DNA of 64,000 bases, taken from contig JBEPZY010000002.1 in assembly GCA_041640595.1 (NCBI GenBank), forward strand, positions 436,651 through 500,650, given 5' to 3'. The stretch comes from Gemmatales bacterium. Lineage in GTDB: Bacteria > Planctomycetota > Planctomycetia > Gemmatales > HRBIN36. Position numbers and translations under genes: made by a program. The notes beneath the pieces were generated by a model, which worked only from the letters and a program-made list of their open reading frames with translations, was not told where the DNA came from and made no database searches. Shown here piece after piece: positions 1-64,000 of the stretch (its first letter is position 1; every line of letters begins with the position of its first letter).

Positions 1-661
1 CATGCGGGTTCCTCGTGAGTGTGGTTGCCAGAAAGAACCGTCCACTTCCGGGTCAGCGCCGACCGTGATAGAGCCAAGCATTGGCCTGATCACGCATCGT
101 ACTCACTATTACGCAACCGTTCAGCTGAACGCAAGTGGGCCAACCATCGGCCCGATCACGCACAGTGCCCTGCTTGCTCAGGCCGCAACAAAAGAGCATT
201 GGTCGGTCGGCCGCTGGTCTGTTCGCAGTCAGTTTCTCCAGCACACACGCTGGCCATTTTAGCGGCTGGCTACAGTGCGGCAGCAACCTGGGTCGGTGAC
301 GACCGCTGGTTGGGCTTGTGTTCTCATCGTTCGCCTCGGTGTATGGTACCAACCTGGGGCAGTGATGACCCGTCGGCCAGGTGAGGATAGGCACAAGTTC
401 AACCGCCGCGCACCGTGGTTTCGCAGCCTCAGGTATCAGCGGCCAGGCAAAAGTAGGCACAGGTTGGATGCAGCGGTTCATCTGCGCAGTGCGGAAATCC
501 AGATGCGGGCCTGCAAAGGGACAGTCAATCAAAGCCGGTCGGGATATGATGGTGCCAGAGAAAATAACAGAAAGGTGCTGCAACAGAGCGGATCGGCGAA
601 CTGATTGCAGTGGGCCTGCGGGCATTTGTCATTCGCCTGCCCAACCCATACATCGTCCAGC

Positions 662-3439
662 ATGAACCGACAGGCTTTTTGTCTGACACCGTATCGCTTG
701 CCCGGCCAGCATACCATGATGCTGACCGGCGAAGACGTCGTGGCGCTATGGAATGGCTATTTGATCCTGTGGCACCCGGCGGTAGTGCGTCTCTGCAGTG
801 AGCCGCCTCGGTTAGCTTCGCCGTATGACCATGAGCAACCGTCCGGGCCTCACATTTACGCCCTGCCCGAAACACCGCCGCTATTTCTGCCGGATGACTG
901 GGAGGAGCGAGTCGCTCAGGCCGGCGGGGTAGCGGTGCGGGTGGGTTTGGAACGTCACAGCGCCCAAAAGGAATTGCTGCAAAAGTTGGGCCTGTCCGAA
1001 TCCACGCCGGCAACGCTGGCTGGATTTTATGGGCTGGGGCTGGGTTTCGCGCTAATGGATGCCTTTTTTGAGGGAATGCAGCATCCTTCCAGCCTGGCGG
1101 TGAACGATTTTTGGGCAGATGTTCAGGCAGCGGCGACGGCTGCGGATGAGGCGACGCAGCACCGTTTGCTTCAGGCGGCAGCACAACGTTTACGCGAGGC
1201 CCGCGAGACACTCTACAGCGGCACGATCTATCTGTTAGCGGTGCTGCTCACGGAGGACGTGTCGGCTGGTTCGGTGACGGAATCCTTCCTGCGCCACGAT
1301 CTACCCTGCAACATCATCGCCAGTGCTGAGACGTGGCAGCGCTGGGCGAAAGAGTGTCCGGATATCTGGCCGCTATTGTGCGAGCGCGTGCTGCAGGAAC
1401 GGCTGGAGGCTTGTGCTGCCCCTCTGCTGGAACGACCCGATGCCCTTTTGCCTGTCGCGTCGCAGCTGTGGAATTTGCGGAGCGGTCTGGGTGCCCTGAA
1501 GGATTTGCTCCGTACCGAGTTGCGTGTATTTGGCCGAAAACATTTCGGCTATGTGCCGACGTTTCCGTCGCTTCTGCATGCCCTGGGTTTGAGCCGGGCG
1601 TTCTTCCTGCCCCTGGAAGAAGGTGTGGTGCCGGAATTTCGTGCCACTACCATCGAATGGACTTCACCCGACGGTCATCGCATCGAAGCCATCACGCGTA
1701 AGCCTCTGCCTGGAGAAGATCCGCTCACGTATTTCCATCTGGCCTACCATCTGGTGAAAACTATCCGCGAGGATACTACTCCGAATTTGCTGTTTGCTTT
1801 TCGGCAGAAGCAGCCTCCGGTAGTGGCGGAGGACTGGCTGGCGCTGCAAGGACTGGCACCTGTGTTCGGGGAGTTTGTTACGGCGACCCGCCTGATGAAC
1901 GAGGTGCCGATCGGCGAATATCCTTCGCCACCCGGTGCCGACGATTTTCACTCCTGCTATCTGGATGACCTGACGGCCCAGGGGGAAGCCGATCCGGTGA
2001 GTCGGTTTGTCCGGCATCACCGTTTGCGGCGGTGGCTGGATGCGCTGTGGACTCTGGCGGCACTCTGGCGTGCGTTGATGCCGAAGGAAACGAACACGGA
2101 CTGGCTCGGACGTTTTGCTGCTGTCGAACAGGCTCTGGAACGCGGGGAAGAAGTGGAATCGGCGCTGGCCGGTCTGGCCCAGGAAACGATGCACCGTCTG
2201 GCCGAGCGATTACTGGTGCGAGCCACTTCGGAACAACCCGGCCATTTGATTTTCAATCCAGGAACGGCGACGCGGCGAATAGCAACCGTGCTGGACAACA
2301 TCACCACACCATTACCTGCACCCGCTAAAGCCACGCAACCGCTCGGCGGTGGCAAAGCTGAAGTGGTGGTGGAAGTGCCCGCTTTGGGTTTTGCCTGGTT
2401 GCCGAATCAGGTTGCCGCCGGCACACGGGTAGCTTTGCCGAAAACCAGGCTCGTCGAGGGTTACGCACTCCGCAACGAATTTTTCGAGGCGGAAGTGGAT
2501 GAACAATCCGGTGGCCTGCGGTCGTTTCGCGATTACAAATGGCGGCATAACCGCATCGGCCAGATTCTCGCTTTTGTGCCGGGAAGCGAAATGCGAACAG
2601 AACAGATTGAGGTGGTCTCCTCCGGGCCGAGTCGGGGCGAGATCATCAGTCGTGGGCAGTTGCTGGACGGTCAGGGGCAGCGACTCGCTCGGTTTCAACA
2701 ACGCTTTCGCATCTGGCGGGGTCATCCGCTATTACACCTGGAGATCACGCTGGAACCGGAACAAGAATTGCCAGTTGCCGCTCGCGCGAGTGAAAGCCCC
2801 TACGGCGGAGTTTCCCCCTGGCATACCGCTTATGTGTGTCGCTGGGCATGGCGGGATACGGCGGCGAAATTATTTCGCTCGGTCGGCGGAACAGTTTATC
2901 CCACGCAGCACACCCGGCCGGAAACCGCAGAATATATCGAAGTCCGCACTCCTTTTAGCCGCACCACGCTCTTTACCGGCGGCTTGCCTTTTCTGCAACG
3001 CCACAGTCAGCGTATGCTCGATATCATCCTGCTTTGTCCGGGCGAAACCAGCCGCACCTTCGAACTGGCTCTGGGACTGGAGTTGGAACAACCCGGGCAG
3101 CTGGCACTGGACTGGCTCACGCCGGCACTGACCATTCCGGTGAACAAAGGCCCGCCTCATGTGGGAAGCAGCGGTTGGCTGGCCTGGGTGGACGCGGCCA
3201 ATGTTGCCCTGGTTTCCCTGCGAGTCGCCGACGATGGTAGTCCGACCTGGCTGGTGCGGTTGCAGGAAACCCAGGGCGTAGCGACCGAATGCCACCTGCG
3301 TTGTCCGCGATCGCCCGTCCATGCCTGTGTGGTGGACGAATGGAATCAGCCCCAGCACGACCTTGCTATTGACGGTGACGCCGTGCGGCTTTTCCTCGGT
3401 GCGGGGGAATTGACGCACATTCGCGTCGAGTTTGCCTGA
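662..3439 (+). CDS. Glycoside hydrolase family 38 (alpha-mannosidase)-like protein, planctomycete type, probably degenerate active site
   Basis: 925-aa ORF from ATG 662. GH38-like segments: 'QLWNLRSG...ELRVFGRKHFGY...FPSLL', 'IEWTSPDGHRI', 'LRNEFFEAEVDEQSGGLRS', C-terminal 'WLVRLQETQG...VVDEWN...LGAGELTHIRVEF'. Confidence 0.65.
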   Translation: MNRQAFCLTPYRLPGQHTMMLTGEDVVALWNGYLILWHPAVVRLCSEPPRLASPYDHEQPSGPHIYALPETPPLFLPDDWEERVAQAGGVAVRVGLERHSAQKELLQKLGLSESTPATLAGFYGLGLGFALMDAFFEGMQHPSSLAVNDFWADVQAAATAADEATQHRLLQAAAQRLREARETLYSGTIYLLAVLLTEDVSAGSVTESFLRHDLPCNIIASAETWQRWAKECPDIWPLLCERVLQERLEACAAPLLERPDALLPVASQLWNLRSGLGALKDLLRTELRVFGRKHFGYVPTFPSLLHALGLSRAFFLPLEEGVVPEFRATTIEWTSPDGHRIEAITRKPLPGEDPLTYFHLAYHLVKTIREDTTPNLLFAFRQKQPPVVAEDWLALQGLAPVFGEFVTATRLMNEVPIGEYPSPPGADDFHSCYLDDLTAQGEADPVSRFVRHHRLRRWLDALWTLAALWRALMPKETNTDWLGRFAAVEQALERGEEVESALAGLAQETMHRLAERLLVRATSEQPGHLIFNPGTATRRIATVLDNITTPLPAPAKATQPLGGGKAEVVVEVPALGFAWLPNQVAAGTRVALPKTRLVEGYALRNEFFEAEVDEQSGGLRSFRDYKWRHNRIGQILAFVPGSEMRTEQIEVVSSGPSRGEIISRGQLLDGQGQRLARFQQRFRIWRGHPLLHLEITLEPEQELPVAARASESPYGGVSPWHTAYVCRWAWRDTAAKLFRSVGGTVYPTQHTRPETAEYIEVRTPFSRTTLFTGGLPFLQRHSQRMLDIILLCPGETSRTFELALGLELEQPGQLALDWLTPALTIPVNKGPPHVGSSGWLAWVDAANVALVSLRVADDGSPTWLVRLQETQGVATECHLRCPRSPVHACVVDEWNQPQHDLAIDGDAVRLFLGAGELTHIRVEFA

Positions 3440-3616
3440 ACGACTGGACTGGCGAAAAGGCTGCTCGCTGGTTAGATTGCCCGTAATGCCTGACCACTGG
3501 CCTGGCTCGACCGATTGGGCAGCATAGCAGGTGATGCAAAGCCTCCAGGGTCAGTACGAGCGAGGAGCGTCGGCTTCTCCTGGTCAGCAGAAGCAACTAT
3601 TTCGCGGAGGAAAAAC

Positions 3617-4225
3617 ATGCTCGGCTGGCATCTCGGTGCGCGGGAGTATCTCCGGCGTGTGGGCGAGGAGTTATTGCGCTTAGACACGCGGCAAATCGAA
3701 AAGCTCGCCGACCTGCTCTACCAGTGCTACGAGCAGGGGCGATTTGTTTTCATCTGCGGCAACGGTGGCAGTGGTGCCAACGCCTCCCATTTTTGTGAGG
3801 ATTTGGGCAAGGGCACGCTTCGCCGCGAGGATTTCGAAAACGACCAGCGTAAACGGCTCAAAGTCCTCAGCCTCACCGACAACACGCCTTACATCCTGGC
3901 CTGGGCTAACGATGAAGGATTCGATCGCATTTTCGTCGAACAACTCAAGAATCTGGCCAGTCCCGGCGACCTGCTCATTGCCATCAGCGGTTCGGGCAAC
4001 AGTCCCAACGTGCTGCGTGCGGTGGAATGGGCCAACCGGCACGGGTTAACCACGTTCGGCTGTACCGGGTTCAACGGCGGCAAACTCCGACAGCTGGCCC
4101 ATTATCATTTCCACGTCCCCATGGACGACATGGGCATCGTCGAATCCATCCACCTGACGGTCTTCCACTGGGTGCTCGATAACCTTTACGCCCGCATTAA
4201 CGGCCTGGTTTCTCAGGCGGCGTGA
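3617..4225 (+). CDS. gmhA: SIS-domain phosphoheptose isomerase (GmhA-like)
   Basis: GGAGG RBS at 3606-3610 before ATG 3617. Motifs [39 protein letters not shown]. Confidence 0.85.
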
Positions 4226-4962
4226 TAGGTCAGATAGACATACGACCAGATGCCAGCCGTGGCGCAAGCGCTCAGGGTCAGGCCGAACAAAAGTATCCAG
4301 CCGCGACGATACCCACCGGTCCAGCGATCCAGCCCGGCCATGGCTAGCAATGCGAAAATCCAGAGCACAGCCGTGGCGGCCACACCGAAAAGCAAACCGT
4401 TCATCCAGGCAGCACGCAGTTGCCGGAGCCGATCCGTCCAGCTTTCCAACACTTCCGGCGGAATGGTCAAAGTCACCCTCCGCATCACCCGTGTTTCTCC
4501 GGTGAGCGGATCGGCAGTTTCCTGACGCAGATGGCGTTCGTTTACGCCCGGCTGGCGGCGAAGCCAGGAGATTTCTCGTTCGATGACCGTTTCGCGGAAC
4601 GTATAGCCGGTCAGTTCCTCGGCCAGCAGGCTTATTTTCCGACGCAGGTCCCGATGCAATTCACGTTCGGTGACGTCATCGTCCCGGAAATCCCGTACCT
4701 CGGCGATAAGGATACGCGAACCGGGAGGAGCTTCGGTTTCTGCTCCCGCTGCCGGCTTTGAAGCGTCTGGCGCAGTTGCTCCCGACGTATCCAGGGGCAA
4801 GCCAGGTAGCTCAGTTTTCGGGGTTGTCAACGCGATAACCCGATCGGAAAGCTGCCTTTGTTCCAGCATGCCGGCAGAGATTGGCGCTGCAACCAATCCC
4901 ACCGTGAGCCAGGCCATCATCGTGCAGCCAACCGATACGGTAATGCCGCCTCGAGCGTACAT
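4213..4962 (-). CDS. Membrane protein with N-terminal signal/TM segment and two C-terminal TM helices
   Basis: AGGAG RBS. Hydrophobic N-terminus and C-terminal '[41 protein letters not shown]'. Confidence 0.7.
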
Positions 4963-5029
4963 ACCTGCTCCTTTCCGCCACTGCGAAGCCCGCAGCCAGT
5001 GTAGGAAGAACCAGGGCGACTACAAAGGG

Positions 5030-5056
5030 ACGAGACACCCACGGAGGGTGTCTCGT
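5030..5056 (-). terminator. Perfect 11-bp hairpin between the two minus-strand genes (terminator or mRNA-stabilising stem)
   Basis: ACGAGACACCC-ACGGA-GGGTGTCTCGT, with only a weak U tract (CCCTTTGT) on the minus strand. Confidence 0.5.
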
Positions 5057-5086
5057 TGGGGGCGCCGGCAGGGGGTGAACCGACCT

Positions 5087-5851
5087 TTACTTTTTCAACG
5101 CTTCATCTACACGTTCCAGCAATGGACGATCATCCAGCTCGACCGGAATCTGGCCAGGCGCGTTGGCATTCTCACGCATTTTCTGGCGACTTCGCAGTTC
5201 CTTTTCGATTTCGTTTGCCAGACGGGTGGCTTCCTGCAGCTTGCTGGCATCCATGGTAACCGCGACGTCCGGCTGCATGTCCTGGAGTCGTTTCAACTCC
5301 TTCAGTTCGTCCCGCTTCTGGGCCAGCCGCTCGATGTGGATGCGAACCTGGCCGATAGCCGTTCGGTTTTCTTCCAGCGCTTGCATACGTTTTTCCAGAG
5401 TTTCGCGTTTGGTGGCCAGAATTTTTTCGGTAGATTCCAGGCGGTTGAGTCGCCGGGCCAGGTCGTTTTCAACCTGCTTACGGGTGTAAGTTTTGCCGCC
5501 GAATTCAAACGTCTGGCGTCCCTCATCCCGCAGCGCATCACGCAGTTTCGCCATTTCCGCTTTTTGCCGGCTGATGTCGGCTTCCACTTGCTGGATGTCT
5601 TTCTGGAGGTATTCGACTTCCACTTCGAGTCGAGCGAGAGCTTGCTCATTGCGCCGCAACTCGTTCTCCGCGTCGCCGATAAAAGTGCTCAGGCGGTCGA
5701 TCTCGAAATCGAGCGGCACCTGTTCACGGATGGTTTGTCCAGTTGCCCTCCAGAACGTGCGAACATAGCTCCAAAAGGTGCTGAAGCCGATACTGGAGAT
5801 GGCCAATCCCAGCACACCGACAGTCGTCCACAGTTTCCAGGACTTCAACAT
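5087..5851 (-). CDS. Signal-anchored long coiled-coil protein (PspA/IM30-like architecture)
   Basis: AAGGAGG RBS, N-terminal hydrophobic helix, about 200 aa of heptad-rich E/K/R/L/Q sequence. Confidence 0.75.
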   Translation of the reverse strand: MLKSWKLWTTVGVLGLAISSIGFSTFWSYVRTFWRATGQTIREQVPLDFEIDRLSTFIGDAENELRRNEQALARLEVEVEYLQKDIQQVEADISRQKAEMAKLRDALRDEGRQTFEFGGKTYTRKQVENDLARRLNRLESTEKILATKRETLEKRMQALEENRTAIGQVRIHIERLAQKRDELKELKRLQDMQPDVAVTMDASKLQEATRLANEIEKELRSRQKMRENANAPGQIPVELDDRPLLERVDEALKK

Positions 5852-5938
5852 GGTTTAGTCCTCCTTTTAGTGGTTGGCGTTAGACTCCAAATGCTACCTT
5901 TCAGTTGTCCGGCTGCTCTTCGCCGGCCTCTACCAGGT

Positions 5939-5967
5939 AATACGAACCAGCCGGCCAAAATCTGACA
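5939..5967 (-). promoter_or_regulatory. Putative ECF-type promoter for the 5851 gene
   Basis: Minus strand TGTCAG-N17-CGTATT. A CGT(A)-containing -10 is typical of ECF sigma promoters, and the site lies right after an ECF gene. Confidence 0.4.
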
Positions 5968-6005
5968 GCATGCGCGGGAAAAATTTCTGCAAGCCGGCTT
6001 CCAGG

Positions 6006-6911
6006 TTACTTTTCCAGGTCGGCATTGCACAACCGACAGGCTGCTTCCCGAACGTGATAGTGCACGTCGTGGTAATCCGGATGCGAAGGGTTGGCCCGAT
6101 ATTGCAACAGTCGGGTTTCGCTGGGACAGAGCGCTCCCATCTCATTTATCACGAAACGCAGTACCTCGGCGAAATTCGAGAATCGAGTCGTCTCCGGGAG
6201 CGACAAACTGTTTCGGGGCTGGCGATGCAGTGTCAAAAAAACACTGCGGTGAACGTCGCGCTTTTCGATACGCTCACGGATCCAGTCGCGGGCTCGCTTG
6301 ATGAGCTGGTCCACATGATTGCGCCCTAAACCCAGAGCGCGTGCGACCTCGTCGGGTTTCTGGTCTCGTAATCTTCGCTCGTAAACCTCTTTTTTCAATG
6401 CCTGGCCGTTACTTTCGCACCAGCTTACGAATTCCCGGAAAATGTCGCTGAGGAGTCGAACCTGCCGCTGACGTCGTTCCGCCTCGCCGAGGATGATGGA
6501 AGGATCAGCGATCGCCGCCTGCGGTTCCACTCGGGTAGCCGAGGAATCGTCGGGCGTCTGACTGGTCATGGATTCAAAGTAACTGAATTCGCGTGCACGC
6601 AATAAATCAATTCCCCGCCAGCGTAACAGACGCCGCATATATCGCATCCATGTTTCCTCCCAGCTAAGTCCCTGACGGCGATAATCATCCAGGCGATTGA
6701 GCAACGCTTGCAGTTTCTCGGAGCTCTGTTCCGCCTGCTCACTACCGGGCCGGAATACGCTTAGGACTTCGCATAACACTTCCTGGACTACATCCTGGAC
6801 TCGCTCTTTCAGATTGGGAAAGACGTTGCGAAGATACGCTTGCAATCGGATCAGGTTACGCTCACTTGCGAACAAACTGTTGAAGTGGTTGCGGGCCTCG
6901 GTTACGCTCAC
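6006..6911 (-). CDS. ECF-type sigma-70 family factor with C-terminal zf-HC2/ZAS-like extension
   Basis: AAGGAG then GTG at 6911. Region 2 'VQDVVQEV...YMRRLLRWRGIDLLRAR'; region 4 'PDEVARALGLGRNHVDQLIKRARDWIR'; C-terminus 'CPSETRLLQY...HVREAACRLC'. Confidence 0.75.
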   Translation of the reverse strand: MSVTEARNHFNSLFASERNLIRLQAYLRNVFPNLKERVQDVVQEVLCEVLSVFRPGSEQAEQSSEKLQALLNRLDDYRRQGLSWEETWMRYMRRLLRWRGIDLLRAREFSYFESMTSQTPDDSSATRVEPQAAIADPSIILGEAERRQRQVRLLSDIFREFVSWCESNGQALKKEVYERRLRDQKPDEVARALGLGRNHVDQLIKRARDWIRERIEKRDVHRSVFLTLHRQPRNSLSLPETTRFSNFAEVLRFVINEMGALCPSETRLLQYRANPSHPDYHDVHYHVREAACRLCNADLEK

Positions 6912-7109
6912 GGCCAGCTCCTTCCGTTCGGTGCTGCGGCAGGTCAAAAAACCCGGCAACAATCGGTCACTCGGCAAAGCGCGTCGCCTTCGGCTTTGCC
7001 CGGCTTCCGGTTTTCAATGTCTATCTGTAGGCGAAACTTCCCCGTGAAGCAAGCGTTGCACAGCCTGCGCATAAAAGTTTTCACACTCAGCGGGGCACTC
7101 AGGCACCCG

Positions 7110-7153
7110 GCTGCCGTAGTAACTAAGCCTGGCTGCCGTGGTAATTAGGCCTG
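7110..7153. repeat. Two tandem 22-bp direct repeats upstream of the ECF gene
   Basis: GCTGCCGTAGTAACTAAGCCTG / GCTGCCGTGGTAATTAGGCCTG (19/22 identical). Confidence 0.55.
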
Positions 7154-7224
7154 GCGTCGCTCGGGCAATAGTATCCGGCAGCTATGCACCGAACCGTGAG
7201 GCGGCCTTTTCGAGTGAAGGGCAG

Positions 7225-9852
7225 TTAGTCAGTATTGTTCTTTTGTTGCCGGGCGGTAACTTGCCGCTTGAGGAAATCCACGGCCATTTGCAACTGCCGA
7301 TCGGTGAAAGGTTCCTGCGGTTCCGTCTTGACCGGTTCGCGTGGCGGTATGACTTCCGCTTGCCGCAGGTGCTCAATCAACTGGGCCCGTTCACCAGGTT
7401 CGAGTTTCAAGGTGTAGTCAGGATGAGGTCGCACTCCCCAATCGTCCTCCTCTTTGGACTTGCGGTCGCGGGCCAGATTTTTCCCACTCGGTCGCCAGAA
7501 AGTGGCGGTGGTGAGCTTGACTTCGCTTGGCCCTTCGGTGCGATCGAACTGCAATTCGATAATGTTCTGCACGCTGCCCTTTCCGAAGCTGCGCTCGCCC
7601 ATAATGATGCCGCGATCATGATCCTGAATGCAGGCGGAAACAATTTCGCTGGCGCTGGCACTGCCGCCATTGATCAACACCACCAGCGGAAAATCGAGGT
7701 AACTCTCCTCATGTTTCCCGGTGAACTCCACTGGTTGACCCCGGCGAGGTCGTACAGTGACGATTAGCCCATCATCCACGAACATGTCGGCGATCTTGAC
7801 GGCAGCGTCCAGGTATCCTCCGGGATTGAATCGCAGATCGAGGATCAAACCGTTCAGTCCGCTGGCTTGCAGTTCTTCTATGGCTCGCTTCAGATCGCGG
7901 TACGTGTAACGAGCGAACTGGCTGAGCCGGATGTAGGCAATTTTGTTCTGCGGGTCAATGTAATACTCCCAGCTGTCATCCGGTTTCCGTCGCACGCCGA
8001 ACACCGTTTCGACTTCGATGCGGCTGCGGGTAAGCCGGAATTGCAATTGTTTCTTCGTCCCGTCGGCCAATTCGCGTTCGATGTGCAACTGTACTTCCGT
8101 TCCTTCTTTGCCGAGGATTTTGTTGACCACGTCGCGAATGGACATGCCACGAGTTTCGATATACTCGGGTTTGGGCAACGGCTTGCCTTCCTTGTCCACG
8201 AAATTGGTTACGCCAACGATGAGATCGTCCTTCTGAATACCGGCCCGATACGCGGGGCTACCTCGCAATGGCGTAACTACGCGCACCATATCCGTGGCCA
8301 GGTCTTTCTGAATCTGCACTCCCACGCCAATGAACACTTGCTGTGTCTGGCGTTCAATCTCGGCCACCGTTTCCGGATCGATAAAGGCCGAGTAATTGTC
8401 CAGCGAATGGAGCATGGCCTCACAGGCACGGTAACTTGCCTTAGGGCCCTGGAGATCGTCCCGCTGACCAATCTGCAGCCGCACCTCCACCAGTAACTCA
8501 CGCAATTCTTCCCGCGTCAGGTCTGCGACGTTGTTCAGGCGCTTGTCCAGCGCCGGCGGGATTTTTTCGTCCATGAACCGATAAAGTCCGCGCACCGCAG
8601 CCGGGATCAGATCGGCATAGGTGAGCGGTTTCACGTAGTTCTGACGGGCAATGTCGGCGACACGCAGGACGCGATCGGCGAATTGTTCGGCTTCCTTGCG
8701 GCTGACTTGCAACGCCTGCAAGTACCGCTGCCGATGCTGTAACAGCGTCTGGGCGTCTATCTTGCCTTCGGCGAAAGCGGCGTAATGTTTACGCATTTGC
8801 CGCGGCTGCTCGAAACGCGGTACCTGCAAAAGCAGTCGCTGGCCTTCTTCGAGAACGTCGTTGGGCAAACCTGCCGCTTTCCCTCGCTTCACGAACTCCG
8901 CTATGCGTCGCTGGACAGCTCCGAAAATCCTGGGATTAATCGTGAGCGGAAAATGACCGCGGATTTCCGAGTAGAACGCCAGCGGAGCCACTGCTTTGCC
9001 CGTATCTTTTTTAGCACGCGGCGGAAACTCCTTGCGGACATACTGGAATAGTTCGTTGACCGTAATGATGCCATCCGCTTCACCAGCTTCCTGGTCAGCC
9101 TGGCCGTTCAACGCTTCCAGCATGATTTGCAGCAGCAAACCATGCCCGGACTGTTTGTCTTCCGGAGAGGGCCCCATGCCGTCGTTGGCAGATAATAGCC
9201 ACGCCGGCATGTGTCGCTGATCCGGACGACGGTCCTGCTCTTCGTCGCTGACCCGGTCAAATTCCTGGAAACGCTTTTCCAGGCCCAGGGTGGAGACCTT
9301 CTCCTTCCTCTCGTCGTAGCCGCGGAAATTTACGTCCAGAATGGCCACGATGCGATTGCTTTTGCATTGCTCCAGAAGCTGCTCCAATTGCGCTGCGTTG
9401 ATGGCGTTTTTAGCCCGATCTTTGAGGGTCGAATCGGCAGCGAAATAGCAAGTGCGATCGCCCACGGGTGCTCCCTGACCAAACCAGGCCAGCAGGACAA
9501 CCTCCTCTTCTTTCGCATTATCCAGTGCCCAGTGCAGGGCCTTGAGGATTTCTTCGCGTGTCGCTGGCAAGGCACCTGGTTGGTTTTGCGGTCGGCCCAG
9601 AAGCAGGCGGACTTTGTCGGCCGGCACCTGTCCACCGCGATCACTCGTCAACCACTGGTACAAGGCCACCGCATCCGCTTCGGCAAGCGCCCGCGGTAGA
9701 ATGACCGGGTCGGCGTACTGATTGATGCCCACAATTACCGTGTAGGCAGGGGCCGGCGTTTCTGCTCGCACAATGGCTTGCCCACTCAGCCAAACCGCCA
9801 GCAGGACAAACCAGTAGCGTGCCATCTCGACAAGCCAATTTCGCGGTCGCAT
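7225..9852 (-). CDS. Secreted S41 C-terminal processing protease (PDZ + S41) with N-terminal caspase-like (C14) domain
   Basis: Signal peptide. Caspase-fold start 'VIVGINQYADP...ADAVAL...ATREEILKAL'; PDZ 'GVGVQI...GSPAYRAGIQKDD'; S41 'LILDLRFNPGGYL', 'GGSASASEIV', 'SFGKGSVQ'. Confidence 0.88.
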   Translation of the reverse strand: MRPRNWLVEMARYWFVLLAVWLSGQAIVRAETPAPAYTVIVGINQYADPVILPRALAEADAVALYQWLTSDRGGQVPADKVRLLLGRPQNQPGALPATREEILKALHWALDNAKEEEVVLLAWFGQGAPVGDRTCYFAADSTLKDRAKNAINAAQLEQLLEQCKSNRIVAILDVNFRGYDERKEKVSTLGLEKRFQEFDRVSDEEQDRRPDQRHMPAWLLSANDGMGPSPEDKQSGHGLLLQIMLEALNGQADQEAGEADGIITVNELFQYVRKEFPPRAKKDTGKAVAPLAFYSEIRGHFPLTINPRIFGAVQRRIAEFVKRGKAAGLPNDVLEEGQRLLLQVPRFEQPRQMRKHYAAFAEGKIDAQTLLQHRQRYLQALQVSRKEAEQFADRVLRVADIARQNYVKPLTYADLIPAAVRGLYRFMDEKIPPALDKRLNNVADLTREELRELLVEVRLQIGQRDDLQGPKASYRACEAMLHSLDNYSAFIDPETVAEIERQTQQVFIGVGVQIQKDLATDMVRVVTPLRGSPAYRAGIQKDDLIVGVTNFVDKEGKPLPKPEYIETRGMSIRDVVNKILGKEGTEVQLHIERELADGTKKQLQFRLTRSRIEVETVFGVRRKPDDSWEYYIDPQNKIAYIRLSQFARYTYRDLKRAIEELQASGLNGLILDLRFNPGGYLDAAVKIADMFVDDGLIVTVRPRRGQPVEFTGKHEESYLDFPLVVLINGGSASASEIVSACIQDHDRGIIMGERSFGKGSVQNIIELQFDRTEGPSEVKLTTATFWRPSGKNLARDRKSKEEDDWGVRPHPDYTLKLEPGERAQLIEHLRQAEVIPPREPVKTEPQEPFTDRQLQMAVDFLKRQVTARQQKNNTD

Positions 9853-10720
9853 AGTGCATTCCCTCGCTATTCGGTGTTGGTCTCTCACCCTCATTTTCCG
9901 ATAGATCCACAGGCGATCTCGGCTTCGGTCATCCCGGCAAAGAGCCGTGCGTCGGCCAATTCCCGACTGGACAGTGTCAGGATGACCATTCCATCCAATC
10001 CAGATGCGCCCCATCATCGGCCGAACAGGCCCCAGACGAAGCGGGTTCAAATCCGGTTTTCTCCTCTAAGTTTAAGACGAAAAATCGCCTTCCTTAGCAC
10101 GCTCAAAGTCTAATGCAAAGTTAGACTGCTGCCGGCGCGTGTTCGGATAGTGCCTCTCCCACTGCACTGGCGTGCTGAAGTTCCGCCGCTCTTTTCCTTA
10201 GCCAATTTCATCGAGACGGTCTTGGAATAGCGGTATTGCACTGGCACCCCGAAGTGCTGCTGGCTCTCGCCCCGAGCAATCGGTGTTCACCTTTCTCGTT
10301 CTCAGCAATTCACCCACGCAGTTTCGGTTCTCGCTCAAGCCGTTGGTATGCCGCCACGATGCCCGCTTTCTCACTTCAATTGGACACCAATCACTTGACT
10401 GTGTCGGCTCGCGCGCAGCCGCGGGGGTCAGTCTCGAGGCGCTGCTATCATTTTGTGCAACATCGCTCCCTCAGTCAATGCTACCGCTCCCACAGAACGG
10501 CGACTCCACACACTTCCCACCACCCAGTCTGAACTTCTGTCCTTTGGTTCATTGCTGATTCATTGTCCAGCCAAGGGACTAACGGCCCTCAAACCGCAGT
10601 AGCTCCTTGTTCCTCTTTGCACAGGGCCAAGCCATATCCAGTTGTTGACGGACGATATTAAGGCACTTCCCTATCGTTGGATTTTGGATAAAAGAAATAG
10701 AGCGCACCGCCTTAGCTCAA

Positions 10721-10729
10721 TGGTATGAT
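10721..10729 (+). promoter_or_regulatory. Possible extended -10 element (TGnTATGAT) for the nuclease islet
   Basis: TGGTATGAT about 33 nt upstream of ATG 10762, which has a GGGAG RBS. Confidence 0.3.
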
Positions 10730-10761
10730 CCCGGCAACACCGAGCCGACAGGGAGTTTGCG

Positions 10762-11891
10762 ATGGACCTGCTAGCGTGGCTGGTTTTGGGTGTGTTAGCA
10801 GGACTTTTGGGAAGTTTCTTCGTGTCACGCAAAAATAGTGGCGCAGTAATCCTTCTTTTAACGCTTGCTATTGCTGGTACACTTGTAGGAGGTTTGAGCT
10901 ACACCGTTGGTTTCATCGGCGGTGCTTCTTTGGCCTCTCTCGGTAGGATTTCCGCCAAGAGGTCGGGGCAGCCGAAATCGTCCCGGGGCCTTGGTCGCCC
11001 ATACAGACGGGCTAGACCTAGGCGCAACCACACCCAACTTCCCGGCGAGTTGTGGGTAAGCCGAATTGCCGAGCAGTTTTATTGCGAATACAAGGTGCAT
11101 CTGCGACGTTGCCATCCGGAAGTACAAATCTTACACGATCGATTAATGCAGGGAGAAAAGGCTCACGATGCCCTCCTTTGGCAAGGCCAGGCCCATGCTG
11201 GTGACGCCTTCAACGAGAGTACTGGACTAGGCGAAGAAGCGTCCGACGATTCGAATAGCGATAGGATTTCTTGGTCAGTGTCAGGTGCCCAAGTCCGGCC
11301 CGAGCAAACGCTTGTTGCTAACCTTGAAGGGTTCCGTATTGTTGGGAGGCTTGACCTGCTTTATTTGTACGACGAAAAGGCGATCCTTATACTGGATCTA
11401 AAGCATACTGACAGCAAAGAGCCCTCTCTTGATGCTCGAGTTCAGGTTTTACTTTACGGGCTCTTGGTTGAACAACATTTTGTTACAGATGAATTGTGCC
11501 TCGGAATTGTACTAGTCCGACGGAATGTGGGGTTAACTAAGCTGCTTCTCTGTCGAGAGCAGTTCCTAGAAGAAATTTCTGTACGATGCTTGCAAGCGAG
11601 AGAGGATATGATCAGGTTCAAGCGGAAAAGACCGGAGTCGTATCTGACAACTGGCGAGCGTTTTTCTATCGGTACGATCCCGATAAAGCGAGGAAGCATC
11701 TTGACTGGGCGCTCAGGTACTGGCGAGGGGACCGAGCTCCGATCCCAGTTAAGAAGTGCCCTAATAAATGTGTAACGTGTCCGTGGAATGCGGCCAGACT
11801 CTGTCGCCATGCCTTGAAGCCTCCGGACCCAAGATTCCTCGTGAAAAAGGATAACGGACGTATCGTGATTGATCACAGAAATTTTAGCTAA
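10762..11891 (+). pseudogene. GlsB/YeaQ/YmgE-like membrane anchor fused to an Exo5/Cas4-like PD-(D/E)XK 4Fe-4S nuclease, interrupted by a -1 frameshift near 11626-11630
   Basis: Frame of 10762: TM N-terminus, 'WVSRIAEQFYCEYK', 'GEKAH', 'GRLDLL...ILDLK', 'QVLLYG'. The -1 frame continues 'LDWALRYWRGDRAP...KCVTCPWNAARLC' and supplies the three C-terminal Fe-S cysteines. The joined product would be about 376 aa. Confidence 0.75.
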
Positions 11892-11920
11892 GCCAGGCCC
11901 ACCTAATCGGGATAACAGGA

Positions 11921-12760
11921 ATGCTGAAACACACTTTTTGCCACATTCCAGGAATCGGTGAAAAAAGGGAGCAGTTCCTCTGGTCTCTAGGTATTGCTTC
12001 CTGGGAAGCGGTCTTTACCACCTACTCGTTACACATTCCGCCGCCCGTCCAAGAACTATTAAACAAAAAGGTCGAGGAGTCTTTTTACCACTACCGACAC
12101 CGGAATGTCGGCTATTTCATCGAGCAGCTTGAAAGCAAGCACCACTGGCGTCTTTATCGGGACTTCAGGGACAGTTGCGCATTTCTGGACATTGAAACTA
12201 CCGGCCTGTTCCCACCCAATAAGATAACCACGATTGCGTTGTACGACGGTCGAGATATCCGCGTTTACATTCGCGGAATAAACCTTGATCGTTTCATCCG
12301 TGATCTACAGGACTATAGCCTCGTGATTACTTACAACGGTAAGTCTTTTGATGTCCCACTAATAGAAGCCCATTTTGGGATTAAGCTAGCCCCTGCCCAT
12401 GTTGATTTGAGATATTTCCTTCAAAGCCTGGGCTATGGAGGCGGGTTGAAGCAATGCCTTCACCGGATTGGCCTTCGATGGCCTTTGCTCGAAGACGTAA
12501 GTGGACCAATCGCGGCCTACCTTTGGGAGGAGTATCGTAAAGGCAAGAACCCTAAGGCACTTGAAACTCTCCTGGCCTATAACGTTCATGATGTCATTGC
12601 CCTTAATTACTTGACGGTGCACGTGTACAACGAAAAATTGAAAAGCACACCTTTTCAAGATATTTTATCCTTAGGTGCTCCACTTAACCCGCTAGTGCCC
12701 TACCAACCAGACAGGGCGACCTTGGAGAGAATCCGTAGGCAAGCCTTGACCTTGTCTTAG
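11921..12760 (+). CDS. YprB-like RNase H-fold (DEDD) exonuclease with N-terminal helix-hairpin-helix
   Basis: 'HIPGIGEK', 'FLDIETTGL', 'ITYNGKSFDVP', 'HVDL', 'GGLK', 'AYNVHDV'. Confidence 0.85.
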   Translation: MLKHTFCHIPGIGEKREQFLWSLGIASWEAVFTTYSLHIPPPVQELLNKKVEESFYHYRHRNVGYFIEQLESKHHWRLYRDFRDSCAFLDIETTGLFPPNKITTIALYDGRDIRVYIRGINLDRFIRDLQDYSLVITYNGKSFDVPLIEAHFGIKLAPAHVDLRYFLQSLGYGGGLKQCLHRIGLRWPLLEDVSGPIAAYLWEEYRKGKNPKALETLLAYNVHDVIALNYLTVHVYNEKLKSTPFQDILSLGAPLNPLVPYQPDRATLERIRRQALTLS

Positions 12761-12865
12761 GCGACTGTTTGCTAATTGTGACTGCTGTGCCCGGTTGGAA
12801 TGGTATAGTGAGCGTGGTTAGGGAGGCCTGCGCTGGTGGGCGAAGGAAAATTAGTTGAGTGGTGG

Positions 12866-13588
12866 TTAGTCGGAGCGGTTATGGGCGAGCAAACGGAAAT
12901 AAGCTTCTATCGCCAGCATGCCGAATAGTACCGCAAGAAAGATTCTCTGAGCTTGCACAGCCAGCAACACTATAACGACCGCTGTAAAGATGGAGATCCA
13001 GCCAGTCCATCTTGCTCCCTGCCAGGGCGAAAACCAGGTCAATGCATAATAAACGATGTGTCCTCCATCTAACGGATAGACCGGCAACAGATTTATCAAT
13101 CCCCACCATACGTTGATATAGAGCAAAAAGACTATTAGTAACTGGAACGACTCTTTCTCGGGCCAGGCGAGAAGTCGGGGACCGAAAAGTAAGTCCTGCC
13201 AGGCAAACACAGGTACCGCGTTGTTTGCCAGGAGCAGGCCCCATATAGCGACTGCTAATATAAACCCGGCCAGGGGGCCACAGCAGCTAATAACAATCTC
13301 CCGACCGACCTTATGTTCTGTGACATCCCTCGCACTAATGGTTAGTCCGCCAAAACTATATAAGATGATGGCCGGAAACCGTCCGAATGCCTTGGCGGCC
13401 AGGGCATGCCCGAGTTCGTGAACCAGGACGGAAACAAAAACCGCCACGATCCAGATAAGCGCGTGGAACCCATCCTCCCGAGGCCCCAGGAGCAGAGCCA
13501 CGAGCCAGAAAAGAGGATGTACGCGAACAGGAATACCGAACATCCGCCAGCGCAGGTCAAAAGGCGTCGGTTGCAGCACATCGAGCAT
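12866..13588 (-). CDS. Site-2 protease family (M50) intramembrane metalloprotease
   Basis: HELGH and NLLPVYPLDGG motifs, multiple TM helices, AAGGA RBS before ATG 13588. Confidence 0.9.
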   Translation of the reverse strand: MLDVLQPTPFDLRWRMFGIPVRVHPLFWLVALLLGPREDGFHALIWIVAVFVSVLVHELGHALAAKAFGRFPAIILYSFGGLTISARDVTEHKVGREIVISCCGPLAGFILAVAIWGLLLANNAVPVFAWQDLLFGPRLLAWPEKESFQLLIVFLLYINVWWGLINLLPVYPLDGGHIVYYALTWFSPWQGARWTGWISIFTAVVIVLLAVQAQRIFLAVLFGMLAIEAYFRLLAHNRSD

Positions 13589-14042
13589 ACTTATTTCCTT
13601 TCCCCACACTTTGTATGAGGCAATGTCATGATTTTGTCATCCGCCGCAAGAACCGTGTCAAGGCTCCATACCCTCGTGTAACGGCCTCTAGTTGCGACGG
13701 ATATAAATTTAGCTTCGACAATCATCGAAGCAACTTTGATGGTTACTGTTCTCTGCGCTCTAACACATGCGGGCATAGAGCAGCAATCGCATTCACATGC
13801 GTGTGGGTTTCTTTTTACCGATGCTATGCGATAGGCTCTTGCATAATGCCACCTGGTTTCCTGATGCCCGAGCAGCAGGTTGTATTGATCGGCGTGATGT
13901 ATAGGCCATTAGCATTCCAGCTCCTATCGAGCAAACTTAGCGGTCTAATACCGACCTGGAGTTTATGTCCAGCACCAGTCGCTTGATTATCTTATAATCT
14001 GGCTGATAGCTGCATCGTTAAAAAGCCGGGAGCAATTACGGC

Positions 14043-14846
14043 CTATATAGCGGCGAAGCGCTGTTTCAGGAAAGTGAGTTCTTCCTGGGCTAAGCGTAGG
14101 CGTTCATGCAGGTCACGGGTTTCGTACTCAGCGTGTAAGCTAACCACGCCGTTATATCGGCACTGTCGCAAGGCAGTCGCTACTTCGCTCCAGCGAACGA
14201 TGCCATGTCCAGCTGGGACTACTTCCGCTTGCCAGCCTCGCTTTTCGTCCCTTTTCCAGAGCATGTCCTTGATGGCCAGCAAGGAAAACCAGGGTCGGGC
14301 CAGATTCGCTTCATAAGGAAAAGGCCCGCCGTTGATCGCTAAGTGGCCGGTGTCTAAATAGGCACCAATATGGTGCGGATCTAAGTCGGCCAGTAACCAG
14401 CGTAAGGAAGCGGCGTTATTGCCGAGATAGTTGCCGGAATGGGTATGGTAACACGCACGTACTCCAGTGGACTCGGCCAGTTTCGCAAACCCTTGCAGCG
14501 ATTGACGCGCTTGCCGTAAGGCGAGCTCCCAATCGCCACGAAATGGAAAATAGCCGATCTTCACCATACTCACCTGGGCTTTGGAACAGCCTTCAAAAAT
14601 CCGTTTGGCGTCAGCACTGTTCGGATCGGTCAGGCTGGTAGGCGCGGTAACCAGAGGCACGGAAAGACTTGCTTCCCGGAACTGTCGCACCACTTTGGGC
14701 AACTCCGTATCCGCGTTTTCCGGCGTCACTGGATAACCGGGACGCACCGTAAGATCAGCCCCGTGCAAGCCTGCCTGCTGCAAAAAGCGAATCATTCCGG
14801 CAATGTCGAGACCCTGAAGGAATTTCGTAAAGTACACGTAGGTCAT
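14043..14846 (-). CDS. Sugar phosphate isomerase/epimerase (xylose-isomerase-like TIM barrel)
   Basis: 'DLTVRPG', 'YHTHSG', 'LDTGH', 'IKD', 'GHGIVRW', 'SLHAEY'. Confidence 0.85.
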   Translation of the reverse strand: MTYVYFTKFLQGLDIAGMIRFLQQAGLHGADLTVRPGYPVTPENADTELPKVVRQFREASLSVPLVTAPTSLTDPNSADAKRIFEGCSKAQVSMVKIGYFPFRGDWELALRQARQSLQGFAKLAESTGVRACYHTHSGNYLGNNAASLRWLLADLDPHHIGAYLDTGHLAINGGPFPYEANLARPWFSLLAIKDMLWKRDEKRGWQAEVVPAGHGIVRWSEVATALRQCRYNGVVSLHAEYETRDLHERLRLAQEELTFLKQRFAAI

Positions 14847-14929
14847 GGCCTCATCCTTATCGCCGTTCGCAGCGTGGATGGATACTCGTTATGTCCTAGC
14901 GGGCCAAGCCGTCCGGACCTGCGCGAGGC

Positions 14930-15898
14930 TCAGTCCTCCTCTTGCCGCTGATTTTCCTGCATCCGTTTAGCGAGCACCTTGATCGTGTAACCCCCGACTA
15001 AATCGCCCTGCTGGTCGAGATAAACCCAGTCGTTAAGGTCAGCAACGTTGGCCTGGACACGGTCACCTTCTTCCAGGTCTTTTGGTGAAACCGGTTCATT
15101 AGCCAATCGGCCAAAGATACGGTCGTTTTCTATCGCCTCCACTAGCACCCAGATGAATTCGACATCCTCTCCGGTGCCCAGAGGTACTTTTACAGCAAAA
15201 CCGCTGCCTTTTTGAGCTTCGAAGGCGGCTACGAACTGCGGCCAGGTCTGTCGCGCGGTTTCTTGAGCCTGGAGCATTTCCGGATCGTCCGATTCGACGT
15301 GAATGACAGGCACTTCCCAAGTTTCCTCTAGAGCTGCAAGCGGATCATTTGCTCTCAGGGCGGCGATTGTCTTTTCGGTCACGGCATACATCCGCTGGAA
15401 TTCGGGCAGATAAAGCAACAATGTCCCGGCCGGCATCAGTTCAGCAAAGAGTCGGCCCAGCATCTGATAATGGCGCTGTTGACCGCGTTGCGGCCGTTCC
15501 TGTTCTTCGTCCAAGAACAAGTCGCACGACAACCACGCCGTGTGCTGGCTAAACAGCTTCTGCAGCCGTAAGTCGGGCAAGCTCGCGGCCGTTTCTTCCA
15601 CGTTGGGTACATACGGAGCGTCTATGACGTTGACCAAGACTAAACCATCAGACCTATAGATCATAAACCGCCCTGCATCAGCATCGCCCATGACGAAACC
15701 GTCTTTTTCGGCGTTGCGAATTCCTATTTCCAGACCCCATGCTTTCCGAGCTGCTTCTGCCAGCTTTTCTTCCGAAAGCCGCATCGGCCTGGGCAACAGA
15801 CCAACGATAGCTAACAAAGGCGTTTCGTCTTCCTCGTCGCTCTGGTCGGGTTCATTTTCCCATTCTGTTTCGTCGGGAAACCAGGGTGATTTGGACAT
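14930..15898 (-). CDS. DUF2314 (YegJ-like) domain protein
   Basis: C-terminal 'DDPEMLQAQETARQTWPQF...FAVKV...EFIWV...GRLANEP...DWVY...GGYTIKVL'; AAGGAG RBS. Confidence 0.8.
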   Translation of the reverse strand: MSKSPWFPDETEWENEPDQSDEEDETPLLAIVGLLPRPMRLSEEKLAEAARKAWGLEIGIRNAEKDGFVMGDADAGRFMIYRSDGLVLVNVIDAPYVPNVEETAASLPDLRLQKLFSQHTAWLSCDLFLDEEQERPQRGQQRHYQMLGRLFAELMPAGTLLLYLPEFQRMYAVTEKTIAALRANDPLAALEETWEVPVIHVESDDPEMLQAQETARQTWPQFVAAFEAQKGSGFAVKVPLGTGEDVEFIWVLVEAIENDRIFGRLANEPVSPKDLEEGDRVQANVADLNDWVYLDQQGDLVGGYTIKVLAKRMQENQRQEED

Positions 15899-16313
15899 GG
15901 CCAGGAGCTCCTTAGCGAAGCAGGTTTGCCGATATTGCAACGGTGTTAGCCTTCCAGGCCTAGCTTAGGAATCATTGCATGGCTCGGAAAGAGACCCCGT
16001 AAGGATTGTGGCAAAAGCTGAGCACCGACCATCTTCGAGCGCTAATGTTCCTAACGTGCGAAGTGCCTGACAAGCCAACGTCCCGCATCTGCATCGCTTG
16101 TGCAGTGCGAAACGGAAGACCGTGCCGACTGGTGTTTCAACCGGCACGAACGCCGCGTCATTCCGATGCGGTTGGCGTGCTGGTTACGCTTTGTGTTGCT
16201 TCAGGCGCGTCGTACAATATGCGGAAGAAGGGCGCTCACTGGCAAAGCAAAGGTGAGCCGCTGCTGTGTCGCTCAGGTGAGCAGTATCAACAATTGCATT
16301 CCGCGTCAAATCG

Positions 16314-17156
16314 GTGCCCAGCGTGATTGTCGAAGTACCCGCGGTCCGGCCAATTCGGGTGGCAGATATAGTCCAGCCAGCACCGGAACGCTTGCCACGT
16401 CGCCGCGCCCGTGTGGTAGCGGTGATGCCTGCGTACAATGCGTCGGCTACCCTGGCGGCCACGCTGGCGGATATTCCGCCCGGCTCGGTGGATGACATTC
16501 TTCTGGTGGACGATGCCAGTCAGGATAACACCGTGGCGCTGGCTCGCGAACTCGGCCTGCGGGTTATCGTTCATGAGCGAAACCGGGGTTACGGTGCCAA
16601 TCAAAAGACCTGCTATCGTTACGCCTTGCAAGCAGGGGCCGACATCGTCGTCATGATTCATCCCGATTACCAGTACGACAGCCGCGTCATTCCGCACGCG
16701 GTGGCATTCGTCGAACTGGGCATTTGCGACATCGTGCTGGGCAATCGCATTCGCTCTCGCCGTGAAGCTCTGGCCGGCGGCATGCCCTGGTGGAAGTATC
16801 TCGCCAACCGTTTCCTCACCGCCGTCGAGAATTTCGCTCTGGGCCAGAATCTCGGCGACTTTCACAGCGGTTTCCGCGTTTATCGCCGGGAAGTGCTCGA
16901 AACCATCCCGTTTGAACGCAACTCGGACGATTTCGTCTTCGACACGCAGTTTCTGGTACAGGCGGTGTATTTTGGATTCCGCTTGGGCGAAATACCCATG
17001 CCGGTTCGCTATTTTCCCGAGGCCAGCAGCATCAATTTTCGGCGGAGCGTTCGCTACGGGTTGGGCACGCTGGCGACCGTGGGCGAATACTGGCTCCATC
17101 GGTTCCGCCTGCGCCGGTCGCCGTTGTTTCTGCCGGCCAACAGGGAAAGCCCGTAG
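16314..17156 (+). CDS. Glycosyltransferase family 2
   Basis: 'VMPAYNA', '[10 protein letters not shown]', 'NRGYGANQK', 'IHPDYQY', 'DFHSGFRVY'. Confidence 0.9.
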
Positions 17157-17200
17157 GGATTAGCAAACCCGATTCGCCGGTCAGGAGTTCGATCCCAGGG

Positions 17201-17800
17201 CTACGAGCTGGCTGCTGGCGGGGTGGTTTCTGGTTGCAGTAACGCTAGGGGTCGGAACAAGACATGCACAGGAACGCGAAAGCCCGGCAGTACCTCTTCC
17301 CCGTCCAGTTCGTCGGTTTCCGGCAAGATCACTCCACGTCGGCCTGGGCGATACACCTGCACCAGCCGTGCCTCCGGGTCTATCACCCACAACAATCGCA
17401 CACCGACACGAAGATAATCACGGATGCGGCGACTGACCTCGCGTACCAGGTCGGTCGGGGAAAGCACTTCCACGACCAGGTCGGGAGCAATGCGAATGTG
17501 TCCTTCGGCGAGAGCGGGAGTGATACGATCGCGGGCGATGAAGGAGATGTCGGGCTTGCGTACCTTGTTCGGCTCATCGGGAAAACACTGGTAACCCTGA
17601 TCGGCAGCTAACACCAAACCCGCTTGGTGATCGCGAACGAAGTTGTTCAAATGTGCCAGCACTTCGGCAACCACAGCGGAAGAGGTCGCGGCCATACTTT
17701 TCTCCACCAGTCTGCCGTTGACCAATTCGTAACGGTGGTCTCTGGACAGGTAGAGCAGGTCTTCCGGAGTTGGTCGCGGTCTGTCCAATAGCGCAGTCAT
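17201..17800 (-). CDS. Uma2 family endonuclease
   Basis: 'YELVNGRL', 'RKPDISF', 'PDLVVEVLSP', 'YLRVGVRLLWVIDP', 'VLPGF'; GGAGG RBS before ATG 17800. Confidence 0.9.
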   Translation of the reverse strand: MTALLDRPRPTPEDLLYLSRDHRYELVNGRLVEKSMAATSSAVVAEVLAHLNNFVRDHQAGLVLAADQGYQCFPDEPNKVRKPDISFIARDRITPALAEGHIRIAPDLVVEVLSPTDLVREVSRRIRDYLRVGVRLLWVIDPEARLVQVYRPGRRGVILPETDELDGEEVLPGFRVPVHVLFRPLALLQPETTPPAASS

Positions 17801-17890
17801 GGCGCTACACCTCCGGGAATGTCGCCGACTGGTGCCAGCCACTGGCGATACGGTCTGCGGCTGGCTAACTGGTCGTATGTCCGTTAGCCG

Positions 17891-18169
17891 TCAGTTTTGT
17901 GAAGCCTGTGCCGATGGAGCCTCGAATTTCGGCAGGTATTTCTTGAGAAGCACCTGTACTTTTTCCGTCGGCTGGGCACCGACGCTGAGCCAGTAACGCA
18001 CGCGGTCGGCTTTCAGGACGACTTTTTTATCGTCGTCTTTTGCGAGGGGGTCGTAGGTGCCGAGTTCTTCGATAGCCCGGCCGTCGCGTGGAGCCCGGGC
18101 ATCGGTGACGACAATGCGGAAAAACCAGCGATGTTTGCGTCCCAGTTTTTTCAGGCGAATTCGCACCAT
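17891..18169 (-). CDS. rpsP: 30S ribosomal protein S16
   Basis: 'MVRIRLKKLGRKHRWFFRIVVTDARAPRDGRAIEELGTYDP...WLSVGAQPTEKV'; GGAGG RBS. Confidence 0.97.
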   Translation of the reverse strand: MVRIRLKKLGRKHRWFFRIVVTDARAPRDGRAIEELGTYDPLAKDDDKKVVLKADRVRYWLSVGAQPTEKVQVLLKKYLPKFEAPSAQASQN

Positions 18170-18264
18170 AGTGTTCTTCCTCCGGGAAATTGTGCCGGTG
18201 TTTATGGAGCTTCATCTTCGCTGGAGCCAGCCGCCTAGTCAGGCGGATCACTACAGCACTCAAG

Positions 18265-18294
18265 ATTTTAGGGGAATCAGGGCGGTGGAATCAA
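18265..18294 (-). promoter_or_regulatory. Putative sigma-70 promoter of rpsP
   Basis: Minus strand TTGATT-N18-TAAAAT. Confidence 0.45.
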
Positions 18295-18460
18295 TCACGC
18301 TCCTGTCACTGGGCGTAGGTGGAAGTTACCATCTCGGTGGAGCAGGAAGTTGGTCAACAGCTTGGAGGCCGAGTTTAAGTGTGCGTTGGAGTTGCCGTCT
18401 CAGAGGAAGCCGATGTTCAATTGTGCCCGGCTGCAACCGATCCAGTGTGCGCAGAAGTCA

Positions 18461-20068
18461 TCATCGCGGTGGAGCAGGGGGCATGCGGAGAACGATATCG
18501 TCACCGCGTGGCTCATCCTCAAAGCTGCGTCCATTGTCATCCCTGCCGTTCGGGCCAACGCTGTAGAGCACGTATCCCTTCCCGGTACGACGGTAGATGG
18601 GTGGCTTACCAGAGAACAAGTCCGGCTCGATGCGCGGCAAGAAACCAGGTACGAGTTGCTCCAGCCGATCCGGATATTTGCCGGTCTGATCATGATACCT
18701 GGCCAGAGCAAAGGCTACATCAAGCAGGCGATCCATTTCTTCGGTGCGGCTCAGACTTGTGGAAATTCGCTGCCACAGTTGCGACGTTTGATGAGCTAAG
18801 TTTACTGCCCAACACCGGGCAGCTGTGCGCTTCTTGCCAGCGAGAACGTAGGCCATGATGAGTGGCCAGCGCAGTTGCTGCCCCAGCACATTGACCCGTT
18901 TAGCAGCCTGACCAAGCTCCGTTTCCAATTGATCGAGGCGCTTTTTGAATGCTGCAAGGTCGGGCTCTTTCAGACACTCCTCACAGCGGTCGAACCAGCG
19001 GTTGACAGTACGCAGCAGTTCCTCCCAATCCAGTCCGTTCAGCAGAAGCTGGTGTTCGAACTCGGTGGTAAGAGCCGGAAAGCCAAGTGCGGCCAGCGAA
19101 GAAGTCTGATCGAGAAACCGTCCGCGGTGAACGAGCTGCACCAAGTCTAAAACCTCTGCTCGCGATTTGAAGGCCAGGCTCGTGCGCCAGGTTGAAAGTG
19201 ATGCGACGTTTCGCCATTGCTGCTGGTAACGCATCCAGGTATCGCCGTCCAGCGAAGCCTTGCCGATATAAACGTTCAGAGCCGACCCAGCTAAGCTTTC
19301 CAAAGCCGAGCCTGCCAAAACTTCTATGATGGTCGGACCCTGCCGCATCATTCGACCCACACGTTTAACGGTCAGCAAATCATCCCAGGCCAGCCGATAC
19401 AAACCGTGGCGTGTTCGCAGCATGGCACGGGCTAAATACGCGTAGGCCAGTACACGAAAGGCCTGAACATCGGGGAGAGGTTGTTCAAAGAGAGTGAGGT
19501 TTGGGATCAACGGTCGGAAATAGCGAGGACGCTGCAATTCCAGGCTGAGGCGATTGAGCAAGTTTTCGTAGTCCCTGAGCCAGACCATCACCAGCGGGTA
19601 GTCATCTGCCTGCCACGGATAGCGCCAGGCCTTGCGAAGCTGATCATCGGCTTGCACGAGTGCTTCTATGGGGAGTTGGAATTTATTCGCCAGATAGCCG
19701 GTCACGGACAGGAAATAATCACCATCCACCGGCAAGGGATCGATCCCTAATGCCTGGAAAAAGGACTCGGGCAGAGGCGGACCACTTTGTGGAGACGGGC
19801 CCACAGCGGTGATAAGAGCCACGTAGGCATTGTCTTCGGGTTTGATCCCTTGGCCGAAATAGGCGTTGAGTGCGGACGCGTAATCTACGTAGCCATCTTG
19901 GTCGAGCGGGCCGGAGAAATAGGTCGTCTCGCGGCTCAATGGGAGTTTGGGCGTGGGTTTGGTTTCTTGCTGCTGTGCCAAACTCAGGCTGCACACCAAA
20001 GGCAGCAAAGCCAGCCCGAAACCCATCGCCTTCGCTATCCCGACCAACTTGCGAAGATTTGTCCGCAT
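18461..20068 (-). CDS. Secreted planctomycete-type helical protein with GspG-like C-terminal motif
   Basis: Signal peptide; 'ETTYFSGPLDQDGYVDYASALN'; C-terminal 'GKYPDRLEQLVP...DLFSGKPPIYRRTGKGYVLYSVGPNGRDDNG'. Confidence 0.75.
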   Translation of the reverse strand: MRTNLRKLVGIAKAMGFGLALLPLVCSLSLAQQQETKPTPKLPLSRETTYFSGPLDQDGYVDYASALNAYFGQGIKPEDNAYVALITAVGPSPQSGPPLPESFFQALGIDPLPVDGDYFLSVTGYLANKFQLPIEALVQADDQLRKAWRYPWQADDYPLVMVWLRDYENLLNRLSLELQRPRYFRPLIPNLTLFEQPLPDVQAFRVLAYAYLARAMLRTRHGLYRLAWDDLLTVKRVGRMMRQGPTIIEVLAGSALESLAGSALNVYIGKASLDGDTWMRYQQQWRNVASLSTWRTSLAFKSRAEVLDLVQLVHRGRFLDQTSSLAALGFPALTTEFEHQLLLNGLDWEELLRTVNRWFDRCEECLKEPDLAAFKKRLDQLETELGQAAKRVNVLGQQLRWPLIMAYVLAGKKRTAARCWAVNLAHQTSQLWQRISTSLSRTEEMDRLLDVAFALARYHDQTGKYPDRLEQLVPGFLPRIEPDLFSGKPPIYRRTGKGYVLYSVGPNGRDDNGRSFEDEPRGDDIVLRMPPAPPR

Positions 20069-20342
20069 AGCATTCTCCCGAGCCACAACGAGCGAAGAAT
20101 TGTCCGGCGCTAAGTCTTCCCCGCCTGGTTAGGATGTCTCCGCACCATCGAGCATTGGACAGTGCCAGAGCCGACCACCCTGATTTTACCTATAGACGAA
20201 AGTGCCCAGCTCTTCAACCCTTGCCACGAAACCGAGCGGGCTCGCATTGTCCTGGAATACTTTGTTCGAGACTTACACTGACAAAGCAGTTGGCACCTTG
20301 CAACGAGAATTAGGGCCTTGAGGTTATCGGGCATTGCCGGGG

Positions 20343-21311
20343 CTAACGTCTCTCGGGTTCATCCGCATCCAGGCGAGTGAACCTTCTCTCAAGCGCAGCT
20401 AGATGTTGCGATAATGCCTTTTCGGGTTCGGGAATTACCTGCCGCAACCGTGCGGATAGGGGTAATGGTGAGGGATTATCCTGTGGTCTGGAAGGGGCCG
20501 AGCTGGATGTTGCCGTACACATCTTGTGCAGGTCTTGCAGATATTCGAGCAGTATTCGCCGGGCGCTATCCGGGCCTCGTAGAAAGAAATGTGCCCAGGC
20601 CCAGGCTTCCCGATAATCTTGGGGCGTCAGGTCGCGCATCCAGGCAAGCTTCTCCAGCCGTTCCAGGCTGGGCGACCAGGGCGTGGCCAGTTCTGCTCTG
20701 AGCGCGGCCAGGTGGCGGTAATGGACTCCGTCTTGTTCCTGCGGCACTTCAAAAAATTCCGCCAGGCCTTCATCGAGCCACATGGGAATATTAGGGCAGA
20801 CACTGTGCAATTCCGCGTGCGTCAATTCGTGGCGGAGGTCTTCGAGGATGCGGTCGCCCCAAAAGGCGAAGACGAGAAGCTCTTCTCCGGCAGGACCTGA
20901 TCGAGCCATAAAAATCGCCCGTCGCGGCGGCAAGTGGCGAAAGTGGGCATGCAAGTATCGTTCGTAAGCTCCGCGGTCGGCAAACAAATACACCTGCACA
21001 AGCGTCTGGCTCGGCGGCAGGTGCAATTCGTGGCGAACACGTTGCGGCAACCGTGCCACCTCCTGCAATACCGGATGCTCCGCCTGCAGCATCACATCGG
21101 AATGGAACAGATAACGGTCGCCGACGCGCAATTCGACTCGCCGTGGTGGCAAAGGCAGTTCTGGTAGGACGGGCGCTTTTGGCGTGAGGCAACCGGCCAG
21201 CCCCACCAAGAGCACAACTATTCCCCGTCGCCACCATGCCGACGACCGGAAATCATGGCTTGCGCATACGACTGGCTTGCCGCGGGAAGAATACCGCTGC
21301 GTGGCAATCAC
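20343..21311 (-). CDS. DUF1570-like gluzincin metallopeptidase, putative lipoprotein
   Basis: Lipobox 'LAGC', HELTH, 'WLDEGLAEFFE', 'YREAWAWAHFFL'. Start codon uncertain. Confidence 0.8.
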   Translation of the reverse strand: MIATQRYSSRGKPVVCASHDFRSSAWWRRGIVVLLVGLAGCLTPKAPVLPELPLPPRRVELRVGDRYLFHSDVMLQAEHPVLQEVARLPQRVRHELHLPPSQTLVQVYLFADRGAYERYLHAHFRHLPPRRAIFMARSGPAGEELLVFAFWGDRILEDLRHELTHAELHSVCPNIPMWLDEGLAEFFEVPQEQDGVHYRHLAALRAELATPWSPSLERLEKLAWMRDLTPQDYREAWAWAHFFLRGPDSARRILLEYLQDLHKMCTATSSSAPSRPQDNPSPLPLSARLRQVIPEPEKALSQHLAALERRFTRLDADEPERR

Positions 21312-21402
21312 CGGAGACCTGACGGGTATAGCCGCGTTTGCATTCGCAAACCGGCTCCTTCACCAGGCGACATGCAGGCGGGGACGCACCGATGCGTCAG
21401 TC

Positions 21403-21678
21403 CTAGCCAGCGGTCTTGACCAGTTTAGCAGTGGGAATGCTCAGCGTCGCCTGAGTGAGCCAGTGCCCGGCATCAGGTGTACCATGCCAGCGCTGCATCT
21501 GAATCGTTTGCACTCGGCTCCGTTCTTCGTCATCGAGCAACTCTTCAAAGGCGGACTGGTAGTTCGCACGTACCTGGGCCGACGAACGCCCCAAATACAG
21601 GAGCATTTCCGAACCGTCGGTGAAGACAACCAGAGCTCGCCAAACCTGGGGTTTGGTTTCGTTCAGGGTCTGCGACAT
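21403..21678 (-). CDS. Small hypothetical protein (91 aa)
   Basis: GGAGG RBS, ATG 21678, globular composition, own consensus promoter. Confidence 0.7.
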   Translation of the reverse strand: MSQTLNETKPQVWRALVVFTDGSEMLLYLGRSSAQVRANYQSAFEELLDDEERSRVQTIQMQRWHGTPDAGHWLTQATLSIPTAKLVKTAG

Positions 21679-21723
21679 GATTTGTCCCTCCATGGTTCGA
21701 TCCGGATTCCGTTCGAGTGACAT

Positions 21724-21771
21724 AGTGTAGCGGTGAGGCAAGCGGTTGTCAAACTGAGTTATCCCCAGTTT
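21724..21771 (-). promoter_or_regulatory. Near-consensus sigma-70 promoter with an operator-like palindrome at the -35
   Basis: TTGACA(21752-21747)-N17-TACACT(21729-21724); inverted repeat AAACTG-N9-CAGTTT at 21751-21771. Confidence 0.7.
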
Positions 21772-21868
21772 CGTACGGGCTGCCTGGCAAACCTTGCCGG
21801 ACAATGGCTGACGAAAAGTCCTTTTCGGCCTCGCGCACCGAACGCTCCCATCGTTCCACACAACCCTT

Positions 21869-21968
21869 CTTTCCAGCTCCCGGTAACGGGGTGGCGAGCG
21901 ACTATGAACCGGGGCATTCGCATTACGCGGCACTACCTTCCCGTTCCGGCAACGGGGTGGCAAGCAAC
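21869..21968. repeat. Pair of 32-34-bp direct repeats separated by 34 bp
   Basis: CTTTCCAGCTCCCGGTAACGGGGTGGCGAGCGAC (21869-21902) and CTTCCCGTTCCGGCAACGGGGTGGCAAGCAAC (21937-21968). Confidence 0.6.
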
Positions 21969-22116
21969 TGTCGCAGGCCGTCGCAAAAGCCGTTGTTCGT
22001 TGGGAGCGGCCTGTTCACAGTCTGTCGCGTGTGGCTGCTGGTGAACCGTACTAATCGTGCCTCGCCCCAGCTTCCTTAACGGCTTCGTGTCGTGCTGTCG
22101 CGTGCCGCTGCGTGGG

Positions 22117-22357
22117 CCAACCGTACTGACGGGCTGTCAGGGGCCTTGCACCCGTGGTAGAGAAGCCCACCTCTCCCGTGTGGCTGTTTGGCCAACCGTG
22201 CTGACCACGCCGGTCATGCCGGCGGGACTGGATTCACTATCGGCTGCCATCCCGACTGTAACACTGTGCATCCATAACACCATGAGAGCACCTCGCTGGC
22301 GGACTGCATTCACTATCGACGGCCGTACCAGCTACCAACCGTAACTGACCACGCCGG
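22117..22357. repeat. Interleaved short direct repeats downstream of the kinase gene
   Basis: CCAACCGT(A/G/AA)CTGAC(CACGCCGG) at 22117, 22192, 22335; GGACTG(G/C)ATTCACTATCG at 22225 and 22301. Confidence 0.55.
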
Positions 22358-22496
22358 GCATCCGGGCCACCTGTGCGCCAGGGGATCGCTGTCTTGCTGA
22401 TCCGTGCGGCAAGCACATGCATGACCGGCAACCCGACAACATGGCCGATGGTCGCTCTCTTGCTCATTTACGCTGCGAGTGCGGAGGATCGGCCCT

Positions 22497-24830
22497 TCAC
22501 CGAGCCTGTTTGCGCAAATCGCCGATGTACCACACCCGCACCGTGTTGTCCTCGCTTCCCGAAACGACGTATTGGCCATCGGGCGTCACCGCGACGCTAC
22601 TGACCCAATCCTCGCGCCCCGTGAACCGCCGCACCTCTTGCCCCGTCGCCAGGTCCCACAAACGCACCGTTTTGTCCCAGCTTCCCGAAACGACGTATTT
22701 GCTATCGGGCGTCACCGCGACGCTCCAGACCCCATCGTCGTGCCCCGTCAACCGCCGCACTTCTTGCCCCGTCGCCAGCTCCCATAAACGCACCGTGTGG
22801 TCCCAGCTTCCCGAAACGACGTATTTGCCATCAGGCGTCACCGCGACGCTCCTGACCGGCTGCTCGTGCCCCGTGAACCGCCGCACTTCTTTCCCCGTCG
22901 CCAAGTCCCACAAACGCACCGTTTTGTCATCACTTCCCGACACGACGTATTTGCCGTCCGGCGTCACCGCGACGCTCAAGACCGCATCGTCGTGCCCCGT
23001 GAACCGCCGCACTTCTTGCCCCGTCGCCAGCTCCCACAAACGCACCGTGTTGTCCCCGCTTCCCGAAACAACGTATTTGCCATCGGGCGTCACCGCGACG
23101 CTCCTGACCCAAGCCTCGTGCCCCCTCAGCACTGCGACTAGCAGAGGGTGCCATATCTCTTCCACGATAGTCAGGAGTTGGGTCTCTTCCCAGCCGAGGT
23201 AGCGCTGGCTCAGTTCCGGGCCGTAACGCACCCACATCTCCAGCGGCAACACGTCAGGCACCGATGCCATGCCGCGTTGCACATGCGACCAGCACTCCCG
23301 CAAATCCTCGCGTTGCCGACGCTCCAGCTGCTGCCAGACCTGCTGCCGCTGACTTTGCAACTTGGCCAGTAATTGCTGCTTCTTCGCCGACCATTGTTTT
23401 GGCAGATCGGCCAGCTTGCGTTCGATGTCCGCCACAGTGCCCGCCACGCTCTTGGCCTGCAACAGCCACTGAAAGAACGTCCACCGGCCAGTTTCGGGGC
23501 AGTAACGCAGAAACGCACTCGGCGGCAACGACTCGCCCTTCCGCAATTCCTGGTAGAGTTGCTGCACCAGCTCCCGATTCACGCCCGGCGGCAAGGGCAG
23601 TTTGTCCAGTTCCGCTTTCCTTTCCAAGAATGCTTGCCGCAATGCTTGTTCGGCTTGCTCCAGGGCAGCACGAACCAGTCGCAGGTCGGGATGCGATTCC
23701 GCTTCCACCTGCTCGATGGCCTCCGTGAGTGCGAGAAATTGCCCCTGCAACCTCGCCAGGTCTTCAGGCACCGGCGGCAATAGCGTAGGACGATGCTCCC
23801 GTGGCTGCACTGGCCCGACCTGGACGGCATCGAGCGACGGTAAATCCGGCACCTGTGCGACAACGGCCGGCCTGGCCGTCATCTGGCCGAGCATCAGTCG
23901 GCTTTCGAGTTGCTGGACGAAGCTCTTAGCCGAGGTGGGGCGGTCGTTGGGACGAGGCGATAACGCCTGCCGCACCCATTCCACCTCCGCCGCGGTCATA
24001 CCCTCCGTGCACGGGTCACCACGTTGCTGACGAGCAGTGATCTCGTGCGGGGTCGTGCCAAACGGCGGCTTGCCCGTCCGCAGATGCACATACGTCGCCG
24101 CCAGGCCGTACACATCTATCGTGCGATGCAACTGACCCCTCTCGCCCTCGCTCCGCGGATACGCCTCCAGCGGCAGATAGCCAACCGTGCCCACGCCCGT
24201 CTGCGACGCCGTGCTCAGCCCCGCCAGCTTGAGAAATCCGAGATCGCCCACCTTCACCTGCCCGCCCACCAGAAACAGGTTCTGCGGCTTGATGTCGCGG
24301 TGGAAAATGCCGCGGCTGTTGAGAAACTCGATGCCTTCCGCCGCCTGTTCCATCCACGGCATCAATTGATCCAACGGCAATCCGCATTGTCCGTTTTGCT
24401 GCTGATGCTCCCTGAGCCGGTCGAGCAACGTCCCCTCGCTGGCCAGTTCCCAGACGGTAACCAGGTGGCCGAGCACAACTTCGTAGCGAATCAGCGTCAA
24501 CACGTGCGGGTGGTTGCCGACCCGATGCAGCAACTCGATGGCTTCGAGTTCGCGCTGCACCGCCGCCTGCACATCGTTCGCATTGCCCGCCACTTCTTCC
24601 AGCGAAAACCGGCTGATTTTGACGGCCCGTTCGACGCCATCCACGACTTCCCGATACACCATGCCGAACCCGCCCTGGCCGATTTCGTGGTCGAGATGCC
24701 AGCCGTACTCTCGCCGCAAAAAGTCCACGACCGCCTGAAACCCACGCCCTTCCGGCTGCAACCCGCGCTCCTCTCGCTGCAACCCGTGTCCCTCTGCCTG
24801 AAATCCGCGACCCTGTGGCTGCTGCATCAT
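22497..24830 (-). CDS. Hanks-type Ser/Thr protein kinase with coiled-coil linker and five C-terminal WD40 repeats
   Basis: IGQGGFGMVY, AVKI, HRDIKPQN, GDLG, GTVGYLPLE, DVYGL; five 42-aa GH...VTPDGKYVVSGSxDxTVRLW repeats. Alternative TTG start at 24848. Confidence 0.93.
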   Translation of the reverse strand: MMQQPQGRGFQAEGHGLQREERGLQPEGRGFQAVVDFLRREYGWHLDHEIGQGGFGMVYREVVDGVERAVKISRFSLEEVAGNANDVQAAVQRELEAIELLHRVGNHPHVLTLIRYEVVLGHLVTVWELASEGTLLDRLREHQQQNGQCGLPLDQLMPWMEQAAEGIEFLNSRGIFHRDIKPQNLFLVGGQVKVGDLGFLKLAGLSTASQTGVGTVGYLPLEAYPRSEGERGQLHRTIDVYGLAATYVHLRTGKPPFGTTPHEITARQQRGDPCTEGMTAAEVEWVRQALSPRPNDRPTSAKSFVQQLESRLMLGQMTARPAVVAQVPDLPSLDAVQVGPVQPREHRPTLLPPVPEDLARLQGQFLALTEAIEQVEAESHPDLRLVRAALEQAEQALRQAFLERKAELDKLPLPPGVNRELVQQLYQELRKGESLPPSAFLRYCPETGRWTFFQWLLQAKSVAGTVADIERKLADLPKQWSAKKQQLLAKLQSQRQQVWQQLERRQREDLRECWSHVQRGMASVPDVLPLEMWVRYGPELSQRYLGWEETQLLTIVEEIWHPLLVAVLRGHEAWVRSVAVTPDGKYVVSGSGDNTVRLWELATGQEVRRFTGHDDAVLSVAVTPDGKYVVSGSDDKTVRLWDLATGKEVRRFTGHEQPVRSVAVTPDGKYVVSGSWDHTVRLWELATGQEVRRLTGHDDGVWSVAVTPDSKYVVSGSWDKTVRLWDLATGQEVRRFTGREDWVSSVAVTPDGQYVVSGSEDNTVRVWYIGDLRKQAR
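22520..23123 (-). repeat. Five intragenic 126-bp tandem repeats (WD40)
   Basis: GH/GR codons start at 23123, 22997, 22871, 22745 and 22619, an exact 126-bp period. Confidence 0.95.
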
Positions 24831-25294
24831 AGGTGACCCTCGCTGCAACCTAGCGGCCCCTCCGGCCAGCCAGTCCTGTTCCGACCTGTGGCTGCTGCAT
24901 TATAGGCGACTTTCGCTGCAACCCGCGACCTTCTGGCTGCTGTATCGCAGGCGACTTCCGCCGCATTGCTTACTCAGCCGGCTCAGAGGCGACTTAGTGC
25001 CCAAGCGATATCATAGGCGATTTTCGCGGCGTTGCCTGCTCGGCCGGCTCAGAGGCGACTTAGTGCCGAAGCGATGTCATAGGCGATTTTCGCAGCGTTG
25101 CCTGCTCGGCCGGCTCAGAGGCGACTTAGTGCCGAAGCGATGCCATAGGCGATTTTCGCGGCGTTGCCTGCTCGGCTGCCTCAAAGGCGACCCAGTGCCG
25201 AAGCGATGTCATAGCCGACCCTCGCCACGTTGCCTGCTCGGCCGGCTCAGAGGCGACGTCATGCCAAAGCCATGTCACAGGCGACTTTCGCTAC
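24805..25294. repeat. Three ~43-bp start-region duplications followed by five 66-bp tandem repeats
   Basis: Unit GTTGCCTGCTCGGCCGGCTCAGAGGCGACTTAGTGCCGAAGCGATGTCATAGGCGATTTTCGCGGC starts at 24965, 25031, 25097, 25163, 25229. Related CTGTGGCTGCTGCATyATAGGyGAC blocks at about 24805, 24882, 24923. Confidence 0.9.
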
Positions 25295-25302
25295 GGTGCT
25301 TA

Positions 25303-25550
25303 CCGCCCAGCCGGCACTTGCCGGCGCACTCGTTCCTGGCACGCGGTCAGCCTCATCCTCAGCGTCTCCGCCCAGCCGACACTTGCCGACAGGCCGTGCA
25401 CGTTCCTGGCTGGGGCACCGTCCGCGCCATCCTCGCCGTCTCCGCCCAGCCGGCACTTGCCGACACGCTCGGCACAATCGTTCCTGGCACGCGGTCAGCG
25501 CCATTCTCAGCGTCTCCGCCCAGCCGGCACTTGCCGAGACAGTCGGCACA
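25303..25550. repeat. Four-copy 65-74-bp imperfect tandem array
   Basis: CCGCCCAGCCG(G/A)CACTTGCCG at 25303, 25368, 25442, 25516. The first three units also carry CGTTCCTGGC and CATyCTC..CGTCT blocks. Confidence 0.85.
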
Positions 25551-25568
25551 CTGCTACCGTTGATGGCC

Positions 25569-25596
25569 ATTATACCCGCCAGCGTGCCCTCCGCAA
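25569..25596 (-). promoter_or_regulatory. Putative sigma-70 promoter directed towards the kinase gene
   Basis: Minus strand TTGCGG-N16-TATAAT, with a perfect -10 at 25574-25569 in the unique gap between two repeat arrays. Confidence 0.45.
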
Positions 25597-25936
25597 TCAA
25601 TCGCCCGGTCTCGCCGGCTGTGGAGAAATCCGGCGAGGCAGTCGCTTGCCCTGCGGGCCGCAATCCATCGCATGGTCTGGCAAGCCGTGGAGAGATTCGG
25701 CGAGCAAGTCGCCCATACTCCGCAATCCATCGCATGGTCTCGCCGGCTGTGGAGAAATCCGTTGAGGAGGTCAGTTCGCGTGCAATACGGAATCCATTGC
25801 ATGGTCTGGCAAGCCGTGGAGAGATTCGCCAAGCAAGTCGCCCATAGTCCGCAATCCATCGCATGGTCTCGCCGGCTCTGGAGAAATCCGGCGAGGACGT
25901 CAGTTCGCGTGCAATACGCAATCCATCGCATGGTCT
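25592..25936. repeat. 129-bp tandem array (alternating 67/62-bp subunits with a 20-bp core)
   Basis: CGCAATCCATCGCATGGTCT core, or close variants, at 25592, 25659, 25721, 25788, 25850, 25917. A-type subunits contain a CTCGCCGG...CCGGCGAG stem. Confidence 0.88.
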
Positions 25937-25994
25937 TGCCCAGGGAGACTGCCGACGTTGTGCTGACGGTCGCCACCGCGCGTACGTGATGGAT

Positions 25995-27107
25995 AACCAC
26001 GGGGGGCTTACGCCCTCCGTTCTTGTATTGCACGAATGCACGCCTGCTGGGGATTTGCGGTTTCCGCTGCACGCGCGTAACCCAACCACGGGGGGCTGAC
26101 GCCCCCGCTCTTGGCTGTACATGCGTTTGTGCATCGCAAAAGTCGTCATTTCACCGGCACACGTTCGCGCCTGCAAACAGGAGCGACGGGTGTCAGCCCG
26201 CCGTGGTGTGCGGAAACGCATTTGCAAGGGCGATACCCCAAACATGCAGGGGACCGTCCCCGGTGTGCCAGCGAACGTTATTGCAATCGCGTTCGCCGGG
26301 CGACCGTCGGTAGTGTTCCGAGTAACTGGGCGGTGGCATTGCGAACGCGCTTCTGCGAACCACGGGGGGCTTACGCCCCCGCTCTTGGCTGTCGGTCGCA
26401 TGTCGCTGAACGGTGCTCGATTTTTCCAGCACGCCGTTCGTGTTACCGAACCACGGGGGCTGACGCCCCCCGCTCTTGTGTTGTGCGAATGCGCGTCTGC
26501 TGGGGATTTGCGGTTTCCGCTGCACGCGCGTAACCTAACCACGGGGGGCTCACGCCCCCCGCTCTTGGCTGTATATGCGTTCGTGTATCGCAAAAGTCGC
26601 CATTTCACCGGCAAACGTTGGCGCCTGCAAACAGGAGCGGCGGGCGTGAGCCCGCCGTGGTGTGCGGAAACGCATTTGCAAGGGCGATAGCGCAAACGTG
26701 CAGGAGACTGCCGCCAGTGTGCCGGCGAACGTCGTTGCAATCGCGGTCGCCGGGGGAGCGTCGGTAGTGTTCCGAGTCATTGCGCGGTGGCATTGCGAAT
26801 GCGTTTCGGCGAACCACGGGGGGCTGACGCTCGCCCCGCTCTTGGTTGTCGGTCGCATGTCGCTGAACGGTGCTCGATTTTTCCAGCACGCCGCTCGTGT
26901 TACCTAACCACGGGGGGCTTACGTCCCCGCGATCTTGCGTTGCGCGAATGCGCGTCTGCTGGAGATTTGCGGTTTCCGCTACACGCGCGTTACCCAACCA
27001 CGGGGGGCTTACGCCCCCCGCTCTTGGTTGTGCATGCGTTTGTGCATCGCGAAAGTCGCCATTTCGCCGGCACAGGTTCGCGCATTCAAACAGAAGCGGC
27101 GGGCGTG
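25995..27107. repeat. REP-like hairpin cluster (BIME/REPIN-like): 11 copies in about 2.5 tandem ~455-bp units
   Basis: AACCACGGGGGGC-T(T/G/C)AC-GCCCCC(C)GCTCTTG at 25995, 26084, 26358, 26449, 26537, 26812, 26906, 26996. Inverted variant GAGCG(G/A)CGGG..AGCCCGCCGTGGT at about 26181 and 26635, with a truncated copy at about 27093. Unit starts 25995, 26449, 26906. Confidence 0.88.
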
Positions 27108-27543
27108 CATGTTCCAGGTGCTGCCGAGTAAACAGGCCATCCGACGCAATCGTTATCGTTCCCATGCCATACGTCTGGCGGAGCGTAGTTGTCTAGCTGA
27201 GCTGTCTTGTGCCAAACTGGATCATCCCCATGTCAGACGTTCAGCGGAGCGGCCGTTAAAACTGGCGATACGTCAGATTGGCAAATGGTCTTTCTGCGGC
27301 ACAGAGCTGGAGAACGCTTTGCGGCGATTGCCCAGGCTTTTCGTCTGCAGTGGTCAAAAGGTCTTTCTGCGACACAGAGTCAAACAAGCGTCCGCCAACG
27401 GCAAAAACCAGTCAGCCGCCAAACGTAATTCACGTGTTTGCGAGCGATTGGCTGTTCCGAGAGTGCATCCCAGAGTAAATCACTGTTTGCGACGGACGGC
27501 ACGTTCGGGGTACTGCCGAGCGTCAGGATGAATAGCATGCCTG

Positions 27544-29358
27544 TCAGGGGTTGAGTGGGCCGAGGTATTCGATGACCACATGGGTGGGACCGGCACGACC
27601 ACCGTTGAGGCGGATTTCCAATCGTCCTTCTCCTTCCTGAAACTGGCAGTTATCGAGCACCAACTGCTGCTTCTGACCATCGCCTTTGCCGTTTTGCAAA
27701 GACGGACGGGCGGGGGCAAATTCCATTTCCCAACTTTGGATGGGCATGCCGGCGTAGATGGTCAACCGGTAGCGACCAGGACGGGCAACACGCAGTTCCC
27801 AGTGGCCGAGGCTGTCGGGATTCCAGCCGGCTCGCGCACCACGCCAATCCTGACGGCTCAGCCGAGCCGAAGGAACCTGCGGACTGCCGATCACAATCCG
27901 CGGCGGATCGAAACCAGCCCGGGTTACATCCTCGAACCAGCGTTCATATTCGCGCTTCAGTTCCGCCACAATTTCGGGCTTGTCGGCCGCCAGGTCGTGT
28001 TGTTCGTAAGGGTCTGCCAGCAAGTCGAACAATTCGTAGCGGGGCTGCCAGTTGGAACCGGGAGCAGTACCGGCAGCCTGCACCAGTTTGTAACGCGGAC
28101 CACGAACGGCGAATGCCCGGTATTTCTCCGGGCGATCTCCCCGATGCCACTGGAAGAACAGATAGCGGTCGGGCCAGGGACGTTTCGGGTCGCGCAGGTG
28201 GTCGGCGAAGCTCCGCCCATCGCAAACTCCTTTCCAGGGAATGCCGCACAACTGACACAAAGTCGGTGCCAGGTCAATATGAGCCAGGGGCATATCCAGC
28301 ACTTGCCCGCCAGGCCAGCGTCCGGTCCAGCGGATGAAACAGGGAACGCGGATACCTCCTTCGTACACCGACCCTTTGCGGTCACGCAGACCGCCATTCC
28401 ACCGTACCCCGCCGGGGCCGTTGTCGGTCAGGAACACGACGACGGTTTGCTCGGCCAGTTTCAGTTCGTCGAGCGTCTGCAGAAGCCGGCCGATGTTGTA
28501 ATCCAGGTTCTCGATCATGCCATAAGCCAGGGCGATCGCTTCCGTGTCCAGCTTCTTGGTGGTCGCCCACGGCTGGCCGAAACGTGGGAAGGCCATTGGC
28601 GACAAATCCATTTGACGATAACGTGCCGACCACCGTTCCGGCACCTGGAACGGAGCATGGGGAGCGTTGTACGCCACGTATGCAAAAAACGGTTTATCGC
28701 GGTGGCGGCGGATAAAGTCAATGGCCGCATCGGTAAATACATCCGTGCAGTAACCGTGGGTTTTCACTTCCTGACCGTTGCGTTGCAGAATCGGATCGAA
28801 GTAAGCCTTGCTCCGATCCGTGCCGGGTGGATCGCTCGGCTGGGCCAGACCACCTCCCAGATGCCAGAGGGTTTCATGAAAACCACGGTCTTCGGGACGC
28901 AACGGGTAATTGTCTCCGAGGTGCCATTTGCCGAACAGACCGGTACGGTACCCGGAAGCGGCGAAACGTTCAGCGAGCGTGGGAATTTCGGGGCGCATCA
29001 ACGACCGGCCCAGGTAAGTATCCACGATACCGGTGCGAAAATGATACAATCCGGTCAGCAAACTGGCACGTGTCGGGGAGCACACCGGAGCGACGTAAAA
29101 ATTTTTGAGCTGGGCGCTTTGCTGAGCGAAACGGTCAAGATGAGGCGTCCGCAAAACCGGATTACCGTGAAATCCCAGGTCGCCATAGCCCTGGTCGTCA
29201 GTGATAATCACCAGCACATTGGGCCCGGCTGCCTGCAACAATGCCGGTTGTACTGTCCAGGAACAGACCACCAACATCGTAGCCAGAACCGCCTGGCCGA
29301 CACGCTGGGTTAGGACTGCCGAAAGTTTTTGCCCCGCGATGCATCCATCCGATAGCAT
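27544..29358 (-). CDS. Arylsulfatase (Cys-type formylglycine sulfatase)
   Basis: 'PNVLVIITDDQGYGD', CSPTRASLLTG, 'FGKWHLG', 'TDNG', 'KGSVYEGGIRVP', 'ELFDLLADPYEQHDLA'. Start codon uncertain. Confidence 0.93.
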   Translation of the reverse strand: MLSDGCIAGQKLSAVLTQRVGQAVLATMLVVCSWTVQPALLQAAGPNVLVIITDDQGYGDLGFHGNPVLRTPHLDRFAQQSAQLKNFYVAPVCSPTRASLLTGLYHFRTGIVDTYLGRSLMRPEIPTLAERFAASGYRTGLFGKWHLGDNYPLRPEDRGFHETLWHLGGGLAQPSDPPGTDRSKAYFDPILQRNGQEVKTHGYCTDVFTDAAIDFIRRHRDKPFFAYVAYNAPHAPFQVPERWSARYRQMDLSPMAFPRFGQPWATTKKLDTEAIALAYGMIENLDYNIGRLLQTLDELKLAEQTVVVFLTDNGPGGVRWNGGLRDRKGSVYEGGIRVPCFIRWTGRWPGGQVLDMPLAHIDLAPTLCQLCGIPWKGVCDGRSFADHLRDPKRPWPDRYLFFQWHRGDRPEKYRAFAVRGPRYKLVQAAGTAPGSNWQPRYELFDLLADPYEQHDLAADKPEIVAELKREYERWFEDVTRAGFDPPRIVIGSPQVPSARLSRQDWRGARAGWNPDSLGHWELRVARPGRYRLTIYAGMPIQSWEMEFAPARPSLQNGKGDGQKQQLVLDNCQFQEGEGRLEIRLNGGRAGPTHVVIEYLGPLNP

Positions 29359-29943
29359 GGAAGTTCCTCTGTCGCCCTGAGTGGTTGTCGAGGACGTCGC
29401 GTGCTTCGCCAAACCTTATGACCTTGTTTAGGCCGGGTGGCTCGGTATGGCAACCTGGCTGGTTTGTGGCAACCTGCCTGGAATTACGTTTCTGTTGGCG
29501 AGCTCTTCTGTCGGCGAACTTACGTGTAGCTGGCCTAATTGCATTCGACCATGCCGGCGCGGAACCACAGCCAATCAAAGGGAAATGATTACGCCGCCAG
29601 CCCTGGCAACACCATCATCGCGGCCCAGAATCACCGCTATTCAAAAGGCAAGCCAGACCGAAACGCGAATGGTCGCTGACCAGTTGCGGTTGCACGGTTC
29701 GGCCAGAAGCGTTAGTATGAGCGGGCCTGGCTTATCACAGCAAACGCCCAGAATGTCGCTTGGGCACACGACCAGATCAGCGCCAGACCGGTGAGGAGCC
29801 AGTCTTGTCTGGCTACGGAACTGGGCCGATCGCCTCCCGACATATTGCCAGAAACTGCGACCCTTTCGCAGGGATGCGATTCTTCCCTGAAAGCATGCCG
29901 GCAGGTTACGCGGCTGCAAGCCACCAGAGGAAGGAGACAAAGC

Positions 29944-31020
29944 GTGGCGGTAACAGTGCAGCAAATTGCGGAGTGGATTGGTGGGCACATCGTTGGTGAT
30001 CCGCATCGGCTCATTCGTGCTGCACGTACGATCCACGAAGCCGGCCCGGAAGACGTTACCTTTCTGGAGAACGACCGCCCACTTCGTCACGGGGCAGTGA
30101 TTCGTGCCGGGGCAGTGCTGGCCAGGCCTGGCGAGTTTAGCCGCAACGGTCAGCCCGCGAACTCGGCTCGGCATGGCGCTTACAACGCTCCGGTTTTGCA
30201 GGACTACGTTACCATTATTGAGACCAGCGATCCCCTGGCGGCATTTGTGGTCGTTTACCAGCATTTACACGGTTTGCCGTCGGCTCAATTTGGTGGAATT
30301 GATCCCCGAGCGATCATTCATCCCACAGTGCAACTGGGACGGGATGTCGAAATCGGTGCCGGCGCGTGCATCGGTGAGGGAACGGTGGTCGGTGACCGAT
30401 GCCGCATCCATCCGGGCGTGGTGGTGGGCCGATTCTGCAAGCTCGGCGACGATGTGATCCTCTACCCCAACGTGGTCATCTACGACGGTTGCACGCTCGG
30501 TAATCGCGTTATCGTCCACGCCAATTCCGTGATTGGAGCGGATGGTTTCGGTTATCGGCAGCAAGACGGCCGCCATCTGAAGGTGCCGCATCTGGGAAGC
30601 GTGGTCATCGAGGATGACGTCGAAATTGGTGCCTGCACCACCATTGATCGGGGCACCTTTCAGGCGACGCGGATTGGTGCGGGGACGAAAATTGATAACC
30701 TGGTGCAGATCGCCCACAATTGCCGGATCGGTCGGCATAATCTGCTGGTGGGCCAGGTGGGCCTGGCAGGTTCGGTTACCACAGGCGATTACGTCGTACT
30801 GGCCGGACAGGTCGCCGTCCGTGATCATTGCAACCTGGGAGATGGCGTGATTGTCGGAGCACGGGCCGGAGTAATTCAGGATGTGCCATCAGGCCAGCGT
30901 GTTCTGGGCGAGCCAGCTATGCCGGAGCTGGAGTACAAGCGGCTAGTGCTGCTATTTCAGAAACTGCCCGAACTCAAGCAGCAAATCGAAGAAATCCGCA
31001 AACATCTCGGACTGGCATGA
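29944..31020 (+). CDS. lpxD: UDP-3-O-acylglucosamine N-acyltransferase
   Basis: AAGGAG RBS and GTG 29944; hexapeptide repeats; 'IGADGFGY', 'EDDVEIGACTTIDRG', 'KIDNLVQIAHN'. Confidence 0.93.
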   Translation: MAVTVQQIAEWIGGHIVGDPHRLIRAARTIHEAGPEDVTFLENDRPLRHGAVIRAGAVLARPGEFSRNGQPANSARHGAYNAPVLQDYVTIIETSDPLAAFVVVYQHLHGLPSAQFGGIDPRAIIHPTVQLGRDVEIGAGACIGEGTVVGDRCRIHPGVVVGRFCKLGDDVILYPNVVIYDGCTLGNRVIVHANSVIGADGFGYRQQDGRHLKVPHLGSVVIEDDVEIGACTTIDRGTFQATRIGAGTKIDNLVQIAHNCRIGRHNLLVGQVGLAGSVTTGDYVVLAGQVAVRDHCNLGDGVIVGARAGVIQDVPSGQRVLGEPAMPELEYKRLVLLFQKLPELKQQIEEIRKHLGLA

Positions 31021-32009
31021 GCGAAAAGCTGGCTGGCGAGCACGGTGGGCTGCATGTGAGTCAGGACGGGTTGACGTTCGCCGATCCTGATAAGCACGGG
31101 GAGTTCACGCCCGCCACTCGTGACATGCACGAGGGGCTTACGCTCCCCGCTCCGGAAGAGCCGATCGGGTTGCTGGCAGGCAGCGGGCAATTACCGCTGG
31201 TTATCGCTGCTTCGCTTCAGCAACGGGGTCGGCGCGTGGTTTGCGTGGCCATTCGGGAAGAAGCGGATCCGCAATTGCAAAAGCTGTGCTGGCGCTTTTA
31301 CTGGACGGGTTTGACCAAGTTGGGCCGCATGATTCGCTGTTTCCGTCGCGAAAGAGTGCGACGCATCCTGCTGGCCGGGAAAGTGCACAAAGCGAGAATG
31401 TTTACGCCCTGGCGGGCTTGGCGACTGTTGCCGGACTGGCGTGGTATCGTTTTCTGGTTGTTTCGCCGCAACCGCCACGACCAGCGCGACGACGCGATCA
31501 CTTTGCAAATCCTTGGCGAATTCGAGAGGGAAGGGATGACCTTCGAGCCCGCCGTGAAATGGTGTCCGGAATTGCTGGCGCCTGCCGGAGTGCTCACCCG
31601 CCGACAACCGGGCAAAGAACAATGGGCGGATATTCGCTTTGGCTGGCGGCTGGCACGCGAAATTGGCCGACTGGATATTGGCCAGAGCATCCTGGTCAAA
31701 GAGGGGGCGGTGCTGGCGGTGGAGGCTCTGGAAGGGACTGACCAGGCTATTCTGCGTGCCGGTCAGTTGTGTCCGAGCGGCGGGTTCACGCTCGTGAAAG
31801 TAGCCAAGCCCCAGCAGGATCCCCGTTTCGACCTGCCCACCATCGGGCCGGATACTGTCCGGGCCATGCATCGAGCCGGCGGTCGTGTGATCGCTATCGA
31901 GGCCGGCAAAACTATTCTCGTCGATCGCGCTGCCACTTTGGCGCTGGCCGACCAGTTGGGGCTGATAATCCTGGCAACTACTGACGCGGAGATTGGTTCA
32001 CCGGGCTAG
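31017..32009 (+). CDS. lpxI: UDP-2,3-diacylglucosamine diphosphatase LpxI
   Basis: ATGA overlap with lpxD; 'IGLLAGSGQLP', 'DIGQS', 'LAVEALEGTD', 'VKVAKPQQDPRFDLPTIG'. Confidence 0.9.
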   Translation: MSEKLAGEHGGLHVSQDGLTFADPDKHGEFTPATRDMHEGLTLPAPEEPIGLLAGSGQLPLVIAASLQQRGRRVVCVAIREEADPQLQKLCWRFYWTGLTKLGRMIRCFRRERVRRILLAGKVHKARMFTPWRAWRLLPDWRGIVFWLFRRNRHDQRDDAITLQILGEFEREGMTFEPAVKWCPELLAPAGVLTRRQPGKEQWADIRFGWRLAREIGRLDIGQSILVKEGAVLAVEALEGTDQAILRAGQLCPSGGFTLVKVAKPQQDPRFDLPTIGPDTVRAMHRAGGRVIAIEAGKTILVDRAATLALADQLGLIILATTDAEIGSPG

Positions 32010-32154
32010 CGGCGAGGCACCTCTTGCGTGGGGCAGCTGTTAGCTTGAGGTCTCCATCGCCGTCATGACCGAATTAGCAAGGCACCGTTTTGCGTAGGTC
32101 GGCCGGCCAGTAGCAGCCACCATAGCGATCAGGCACGGTTTAGCCCGGGCACCA

Positions 32155-34581
32155 TTAGCTATCGGGCGGGCATTCCGAGGCGATGCGGCGATAGATTTCC
32201 CGAGCGCGATCAAACGCACGACGGGCTTCCTCTCGCTCGGCCGGAGCGATCATCTGATGCCGCGCTCGCCACAACTGTTCGATACATTCCTGGCACCATA
32301 GCGCACTTTTGCGAGAAGCGCGAATCGGTTGACCAGCCACCAGCACATCCACCGGATTCGTGTGCAACTGTGGGAAACTGCGCAGCGCCACCCAGCTACT
32401 GCGCTGGATGGGGATGCGGAATTCGAGATCGTGAATCCGATCGTCCGCCGGTACGATCGCCTGGGCCACCGGCCGGCCGTTGACTACGACCTCTACCAGA
32501 CGTTTATCAGCAGCCAGCACCGCTCCACCTTTGGCGGTACCCAGCGGCAGTTGGCGGGCGAACGCGACCCGGGCTTGCACGCGTACTTCTCCAGGGCCAG
32601 CAAGCTCCACTTTTTCACCCATCATTCGCCCATCCACGCTGAACTTCACCGCGTGGGCGTAGCCATCCGAAACATACGATCGGCCCTGCCGCAAGCCTTC
32701 GCACCAGGCATTAAAATCAATCCGCTCAACCTTGCCAAGATAGACGTAAACACGACCTTCGCCCACTCGGCTGCCGCTGATGCACGGGAAATCCGTTTCC
32801 CCGCTCACTTTCAATGGAAATCCGCAGTTGAGGATGTGGTACCAGCAATTCCATTCGAGCACGCGGGCCGTGTCCATAGCGCTGATAAAATCGCACAGCC
32901 CCAAAGCCGTGGTCACGAAAATCTCCTGGGCCCCGATGCCATTGAGTTCGGGGATGGCATAATGCGGCAAAACCTGGTGAAAGTCTCCCTGGCCGCGAAT
33001 TGTGCTCTCGATTGCTTCGCGCAGACGGGTGTGGCTGCGGAGAGCTTCATCGAAACTGATCCGGCCATTGCGGTCGAGGTCTATTTTCTCGAAGGGTTCG
33101 GGTAACAGAGCATCGGCAGCTTCTTCACGGCTGATGAAACCGTCGCGATTTTTGTCGAGGGCGGCCATCAGGCGGTGGGTAGCATTGCCCGGCTCAATGT
33201 GCAGCCCGTTGGCGGAATGGGCGTATCCGGTCACTGCCCCTTGCGCTTTCGCCCAGCGCAACACCGGCGTGGTGTAGGTCGGCCAGCCCTTCTCTTTAGT
33301 CCCTTCCGAACCCGGATAGGTCTGGTCGCGCAAATTGATCAGGCAAACGTGTCCCAGAGCTTGCGAGCCAAACCCGCTCACTTCGATGTCGTATTTCAGC
33401 ACGGTGAACGGCTCGCTGATTTTGTGCGGATGCGGCTCGAAAAACTGCCGCTGGAATTCGAAACAGGGCCCCCAGGTCAGATTGCAACCGACGTTCAAAC
33501 CCTCCCCTTTGACGTGCAGGAACATGTCCTGAGCAAACACTCCTTCGGTGGGATTGGTGTAATGAGCGCAGCCGGCCGCGTGAATGTGATGGTCGCCGCA
33601 GTAATAACCATGCTCCATCATGTTGATCCAGCGCTCCAACCGCACTTCCAGTTCCAGCTCGCCTTTCTCCGGAACGACAATTTCTTGTCGCAAAAGACGA
33701 TATTCCGGCCCGCGACCGTACTCCATGACCAACCGACCCGGCGGTAGATACACCACGCCACCGTCGGGGCGATAAATCTGCTCCTGGAAAAAGAAATCGG
33801 GAGCCAACCGTTTGGCCTGAGGGGGATAGACTCGTCCCAGCGCGTCCTTGAACGTGAACCTGCCCACGGTGGGCTGGCCATCCCAGTCCCGCACCCGCAG
33901 GCGAACCGGAATAGCTGGCCGCACCGTGAACAGGATTGGCACTTCCCCTCGAAAACCCAGGTCCTGAGTACCCTGGCCAACATCGAAACTTAGCGTCGCC
34001 TCACGCTTCCCTGATTCGCTGCTGTGAATCAAAGCCAGGGCGTATTCCACTTTCAACCCGCTCAGATTGGGCGTCATGGGTTGCCGGGTAAACATCTCGA
34101 CATCGAGGAACCGTTGCCGATCTGCAGGCACTTTGCCCGCGGCTCCCCCCGAGAATATCGCTCCTGCTTGCGGACTGAATATCCGCAACGGTTTGGTCAC
34201 CGTGCTTTCGTTGATGACCTTGATAATGATCGGCACATAACCGCCTTGCTGCAAAATAGCTTCGGCTGGGCCGCGTTTCGCTTTCACCCGCGATTCGGGA
34301 TTGATGTTGACTTCGATGAGCACATGCGGGTCGAGCAGCTCCTGAATGCGGCGGGCGTCGCGGTCGCGGATAGCGCGTTGCAATGCCTGAACCGTAGCCG
34401 ACGGCAGGGGATGGCCCAGGAAATCGAGAGCCTTCAGCAGTCGCTCTACGTTAGCAGCCAGTGGCTGGCCTTCTACGTCAACAATCTCCAGCCGATGCTG
34501 GCTTGCACCCGGCTGCACCAGCCAGATAAGCATGGCCAGCGTTGCGCCTGCGACAATTGCCAGACTGCTGTACCGTGACAT
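32155..34581 (-). CDS. CehA/McbA-family (PHP-like) metallohydrolase with EF-hand insertion, secreted
   Basis: Signal peptide; 'GDHHIH', 'GYAH', 'WYHILNCGFPLKVSGETDFPC', 'GRVY', 'HTNP'; two EF-hand loops. Confidence 0.85.
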   Translation of the reverse strand: MSRYSSLAIVAGATLAMLIWLVQPGASQHRLEIVDVEGQPLAANVERLLKALDFLGHPLPSATVQALQRAIRDRDARRIQELLDPHVLIEVNINPESRVKAKRGPAEAILQQGGYVPIIIKVINESTVTKPLRIFSPQAGAIFSGGAAGKVPADRQRFLDVEMFTRQPMTPNLSGLKVEYALALIHSSESGKREATLSFDVGQGTQDLGFRGEVPILFTVRPAIPVRLRVRDWDGQPTVGRFTFKDALGRVYPPQAKRLAPDFFFQEQIYRPDGGVVYLPPGRLVMEYGRGPEYRLLRQEIVVPEKGELELEVRLERWINMMEHGYYCGDHHIHAAGCAHYTNPTEGVFAQDMFLHVKGEGLNVGCNLTWGPCFEFQRQFFEPHPHKISEPFTVLKYDIEVSGFGSQALGHVCLINLRDQTYPGSEGTKEKGWPTYTTPVLRWAKAQGAVTGYAHSANGLHIEPGNATHRLMAALDKNRDGFISREEAADALLPEPFEKIDLDRNGRISFDEALRSHTRLREAIESTIRGQGDFHQVLPHYAIPELNGIGAQEIFVTTALGLCDFISAMDTARVLEWNCWYHILNCGFPLKVSGETDFPCISGSRVGEGRVYVYLGKVERIDFNAWCEGLRQGRSYVSDGYAHAVKFSVDGRMMGEKVELAGPGEVRVQARVAFARQLPLGTAKGGAVLAADKRLVEVVVNGRPVAQAIVPADDRIHDLEFRIPIQRSSWVALRSFPQLHTNPVDVLVAGQPIRASRKSALWCQECIEQLWRARHQMIAPAEREEARRAFDRAREIYRRIASECPPDS

Positions 34582-34816
34582 AACTCATCCTCCCGTGCGT
34601 AGCCGGTTCCGCTTCGCCCCGAAGCCCATGCTTGCTGGAGCCTAAACTACTCCACCGGAGCTATGAGGGCAACCATGGTGCACCTGGTGTCCTGGATTTC
34701 GGCAGGGTTGTTGAGCTTCAAGAGCACCAGCAGCGAGGAGGCTGCGACCGCGCTTGCTCAACTCGGTCTAACCGATTATTGTGCTGCCAAAGCAGCAGTA
34801 ACGAGCACGGATGGTT

Positions 34817-35767
34817 TCACGATTGCTTCGTGATTTCGGCAATGCTGTAAAAGTCTTCGTCGCGGCTTTGATAGGCGGTGATCAACTCGGCCAGGAAACC
34901 AATGGACATCATTTGCGATCCCAGCAAAATGGCAGCCACCGAATAAATCAACAGTGGTCGCGTATGAAGCGGCGCGAACTCATAGCCCCCGAATTGAGTC
35001 AGTATCCATTGCACCGTGAGATACACCAGACCCGCAAAACCGAGCGATGCTAAAAGAATACCCACCGTGCCGAGCAAATGTTGGGGCCGCCGACCATATC
35101 GGGTCAGGAACTGCACGGTCATCAGATCGAGGAACCCCTTGATAAACCGACTCGCACCGTATTTCGAATATCCGAAAGTTCGAGGTCGGTGCTGGACCAC
35201 CACCTCGCCGACTCGAAAACCGCGGGCGGCGGCCAGAACGGTAACAAATCGGTGCAGTTCGCCGTAAAGACGAATTTCGCGGAATACTTCGGCACGCCCT
35301 AACTTGAGACCGCAGTTATGGTCGTGTAAGTGTACTCCTGTCCACTTGCTAACCAGCCAGTTGAAAACGCGGCTGGGAATCACTTTATGCCAGGGGTCGT
35401 AACGCACCTTTTTCCAACCCGTGACCAGGTCGTAGCCCTTCTGGAGTTCGTCGAAGAGGCGGGGAATTTCACCGGGATCGTCCTGCAAATCGGCGTCGAG
35501 GGTGCAAATCCATTCTCCCCGAGCTTGGCGGATACCGGCAGCGAGTGCGGCAGCCTTGCCGAAATTACGACGAAAGCGAATCCCCGTGATTCGCGCATCC
35601 TGCTGCGCCAGCTGGCCTATCACCGACCATGACCCATCCGTGCTCCCGTCGTCCACAAAGATGAACTCCATTTCCCAGGCGTGTTTAGCCGCAACTTCTG
35701 CCAGTTCACGAGCCAGTTGTTCTAAGCTGGCCTCTTCGTTATAGACGGGAATAATTACTGAAATCAC
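34817..35767 (-). CDS. Glycosyltransferase family 2 (polyprenol-phosphate glycosyltransferase/ArnC-like)
   Basis: 'SVIIPVYNEE', 'VDDGSTDGS', 'RRNFGKAAAL', 'LDADLQDDP', 'GELHRF'; two C-terminal TM helices. Confidence 0.92.
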   Translation of the reverse strand: MISVIIPVYNEEASLEQLARELAEVAAKHAWEMEFIFVDDGSTDGSWSVIGQLAQQDARITGIRFRRNFGKAAALAAGIRQARGEWICTLDADLQDDPGEIPRLFDELQKGYDLVTGWKKVRYDPWHKVIPSRVFNWLVSKWTGVHLHDHNCGLKLGRAEVFREIRLYGELHRFVTVLAAARGFRVGEVVVQHRPRTFGYSKYGASRFIKGFLDLMTVQFLTRYGRRPQHLLGTVGILLASLGFAGLVYLTVQWILTQFGGYEFAPLHTRPLLIYSVAAILLGSQMMSIGFLAELITAYQSRDEDFYSIAEITKQS

Positions 35768-35897
35768 AGCAGGCTAATCTCCGGCACTCCCTGTTCGTGA
35801 TACAGCCTGAATCGTTATAGCAAGTCCTATCTCGGCAAGCATCCCGAATTAGTTTAGTTTCCACGCCGACGGAAGCGGTATTCTGTTCGGGCAAAAA

Positions 35898-36914
35898 TCA
35901 ATCGCGGCGAGCTGGATTATTTCTGGGCAGGCAAAGCAGACATGTTCTCAACCAATCGGGCGCCATCAGAGCCACAGCCACCAGCACTTCGCTGGCGATC
36001 CAGACCAGCCTTAACACAACAGCCATCAAAGCTGCCTGCGGTGCTGTGATTACGCCGACGCCAGCCAGAATCCAGGCCAGGATTCCTTCGCGCACGCCGA
36101 AGCCTCCCGGCAGCAGGCTGACAAATCCCAGCACCACGGCGGCACTAATACTCAGCGTTACCAGCCCCAGCAGCTCGGTGGAAAAGTTCGCGGGTATCAT
36201 AGCCTTCAGTGCCAGCCAGGCGCTCAGGCCTAACAGCCACCAGTTGACTATGCCAACGGCCAATCCCGTTAGCAAAGCATTGTAACTTAGTCCCCAGGTG
36301 ATCGGTGCGCTGGTGTGATTGCGCAGTACCAACCAGCGCGCCAGCCGATTGAATCCCGCCGGCACTAGTGGGAACAGCATGGCCAGGCCTAACAGGATGA
36401 ACCCGCCGGCAGCTAACCAGGTAGGCCAATCCGAAATCAGGGAGGAGTTTCCGAAAATTTGTACCAGTTGCGGAGCTAATTGCTGCGCCTGTGGCTGAAA
36501 CAGGAGAAATCCGGCCACGAGAAATGCGCCAGCAGCCATGCAGGTGAGCGTTTCGTAAAAGACGGCCAGGATGGTAGCCGCTGGCTGCACCTGCACCGCA
36601 TGTAAGAGCGCAGCACGCAGAATCGGCACCAGCGCTTTGCCGGGCACGTATTTGCCAATATGACCGACAAAATACGCCCGGAAAACGGCAGCGAACGGTG
36701 TCGGCTGACCCAGGTTGCGCAGACACCACCTCCAATAAAACAGGCTCGGCAGGTACGCCACTAAATAAACTGCTCCGCAGACCGCCAGCCAGAACGTGTC
36801 CAATCGCCAGGCCTCGGCCGGTAACTGCGACCATTGCCGCGCAAATTCCCACGCAACAAAAGCTACAACCAGGCAGGTGATCAGCCACTTGATAACTGAT
36901 TTAGTCCAGCGCAC
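35898..36914 (-). CDS. Lysylphosphatidylglycerol synthase TM-domain (flippase-like) protein
   Basis: 'GHIGKYVPGKALV..LRA', 'LLPGGFGVREG', many TM helices. Confidence 0.85.
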   Translation of the reverse strand: MRWTKSVIKWLITCLVVAFVAWEFARQWSQLPAEAWRLDTFWLAVCGAVYLVAYLPSLFYWRWCLRNLGQPTPFAAVFRAYFVGHIGKYVPGKALVPILRAALLHAVQVQPAATILAVFYETLTCMAAGAFLVAGFLLFQPQAQQLAPQLVQIFGNSSLISDWPTWLAAGGFILLGLAMLFPLVPAGFNRLARWLVLRNHTSAPITWGLSYNALLTGLAVGIVNWWLLGLSAWLALKAMIPANFSTELLGLVTLSISAAVVLGFVSLLPGGFGVREGILAWILAGVGVITAPQAALMAVVLRLVWIASEVLVAVALMAPDWLRTCLLCLPRNNPARRD

Positions 36915-36933
36915 TTAGCCAGTCTCCGCGAGC

Positions 36934-38958
36934 TTATCTTCGTGAGCGGTAACGGGAACGTCTGGGTTTTTTAACCTGGGGCGTCGCTACACTCTGACCA
37001 CGCAGGCGGAAAATCATATCCCGCAACTGAGCCGCTCGCTCGAATTCTAAGTTTTCCGCTGCCTCTAACATTTGCCGATGCAAGTCCTCCAGGTATTCCT
37101 GGGTAACGTACTGGTCCTCGTCCTGACCCGCGATGCGTGTCACCAGTCGGCGTGCCGCGATTTCCGATTCGATGCCGGCCCGGATGGCTTTGCGGATGGT
37201 TTCCGGCGTGATGCCATGCTCGGCGTTATACTTCAACTGCAACTCGCGTCGGCGATTCGTTTCGTCAATGGCCCGCTGCATGGAGTCGGTCACATGATCG
37301 GCATAGAGGATGACTTCGGCGTTCACGTTCCGCGCCGCTCGACCCATAGTCTGGATCAGCGAGGTCTCGCTGCGCAGGAAACCTTCCTTATCCGCATCTA
37401 ATATCGCCACTAATGACACTTCCGGCAGATCGAGACCCTCACGGAGCAGGTTGACACCGACTAATACATCAAACGCACCTTCTCGTAGTTCTTTCAGGAT
37501 GTGCCAGCGTTCAATGGCGTCCAGTTCCGAATGCAAATACTTGCAGCGGATGTTAGCATTTTTCAGATAAGCGGCTAAGTCTTCGGACATGCGTTTGGTG
37601 AGGGTGGTGACCAGGACACGCTCATGGCGTTCGACGCGGCGATGGATCTCCTTGATAAGGTCGGCGATCTGGCCCCGTGCTGGCCGAACATGCACGAGCG
37701 GATCCACCAGGCCAGTAGGTCGAATGATCTGCTCGACGACTTCGCCTCCGCACTTTTCCAGTTCATAAGGCCCCGGTGTGGCGGAAACAAAAAGTGCCTG
37801 GTGAATCCGTGCCTCCCACTCATCAAAACGCAGGGGCCGATTATCCAGAGCGCTCGGCAAGCGAAAACCGTGTTCCACCAGGGTGAGCTTGCGGCTATGG
37901 TCACCGGCAAACATCCCGCGAATCTGCGGTATGGTTACATGCGATTCGTCCACAATGAGCAGGAAATCCTTCGGGAAAAAGTCAATCAACGTATAAGGCG
38001 GTTCGCCCGGCTTTCGGCCACTAAGCCAGCGACTATAGTTTTCGATGCCAGGGCAGTGGCCGGTCTCTAATAACATTTCCATGTCGTAGCGTGTGCGGGC
38101 TTGCAGTCGCTGGGCCTCTAATAACTTGCCCTGCTCCTTGAACCAGCGGACACGCTCCTCCAGTTCCTGAGCGATGCCCTCCACCGCCTGACGGATGCGC
38201 TCTTCCGGTGTGACGAAATGTTTCGCGGGGTAAATATAGACTTCTTCCAGCGGCCGTAAGGTTTCGCCACTAACGGGGTGAATTGCAGCGAGGTATTCGA
38301 TTTCGTCCCCGAACATTTCGATGCGGAGGGCGTATTCTTCGTAGGCCGGCCAAATTTCGACAATGTCACCGCGGACGCGAAACTTGCCTCGGCTGAGTGT
38401 GGTATCGTTGCGCTCGTATTGAATATCCACGAGTTTGAGTAACAATTCGTCGCGATCCACCAGGGCACCGACGCGGAGGTAAATCATCATTTGCTTGTAA
38501 TCAGCCGGAGAACCCAGGCCGTAAATGCAGGAAACGCTGGCAACAATAATCACGTCCTCCCGGCTCATCAATGCGCTGGTGGCGGCCAGCCGCAGACGAT
38601 CTATCTCCTCGTTAATCGAGGCGTCCTTTTCAATGTAGATGTCGCGCTGGGGAATATAGGCTTCGGGCTGGTAGTAGTCGTAGTAGCTGATGAAGTAATG
38701 GACAGCGTTGCGGGGAAAGAATTCCTTGAATTCGCTGTAGAGTTGAGCGGCCAGGGTTTTGTTGTGGGACATAACCAGAGTAGGTTTGTTGAGAGCAGCG
38801 ATGACATGGGCCATGGTGAAGGTCTTGCCGCTGCCGGTCACTCCGAGCAACGTTTGAAAGCGTTTCCCCTGGCGGAATCCCTCTACCAGCTGGGCAATCG
38901 CTTTGGGTTGATCGCCGGCTGGCTGAAACTCGCTGACCAGTTCAAAGCGTGGCGGCAT
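36934..38958 (-). CDS. uvrB: Excinuclease ABC subunit B
   Basis: 'PAGDQPKAI', 'LGVTGSGKT', '[10 protein letters not shown]', 'DESH', '[12 protein letters not shown]', C-terminal UVR domain. Confidence 0.98.
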
Positions 38959-39155
38959 GGCTTTAGAGTTCTCGTTTTTGCATGTCAGGCAGGCGGTTGG
39001 CAAAAGCTCCAGGCGAGTCAGGTGGCGGCATGGCTTGCCGGATTTCCTTTGTGCATGGACGGCGGTCGTTCTTTCTGCAATTATAATTGGGCCTGCGAAG
39101 TGTGGCTGGCGGGCCAGACTTCTTCTTTTTTCGCCGATAGAATTGGCCCGGTGCC

Positions 39156-39184
39156 TTGACCAGCGGGCGCTTCGCTTCTACAGT
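39156..39184 (+). promoter_or_regulatory. Putative sigma-70 promoter of tex
   Basis: TTGACC-N17-TACAGT. Confidence 0.4.
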
Positions 39185-39261
39185 AGCGTTCTCGGCCTGG
39201 TACAATAGCGACGAGGTAGCCGAGGAAGGTTCATTGTGAGGAAACAAGCGTGGAAACCGGT

Positions 39262-42200
39262 ATGCGCGTGAATGTCCGACGGCTGGCAGGTAATCTGGGA
39301 GTGCGACCGATTCAGGTGCGGGCCGCTTTGCGGTTACTGCAAGCGGGAAACACCGTGCCGTACCTGGCCTATTACGGACGGGCACGCACCGGCGGTTTAT
39401 CCGAGACGGCACTCCGCCACCTTGCCCGCTATCTGGAAGAGCAAAAACGCCTGGCCGAACGCAAGCAATCGGTGCTTAAGCATATCGAGGGGCAGGAACG
39501 CCTGACTGCCGAGTTGCGCGAAAGCATTCTCCGCGCTGAGGACGCGCCCCAGCTGGAGGAGTTGTTCTATCCGTTCAAGCAGCCGCAAGAGACGCCAGCC
39601 GACCAGGCCCATGCCCAGGGCTTGAGCAAGCTGGCAGACGCCGTCTGGACCAGCGATCCGGTTGCCGAGCATCTGCAGGACCTTCTGCCCACTTTCGTCA
39701 ATCCCGACGTCGGCTTGAACACGCCGGAAGAAGTGCTGGAAGGAGTCCGGCATCTTTTAGCGGAACGGTTGTCGCAGCTCTGGCAGTGGCGACGAGTGGG
39801 ACGAAAGGCGCTGCGCGAACAGGCGGAGTTGGTAGCCCGTCGGCATCCGGAACTGCCTGAGGGCGAAGGTCAGGAGTACCGCGACTTTTTCGATTTTCGG
39901 GAGCCCATTCGCCGACTGCGACCTTACATCTTGCTGGCCCTGGTGCAAGGGGAACGTTCGCGGGCCCTGCAACTCGATATTGCTTGCGATGTGGAGAAGA
40001 TTCGTCAAACCCTGCTGGAAAACTTCCCCATTCAGGAACACCGGCATCTGGAACTGATCCGCAGCGCCGCCGAAGAAGCGGTGGAGCTTTATCTCATACC
40101 GGCGTTGCTCGGCGAATTGCGGCGGAAACTTTACCAGCGGGCGGAAGATTACGCGGCGGAAGTTATCGCGGCCAGTTTGCGGCGATTGGCGCTGGTGCGG
40201 CCAATGACAGGGTATCGCGTGCTGGCCATCGATCCGGGCTTGCGTCCGGGATGCCGTGTGGCTGTGCTGGATGAATCGGGCACGGTGCTGGAGTGCCGAC
40301 TGCTGCACCTTCTCACCCCATCTCGTGCCACTCGCGGGAAAACGAAGGAAACAGTTTCATCTTCCGCGGCAACCGGCGACACCTCCTCCAGCCACCAGAG
40401 CGATAATGCGATTTCCAGCCCGAGCGGAGCGACTACCGACGGAACTACCGCCAGCCAGGCTGCCAGCACTACGCCCGGCGATTCGGAGTTGGGCAACAAT
40501 TCTGAAACGGATACTCACGCTACCGATGCTGAATCGTCCGCCGCTAAAGAAGCCGCGACTTCCTCAGAAGGCCGTAGCCAGGATGCCCGAGTTTCGTTAC
40601 CGGATATTGAGCAACTTTGCGAGCTGGTGAAGCGTTATGAAGTGCAGGTCATCGTTATCGGCAATAATAACCACTGCCGCGAAGTCGAAAAACTGGTGCA
40701 GGAACTCATTCGTGAACGGCTGACGGATGGGCAATACAGCATCGTCAGTGACCTGGGAGCAGCACAGTATGCGGGTGGCATACTCGGCAAGGAGGAGTTG
40801 CCCAATCTGGATGCCGGTCTGCGTTTGGCAGTAAGTCTGGGTCGGCGGTTCCAGGACATGCTGGCCGAACTGGTCAAGGTGGACGTACCGAGCCTGGCCG
40901 GACTGCTCAACTTCTATGACATCGGTCCCCGCCGGGCTCAGGAAGCTGTGCGCCATACCCTGGAAAGTCTGGTCAATTGGGTGGGTGTGGATTTAAACCA
41001 GGCCAGTTTTTCCCAACTACGTTATGTGGCGGGATTGAACGACCACCTGGCCCGAGTGCTGGTGGATTATCGTCGCAATGTGGGACCGTTTCGCCGTCGG
41101 GAACAATTGCTGCAGGTTCCGGGCATCACCGAAGCGGTTTATAAGCAGGCGGCTGCGTTTTTGCGTATTCCCGACGGCGAGGAACCACTCGATTCGACCT
41201 GGCTTCATCCCGACCAGTATGACCTGGCGCGGCGACTACTGCAAGCGCTGGGCTTCTCGCCGGAAGCAGTGCGTGAGCCTTTCCGCCGCCGCGAACTGCG
41301 CCAGGCTCTGGGTCGCGTCGAGGTCAACAAACTCGCCGCAGAGCTCGGTTGCTCTCCCATAGCATTGCGGGAGGTGATGAATCACCTGTCGGCAGCCGGG
41401 CGTGATCCGCGATTATCATTGCCGGAGCCAATTCTGCGACGCCAACTCCGACCGGTGAGCGAACTCCGTGCCGGGGAGCATTATTACGGACTGGTGGTAC
41501 GGCTGCTGGATTTCGGCGCGTTTGTGGATATTGGAGCGGAAGAAACCGGCCTGCTACATAGAAGCCGCATGGGCCGAAGCAAGTTTCACTCCCCACGCGA
41601 GGTGCTCACGGTGGGGCAAGTGGTAAGTGTCTGGGTGGTGCAGGTGGATGCTGGCCTGAAACGCATTGCCTTGAGCCTGGTTCCACCGGTAGCGCGGCGT
41701 CGGCGAGCGATACGCCGTCGTCGCGCCGTGCGACCTTCCCCGCCGGTAACGATGATTGTTCAGCCACCCAAACCCAGTACCGCGGCAACGGTAGCCTCCT
41801 CTCCGGCGACAGCCGCGACCGCAGCAGTACCGGCCAGCACCGAAATCACAGCGCCCACACAACCGTCGGAAACAACCATGCCGGCTACTCCGGTACCTCC
41901 GCCGACAGTAGCCGGGCCGACTGGACCGACAATCGAACCGCCTGCAACCTGTCAAACGCCTCCCTCGCCGATCTCGGCTCCGACAGAACCAAAACCGGCC
42001 GAGACGCCTGCTCCCACGCTGACCGCTCAGGCGGAACCTTCGCCCACCCCTGTTCGTCCTCCTCGTCCAGCACGCAAGCCCGAACCGCTACTGTCACCGG
42101 CACGTGAAACGCCAACTTTGCCACCGGATGTCTTGAGCGGCAAAAGAGAATTACGAACATTCGCGGAATTGAAAGCGTTTTTCGAGGCCCGGCAACGATT

Positions 42201-42270
42201 GCAGGCCAGCAGTCAATCCACTGCTGAACAGCCGCCGGCCAGTCCGGTTTCGGATGATTCCGGACGATGA
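39262..42270 (+). CDS. tex: Tex-family transcription accessory protein (YqgF, HhH, S1) with low-complexity insertions
   Basis: 'LLQAGNTVPYLA', 'LAIDPGLRPGC', 'AVSLGRRFQD', 'VGVDLNQAS', 'LDSTWLHPDQY', S1 'DFGAFVDIGAEETGLLHRS'. Confidence 0.88.
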   Translation: MRVNVRRLAGNLGVRPIQVRAALRLLQAGNTVPYLAYYGRARTGGLSETALRHLARYLEEQKRLAERKQSVLKHIEGQERLTAELRESILRAEDAPQLEELFYPFKQPQETPADQAHAQGLSKLADAVWTSDPVAEHLQDLLPTFVNPDVGLNTPEEVLEGVRHLLAERLSQLWQWRRVGRKALREQAELVARRHPELPEGEGQEYRDFFDFREPIRRLRPYILLALVQGERSRALQLDIACDVEKIRQTLLENFPIQEHRHLELIRSAAEEAVELYLIPALLGELRRKLYQRAEDYAAEVIAASLRRLALVRPMTGYRVLAIDPGLRPGCRVAVLDESGTVLECRLLHLLTPSRATRGKTKETVSSSAATGDTSSSHQSDNAISSPSGATTDGTTASQAASTTPGDSELGNNSETDTHATDAESSAAKEAATSSEGRSQDARVSLPDIEQLCELVKRYEVQVIVIGNNNHCREVEKLVQELIRERLTDGQYSIVSDLGAAQYAGGILGKEELPNLDAGLRLAVSLGRRFQDMLAELVKVDVPSLAGLLNFYDIGPRRAQEAVRHTLESLVNWVGVDLNQASFSQLRYVAGLNDHLARVLVDYRRNVGPFRRREQLLQVPGITEAVYKQAAAFLRIPDGEEPLDSTWLHPDQYDLARRLLQALGFSPEAVREPFRRRELRQALGRVEVNKLAAELGCSPIALREVMNHLSAAGRDPRLSLPEPILRRQLRPVSELRAGEHYYGLVVRLLDFGAFVDIGAEETGLLHRSRMGRSKFHSPREVLTVGQVVSVWVVQVDAGLKRIALSLVPPVARRRRAIRRRRAVRPSPPVTMIVQPPKPSTAATVASSPATAATAAVPASTEITAPTQPSETTMPATPVPPPTVAGPTGPTIEPPATCQTPPSPISAPTEPKPAETPAPTLTAQAEPSPTPVRPPRPARKPEPLLSPARETPTLPPDVLSGKRELRTFAELKAFFEARQRLQASSQSTAEQPPASPVSDDSGR

Positions 42271-42338
42271 CAGTTTTTTCCATTCGCTCTGCGCATACAA
42301 TCCTTCTGAGGGACAAGATAACACCAGGAGGGTCAACG

Positions 42339-42581
42339 ATGATTCCGGAACAAATACGTCAGCCGGATGCAGAGCGTCCTCAAAAGGAAATGCCCGTTCC
42401 GTTAGCCCTCGGTTACCAGCCCCGCGTTTTGCCCAACGCTGTGGATGTTACTGGACTGGTACCCGACGAAGTTCACGTGGACCCATATATCACCGCTGGT
42501 CATCCAGGGTACGAAGAAAGCGGTGAGTCGCAAATTATCCCAATGGATCGCCTCACGGGCGGTCAATCGTCCGCAGGCTAA
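42339..42581 (+). CDS. Small hypothetical protein (80 aa)
   Basis: AGGAGG RBS before ATG 42339. Confidence 0.55.
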   Translation: MIPEQIRQPDAERPQKEMPVPLALGYQPRVLPNAVDVTGLVPDEVHVDPYITAGHPGYEESGESQIIPMDRLTGGQSSAG

Positions 42582-42727
42582 CGCGGCAGGCGATCCCCAC
42601 TTCAACCACAAAACATCGCCTTACGTGGCTGCACAGAACCAGGCGGCGACTGTCTCATCGGTATGTTCGCATTGCGCCTCCAAGCAAACGCAGGCGTGCT
42701 AACCTTCCTAGCGTTCGGAGGGAATAC

Positions 42728-44308
42728 ATGCCAACCCATCGCCTTCCTTCTCGAGCAAAAGTGATCGGCGGTAATCCTGGTTTACAACACTTCGCTACTT
42801 TCCGTTACCCACTGGGCTATGGAAGCTTTCTCGGTATCAGTGTGGCTATTCTGCTTAGCCTGCCGCTAGCGAGCGTTGCTCGGAAAGATGCTGGTGGTCG
42901 GCCAGTGCGCGAATTCCCAGCAGAGTTGATAGAAGACAAAATCCGCGGCGGGTTGGTCGGACAGCTTTTGGGCAACCTGAACGGGTTGCCGCACGAGTTC
43001 AAATACATCGAAGAGCCAGGCGATGTCCGCGACTATGTGCCTGCTTTGCCGGATGGCGCCTGGACCGACGACGATACCGACATCGAATGGACTTATGTGG
43101 TGGCCATGCACCGCCAGCGCCGGCTCTTGTTGCCGTGGCACGATATCCGAAGTCTCTGGCAGACCCATATCAATCGCCGCATCTGGTCTTCCAATCAATA
43201 CGCTCGCCAGTTGATGGACTTAGGGATCGATCCGCCTGCCACGGGTTTAGTTGCCTTGAATCCCTGGGCGGAATTCAACATCGCGGGCCAGTTCTGCGCC
43301 GAAACATTCGGCCTGATTGCACCTGGATTACCAGAAACAGCAGCGACTATCGGGACGCATTACACTTGCGTGGCAGTGTCCGGAGAACCGCTCCAGGCAA
43401 CTCAGCTGTTCACGGCTATGATTGCCACAGCTTTTCTCACGGCAGATTTGCAAGAAATCCTGAATGCTGGCCAGCAAGCTTGCGATCCGCAGTCGAGGTT
43501 GCTGCAAGTAGTTCGCCAGGTCCTGGCCTGGCACAAACAGTTCCCGGACGATTGGCGCGCTACTCGGCAGAAGATCAAGGAAACCTACGACATTTACGGT
43601 AAGTCCCACCGGGGCCGCAACGGGTACGAGATCAACACAGCTTGTATTATCGCCGCTTTGCTTTATGGACATGGGGACTTTGTCAAGAGCATGACGTTGG
43701 CCTTCAACTTCGGATGGGATGCTGATTGCAATGCTGCCACTGTTGGCACTATACTCGGCGTGCGTCAGGGCTGGCAATGGATGCAAAAGCAGGGTTGGCG
43801 CATCCAGGATCGTTATCGCAATACTACCCGCGAAGGTTTGCCAGAAGACGAAACCATCACGCGTTTCGGGGATCGGCTGATCGAATTAGCGCGGCTTGCT
43901 ATAACCGAAGCTGGCGGCGAATATACCAAGAACACCGCGGGTAAGCACATTTACCGCATTCCTATCCAGCAGCCTCGCTGTGTCCATCCCCTGGCAATGG
44001 ATGAAAAAAACACTCAACAACTGGCACGACTTTACTCGCCGCAAAAATTACTGGACGGATTACGTTCAGCGGATGAGCAAACCAGAGCTCGCAGTGCTTA
44101 TCTGGCCATTGCTCTGGGATATAGCAACGAGGTTCGTCAGCGTGATGAGGCGGCCTGGAAAGCGGGGCTGGCTGCTCTCGACAAATATCCCAAGGTTGTT
44201 CAGGCCATTCACTACTATACACCAGCTACGGAGCTGGCTAATCAACTGCGGCAATCTGCTCTGCAGGCGGGTTTAGCACGACCTCCGAAAAAGCTTCCGC
44301 TCTGGTAA
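42728..44308 (+). CDS. ADP-ribosylglycohydrolase-family protein, putative exported
   Basis: 'DKIRGGLVGQLLG', 'WTDDDTDIE', 'GWDADCNAATVGTILG'; hydrophobic N-terminal segment. Confidence 0.82.
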   Translation: MPTHRLPSRAKVIGGNPGLQHFATFRYPLGYGSFLGISVAILLSLPLASVARKDAGGRPVREFPAELIEDKIRGGLVGQLLGNLNGLPHEFKYIEEPGDVRDYVPALPDGAWTDDDTDIEWTYVVAMHRQRRLLLPWHDIRSLWQTHINRRIWSSNQYARQLMDLGIDPPATGLVALNPWAEFNIAGQFCAETFGLIAPGLPETAATIGTHYTCVAVSGEPLQATQLFTAMIATAFLTADLQEILNAGQQACDPQSRLLQVVRQVLAWHKQFPDDWRATRQKIKETYDIYGKSHRGRNGYEINTACIIAALLYGHGDFVKSMTLAFNFGWDADCNAATVGTILGVRQGWQWMQKQGWRIQDRYRNTTREGLPEDETITRFGDRLIELARLAITEAGGEYTKNTAGKHIYRIPIQQPRCVHPLAMDEKNTQQLARLYSPQKLLDGLRSADEQTRARSAYLAIALGYSNEVRQRDEAAWKAGLAALDKYPKVVQAIHYYTPATELANQLRQSALQAGLARPPKKLPLW

Positions 44309-44330
44309 GTCCGCCGCTCCAGCAGGGCAC

Positions 44331-45908
44331 TTAGCGAACCCGGGGCCAATAGCGACCTCCTAAGGGCGACAAACTATGCACTGGCCCGGGTGCATGAAAC
44401 GCTACGACCTGCCTGGCTACCGGTGTATCGCTTTCAAAAACCATACGCGCCGCGTACGCCACTTCGTGAAACGCCACGATTTTGCTCAGGACGTAATAGT
44501 CCCGTTCCTGGCGATTGAACACGAACCACCAGTCGCCATGCAGGGTGCCGATCTGCTGCGGATAACGAATGGCCCATTCCAGGGCATAGCCCGAATAAAA
44601 TGCTGCCAGCCCGTAAGGATCGAACAGGTTGTCTCCGGGTCGCAAGTGCTGACGTAACCAGTAACCGGCTTGGCGATGGCCTATTGCTCCGGCATGCAGG
44701 GGTTCGCGGACCAGTTTGCCGACACAGACGGCTAGAAAACCGGCCAGAGCAAAGTTAAACAGTCGCTGCAGGTTTTGGATCCATCGCCAGCTAACTGCGC
44801 CGCAACTTCTTTGATGCCACCACACGCTGGCCTTTGCGAACCGCCACGTTAACCCAGCGCACATTAGACCGCAGATGGTAATCGGATAACTGTAACGCTC
44901 TGCCGAATAGCCAAGCACCAGGGCACCCCGCCAGAGCACCAACATATAGATAAGCACGAACAAGGTCACTAATAACCAGAGCGGATCCCGACGCAGGCGA
45001 CGCAAAGCCAGAACCAAACCTGGCAGGACCAATATCAACGGAGCATAGAAGAATCCCTGGGCGATATCTTCCAGGACATAAACAAGCGCCCGGAATATCC
45101 CAACGTTGGCTGCATCGGGAATGTGAGCGGCCAGGAGCGAGCACGTCGTATGGATCGCCGATATAGGAGCTGAGCCAGCCGCGCCAGCATTCAGCAGAAG
45201 TCGGCCGCTCGGTTTCACCGTTAGCCCACCAATCGCGTAAGTGTACGGAAAAACACTTATAACCAGCGGAAGGAAAAATGAAACCATTGTTCGCACCAGC
45301 TGGCCTGCACTACCAGGCAAATCCCGACGGAAATAAAGGGCTGGGATGCTTATGAGCACGGTGAGGGCAAAAATGGCAGCCTCCGGTCGGGTGAGGTAAG
45401 CAAGCCCGCAGGCCAGTCCGCCTGCAGCAAACCAGTACCACCTTCCCTGCTGCAAACCGATACTGACCAGCAGCAGACTCCAAAACACCCCCGCCAGATA
45501 TAAACCCTCCGAAAGAGCATCGCACAAACAACTGGCCAGGCCCGGCAACAGGTTGAACAATACCGCTACCCAGAACGCGGCCGTAGTGCCAACGAGCCGA
45601 CGAGTCAGCAAAAATATCGCCGGCGTGGCGAGTAATCCGGCCAGGAAATTTGCCAGTTGCGCCGCCAGCTGCCAGGCTTCCGGTTCCAGTTCCCGGCCGG
45701 GAAACAGCAAACGTTGACAGCCGGCTATCGCCAGCGGATAAAGCGGATGTTGCTGCGACTGGCGAACCACTACGCTCCATGGTTGGCGCTGCAAGTAAAT
45801 CGCATACTGAATGTAATCCACGCCATCCCGCGAAATACACACGGTGCGTAGCAGAATCATCGCCTTCACCAGCACCGCCACCAACAACGCCAGCAACAGT
45901 AAGAACAT
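44331..45908 (-). CDS. GT-C (family 39/ArnT-like) membrane glycosyltransferase
   Basis: 'SRDGVDY', 'HPLYP', 'LSEGLYL', 'GLAYLTRPEA'; many TM helices. Confidence 0.8.
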   Translation of the reverse strand: MFLLLLALLVAVLVKAMILLRTVCISRDGVDYIQYAIYLQRQPWSVVVRQSQQHPLYPLAIAGCQRLLFPGRELEPEAWQLAAQLANFLAGLLATPAIFLLTRRLVGTTAAFWVAVLFNLLPGLASCLCDALSEGLYLAGVFWSLLLVSIGLQQGRWYWFAAGGLACGLAYLTRPEAAIFALTVLISIPALYFRRDLPGSAGQLVRTMVSFFLPLVISVFPYTYAIGGLTVKPSGRLLLNAGAAGSAPISAIHTTCSLLAAHIPDAANVGIFRALVYVLEDIAQGFFYAPLILVLPGLVLALRRLRRDPLWLLVTLFVLIYMLVLWRGALVLGYSAERYSYPITICGLMCAGLTWRFAKASVWWHQRSCGAVSWRWIQNLQRLFNFALAGFLAVCVGKLVREPLHAGAIGHRQAGYWLRQHLRPGDNLFDPYGLAAFYSGYALEWAIRYPQQIGTLHGDWWFVFNRQERDYYVLSKIVAFHEVAYAARMVFESDTPVARQVVAFHAPGPVHSLSPLGGRYWPRVR

Positions 45909-46409
45909 CGCCGGGTCGCCTCGAAACGCGAGGAAACGTAAGGGATGGCGAATATTCGCCGATTTTTCTAAGCTTCTGTGCTGGTACACGCTCGTTTCGC
46001 TCCGACCGCCTAAATGTTAAGTTGCACCGGCGCCGATTATTTTTTCCCATCGGGCTGACGTCTATCGTCGCGGAGATTTTTGCGGTAGGGATACGATCTT
46101 ACGGCAGCCAGGCTGAACCGATGCCCGCCCGTGCGATGCAGTTCTCGATTGTTGAAAGCGGCGGCAAATCATTGCGAAGTAACTACCATTCGGCCATCCT
46201 TAGAGCAAGGCGAACTCGACGAGCCACGCTCTCTCGCAGTGGGAATACCGCTGACTTTTGCTTGCTGCTCCTGCTTGTTTGTGCGAATATTCACCAGGAA
46301 AAGCGATGTTCTTTGGTGCTGCGCATGAACTGGTGTGCGACGAAGGCGTGATCACAACGGTTGCAGGGATGCGAGCCAACAATGCCTTTGCTGCCCTGGC
46401 GGTCTTGTT

Positions 46410-47750
46410 CTACGGGTCGCCACGCCGAAGGCTGCGGGCGATCACTTCCAGGTCGGCCAGGAGATGGCGATGCTGGTTCGGTACTCGACCGGCCAGAGTC
46501 GCACCGCCCTGGGCTTGTCGAATGGCGTAATAATCCAGAACCAGCCGTTCGCCTCGAAGCGTAACTTCGTACCGGAAACGTTCCAGACTCCCTGTTGGAG
46601 CAGGCAACTGTTCCACAGAGCCGCGACGATGCACGGTTGCTTGTTGTTGCGCCAGCCACTGCTCGACCTGCTGCTGATACTGTGCCCCGGTGAGAGCATG
46701 GGCGGGTGGGTCGAGCGTAAGCAGCAGGGTGCCGCCATTCGGTTCATCGAGGAAAATTTGCCGAGGGTCAGCTCGTCGTACCGTCCATCGCCTGGGGTAA
46801 ACGAACGCGACCCCCAACGTTTTTTCAGCAAACAGAAGCCGCGTATTTTCTTCGTCCGGCACCAGCTTTAAACCGCGGAGCGCGGTCTCACTCAACTGCG
46901 GAATATCGTTCACCATCCGCCGCGTTATAACCAGGGTTCCCTGAACCTGACCTACCGCCTGGCCTTCGCTGTCCAGCAGCCATTGCTTACCCTCGAGGGA
47001 GAGGTAAACAATTTTGTTTTGTGCTAGGTCGAAGTAAAGCAGGCCGTGAAGCTCATGCCGACTTGCGCCATCTTCCGACACGCCGCTGACGGTTCCTGCA
47101 AAACTGATCTGGGCCAACCGTTGCCCCTCTCGCTGCTGAATTTGTTCCAAGCGGCAGCTTATCGTTCCCTGGGTAACCTTTTCCAGGTCGGTCAATTCCT
47201 GAACGGCCGACGGATCAGCTGGCCACTTTTCGCCCATGCCGACAGCGCGTCCTGGCAGCAAACCGGCCAGCGCTGGGGTAAACACATCGGTGCGAACGCG
47301 ATCGATTTCCGACCAGGTCAAAGGCACGTCGGGTGAAAACGGCACTTCCAGGTGTCCGGCACGCAGAATCACCATGCGCCGCGCTGCCGGGCGCAGCTGG
47401 CTGACCTGCTCCTGTTGCCCTAAGCGACGCTGGAAGTCCAGTCGCTCATACAGCCGGATTGTGCGTTGCACGACGCCATTGGCAGCCACTTCGAGTATCT
47501 TCTCGGCATAGTCAATGGCACTGCTACCGGTGAATGCGGCGGTTTGCGGCGGGCCATTCGGCTTTTCCGGCGGTAAGCGGAGTTCGCCACGCAAGTTCAC
47601 GCGGCAGCTGACATGATACTGCTGTCCGACCGCCGATTTTTCCTGCAACCACACTTTTTGGGAACTTTCCTGGCCCGCGGTTACCGAGCAGATTGTCAAC
47701 AGCACCCACCCTGGCACCAACCACCTGCCATTGATTCGTGGATTCGCCAT
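46410..47750 (-). CDS. Secreted hypothetical protein (beta-rich, planctomycete type)
   Basis: 446-aa ORF with signal peptide and coding-like composition. Confidence 0.75.
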   Translation of the reverse strand: MANPRINGRWLVPGWVLLTICSVTAGQESSQKVWLQEKSAVGQQYHVSCRVNLRGELRLPPEKPNGPPQTAAFTGSSAIDYAEKILEVAANGVVQRTIRLYERLDFQRRLGQQEQVSQLRPAARRMVILRAGHLEVPFSPDVPLTWSEIDRVRTDVFTPALAGLLPGRAVGMGEKWPADPSAVQELTDLEKVTQGTISCRLEQIQQREGQRLAQISFAGTVSGVSEDGASRHELHGLLYFDLAQNKIVYLSLEGKQWLLDSEGQAVGQVQGTLVITRRMVNDIPQLSETALRGLKLVPDEENTRLLFAEKTLGVAFVYPRRWTVRRADPRQIFLDEPNGGTLLLTLDPPAHALTGAQYQQQVEQWLAQQQATVHRRGSVEQLPAPTGSLERFRYEVTLRGERLVLDYYAIRQAQGGATLAGRVPNQHRHLLADLEVIARSLRRGDP

Positions 47751-47908
47751 CACCTTACCCGCCGTGATTGCCTGGTGCCCCGGTTATAGTGTGTCCCGGT
47801 ACTTTACCCCCGACCATCATGGTCCAGAAGAATGGGAGTTGATCCGTTGCTCCCCGCCGCTATTGTAACTCGCTAGAGCTTCCGCGACAAAATGGGAGGC
47901 CCAAGCTG

Positions 47909-48697
47909 ATGCAGGATGATAAATCTACCGCTCAGGTGGACGTAGTAGCCGTCGCCGCTCATCCAGACGATCTGGAAATCACCTGCGGTGGCACGCTTGC
48001 GTTACTCGTGCGCCAGGGATATCGCGTCGCCATGATTGACCTGACCGATGGTGAACCGACACCACGGGGCACACAGGAAATTCGTGCTCGTGAAGCGGAA
48101 GCTGCGCGCCAGGTCCTGGGAGTGCCTTTACGCATCGGTGTCGGTTTACCGAACCGCCTCCTGATGGACAGCCCTGAAAACCGCTTCGCCCTGGCTACCT
48201 GGTTTCGGCGACTCCGGCCGCAGATAGTCATTGCTATGGCCGGCAGAACTCCCGCCGCCTCTCCCGACCATTACCAGGCTCAACTGCTTATCGAAGCGGC
48301 ACGCTTTTACTCCCAACTTACCAAATGGGACGATCGCTTCGCCGGTACAGCTCCCTATCGGGTTCCTCACCTGGTGTATGCGCCGGTTCCGGGCGACGCC
48401 GAAATCCGTCACTGGCACACAACGTTTGTGGTGGACATCTCGGACACTTTTGAACAGAAGCTCCAGGCAGTGCGGTGCTACCAATCGCAATTCGACGAAG
48501 CACGCTTTGAACGGATGCGGCATTTTCTCAGCAGTTACAACGGTTTTCTCGGTAGCCGCTGCGGTTTTCGTTACGGCGAACTTTTTGCCCTACCCCAACC
48601 GCTGGGGACGAATGACCTGTTCCGCACTGTGCTGGGCGGCCAGGCACCGATGCCACCAACACCGCTGACGCCACCGGCGACTCTGCCCCACGGATAG
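47909..48697 (+). CDS. PIG-L family deacetylase (BshB1-like)
   Basis: 'AHPDDLEI..GGT', 'LTDGE', 'SPDH', 'VDISDTFEQKLQAVRCYQSQF'; GGAGG RBS. Confidence 0.88.
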   Translation: MQDDKSTAQVDVVAVAAHPDDLEITCGGTLALLVRQGYRVAMIDLTDGEPTPRGTQEIRAREAEAARQVLGVPLRIGVGLPNRLLMDSPENRFALATWFRRLRPQIVIAMAGRTPAASPDHYQAQLLIEAARFYSQLTKWDDRFAGTAPYRVPHLVYAPVPGDAEIRHWHTTFVVDISDTFEQKLQAVRCYQSQFDEARFERMRHFLSSYNGFLGSRCGFRYGELFALPQPLGTNDLFRTVLGGQAPMPPTPLTPPATLPHG

Positions 48698-49207
48698 CGG
48701 CGATGTTTCAAAGTCGCAGACGAGTTATGCGATAGCGCCTCGCGCCAGCGACCCGGTTCCAGAAAAAGCATGGTCGGCTAAATTGCTCCTATGCTGGTGA
48801 AATATCTGAGTGAAGGAGCAGTTTTGGAAGTCGGGACATGTCGCCCGCGCAGGAGAACAACTGGGCGACGTTCTGGTCTTACACAAGCCAGTCCTTGCGG
48901 TTTCGCACGGCGGGAGCACAGCAGGAATCGGTTGGTGTGAGCAAGCAAAACAACCGGTGGCAAAAGGTCTCGACTGCCTCTCGTGCAGCAGGGATCGGAA
49001 TTTGGAACGGAATTCCTATCCGGCATTTGCCGGGCCAGGATGAGTAAGCCGGGATTGCTGGGGCGCTTGGCTTACGTAACTGCAAGCTCGTTGTCCTGGC
49101 CAACATGACTGCCAACAATTCCTCGAATTGACCGCCGAAGAATATTATGTGCTGTTTCATCTGAGGGTCCCGTATGCGTTTTCGCATCTCGGCGCTGGGA
49201 GCACAGC

Positions 49208-49999
49208 TTGGCCACGGAAAAGACGACCGCCCTGGTGCTGCGGACTACCGATTTCAGTGAGACCAGTCGCGTGGTGGTGCTCTGGACACGCGATTTTGGT
49301 AAGGTACGCGCTCTGGCAAAGGGCGGGCGCAGACTCCGCAGTGCCTTTGAAGTTGCTCTTGACCTGCTGAACTTGTGCGATATTGTCCTCATCCGCAAAG
49401 CTTCTGACGCTCTCGATCTGCTCACCGAGGCACGACTCCGCGAACGCTTCGTCCATTTGCGCACTCATCTGCAGGCTTATTACGCGGCCTGCTTGATGGC
49501 CGAAATTTTGTCCATTTGCGCTCAGGAAAACGATCCGCATCCGCAGTGGTTTGAGGAGACGATTTCCGCTTTGCGCCAGCTTAGCGGCGAGGCGGTCTAT
49601 CCCACATTGCTGCAATGGGAAGTGCGGGCCTTGCGGGAGGTCGGTCTCCAGCCAGTCCTGGATCGCTGCGTGCTATGCAAGCAACCGATGCTCGCGGCAT
49701 CTGGCGGTGCCTCGCTCACCTGGAGTGCTCTGGCCGGCGGGGTCGTTTGTTCTCATTGCCACGTCGCGGCCCGGGGACGACGGCAAGTCTCAGCACATCT
49801 GATCGGGCAACTGCAAAAGCTTGCCTGCTCCTCCACCGAGCTACCAGACCCAGCGACGTGCCTCGATTTGCTTGACTTACTGCACGACTACTGGATGCAG
49901 CAGCTCAGCGTGCCTCTGCGTCTGGCTATTTATTTCCAACCTATTCGCCGTGATGCGGGGAAACCGGAAGGGGGCCATGGGTATAACTCGCCTAGCTAA
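49208..49999 (+). CDS. recO: DNA repair protein RecO
   Basis: TTG start after GGGAG; 'LVLRTTDFSETSRVV..WTRDFGKVRALAKGGRR'; CxxC...CxxC zinc finger. Confidence 0.93.
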   Translation: MATEKTTALVLRTTDFSETSRVVVLWTRDFGKVRALAKGGRRLRSAFEVALDLLNLCDIVLIRKASDALDLLTEARLRERFVHLRTHLQAYYAACLMAEILSICAQENDPHPQWFEETISALRQLSGEAVYPTLLQWEVRALREVGLQPVLDRCVLCKQPMLAASGGASLTWSALAGGVVCSHCHVAARGRRQVSAHLIGQLQKLACSSTELPDPATCLDLLDLLHDYWMQQLSVPLRLAIYFQPIRRDAGKPEGGHGYNSPS

Positions 50000-51101
50000 T
50001 CGGGGCCGGCCAGGTCGCTTGCTCATAACCTGTCTGGCGTGGTCTGTCTTTGGTTGCCAGCAAATGTCCTCCTTTTCGTGGTCCGACTGGAAAAAGCCAC
50101 GGGTCGAGTTGCCGCCACCGCCACCGGAAAAAGTATTTCGGGCCGGTCACTGGGAGGAAGAACCGCCTCCGCCACCTGGAACCCTGGCGGGTGATTTAGC
50201 TTCTGCGCGAGTGCTTTTCCAGCGCGGCCAGTACGAGGATGCGGAAAAGGTTTTCGCCTGGTTGGCCGACCGTGCTGAGCGTGAAAAAGACCCTAACCTT
50301 TATGAAGAGGCCCTCTATTGGCTCGGAGAATCCCAGTTCGCACAACGCAATTATCCGGCAGCAGCCGCTACCTATAAGCGTCTGCTTGATAAGTTTCCCA
50401 ACTCCCGATTCCGTGCTGAGGTCATCCGCCGCGAAGTTGAGATTGCCGAAAACTGGCTGGAAGTCACCCGTGAAGAAATGCTTAGTCGAAACCAAGGTCG
50501 GTGGTATTGGCCACGCCTGTTTAATTTCGAGAAGGAGAAACCCCTGGTCGGCGTCGAGTCGCAGGCACTCGGTATCTTGCAGGCTGCTTATTTGCAAGAC
50601 CCGACCGGCCCTCTGGCGCCCCATTGCTTAGACCGCATCGCAGCCGTCAACTATTTCCGCCAGGAATGGGAAGAGGCGGACCGATACTACAGTTTACTTA
50701 CCGAAAGTCATCCGCATTCCCCACTGGCTGTCTCTGCCTTACGGCGAGCTATCGAGGCTAAGATTAACTCCGTGCCAGGCCCGGAATATGATGACACTAA
50801 ATTAGCCGAAGCGCGTCATCTCGTGGACGTGGCATTACGCAAATATCCGGAATTGCGCGACCCTCAATCGCAAGCTTATCTTGAAACCACGGTGGCGGCT
50901 ATTCATGATCGCCAGGCTCAGAAGGATTTCAACATTGCCGAATTTTATCGCCGCACCGGTCTGCCGGGTTCCGCATATTTTTATTACGAACTGGTCCGGC
51001 GACGCTATAGCGGTACTCGATGGGCACAATTAGCTGAGCAGCGCATCCAAGAACTTCGTGCACAGGTTGAAAAAGACCACCCTCGTAACGAGAATCCATG
51101 A
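49977..51101 (+). CDS. bamD: Outer-membrane assembly lipoprotein BamD-like (TPR)
   Basis: Lipobox 'VFGC'; TPR helices 'EEALYWLGESQF..NYPAA..YKRLLDKFPNSRF'; 'IAEFYRRTG..SAYFYYELV'. Usual recO-bamD-lptE order. Confidence 0.8.
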   Translation: MGITRLANRGRPGRLLITCLAWSVFGCQQMSSFSWSDWKKPRVELPPPPPEKVFRAGHWEEEPPPPPGTLAGDLASARVLFQRGQYEDAEKVFAWLADRAEREKDPNLYEEALYWLGESQFAQRNYPAAAATYKRLLDKFPNSRFRAEVIRREVEIAENWLEVTREEMLSRNQGRWYWPRLFNFEKEKPLVGVESQALGILQAAYLQDPTGPLAPHCLDRIAAVNYFRQEWEEADRYYSLLTESHPHSPLAVSALRRAIEAKINSVPGPEYDDTKLAEARHLVDVALRKYPELRDPQSQAYLETTVAAIHDRQAQKDFNIAEFYRRTGLPGSAYFYYELVRRRYSGTRWAQLAEQRIQELRAQVEKDHPRNENP

Positions 51102-51700
51102 ACCGCTTACTTTCGGCTCGAAAAATCTATAGTGTACTTGCATACACTATACCACTCCTAGCGTCTGCCTGCACCAGTACAGGGGGCGTTAGCATCCTCG
51201 GTTACAGCTCCGACTCGAATTACGACACCAGCATTCACACCGTTCGCGTGCCCGTTTTCAGGAACCTGACTTTTTACCGAGGCATTGAATTTCAACTGAC
51301 CCAGGCGGTGATCCAGAAGATCGAAGCACGCACGCCGTGGAAGGTGGTCCAGCAAGGATATGCCGATGCCGAGTTGTTAGGTACTATCACTCAACTGCAA
51401 AAGCGTATTCCGCTGGTGAACCCGCTTAACGAGGTTCGTGAGGGTGAATATACCATGACGGTTGAAGTTAGTTTCCGCGACTTGCGAATCGGAACCGGCA
51501 TACCCGAGCCTCTCAGCCCTTCGGAGCCCACACCTTCGGAGGCCAACAGCGCTTCTTCCGGTAAGCCGCCGCCCAAAACGCTTCTTATTCGCAGCCGGCC
51601 ATTTGTCCCGGAATTAGGTCAGTCCACAGCTACAGCCCGCCAGCAACTGGTCGAAGATATCGCCGAACAGATCGTCAACATGCTCGAATCGCCCTGGTAA
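51098..51700 (+). CDS. lptE: LptE-family lipoprotein
   Basis: Lipobox 'ASAC'; 'IHTVRVPVFRNLTFYRGIEFQLTQAV', 'ADAELLGTI', 'IAEQIVNMLESPW'. Confidence 0.78.
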   Translation: MNRLLSARKIYSVLAYTIPLLASACTSTGGVSILGYSSDSNYDTSIHTVRVPVFRNLTFYRGIEFQLTQAVIQKIEARTPWKVVQQGYADAELLGTITQLQKRIPLVNPLNEVREGEYTMTVEVSFRDLRIGTGIPEPLSPSEPTPSEANSASSGKPPPKTLLIRSRPFVPELGQSTATARQQLVEDIAEQIVNMLESPW

Positions 51701-51875
51701 ATATCCTTCTAGCATTTTATCGCTTTTCCATCTGGCACCACCATGCAGAGCATTATTTATCTACACAAATGGAAGCGGTTGCTAATGTTTCCAGCTGGCT
51801 TTGGAATGCCGTTGCATTGGAAGGGGTTTCTGGTTATATACTCTCCTCTCAGAACATAAGCGGAGGAAGTTGACC

Positions 51876-52895
51876 ATGTATATCACGGCACGAGGCACGA
51901 CCTTAAGTGCAATACTAAGTGCAGCCGCACTAACTTTAGTTACCGACCTGAAATATGCGCTGGCCCAAACGCCACCTGCAAATGCCAGCGCAGCACCCGG
52001 TGCTAGTGGCCTGGGTACAGAAGTAGTTGCTCTGGTCAATAATGTTCCAATTACCCGAGCCGAATTAGCGAACGAACTTATAGCCCGCAAGGGTCGGCAG
52101 TTTCTCGAACTGCTTATCAATCGCCGCATCATCGAACAGGCCGCCGCCAAGGCTGGAGTCACCGCCACCGACAAGGAAGTCGAGGAAGAATTAGCAGAGG
52201 TGATTCGTTCCCTCAAGCTCAAAAATGCCGCCGAATTTGAAAGAACCGTGCTCAAGGATCGCCAGACCACCCTTTACGAATATAAGGAGGACGTTCTCCG
52301 CCCGGCCATTCTTATGCGAAAACTGGCGGAAAAACGCGTGCAGGTAACTGAAGAGGATTTGCGCAAGGCTTTCGAGGCCAACTATGGCGAGAAAGTACAA
52401 TGCCGTATTATCTTGATCCCCAAGTCAGATGGCCTGGGCGTCGCACTCAAGGTATATGAAAAGGTTCGCGGTAAAGGGTTGGAGGAATTTATCCGGGAAG
52501 CAAGCCAACAGCCTTCCCACCTGGCTGCTACCGGCGGTAGGATACGCCCTATCAATCGTCATTCAGCAGTACCGGAGCTAGAGCGGGCTGCATTTAGTCT
52601 TCGGGATGGCGAGATCAGTGAGATCATCGAGGTTCAGGAAGGTTATGTGATTCTTTACCGCGAACGGCTCATTCCGGCCGACACCAGTATTCGCTTCGAA
52701 GATGTGCGTGAGCTACTCTATAAGGAAGTTTACAAACGCAAGATCGAAGCTGAGATTCCTTTGCTATTCAACGAATTACGGGCAAGCGCGGTCATTAAGG
52801 ATTTCCTTAACAACCGCTTCGATGTCCAGGACATTGCTTTGCCAATCCCAAATCAAAATAAGCCCGCCTCACCCAATCCTGCTGCCAATCGGTAA
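51876..52895 (+). CDS. SurA/PrsA-like parvulin peptidyl-prolyl isomerase
   Basis: GGAGG RBS; 'VALVNNVPITRAEL', 'VQCRIILI', 'ELERAAFSLRDGEISEII'. Confidence 0.85.
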   Translation: MYITARGTTLSAILSAAALTLVTDLKYALAQTPPANASAAPGASGLGTEVVALVNNVPITRAELANELIARKGRQFLELLINRRIIEQAAAKAGVTATDKEVEEELAEVIRSLKLKNAAEFERTVLKDRQTTLYEYKEDVLRPAILMRKLAEKRVQVTEEDLRKAFEANYGEKVQCRIILIPKSDGLGVALKVYEKVRGKGLEEFIREASQQPSHLAATGGRIRPINRHSAVPELERAAFSLRDGEISEIIEVQEGYVILYRERLIPADTSIRFEDVRELLYKEVYKRKIEAEIPLLFNELRASAVIKDFLNNRFDVQDIALPIPNQNKPASPNPAANR

Positions 52896-53130
52896 GAGCA
52901 CCCGCTAATAATAAGTCCTGTTCACTGGAATAACGAAGTAACGGATGCTCGGATCAACATCTATGTAATTATTGTTAGACAAGCCGAAACGAAAACAGCG
53001 TTGACTATGCTTAAGCATTCCCGGCAGAAATGCATTGCGGTGTGAGGAGCAGTGGGACCAGTCCTTTGTTTCGTTATGGCAAAAAGTTTCTCGTGTCGCC
53101 CGAACAAAGGTTCGACAGTTTGCGAATCAT

Positions 53131-53159
53131 TTGCCAAGTCGCCAAACATAGGCTAAGCT
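53131..53159 (+). promoter_or_regulatory. Putative sigma-70 promoter of the PilZ gene
   Basis: TTGCCA-N17-TAAGCT. Confidence 0.45.
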
Positions 53160-53211
53160 TAGGGTAGAAGTGACGTTGCTGATGAATTTGCCGCTTTGTC
53201 GAGTAACAGCC

Positions 53212-53850
53212 ATGCCCCATACTCGAAGCACGAAGAAGGCCGAATCAATTGCCCATCCAAGCAATGCCTGGGAACCGGTCAAGGAGGCCATCCTTCGGCG
53301 AGCCGAAACACGCGGATTTATCCTGCCGAGAGAAATACGTGAAGAGCTGCAACGGCTCGGCCTGGATGGGCAGCAATGGCGGGAGTTTGTTCGCCAAGCG
53401 GGAACCTTACTTACTTACCGTAACGGACGCTATTATTATGTCCCGGCCTGGAATGAAGCTCGCTTACGTGAAGAAGAGCGCCAGCTTCACGTGCGTGCTC
53501 TGCTACAGGCCTTGCTTGAACATCATAAGCGAACTCAGCATCGCCAGGAACGGCGAGGAGCTGAACGCATGGAGGTGATCTGGCCTATTACCTTAATTCT
53601 CGAAGATGGCACCTTGCACCGGGCGGTGACGCGTGATATTTCTGCTGCGGGAATACGCTTTCTGGGAACTAAGTCATTACTTGGTCAGCGAGTTATCGCC
53701 CGTCTAAGTTTAGGCTCGGAACAGGAGCATGTGTTCGCCGTGAGAATTTTGTGGACTTGCGAAGCCGGTGACCAGTTATATGAAAATGGGGGCACGGTTC
53801 TCGAAGTGCTCGCCCAAACTGAAACGCAAGCCCCTGCGCCTTCTGGTTGA
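53212..53850 (+). CDS. PilZ-domain (c-di-GMP receptor) protein with N-terminal helical domain
   Basis: 'ERRGAER' (RxxxR) and 'DISAAG' (DxSxxG) motifs. Confidence 0.82.
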   Translation: MPHTRSTKKAESIAHPSNAWEPVKEAILRRAETRGFILPREIREELQRLGLDGQQWREFVRQAGTLLTYRNGRYYYVPAWNEARLREEERQLHVRALLQALLEHHKRTQHRQERRGAERMEVIWPITLILEDGTLHRAVTRDISAAGIRFLGTKSLLGQRVIARLSLGSEQEHVFAVRILWTCEAGDQLYENGGTVLEVLAQTETQAPAPSG

Positions 53851-53892
53851 CAACTCCATAACCGTTAGCGACCGTGCGTCGCACTAGAGGTG

Positions 53893-54462
53893 TTACTTAG
53901 AAGCATTTTCTAGCTTCTGCAACACGGCCTGGACAGCTCCTAAAGGATCGGAAGCGGTCGCTGAGTACTCGCGAATATGCCCTGGCCTTTGTGGGTCGGG
54001 AACACTGCACTCGAAACGCCAGCTATTGCCCTGCATTTCCAGGCGTTGCCAGGTAATACCCTTTGCCCGCAACTGTCGGAAGGTTTCTTCCCAGGAAACC
54101 GAGCGCTGGGCAGGGTTAGACCATCCCGCAGGCTGGAAAGGTTCAGTGGTCTGTGCCGTCAACGAATGTTGGCCCTCTAAGCTTTTCGTTCCGGCCACTA
54201 AGCGCGCATTTTCCACTGGCAAAGTAGAAGGTGGCTGCATGGTCGCGCTGGCACCGTTCTCCGCATCGGTCGCTGGCATAGGTGTCGGTGGAATTCGACC
54301 TAAAGGACTTCCCAGGAACGGGTCGCCCGTCTTGTTTTTCCCGGACTTAGAGGGGACACGGTTTCCTTCCAACTGCTGACAACCTGCAATGGTCAAAATC
54401 AGCAGCGCCAGGACAGTAATCAGCCACTTTCCTTTAGTTGCCGAGGCTAGCGTGGACAGCAT
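53893..54462 (-). CDS. Hypothetical lipoprotein
   Basis: Lipobox 'IAGC', low-complexity linker, small C-terminal alpha/beta domain. Confidence 0.7.
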   Translation of the reverse strand: MLSTLASATKGKWLITVLALLILTIAGCQQLEGNRVPSKSGKNKTGDPFLGSPLGRIPPTPMPATDAENGASATMQPPSTLPVENARLVAGTKSLEGQHSLTAQTTEPFQPAGWSNPAQRSVSWEETFRQLRAKGITWQRLEMQGNSWRFECSVPDPQRPGHIREYSATASDPLGAVQAVLQKLENASK

Positions 54463-54573
54463 TTTATATTTGCACTATAAGTCGGCAGTCAGCAGGCGCG
54501 CGTTATGGCCGGCCAATACTGGCACCCCGTATAGATTTTCGGCACTGGAGCAGTTCAAGTTCAGCGAAAACAC

Positions 54574-55992
54574 CTAGAAATTCCCCACTACAACCGGCAA
54601 ACTGAATTTTTTCGCCAAATTCTGAACGGAAGTATTAGTTGCCGAGCCAAACCGAAAAATCTGGGGCGTGTCCTGGAATTCCTGTTGGCTGACAAGCTCG
54701 GCGTATCCCACCAGGCTTTTCCCCCAGATGGCGACAGCCCGTACTGGCAGGATTTGACCTAACCATTCGCTTTTTCCCGGAAAAATCACCCGAACTCCAC
54801 GGCAGGCAGTTCCGCTGAGATGGCCCGGTAAACCTTCTTCGGTTTTCTCCGCTAACACCTCTAATTTTCTCCCGATCAGAGACTCTAAATACCGTCGCCG
54901 CAGTGTGCGATCCAGGTTCGCCAATTGTTCCTTGCGCCGTTGCAGGAGATGAGAGGGCACTTGATTTGGCATCTGAGCCGCTGGTGTACCTGGGCGCGGG
55001 CTGAACGGAAAGATATGTATCCAGGCAAATCCAACTCGCTCGGCTACCTCGAGGGTAGAGGCAAAATCTTCCTCCGTTTCGCCGGGAAAACCGACAATAA
55101 TGTCCGTAGAAATGGCGGGATTATCGAAGGCCTGGCGTATCAACTCGCAGTTTCTAATAAAACTCTCCACACGATACCGTCTTCGCATCGCCTGCAGGAT
55201 TTTATTCGAGCCACTCTGCAAACACACATGAAAATGAGGACAAACACGCGGATGGCGTCGGCATGCTTCTAACAATTCCCCTCGAATTTCAGCCGCCTCT
55301 AAGCTACTAAGCCGGATGCGAAATTCTCCGGGTAGCTTGGCCAGGGCGTCTAATAAATGCCATAGCCGCGACCATTCCGATTTAGGCCGACCTCGACTCA
55401 GGTCAATTCCATAATGGCCGAGGTGAATACCAGTCAGGACAATTTCACGATAACCGTTCGCAACTAACTCCCGTACTTCCTCGACAATCGCCGGTATAGG
55501 TCGGCTAACAAATCGCGGTCGCACGTAAGGTATTATGCAAAACGTGCAGTTAAGCAGGCAGCCATCCTGTACTTTGACAAATGCCCTTCGATGACCGTGA
55601 AAATGCCGAATACCAGCTGGCCAGCTTACTAAGCCCCATTCAGTCAGCAATTCTGGCAGCCGGTCTTTATCGGTTACAACACGCACGCCAGGTCCCAGCT
55701 TACTAATAGATTGCGGATCACGGCTGGCGAAACAACCCATCACAAGCACACCAAAACGCGGGCGCTCGCTGAGTAATCGTCTGATCAACCGCCGAGCCTT
55801 TGCTTCAGCTTCCTGGGTCACAGCGCAGGTGTTCACCACATATAGATCAGCTTTTCCATCCTCCACTATTTGATAGCCATTCCATTGCAAAGCTTCTTGC
55901 AGGTATTGGGATTCGTATTGATTGACCTTGCAGCCGAATGTAAACAGGCGGCATGTCTTGCGGCTTTCGATGTTCTGTACTACCATGCTCAT
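54574..55992 (-). CDS. mtaB: tRNA t6A37 methylthiotransferase MtaB (radical SAM)
   Basis: 'FGCKVNQYES', 'VNTCAVTQEA', 'KVQDGCLLNCTFCIIP', 'DIIVGFPGETEEDF', 'FPFSPRPGTPAA'. Confidence 0.92.
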   Translation of the reverse strand: MSMVVQNIESRKTCRLFTFGCKVNQYESQYLQEALQWNGYQIVEDGKADLYVVNTCAVTQEAEAKARRLIRRLLSERPRFGVLVMGCFASRDPQSISKLGPGVRVVTDKDRLPELLTEWGLVSWPAGIRHFHGHRRAFVKVQDGCLLNCTFCIIPYVRPRFVSRPIPAIVEEVRELVANGYREIVLTGIHLGHYGIDLSRGRPKSEWSRLWHLLDALAKLPGEFRIRLSSLEAAEIRGELLEACRRHPRVCPHFHVCLQSGSNKILQAMRRRYRVESFIRNCELIRQAFDNPAISTDIIVGFPGETEEDFASTLEVAERVGFAWIHIFPFSPRPGTPAAQMPNQVPSHLLQRRKEQLANLDRTLRRRYLESLIGRKLEVLAEKTEEGLPGHLSGTACRGVRVIFPGKSEWLGQILPVRAVAIWGKSLVGYAELVSQQEFQDTPQIFRFGSATNTSVQNLAKKFSLPVVVGNF

Positions 55993-56024
55993 GGTCAGGT
56001 GCTCTTCTAATGAGCCGGCGGGTC

Positions 56025-59000
56025 TTATTGCTTGCTATCGGAAGCTTCGGCGGTCACGGCCATGATAATAGGGGCTGTGTTGTCAGGGCCCTTGACGAAT
56101 TCAATCCGTCGAATAACCACATCCGGCCGCTTAGGTCGGATGACGAGATAACGGATTTGCTGCTGACCCAGCGCAAACGCAAATTCCGAGCCGGGAACAT
56201 CAACGCGGCGAATATAGTCAGCAAAATGTTCCCCGTTTTTCAGTTCGTGATCCTCACTTCGGCCATCTTCGTAATGCAACCGCACGATTAGAGATACAGA
56301 GCCCTTTTCGCCGAGCGGGAATCCCCACCCACTTACACCACTAAGCATGTGGATTGCTGATGCAGCCACGTTGCAGGGCACCTCAACAGATTTCGGCATT
56401 TTCGGAGGGAAAGTTCCTTGCGGACTATATAGGAGAATGACATTGGCTTTGTGCCCATCTTGCGGATCCATGACATGGAATGGGACTCCGCGGAAAATTT
56501 TGGGTTCCCAGTCGGGGAATACTAAGCGTTCCTGTCTGGCCTCCGCTCGGTAGAACATGCCCCGTGCGCTGGACATAGTAGCAGCCCGCTCTAATGGCAA
56601 CGGTATATACTTGCCACGCTGCGTCAAAAATTCCAGTAAATCAGCTAACTCCTGGGGTTTGAGTTGTTGCTCAAAACCTTCGGGCATAAGCGACTTAGGC
56701 GACGCCTGAATTTGTTCGATTTCATCTCGTGGAAGCACATGTTTCTTACCTTCCGCATCTAACAATTCTATCGCCGTTTTACTCTCAGCAACTAATAACC
56801 CGGTCAGCACCTGTCCGGACTTCGTGGCAATGAGATACTGGCGGTAGTTTCCCTCGACGCTGCGGCTCGGATCGAGAATTTCTATCAGCAGGTGTTCTTT
56901 GCTGTGAACTGCCATACCGGTCAAATCGGGGCCTATCTTGTTCCCTGTTCCTTGATATGTATGACACTTAGCACAATGGTTCTGAAAGACAGTTTTGCCT
57001 GCTTCGGTATTCCCCTTTGTCTTGACCACATAAAGGAGCGAATCGATTACCTTTTGCCGATCGGGATTTGGCAGGCCACCGGTGGCTGTTAATGCTTTCC
57101 TCACCAGCGGGGCGAGACGCTTATCGGAAATGTGTAACAAGCTTTGCCGATCTTCTAAGGTAAGGTCGCGGCTCGAAATAATACCTTGATTTAATGCGTC
57201 AAGGAAAGCTGGCAGCCAATCCTGGCGGGTGAGAAAGACCTTTATCAGTGCCTTTCGGCCGGCCGGAGTGAGCTGAGGTAGAAGTTTCGTCAAACGCTTG
57301 GATAAGTCGCCACGGTTAGATTCTGCTAGAACATTAGCCAGGCCCTCAATCCATTCTGGTGGCGATTGGGGATTTATCAGAGACTCCAAAAACTTCAGGA
57401 TCTCATCATCGTCGCGGGCCAGGAAGAGCAGTAAGCGGGCTGATTCTAAACGCTTACTGGTGTCCAGGGCTTCGTCTGTGATTTCCCGCCTGAGGTCGCT
57501 AACAATCTCGGAAGTATGCTTGCGTGCTACCGGGCTATTCCATCGTGCGGCGAGGGTAAGTAACAGGCGACGAGTGGTTTTAGGTACCTTTTCAATCAAC
57601 TGTTCGAGTCGGCGCTGGTTTTCCTGGCTAAGCTCCAAAGGTTTTGTTGCTGACCTGATCCAGATAGACAGGATCGCTTCTTGAGTGCTGGTGGGCCATT
57701 TATCAAGATAAGTCAAGAGCGTCTCGACGTCTCGCTGGGCATGGCGACGCGCTGTATGGGTCATAACGCGTTCAAATACGGCATGCCAGGGTCCGTCCAG
57801 TTGTTGTATTTTTCGTTTGCTGAGAGCAGCAAACCAGTCGTTCGCGTGGGTAGCGGCAGCGATTGTATAGGCATCGAGAAGACCGCGATCCTCTGATATC
57901 GAATTATTGAGGAATTGTTCTGCCAGAAACGTGATCGCTAACGGATCGGACGGCATATCCGCCAACCGCAACCAGGCAACCTTGCGCACTAAGGAATCGC
58001 TATCCTTTAAGACGCCAGAGTTCACTAAGCATTCCCTGCCTTGAGAGGTCGCGGGCAGAACCTGAATAGCATTCTTTCGCACAGCGTAGGAGGGATGCTG
58101 CAAAGCACGACCAACAGCTGCCAGGACCTTAGCATCGCCGTCCGCACGGATTACTCCAAGGCCGTGGAGGGTCCAGAGGGCGTGAATTACAGTTGTATTC
58201 AGGCCGCAAGCGTCGAGCGAGCGATCATCGAGCATCTGGACTAAGTCGGTAACGACATCTAAGCATCGGTTTTCCACCAGCAGGCGTTGAGCATGCAGGC
58301 GCCAGAATAAGTTATCGTTACGGAGTTGTTTAGCCCATTCGGCAGAACCGGCAGCGGAAAGGTTAGGCGAACGATAAGGTGGGGCGCTTTTCTGTACCAG
58401 GCGATAGATGCGGCCGTGGGTATAATCCCGAAGAGGGGTCTCGTAGGCATTACCTCGACCGGTGCGGAAACCAGGGGGCGTGGGGTTGTGCTGCACAATA
58501 TAGCTATACCAGTCTATGACCCAGACATTTCCGTCGGGACCGACTGCCGCGGCAATAGGAGCGCACCACTCGTCGTCGCTGGCGATTAGGTTCCAGCCAT
58601 AACGCGAACGATAGCCGCTACCATGACGCTCTAAAAGCATAGTAGCCACTAAGTGGCCAGTAGGCTCGGCAACAAAAGCAGCGCGATTCCAGTAAGCCTG
58701 TGGATAACGGCGTGCTGTGTATAGCATGTGCCCTGATGCCGCGGTAAATCGCCCGTGAAAATCCACCTGACGAACCTTATCAGTGATCGGGTAGAAACGA
58801 GCACTCTCGGCAATCATGAGTAAAGGTCCGGCCGACCAGCCTTGCACTTTTTCGTAATAGCGGTTTGGAATATCCAGGTAAACACTTGGATTGCCATTGG
58901 CTGTCGAGGCGAAAATCTCGCCTTCTTCGGAGATTCCCAGTCCCCAGGTATTGTTTGTGGTGCTTCGCAGAAACTCAAACTGGCTGACGCGCGGCGGCGC

Positions 59001-59765
59001 TTTAGGATTGGTGGGATTCCTCTCTAAACGAAAACGATAAATTCCCTGGCCAAAACGGAAACTTTCGCCGGCAATAGTGCCTTGAAACCCAGCATATCCG
59101 ACCGTGCCATATATCCAGTTGTCGAGACCGTAGATCAAATTGCTAGGGCCGGCATGAGTGTCATAAGTGCCCCAGCCGGTGATGAGAGTATGCCATTCAT
59201 CGGCACGGTCATCTCCATCCAGGTCGCGCAGAAAAAATGTATGCGGCGGACAGTGTACTACTATGCCGCCATAGGCGAAAATAAAGGAAGTCGGGATGCT
59301 TAGCCGGTCGGCAAAAACCTTGATTTTGTCAATTCTGCCATCCCCATCTGTATCCTCGCAGATTAAAATGCGATCGTTGCCCTGGCCCTGTGGTTGAAGG
59401 TTGTTCGGATAATCTCGGGTGACCGCAACCCACAGGCGTCCTCGCTCATCCCAATTGAAAGCAATAGGCTTGCCACCTAAGTCGGGCTCTGAAATTACCA
59501 GTTGAACATCCAGGTGCTGCGGGTGGACAAAATGTTTACTGGATTCGGTCGGGTCGAGAGGTTTTTGCATTTGCCCGATAAGTTCCGTACCACCACCAGC
59601 TCGATAGATCGGCACTTTGGCCTCGACATATTCGAATGGGCGTACGTCGCGGCGTGGGGATGTCAAGGGTGGGGGTGTTCGGTCAATTGGCTCGCCGTTC
59701 ACCAGTGAGCCGAGTAGGGAAATTGCTATAACAGTGATCGCTAGGTAAGAGACTTTATCGCGCAT
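56025..59765 (-). CDS. PVC-type heme-binding CxxCH protein (sorbosone-dehydrogenase-like propeller, HEAT repeats, cytochrome c)
   Basis: 'FNWDERGRLWV', 'EDTDGDGRID', 'DTHAG', 'GPDGNVWVIDWY', 'CAKCH', 'IGPDLTG', 'SLMPEG'. Confidence 0.92.
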   Translation of the reverse strand: MRDKVSYLAITVIAISLLGSLVNGEPIDRTPPPLTSPRRDVRPFEYVEAKVPIYRAGGGTELIGQMQKPLDPTESSKHFVHPQHLDVQLVISEPDLGGKPIAFNWDERGRLWVAVTRDYPNNLQPQGQGNDRILICEDTDGDGRIDKIKVFADRLSIPTSFIFAYGGIVVHCPPHTFFLRDLDGDDRADEWHTLITGWGTYDTHAGPSNLIYGLDNWIYGTVGYAGFQGTIAGESFRFGQGIYRFRLERNPTNPKAPPRVSQFEFLRSTTNNTWGLGISEEGEIFASTANGNPSVYLDIPNRYYEKVQGWSAGPLLMIAESARFYPITDKVRQVDFHGRFTAASGHMLYTARRYPQAYWNRAAFVAEPTGHLVATMLLERHGSGYRSRYGWNLIASDDEWCAPIAAAVGPDGNVWVIDWYSYIVQHNPTPPGFRTGRGNAYETPLRDYTHGRIYRLVQKSAPPYRSPNLSAAGSAEWAKQLRNDNLFWRLHAQRLLVENRCLDVVTDLVQMLDDRSLDACGLNTTVIHALWTLHGLGVIRADGDAKVLAAVGRALQHPSYAVRKNAIQVLPATSQGRECLVNSGVLKDSDSLVRKVAWLRLADMPSDPLAITFLAEQFLNNSISEDRGLLDAYTIAAATHANDWFAALSKRKIQQLDGPWHAVFERVMTHTARRHAQRDVETLLTYLDKWPTSTQEAILSIWIRSATKPLELSQENQRRLEQLIEKVPKTTRRLLLTLAARWNSPVARKHTSEIVSDLRREITDEALDTSKRLESARLLLFLARDDDEILKFLESLINPQSPPEWIEGLANVLAESNRGDLSKRLTKLLPQLTPAGRKALIKVFLTRQDWLPAFLDALNQGIISSRDLTLEDRQSLLHISDKRLAPLVRKALTATGGLPNPDRQKVIDSLLYVVKTKGNTEAGKTVFQNHCAKCHTYQGTGNKIGPDLTGMAVHSKEHLLIEILDPSRSVEGNYRQYLIATKSGQVLTGLLVAESKTAIELLDAEGKKHVLPRDEIEQIQASPKSLMPEGFEQQLKPQELADLLEFLTQRGKYIPLPLERAATMSSARGMFYRAEARQERLVFPDWEPKIFRGVPFHVMDPQDGHKANVILLYSPQGTFPPKMPKSVEVPCNVAASAIHMLSGVSGWGFPLGEKGSVSLIVRLHYEDGRSEDHELKNGEHFADYIRRVDVPGSEFAFALGQQQIRYLVIRPKRPDVVIRRIEFVKGPDNTAPIIMAVTAEASDSKQ

Positions 59766-59767
59766 GG

Positions 59768-60004
59768 TCACTTGTCCTCCCGTTCACTGCGGGAATCTGG
59801 AGAGGGCGCAGAGGGCAGGTCTGAAGGAATATAGATACCTACCTTCGCCAGTCGGTCTGGCGGTTGGGCCAGGAGTCGTTGCAGAAGATAATCGCGTCCC
59901 CAATCTTCATTTTCCACCGCATCCAGGGGCGGTACTTCCTCGCCGAGTTGTTCGGCAAGCAAGTGCCAGACTTCTGACGTTGAAAGCTCGAAAATGCTGC
60001 GCAT
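59768..60004 (-). CDS. Small acidic hypothetical protein (78 aa), adjacent to the PVC heme gene
   Basis: ATG start, coding-like composition, stop codon abuts the next start. Confidence 0.6.
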   Translation of the reverse strand: MRSIFELSTSEVWHLLAEQLGEEVPPLDAVENEDWGRDYLLQRLLAQPPDRLAKVGIYIPSDLPSAPSPDSRSEREDK

Positions 60005-60094
60005 GGTTGCACCATGTGGTACGGGGAGCGGCCAATTTGCTCGGTCAGGACTATATTAAGCCGTGAAGCAGGATTCAGCAACGGGAGGCGAGTG

Positions 60095-60631
60095 ATGACC
60101 GCCAGGCCTGTGGAGCGGATACGAGTCGTCCGCGGGGATATCACGAAACTGTCGGTAGATGCGATTGTTAATGCCGCGAATGAGGCCCTGCGTCCCGGCG
60201 GTGGTGTGGACGGTGCGATTCGTCGTGCCGCTGGGCCGGAACTCAATGAGGCATGTCGAAAGCTTGGCGGCTGCCCCACGGGTGAGGCACGCATTACCCC
60301 TGGTTTTCGCTTGCCGGCGAAATATGTAATCCACACGGTCGGCCCTGTTTATCAAGGCGGTTCCCGGCACGAGGCAGAACTTCTGCGCTCGTGCTATTTA
60401 AACTCGCTAAGGTTGGCAGAGGAACATCAAGTGCGGAGCATCGCTTTTCCCTGTATTTCCACAGGGGTCTATGGTTATCCGAAACCGGAAGCATGTACCA
60501 TCGCAGTGGAGGCAACCCTCGATTGGCTCCGTAAACATGCCCTGCCGGAAGAGGTCATTTTTTGCTGCTTTGAGGAGGAAGATTATCGTTTATACGAGCA
60601 GGAAATCAATAAGCAACGGGGTTCCTGCTAA
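60095..60631 (+). CDS. ymdB: Macro-domain O-acetyl-ADP-ribose deacetylase (YmdB-like)
   Basis: 'GDIT', 'IVNAAN', 'GGGVDGAI', 'VIHTVGP', 'AFPCISTGVYGYP'; GGAGG RBS. Confidence 0.9.
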   Translation: MTARPVERIRVVRGDITKLSVDAIVNAANEALRPGGGVDGAIRRAAGPELNEACRKLGGCPTGEARITPGFRLPAKYVIHTVGPVYQGGSRHEAELLRSCYLNSLRLAEEHQVRSIAFPCISTGVYGYPKPEACTIAVEATLDWLRKHALPEEVIFCCFEEEDYRLYEQEINKQRGSC

Positions 60632-60780
60632 CTTTAGTCGCCTGAGTCGCCTGTGAATTAGGAGCCTTTCATGGCAATGCCTTCGGGCGAGAAGCGTTTT
60701 GGACAGCAAGCGAAAACCTGCGCTTTTCCGCGCAGGATTAGACACCTGTATCCTTGACAAACGCGAAGAAAGGAGAAACG

Positions 60781-61524
60781 ATGATGCAGAGCCGAGCAGT
60801 GCTGACAACGCTAGGTATTGGTGTACTGGCTATTTTTTCAATGACTACGCGAGGGCAATTTGGGGATATTAGTGGTGTCAAGCTCCTCAAACCAGAAGAC
60901 GGCATGGATGTCAAGATCCAGCCTGCCCCAGCAGGTGCGGTCGTCCTTTTCGATGGCAAGAGTTTCGATAACTGGACGAAGCTGGACGGCAAAACGGCCC
61001 CTGGTTGGAAAATTGTCAATGGAGCTATGGAAGTGGTGCCCGGCTCCGGGAACATCATAACCAAGCAACGCTTTGGTGGGGCTTTCCATTTACACGTGGA
61101 GTTTCGTGTTCCCTACATGCCGAACGCCAAAGGGCAAGCACGTGGTAATAGCGGTGTTTATGTCCAGGGGCGTTATGAGGTGCAGATATTAGATAGCTAT
61201 GGGCTGCAAAGCCAGAAAAATGATTGCGGAGCCATTTACGGCATAGCTGCCCCGTCAGTAAACGCTTGCAAGGCACCGACTGTATGGCAGAGCTACGATA
61301 TCTATTTCCGCTCCCCGATTTGCGTAAATGGAAAGAAAAAGGAGCCGGCCCGCATGACGGTTTATCACAACGGCATAAAAATTCATAACGATGTAAGCAT
61401 TCCCGTAGATAACACCACCGCAGGTTTAGGTGGTGACCCGTGCACGCCCGGGCCGATCATGTTGCAGGATCACGGCAACCCGGTTCAGTTCCGCAATATT
61501 TGGCTACTGCCGCTCAAAGAGTAA
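60781..61524 (+). CDS. DUF1080 / 3-keto-disaccharide hydrolase family
   Basis: 'LFDGKS', 'LHVEF', 'GNSGVY', 'YEVQILDS', 'LQDHGNPVQFRNIW'. Confidence 0.9.
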   Translation: MMQSRAVLTTLGIGVLAIFSMTTRGQFGDISGVKLLKPEDGMDVKIQPAPAGAVVLFDGKSFDNWTKLDGKTAPGWKIVNGAMEVVPGSGNIITKQRFGGAFHLHVEFRVPYMPNAKGQARGNSGVYVQGRYEVQILDSYGLQSQKNDCGAIYGIAAPSVNACKAPTVWQSYDIYFRSPICVNGKKKEPARMTVYHNGIKIHNDVSIPVDNTTAGLGGDPCTPGPIMLQDHGNPVQFRNIWLLPLKE

Positions 61525-61670
61525 GTTACTTTGTCAGCCTGACTTCTTCACTCACAGGTAGTTAACTCCAGCCAGGGTGATCCTGGCCCTGGTCAGCTAG
61601 CTTATACCTGAGTGAGAAATTTGCGCCGACACCGATGCAGCTCATGTGGACGATGAGATCATGTAAGAGG

Positions 61671-63089
61671 ATGCTGTTCACCTGGTGGGAGGCGGCCCGA
61701 GAACTAGTGGCCGTGGCCACGCCACTTATTATTTCCAGTAGCTTCTGGACCATCGAAATAACGGTAGATCGGATGTTTCTAAGCTGGTATCATCCGCTTG
61801 CTGTTGGGGCAGCAGTGCAGGCTACTATGGTGTTCTGGACGGCGTTCGTCCTGTTCCACAATTGCGCAGGTTATGTGACTACTTTTGTTGCTCAGTACTA
61901 TGGTGCGGGACAGTTTCACCGCATCGGTTCCGTGGTGTGGCAAGCACTTTACTTCAGCGTAGCCAGCGGGTTAATGTTCCTGGCATGGATACCGCTGGCT
62001 CCTTTGACCATGGCCAGCGTAGTTCACGACCTCCGGATGCAGGAATGGGGAAGTCGGTATCTTATATGTCTATGTTATTCTGCGTTGCCGACATTAGTAT
62101 CAGCGGCGGTCAGCGGGTTCTTTGCTGGTCGAGGGGATTGCTGGACGGTGCTGCTGATCAATGGCGTGGGAATGTTAGCGAATGTGGTGTTAGACTATCT
62201 ATTGATCTTTGGTGAGTTAGGATTGCCGGCTTTAGGAGTGCTGGGAGCGGGAATCGCAACGATTTTATCAGCGTGGCTATCGGCAGGTGTAGGACTGATT
62301 TTATACTGGCGGAAACCGTATCGCAAACTGTACGACACCTGGGGAGGTTGGAAGTGGAATGGCAGGCTCATGCTTCGCCTGCTGCGGTTCGGAATTCCTG
62401 CAGGTCTGCAATGGTGGTTCGATACACTTGCCTGGACAGTGTTTCTGGTGGTGATCGGCTGGATGGGCGCGGTAGAGCTAAGTGCAACAAGTATCGCCTT
62501 CGCGATCAACACCGTGGCGTTCGTACCCATGCTTGGATTCGGACAGGCGGTGATGGTGTTAGTGGGACAGCACCTGGGAGCGAATCAGCCACGACGAGCG
62601 ACACGGGCGACCTGGGCGGGTTTTATACTTACCTGGACATATATGAGCAGCGTGGCGGCATTATATTACTGGAAACCGGAGCTGTTCGTGAAATGGTTTT
62701 CGGGTAGCTCGATTACCGCCGAGGACCCTCAACTCGCAGAAAGAGTTAGTCAAGTGACTTGCTGGTTATTGCAATTTGTGGCTGCTTATTGCCTGTTCGA
62801 CAGCATGAACATTATCTTCTCCTCAGCTTTGCGTGGTGCTGGAGATACTGTCGCGGTGACGCGCATTTCTGCGGGACTGGCTTTACCCTTGTTAGTGATT
62901 CCAAGTTGGGCAAGCTGGTACTGGAACTGGGGTTTAGGGGTAGCCTGGATGTGGGCTACTATATACGTTATCGTGCTGGCACTGGTGTTTCTACGGCGGT
63001 TCCTGAAAGGGGATTGGCAATTGATGCGTGTAATAGAGTCCGCGGTGCATACCAGGCCCATTGTATCCGCAGGCGATACCGTGTGCTAA
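61671..63089 (+). CDS. MATE family efflux transporter
   Basis: 'VDRMFL', 'VAQYYGA', 'NVVLDYLLIFG..GLPALGVLGAGIAT', 'ALRGAGDT'. Confidence 0.9.
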   Translation: MLFTWWEAARELVAVATPLIISSSFWTIEITVDRMFLSWYHPLAVGAAVQATMVFWTAFVLFHNCAGYVTTFVAQYYGAGQFHRIGSVVWQALYFSVASGLMFLAWIPLAPLTMASVVHDLRMQEWGSRYLICLCYSALPTLVSAAVSGFFAGRGDCWTVLLINGVGMLANVVLDYLLIFGELGLPALGVLGAGIATILSAWLSAGVGLILYWRKPYRKLYDTWGGWKWNGRLMLRLLRFGIPAGLQWWFDTLAWTVFLVVIGWMGAVELSATSIAFAINTVAFVPMLGFGQAVMVLVGQHLGANQPRRATRATWAGFILTWTYMSSVAALYYWKPELFVKWFSGSSITAEDPQLAERVSQVTCWLLQFVAAYCLFDSMNIIFSSALRGAGDTVAVTRISAGLALPLLVIPSWASWYWNWGLGVAWMWATIYVIVLALVFLRRFLKGDWQLMRVIESAVHTRPIVSAGDTVC

Positions 63090-63247
63090 ATGCCCTGGTT
63101 GCGGGAAAATGTTATCTGAGCCGAGAAACAACACATGTGGGGTCCAGACTATATTGTGCGAAGTTTCTAATATCGAGCTTAGCACTGCCATCATACTAAA
63201 TAGAGAACCAAGCACAGCAAGCGAGGTTCCTGGTGAATCAACAGGCT

Positions 63248-64000
63248 TTACTGTGATGGCGGCTGGTGGTAAACATCGGGTGAAGGAGGCCAGAGCTTTT
63301 CTGCCAGGTGTAGCTGTTCCTGATAATAGCGACGGATCTCGTCCGGGTCAGGAGTGCGGCCATCTAAGAGGGCGGCGTAATAGTAACAGAAGGCACGTCC
63401 GAGTGCGTAAGTGCTCGAGGCGGCAAGTGTGGCGGCGACAATACTGCCGAGCCCTGGAATGAGTTTCGTTACCTCGCGTACAGCTTGCCGCACTAATAAA
63501 CCTATGCCCAAACTAGCAGCCAGTTCACGGAAGCGTTTACCGGTCAACGGCTGGCCATAGAGTTCGGCAAGATGGTAAACCATCCTGGTCTGGATGGCCG
63601 GAAGAATGACTAAGTCAAGCCACGGGATCGGCAGGGCACCTGCGGTAGCAGCCAGCGAGCTATAGGCGATTATATAGGGCAGAGCGCGACGCTCCTGTTG
63701 AGTGCGCAGCGTTTTCTGCGTGGTTTCGAGTTGGAGTAAGGGTTGTCTATACACTTCAGGTAGCAGGCGCAACAATGCTTCTTTAAGTGCCGGGCCGCCA
63801 TAGTTAGGATCGGAATAACCTTCTTGGGGAGGCGTGAAATCTACAGGAACTACGGCATCCACTAAGCCGGCAAACAGTTGGCGGTGCGTGTCTAATAATC
63901 GGCGGACTTGCGGAGGCACCAATTGCTGTTCGGCGGATGTGCCAAAAGGATACGGTTCCGGGTTGGGTTGGCCGGGATAAGCTTCGTGCAGGCAGGTAAT
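63248..64000 (-). CDS. YcjF/DUF697-family GTPase-associated protein, 3' part (runs off the window)
   Basis: Frame is open to 64000 ('ITCLHEAYP'); 'AGALPIPWLD...IQTRMV...LTKLIP-like...TYALGRAF'. Confidence 0.8.
   Translation of the reverse strand: MTCLHEAYPGQPNPEPYPFGTSAEQQLVPPQVRRLLDTHRQLFAGLVDAVVPVDFTPPQEGYSDPNYGGPALKEALLRLLPEVYRQPLLQLETTQKTLRTQQERRALPYIIAYSSLAATAGALPIPWLDLVILPAIQTRMVYHLAELYGQPLTGKRFRELAASLGIGLLVRQAVREVTKLIPGLGSIVAATLAASSTYALGRAFCYYYAALLDGRTPDPDEIRRYYQEQLHLAEKLWPPSPDVYHQPPSQ

What the first reader, a model, noticed from the sequence alone, without database searches (positions are those of the whole stretch)
10762..12760. Membrane-anchored Exo5/Cas4-like Fe-S nuclease paired with a YprB-like exonuclease on a low-GC islet: candidate defence or incoming-DNA processing module
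Seen in the sequence: a two-gene operon (29-bp gap) that looks more AT-rich than its flanks. Gene 1 begins with a hydrophobic helix pair ('MDLLAWLVLGVLAGLLGSFFVSRKNSGAVILLLTLAIAGTLVGG') resembling GlsB/YeaQ/YmgE stress membrane proteins. A basic linker follows, then a RecB-type nuclease (D..DxK, QxxxY) with 1+3 cysteines at 11083, 11769, 11778 and 11802. Established knowledge: the 1+3 Cys staple plus 'YWxGxRxP..KCxxC' marks the Exo5/Cas4/AddB class of ssDNA exonucleases, and gene 2 has DEDD-type RNase H-fold exonuclease motifs. No cas genes or helicase lie nearby. Inference: a membrane-tethered 5' exonuclease and a 3' exonuclease could degrade or process DNA entering the cell (phage injection, conjugation, uptake). 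I do not know of a described system with this fusion.
Basis: partly seen in the sequence, partly recalled or inferred. Interest (0 to 1): 0.72.

Follow-up and report, generated by a model that had tools for sequence, protein, structure and literature searches.

The report
Paired exonuclease islet, anchor added late
A small, optional DNA insert carries two genes predicted to chew DNA ends from opposite directions, a pairing that recurs in other bacteria and as one fused protein, but the membrane anchor was found only in this species and the anchored gene is broken in this strain.

Summary
The anatomy is real, with one omission: gene 1 is frameshifted at 11625/11626 in this strain and intact (376 aa) in 11 of 15 conspecific alleles. 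Gene 1 is a prokaryotic EXO5/Cas4-like nuclease with a 1+3 Cys staple (profile to human EXO5 E=5e-14). Gene 2 is an HhH + RNase_H_2 exonuclease with DEDDy, not MrfB-type DEDDh, residues. Both lie on a 2.29-kb islet (49.9% GC against 57.6%) that an alternative allele lacks. The pairing holds up: 5 of 13 distinct homologous loci have gene 2 beside gene 1, against 19 of 400 phylum genomes carrying gene 2 at all, and three natural proteins fuse both halves, echoing the TM0106/COG2251 domain order. The membrane idea does not generalise: 0 of 144 listed nuclease homologues carry the GlsB/YeaQ-like segment, which is a truncated add-on found only in this species. Defence-island context is weak (a restriction-modification system near 1 of those 13 loci). 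Best reading: an accessory 5'+3' exonuclease unit that likely destroys free-ended DNA, most likely foreign; a repair role is a close rival. New variant of a known kind; interest 0.42.

The parts
10499..12792 (.). Accessory islet, about 2.29 kb, replaced by about 0.28 kb of unrelated sequence in an alternative allele; no terminal repeats or integrase found
   Evidence: Joints 10492->12787 (X5) and 10498->12793 (X7), loose ends at the same edges in X3, X10, X11; GC 49.9%; repeat scan. Joints have short sides (24, 30 nt) at 85% likeness, so the other allele could belong to a sister population
10721..10755 (+). Possible extended -10 box (10721-10729) and Shine-Dalgarno-like GGGAG (10751-10755) ahead of the ATG at 10762
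   Evidence: Read by eye; not listed by the sigma-70 scan
10762..10947 (+). Gene 1 residues 1-62: truncated GlsB/YeaQ/YmgE-like membrane segment (two clear hydrophobic helices; the family's third strong helix is missing)
   Evidence: no PF04226 hit
10948..11046 (+). Gene 1 residues 63-95: basic, predicted disordered linker; the most variable part among alleles
   Evidence: pLDDT below 50; 9 of 33 sites variable in 11 intact alleles
11047..11625 (+). Gene 1 EXO5/Cas4-like PD-(D/E)XK nuclease, N-terminal part: C108, H135, E181, D198, D212, K214, Q228, Y232
   Evidence: PF12705; conserved columns; human EXO5 best PDB hit
11625..11626 (+). One-base frameshift in this strain; frame 1 runs on to a stop at 11775 (337 aa, three cysteines lost)
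   Evidence: intact natural allele P0001
11627..11891 (+). Out-of-frame C-terminal part of gene 1 with YWxGxRxP and the three distal cysteines (11769, 11778, 11802)
   Evidence: PF09810 E=0.008; matches P0001 285-376
11921..12760 (+). Gene 2 (279 aa, intact): N-terminal HhH-like helices plus RNase_H_2 3'-5' exonuclease with D90, E92, D144, Y220, D224 (DEDDy); no TPR
   Evidence: (pLDDT 93)

Best explanation
The islet encodes a horizontally acquired, optional pair of nucleases, an EXO5/Cas4-like Fe-S enzyme predicted to cut single-stranded DNA from 5' ends and an HhH-DEDDy enzyme predicted to trim 3' ends, which together likely destroy free-ended DNA, most likely foreign DNA. Shown: the folds, catalytic residues, the accessory islet, the recurring adjacency and the existence of fused versions. 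Inferred: polarity and substrates (from EXO5, Cas4, MrfB and PolB proofreading domains), joint action (from adjacency and fusion) and the foreign-DNA target (from patchy, polymorphic, repeatedly broken occurrence). The GlsB/YeaQ-like N-terminus is a late fusion found only in this species; it would tether intact gene-1 product to the inner membrane but is not needed for the unit elsewhere. In the window's strain the frameshift removes three of four Fe-S ligands, so gene 1 is likely dead and only gene 2 is left.
For: Profile A1 hits human EXO5 over its whole length, E=5e-14, ahead of Cas4 SSO0001 at 0.003; model pLDDT 79, Foldseek top hits EXO5 then Cas4, VIA Z 14.9 (rmsd 3.4, 182 aligned) for EXO5, tied with Cas4 14.5. 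Gene 2 catalytic residues invariant in 60 of 60; top folds PolB proofreading domains and NrnC. Adjacent gene 2 in 5 of 13 distinct non-conspecific loci with downstream DNA (L012, L013, L019-group same strand; L015 tail-to-tail; L057 convergent with one gene between), plus P0002/P0013 on equal-length 3422-bp contigs (indirect), against gene-2 orthologues in only 19 of 400 phylum genomes. Three fused proteins P0194/P0294/P0295 match the gene-1 profile (Prob 100, E=2e-39) and the gene-2 profile including HhH (Prob 93.6, E=2e-7). Rarity: gene-1 family in 1 of 400 phylum and 1 of 400 class genomes; nuclease part in 0 of 60 closest relatives. Islet polymorphic in 5 of 6 non-source runs; 3 of 15 alleles broken at three different places.
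Against: The link is not obligatory: 8 of 13 loci show no adjacent gene 2 (5 of the 8 have under 1 kb downstream); genomes G463 and G465 have gene 1 but only distant gene-2 hits; 25 of 25 solo gene-2 loci have no gene-1 homologue within about 1.5 kb. The same-strand pairs fall in one 7-row clade, so they may be one event. The fused proteins' exonuclease half is only distantly related to gene 2 (BLAST E=3e-5). Defence context is thin: type II RM near L018 only, HicB near L019, AbiEii near L033; most neighbours are housekeeping. No hits in phages, plasmids or viral contigs. The closest characterised relatives (EXO5, MrfB) are repair enzymes. Broken alleles in metagenome assemblies may be errors.
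Confidence: 0.4

Rival explanations
1. The pair is an accessory DNA-repair module that trims 5' and 3' single-stranded tails at breaks, flaps or excised adducts, in the manner of EXO5 and MrfB, borrowing a helicase encoded elsewhere.
For: Nearest characterised relatives are repair enzymes: EXO5 in fork restart after crosslinks (PMC12004521 passages) and MrfB in mitomycin C repair (10.1101/426304; PMC11194089; PDB 8UN9 E=3e-4). HhH domain on gene 2. Mostly housekeeping neighbours.
Against: No YprA/MrfA helicase (PF09369) in this 95%-complete genome; no TPR; DEDDy rather than DEDDh; very patchy and polymorphic occurrence, unusual for core repair.
Confidence: 0.3
2. One reading: the membrane-tethered nuclease is a gatekeeper that attacks DNA at the point of entry, like SNIPE, with gene 2 finishing the job.
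For: The fusion is in frame in all 14 of 15 alleles that include the N-terminus; the membrane part is less variable than the linker (3 of 62 against 9 of 33 sites, Fisher p=0.003), with conservative changes; the basic linker favours a cytoplasmic nuclease (inference); SNIPE is a precedent (10.1101/2025.11.03.685801 passages).
Against: 0 of 144 listed nuclease homologues carry a membrane segment, whereas about two thirds of SNIPE homologues do; fusion seen in one species only; this species' gene 1 has the longest branch of its 7-row clade (1.23 against 0.2-0.4 for L012, L013, L018, L019; P0126 1.19, P0002 0.67) and 3 of 15 alleles are broken.
Confidence: 0.12
3. The islet is decaying cargo: the two nucleases travel together by history, work independently or not at all here, and the membrane piece is an accidental in-frame capture.
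For: Three independent frame breaks in 15 alleles; changes at family-conserved sites and a disordered insertion in gene 1; among the SNPs the tool listed, nuclease 11 replacement to 6 silent against 10 to 13 in gene 2 (difference not significant, p=0.22; lists incomplete); each gene often occurs alone.
Against: All catalytic and Fe-S residues are kept in 11 of 11 intact alleles; the pair recurs in two orientations and as fusions.
Confidence: 0.15

Closest known systems
EXO5 / Dem1 (PF09810; human EXO5, PDB 7LW7-7LWA)
   Same: Whole-length profile match E=5e-14; 1+3 Cys staple (human C92/C356/C359/C365 per PMC12004521); YWxGxRxP...KCxxC tail; top structural hit. Prokaryotic EXO5-like members are already noted (PMC3424549 passages).
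   Different: P0001 itself is under the Pfam cut-off (17.5 against 25 bits); last Cys spacing x7, not x5; paired with a 3' exonuclease; membrane segment in this species only.
TM0106 / COG2251 RecB-like nuclease (TIGR03491) and DUF2779
   Same: Same domain order in one chain: Cas4-like PD-(D/E)XK, HhH, RNase_H_2 (PF13482 + DUF83 combination described in PMC3985635 passages). Fused relatives of gene 1 score 67-86 bits on TIGR03491.
   Different: Here two genes; gene 2 scores 26.6 bits (cut-off 97.45); profile similarity to five true TM0106 proteins is weak (E=0.002 and 0.0004); no helicase. Function of that family is itself uncharacterised as far as my searches show.
MrfB/YprB of MrfAB (Bacillus subtilis mitomycin C repair)
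   Same: PF13482 3'-5' exonuclease core; best PDB sequence hit 8UN9, E=3e-4.
   Different: DEDDy (Y220 aligns with MrfB H258), N-terminal HhH instead of C-terminal TPR, no MrfA helicase in the genome.
Cas4, solo-Cas4 and PF12705 Cas4-like proteins
   Same: Fold and Fe-S staple (Z 14.5); weak TIGR00372 and PADLOC Cas4 hits.
   Different: Far below cut-off (26 against 65 bits); no cas genes nearby; PMC5704561 passages list UvrD, YprA, RM and MGE contexts but showed no RNase H-fold or membrane partner for my search terms.
SNIPE (membrane-bound anti-phage nuclease)
   Same: N-terminal membrane anchor plus cytoplasmic nuclease.
   Different: SNIPE is GIY-YIG + DUF4041, membrane targeting is common across its family and defence is shown; none of this applies here.

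Membership tests
EXO5 (PF09810) | 1+3 cysteine 4Fe-4S staple around a RecB-type core | tested here: met
   C108, C337, C340, C348 invariant in 35 of 35 and 31 of 31; met for intact alleles, not for the window's frameshifted product
EXO5 (PF09810) | Whole-length sequence or profile similarity to EXO5 | tested here: met
   A1 against PDB: EXO5 E=5e-14, profile 9-252 of 285
EXO5 (PF09810) | Score above the Pfam cut-off | tested here: not met
   P0001 17.5 bits against 25; relatives P0002 (30.5), P0136, P0140, P0213, P0214 pass
EXO5 (PF09810) | Structure closer to EXO5 than to Cas4/AdnA | tested here: inconclusive
   Z 14.9 EXO5, 14.5 Cas4, 13.9 AdnA: tied within 1
EXO5 (PF09810) | Sliding ssDNA exonuclease activity, bound Fe-S cluster | not testable with these tools
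   Needs biochemistry
CRISPR-associated Cas4 | Encoded with cas1/cas2; TIGR00372 above cut-off | tested here: not met
   26 against 65 bits; Cas1 only on contigs C1 and C8; no cas genes among window ORFs scanned
MrfAB | DEDD exonuclease core (PF13482) | tested here: met
   E=4e-32; D90, E92, D144, D224 invariant
MrfAB | DEDDh histidine and C-terminal TPR | tested here: not met
   Y220 at the H258 position; no TPR in Pfam scan or model
MrfAB | YprA/MrfA helicase partner | tested here: not met
   PF09369 not found in G000 (95.5% complete; rings in 8 of 14 controls)
TM0106 / COG2251 | Order Cas4-like nuclease, HhH, RNase_H_2 | tested here: met
   Same order across the two genes; fused relatives collinear
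TM0106 / COG2251 | Single chain scoring above TIGR03491 cut-off | tested here: not met
   Gene 2 26.6 bits, fused relatives 67-86 bits, cut-off 97.45
GlsB/YeaQ/YmgE (PF04226) | Sequence similarity of the N-terminal helices | tested here: inconclusive
   NF007771 E=1e-4 below cut-off; five small homologues E about 1e-4 that weakly hit PF04226; the segment itself does not
GlsB/YeaQ/YmgE (PF04226) | Stand-alone small protein with a third hydrophobic helix | tested here: not met
   Fused and cut after about residue 62; compare L002/L003 proteins
SNIPE | GIY-YIG nuclease plus DUF4041; membrane targeting common in the family | tested here: not met
   PD-(D/E)XK instead; 0 of 144 homologues with a membrane segment
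Known PADLOC defence systems | Strong profile match plus system partners | tested here: not met
   Only weak Cas4/DruK/DEDDh hits, E 1e-6 to 1e-2, no partner genes
Any defence system | Protection against phage or plasmid | not testable with these tools
   Needs experiment

The most novel reading that the evidence does not exclude
An undescribed two-exonuclease anti-invader system built on a prokaryotic EXO5 homologue, which this hot-spring lineage has moved to the inner membrane by capturing a GlsB/YeaQ helix pair, giving a second, independently evolved route to SNIPE-like destruction of DNA at entry, switched off in some strains by frameshifts.
Probability: 0.12. Interest if true: 0.75.

Novelty: new variant of a known kind. 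Interest (0 to 1): 0.42.

Why it matters
It flags a family of prokaryotic EXO5 relatives with a recurring 3'-exonuclease partner, split here and fused elsewhere, whose domain order mirrors the widespread, uncharacterised TM0106/COG2251 proteins. A small soluble pair is an easy handle on what that Cas4-like + RNase_H_2 combination does (defence or repair) and on bacterial antecedents of EXO5. The membrane form would matter only if anchoring changes function; at present it is a single-species oddity.

Tried and rejected
Sequencing error as cause of the frameshift: not favoured, since two runs and contig L017 share it, though these may be one source. Programmed frameshift: rejected, other alleles simply carry the extra base. 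Linker as an out-of-frame third GlsB helix: the other two frames, read by eye, are not hydrophobic. Apparent N-terminal matches in L026 and L027: the membrane segment alone does not hit them; the long upstream frames of L014/L026 look like antisense shadows of a neighbouring gene (dnaJ in L024; inference). Complex prediction of the two proteins gave no answer (score 0.01); no evidence either way. Test of one clade for adjacent gene-2 copies did not finish; both gene-2 trees are quick trees and poorly resolved. RNA run X10 contigs cover most of the islet but also the flanks, so transcription is not shown. No Rfam RNA, terminal repeats or convincing promoter/terminator by scan. A motif from the alternative allele is not found in G000. 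Congeners G001 and G003 have different genes upstream of the S41 peptidase, and the M50 gene was not found at E<=1e-20 in 5 relatives, so no empty site could be read there. No homologues in phages, plasmids or viral contigs. ESM Atlas gave no result. Two primary EXO5 papers were not held. Earlier scan findings: nothing in 3 look-ups. Literature searches for the pair found no description; subscription journals and supplements were not covered. Genomic context of the fused proteins and of the distant clades could not be fetched.

Full report
Observation. The window is G000:C2:436651-500650 of a 4.45-Mb, 95.5%-complete genome. The nine best-holding runs are labelled hot springs metagenome, and the named genomes with related loci are Planctomycetota. 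Two + strand genes lie at 10762-11891 and 11921-12760 with a 29-bp gap. Gene 1 is split: frame 1 gives 337 aa ending at 11775, while the YWxGxRxP..KCxxC tail with cysteines at 11769, 11778 and 11802 is in an overlapping frame (11586-11891). Laying eight runs shows one base missing at 11625/11626: X1 and X2 (flagged as possible sources of this DNA) match the window, and all six others carry the extra base. The 90% cluster has 15 members: 11 intact at 376 aa, one starting at residue 129, and three (the window's, P0280, P0281) leaving the frame at three different places (assembly errors not excluded). I used the natural intact allele P0001 for all searches.

Islet. Contigs in X5 and X7 join 10492/10498 to 12787/12793, with about 280 other bases between in X5; X3, X10 and X11 have loose ends at the same edges. 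So 5 of 6 non-source runs show an allele without the cassette. The tool warns that such short-sided joints at 85% likeness may come from another organism. The islet is 49.9% GC against 57.6% for the genome (z=-2.6; lowest 2.0% of 1921 windows); GC3 is 0.49 and 0.53 against 0.63; the right flank is also low, 52.9%. No terminal repeats or RNA families were found. Flanks are an S41 peptidase and an M50 peptidase; no cas gene, and no helicase nearer than UvrB at 37-39 kb, among the 38 ORFs scanned.

Gene 1. P0001 hits PF12705 (E=1e-8) and weakly Exo5 (17.5 bits). A library-wide search gave 162 homologues at E<=0.001, 150 listed: P0001, five small proteins matching only the N-terminus, and 144 matching the nuclease. 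C108, D198, K214, Q228, Y232, C337, C340 and C348 are invariant in 35 aligned members. The family profile's best solved relative is human EXO5 over the whole length (E=5e-14; Cas4 SSO0001 0.003); the model (pLDDT 79) matches EXO5 and Cas4 about equally (Z 14.9 and 14.5). It works like EXO5/Cas4 by inference; it is not a CRISPR Cas4.

Membrane segment. Residues 1-62 resemble the first two helices of GlsB/YeaQ/YmgE proteins, lack the third strong helix and are followed by a basic disordered linker. None of the 144 nuclease homologues has a comparable hydrophobic N-terminus (highest window 1.78, inside a fragment's core, against 2.37; many are fragments), typical full-length ones start just before an LRxGL motif, and the segment alone hits no homologous locus except the conspecific L017. 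Within the species it is in frame in all 14 alleles that include it and is less variable than the linker (3 of 62 against 9 of 33 sites; p=0.003) but no less variable than the nuclease (p=0.32). So the fusion is real and perhaps maintained, but was found in this species only. G000 has no stand-alone PF04226 gene.

Gene 2. PF13482 (E=4e-32) with a weak Cdd1/HhH-like N-terminus; 4098 homologues at E<=1e-20. D90, E92, D144, Y220 and D224 are invariant in 60 of 60. Y220 aligns with MrfB H258, so this is DEDDy; its model (pLDDT 93) best matches PolB proofreading domains and NrnC. It has no TPR and the genome has no PF09369 helicase, so it is not MrfB of MrfAB.

Are they a unit? Pattern scans gave 5 genome and 16 metagenome loci (one pattern, so the close clade only), and genome searches added L033 and L057. 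Dropping the conspecific L017, four loci cut by contig ends (L025, L027, L032, L033) and duplicates (L020-L023, L029) leaves 13. Gene 2 is adjacent in five: L012, L013 and L019 on the same strand, L015 tail-to-tail, L057 convergent across one SET-like gene (that label is recalled, not from a call). It is not adjacent in eight, five of which have under 1 kb downstream. P0002 and P0013 sit on contigs of equal length, 3422. Background: gene-2 orthologues in 19 of 400 phylum genomes and 6 of 60 relatives, the gene-1 family in 1 of 400 (a different genome) and 0 of 60; none of 25 solo gene-2 loci has gene 1 nearby. In G461, G462 and G464 the genome's only close gene-2 copy is the adjacent one; G463 and G465 lack it. 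In the gene-1 tree the same-strand pairs lie in one supported 7-row clade and L015 in a sister clade, so one ancestral linkage with losses and an inversion is enough. Separately, three 580-aa proteins of a distant branch fuse the nuclease to HhH + RNase_H_2, collinear with gene 1 (E=2e-39) and gene 2 (E=2e-7). This is the domain order of TM0106/COG2251; the Cas4-like + PF13482 combination is in print (PMC3985635 passages), though true TM0106 proteins are only weakly similar to either gene.

Function. Opposite-polarity exonucleases without a helicase would degrade DNA that already has free or single-stranded ends (inference). Rarity, polymorphism and repeated breakage lean to an anti-invader role; neighbours give little support (RM at L018, HicB at L019, AbiEii at L033, otherwise housekeeping), and EXO5 and MrfB are repair enzymes. 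I put 0.40 on free-end destruction aimed mainly at foreign DNA, 0.30 on repair, 0.15 on decaying cargo and 0.12 on a SNIPE-like membrane gatekeeper (SNIPE).

Literature seen, as keyword passages only: PMC11981726, PMC3424549, 10.1101/426304 (53), 10.1101/2025.09.15.676423 (59), PMC5704561, PMC10653904, PMC3985635, PMC11194089, PMC12004521, 10.1101/2025.11.03.685801 (127). No supplements were read; the SNIPE list of N-terminal domains and the Cas4 neighbourhood tables could bear on novelty. Searches found no description of this pair or fusion.

Verdict. Real, non-random two-nuclease cassette; a new split, EXO5-like variant of a known domain combination. The membrane anchor is a single-species addition and the anchored gene is broken here. 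Interest 0.42.

Noticed in passing
P0194, P0294, P0295: 580-aa natural fusions of the EXO5-like nuclease, HhH, RNase_H_2 and a C-terminal cysteine-rich tail; just under the TM0106 cut-off; genomic context unknown.
   Followed up: partly
P0213, P0230, P0214, P0255, P0136, P0140: Other homologues carry different add-ons: about 190-aa unclassified N-terminal domains, a SAP domain, helical extensions, or (P0255) a C-terminal domain with loss of the first Fe-S cysteine. The nuclease recruits extra domains often.
   Followed up: no
L013:5088-5681 and L018:2486-3151: The same unknown 200-aa gene (no Pfam or PADLOC hit) lies directly upstream of the nuclease in two loci; L018 also has a type II restriction-modification pair and DUF433.
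   Followed up: partly
L015:5968-7805 and L057:180-1660: Convergent arrangement of the same two genes in two related genomes, one with a small gene between.
   Followed up: partly
window 10375-10500: Many short divergent contigs and a one-base indel at 10423/10424 just left of the islet edge: a highly polymorphic intergenic stretch, single-copy in G000.
   Followed up: partly
window 7225-10050 (-): 941-aa protein with C-terminal PDZ + S41 peptidase and a long N-terminal region that looks caspase-like by eye (no Pfam hit there); conserved in congeners G001 and G003.
   Followed up: no
P0253, P0258, P0259, P0260, P0266: These GlsB/YeaQ-like hits also end in basic, non-hydrophobic tails and look like frameshifted copies, which may be why they resemble the fused segment.
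   Followed up: no
window 51000-58000: A second low-GC stretch (50-54%) around a rotamase, a radical SAM gene and DUF7133; the islet's GC dip is not unique in the window.
   Followed up: no
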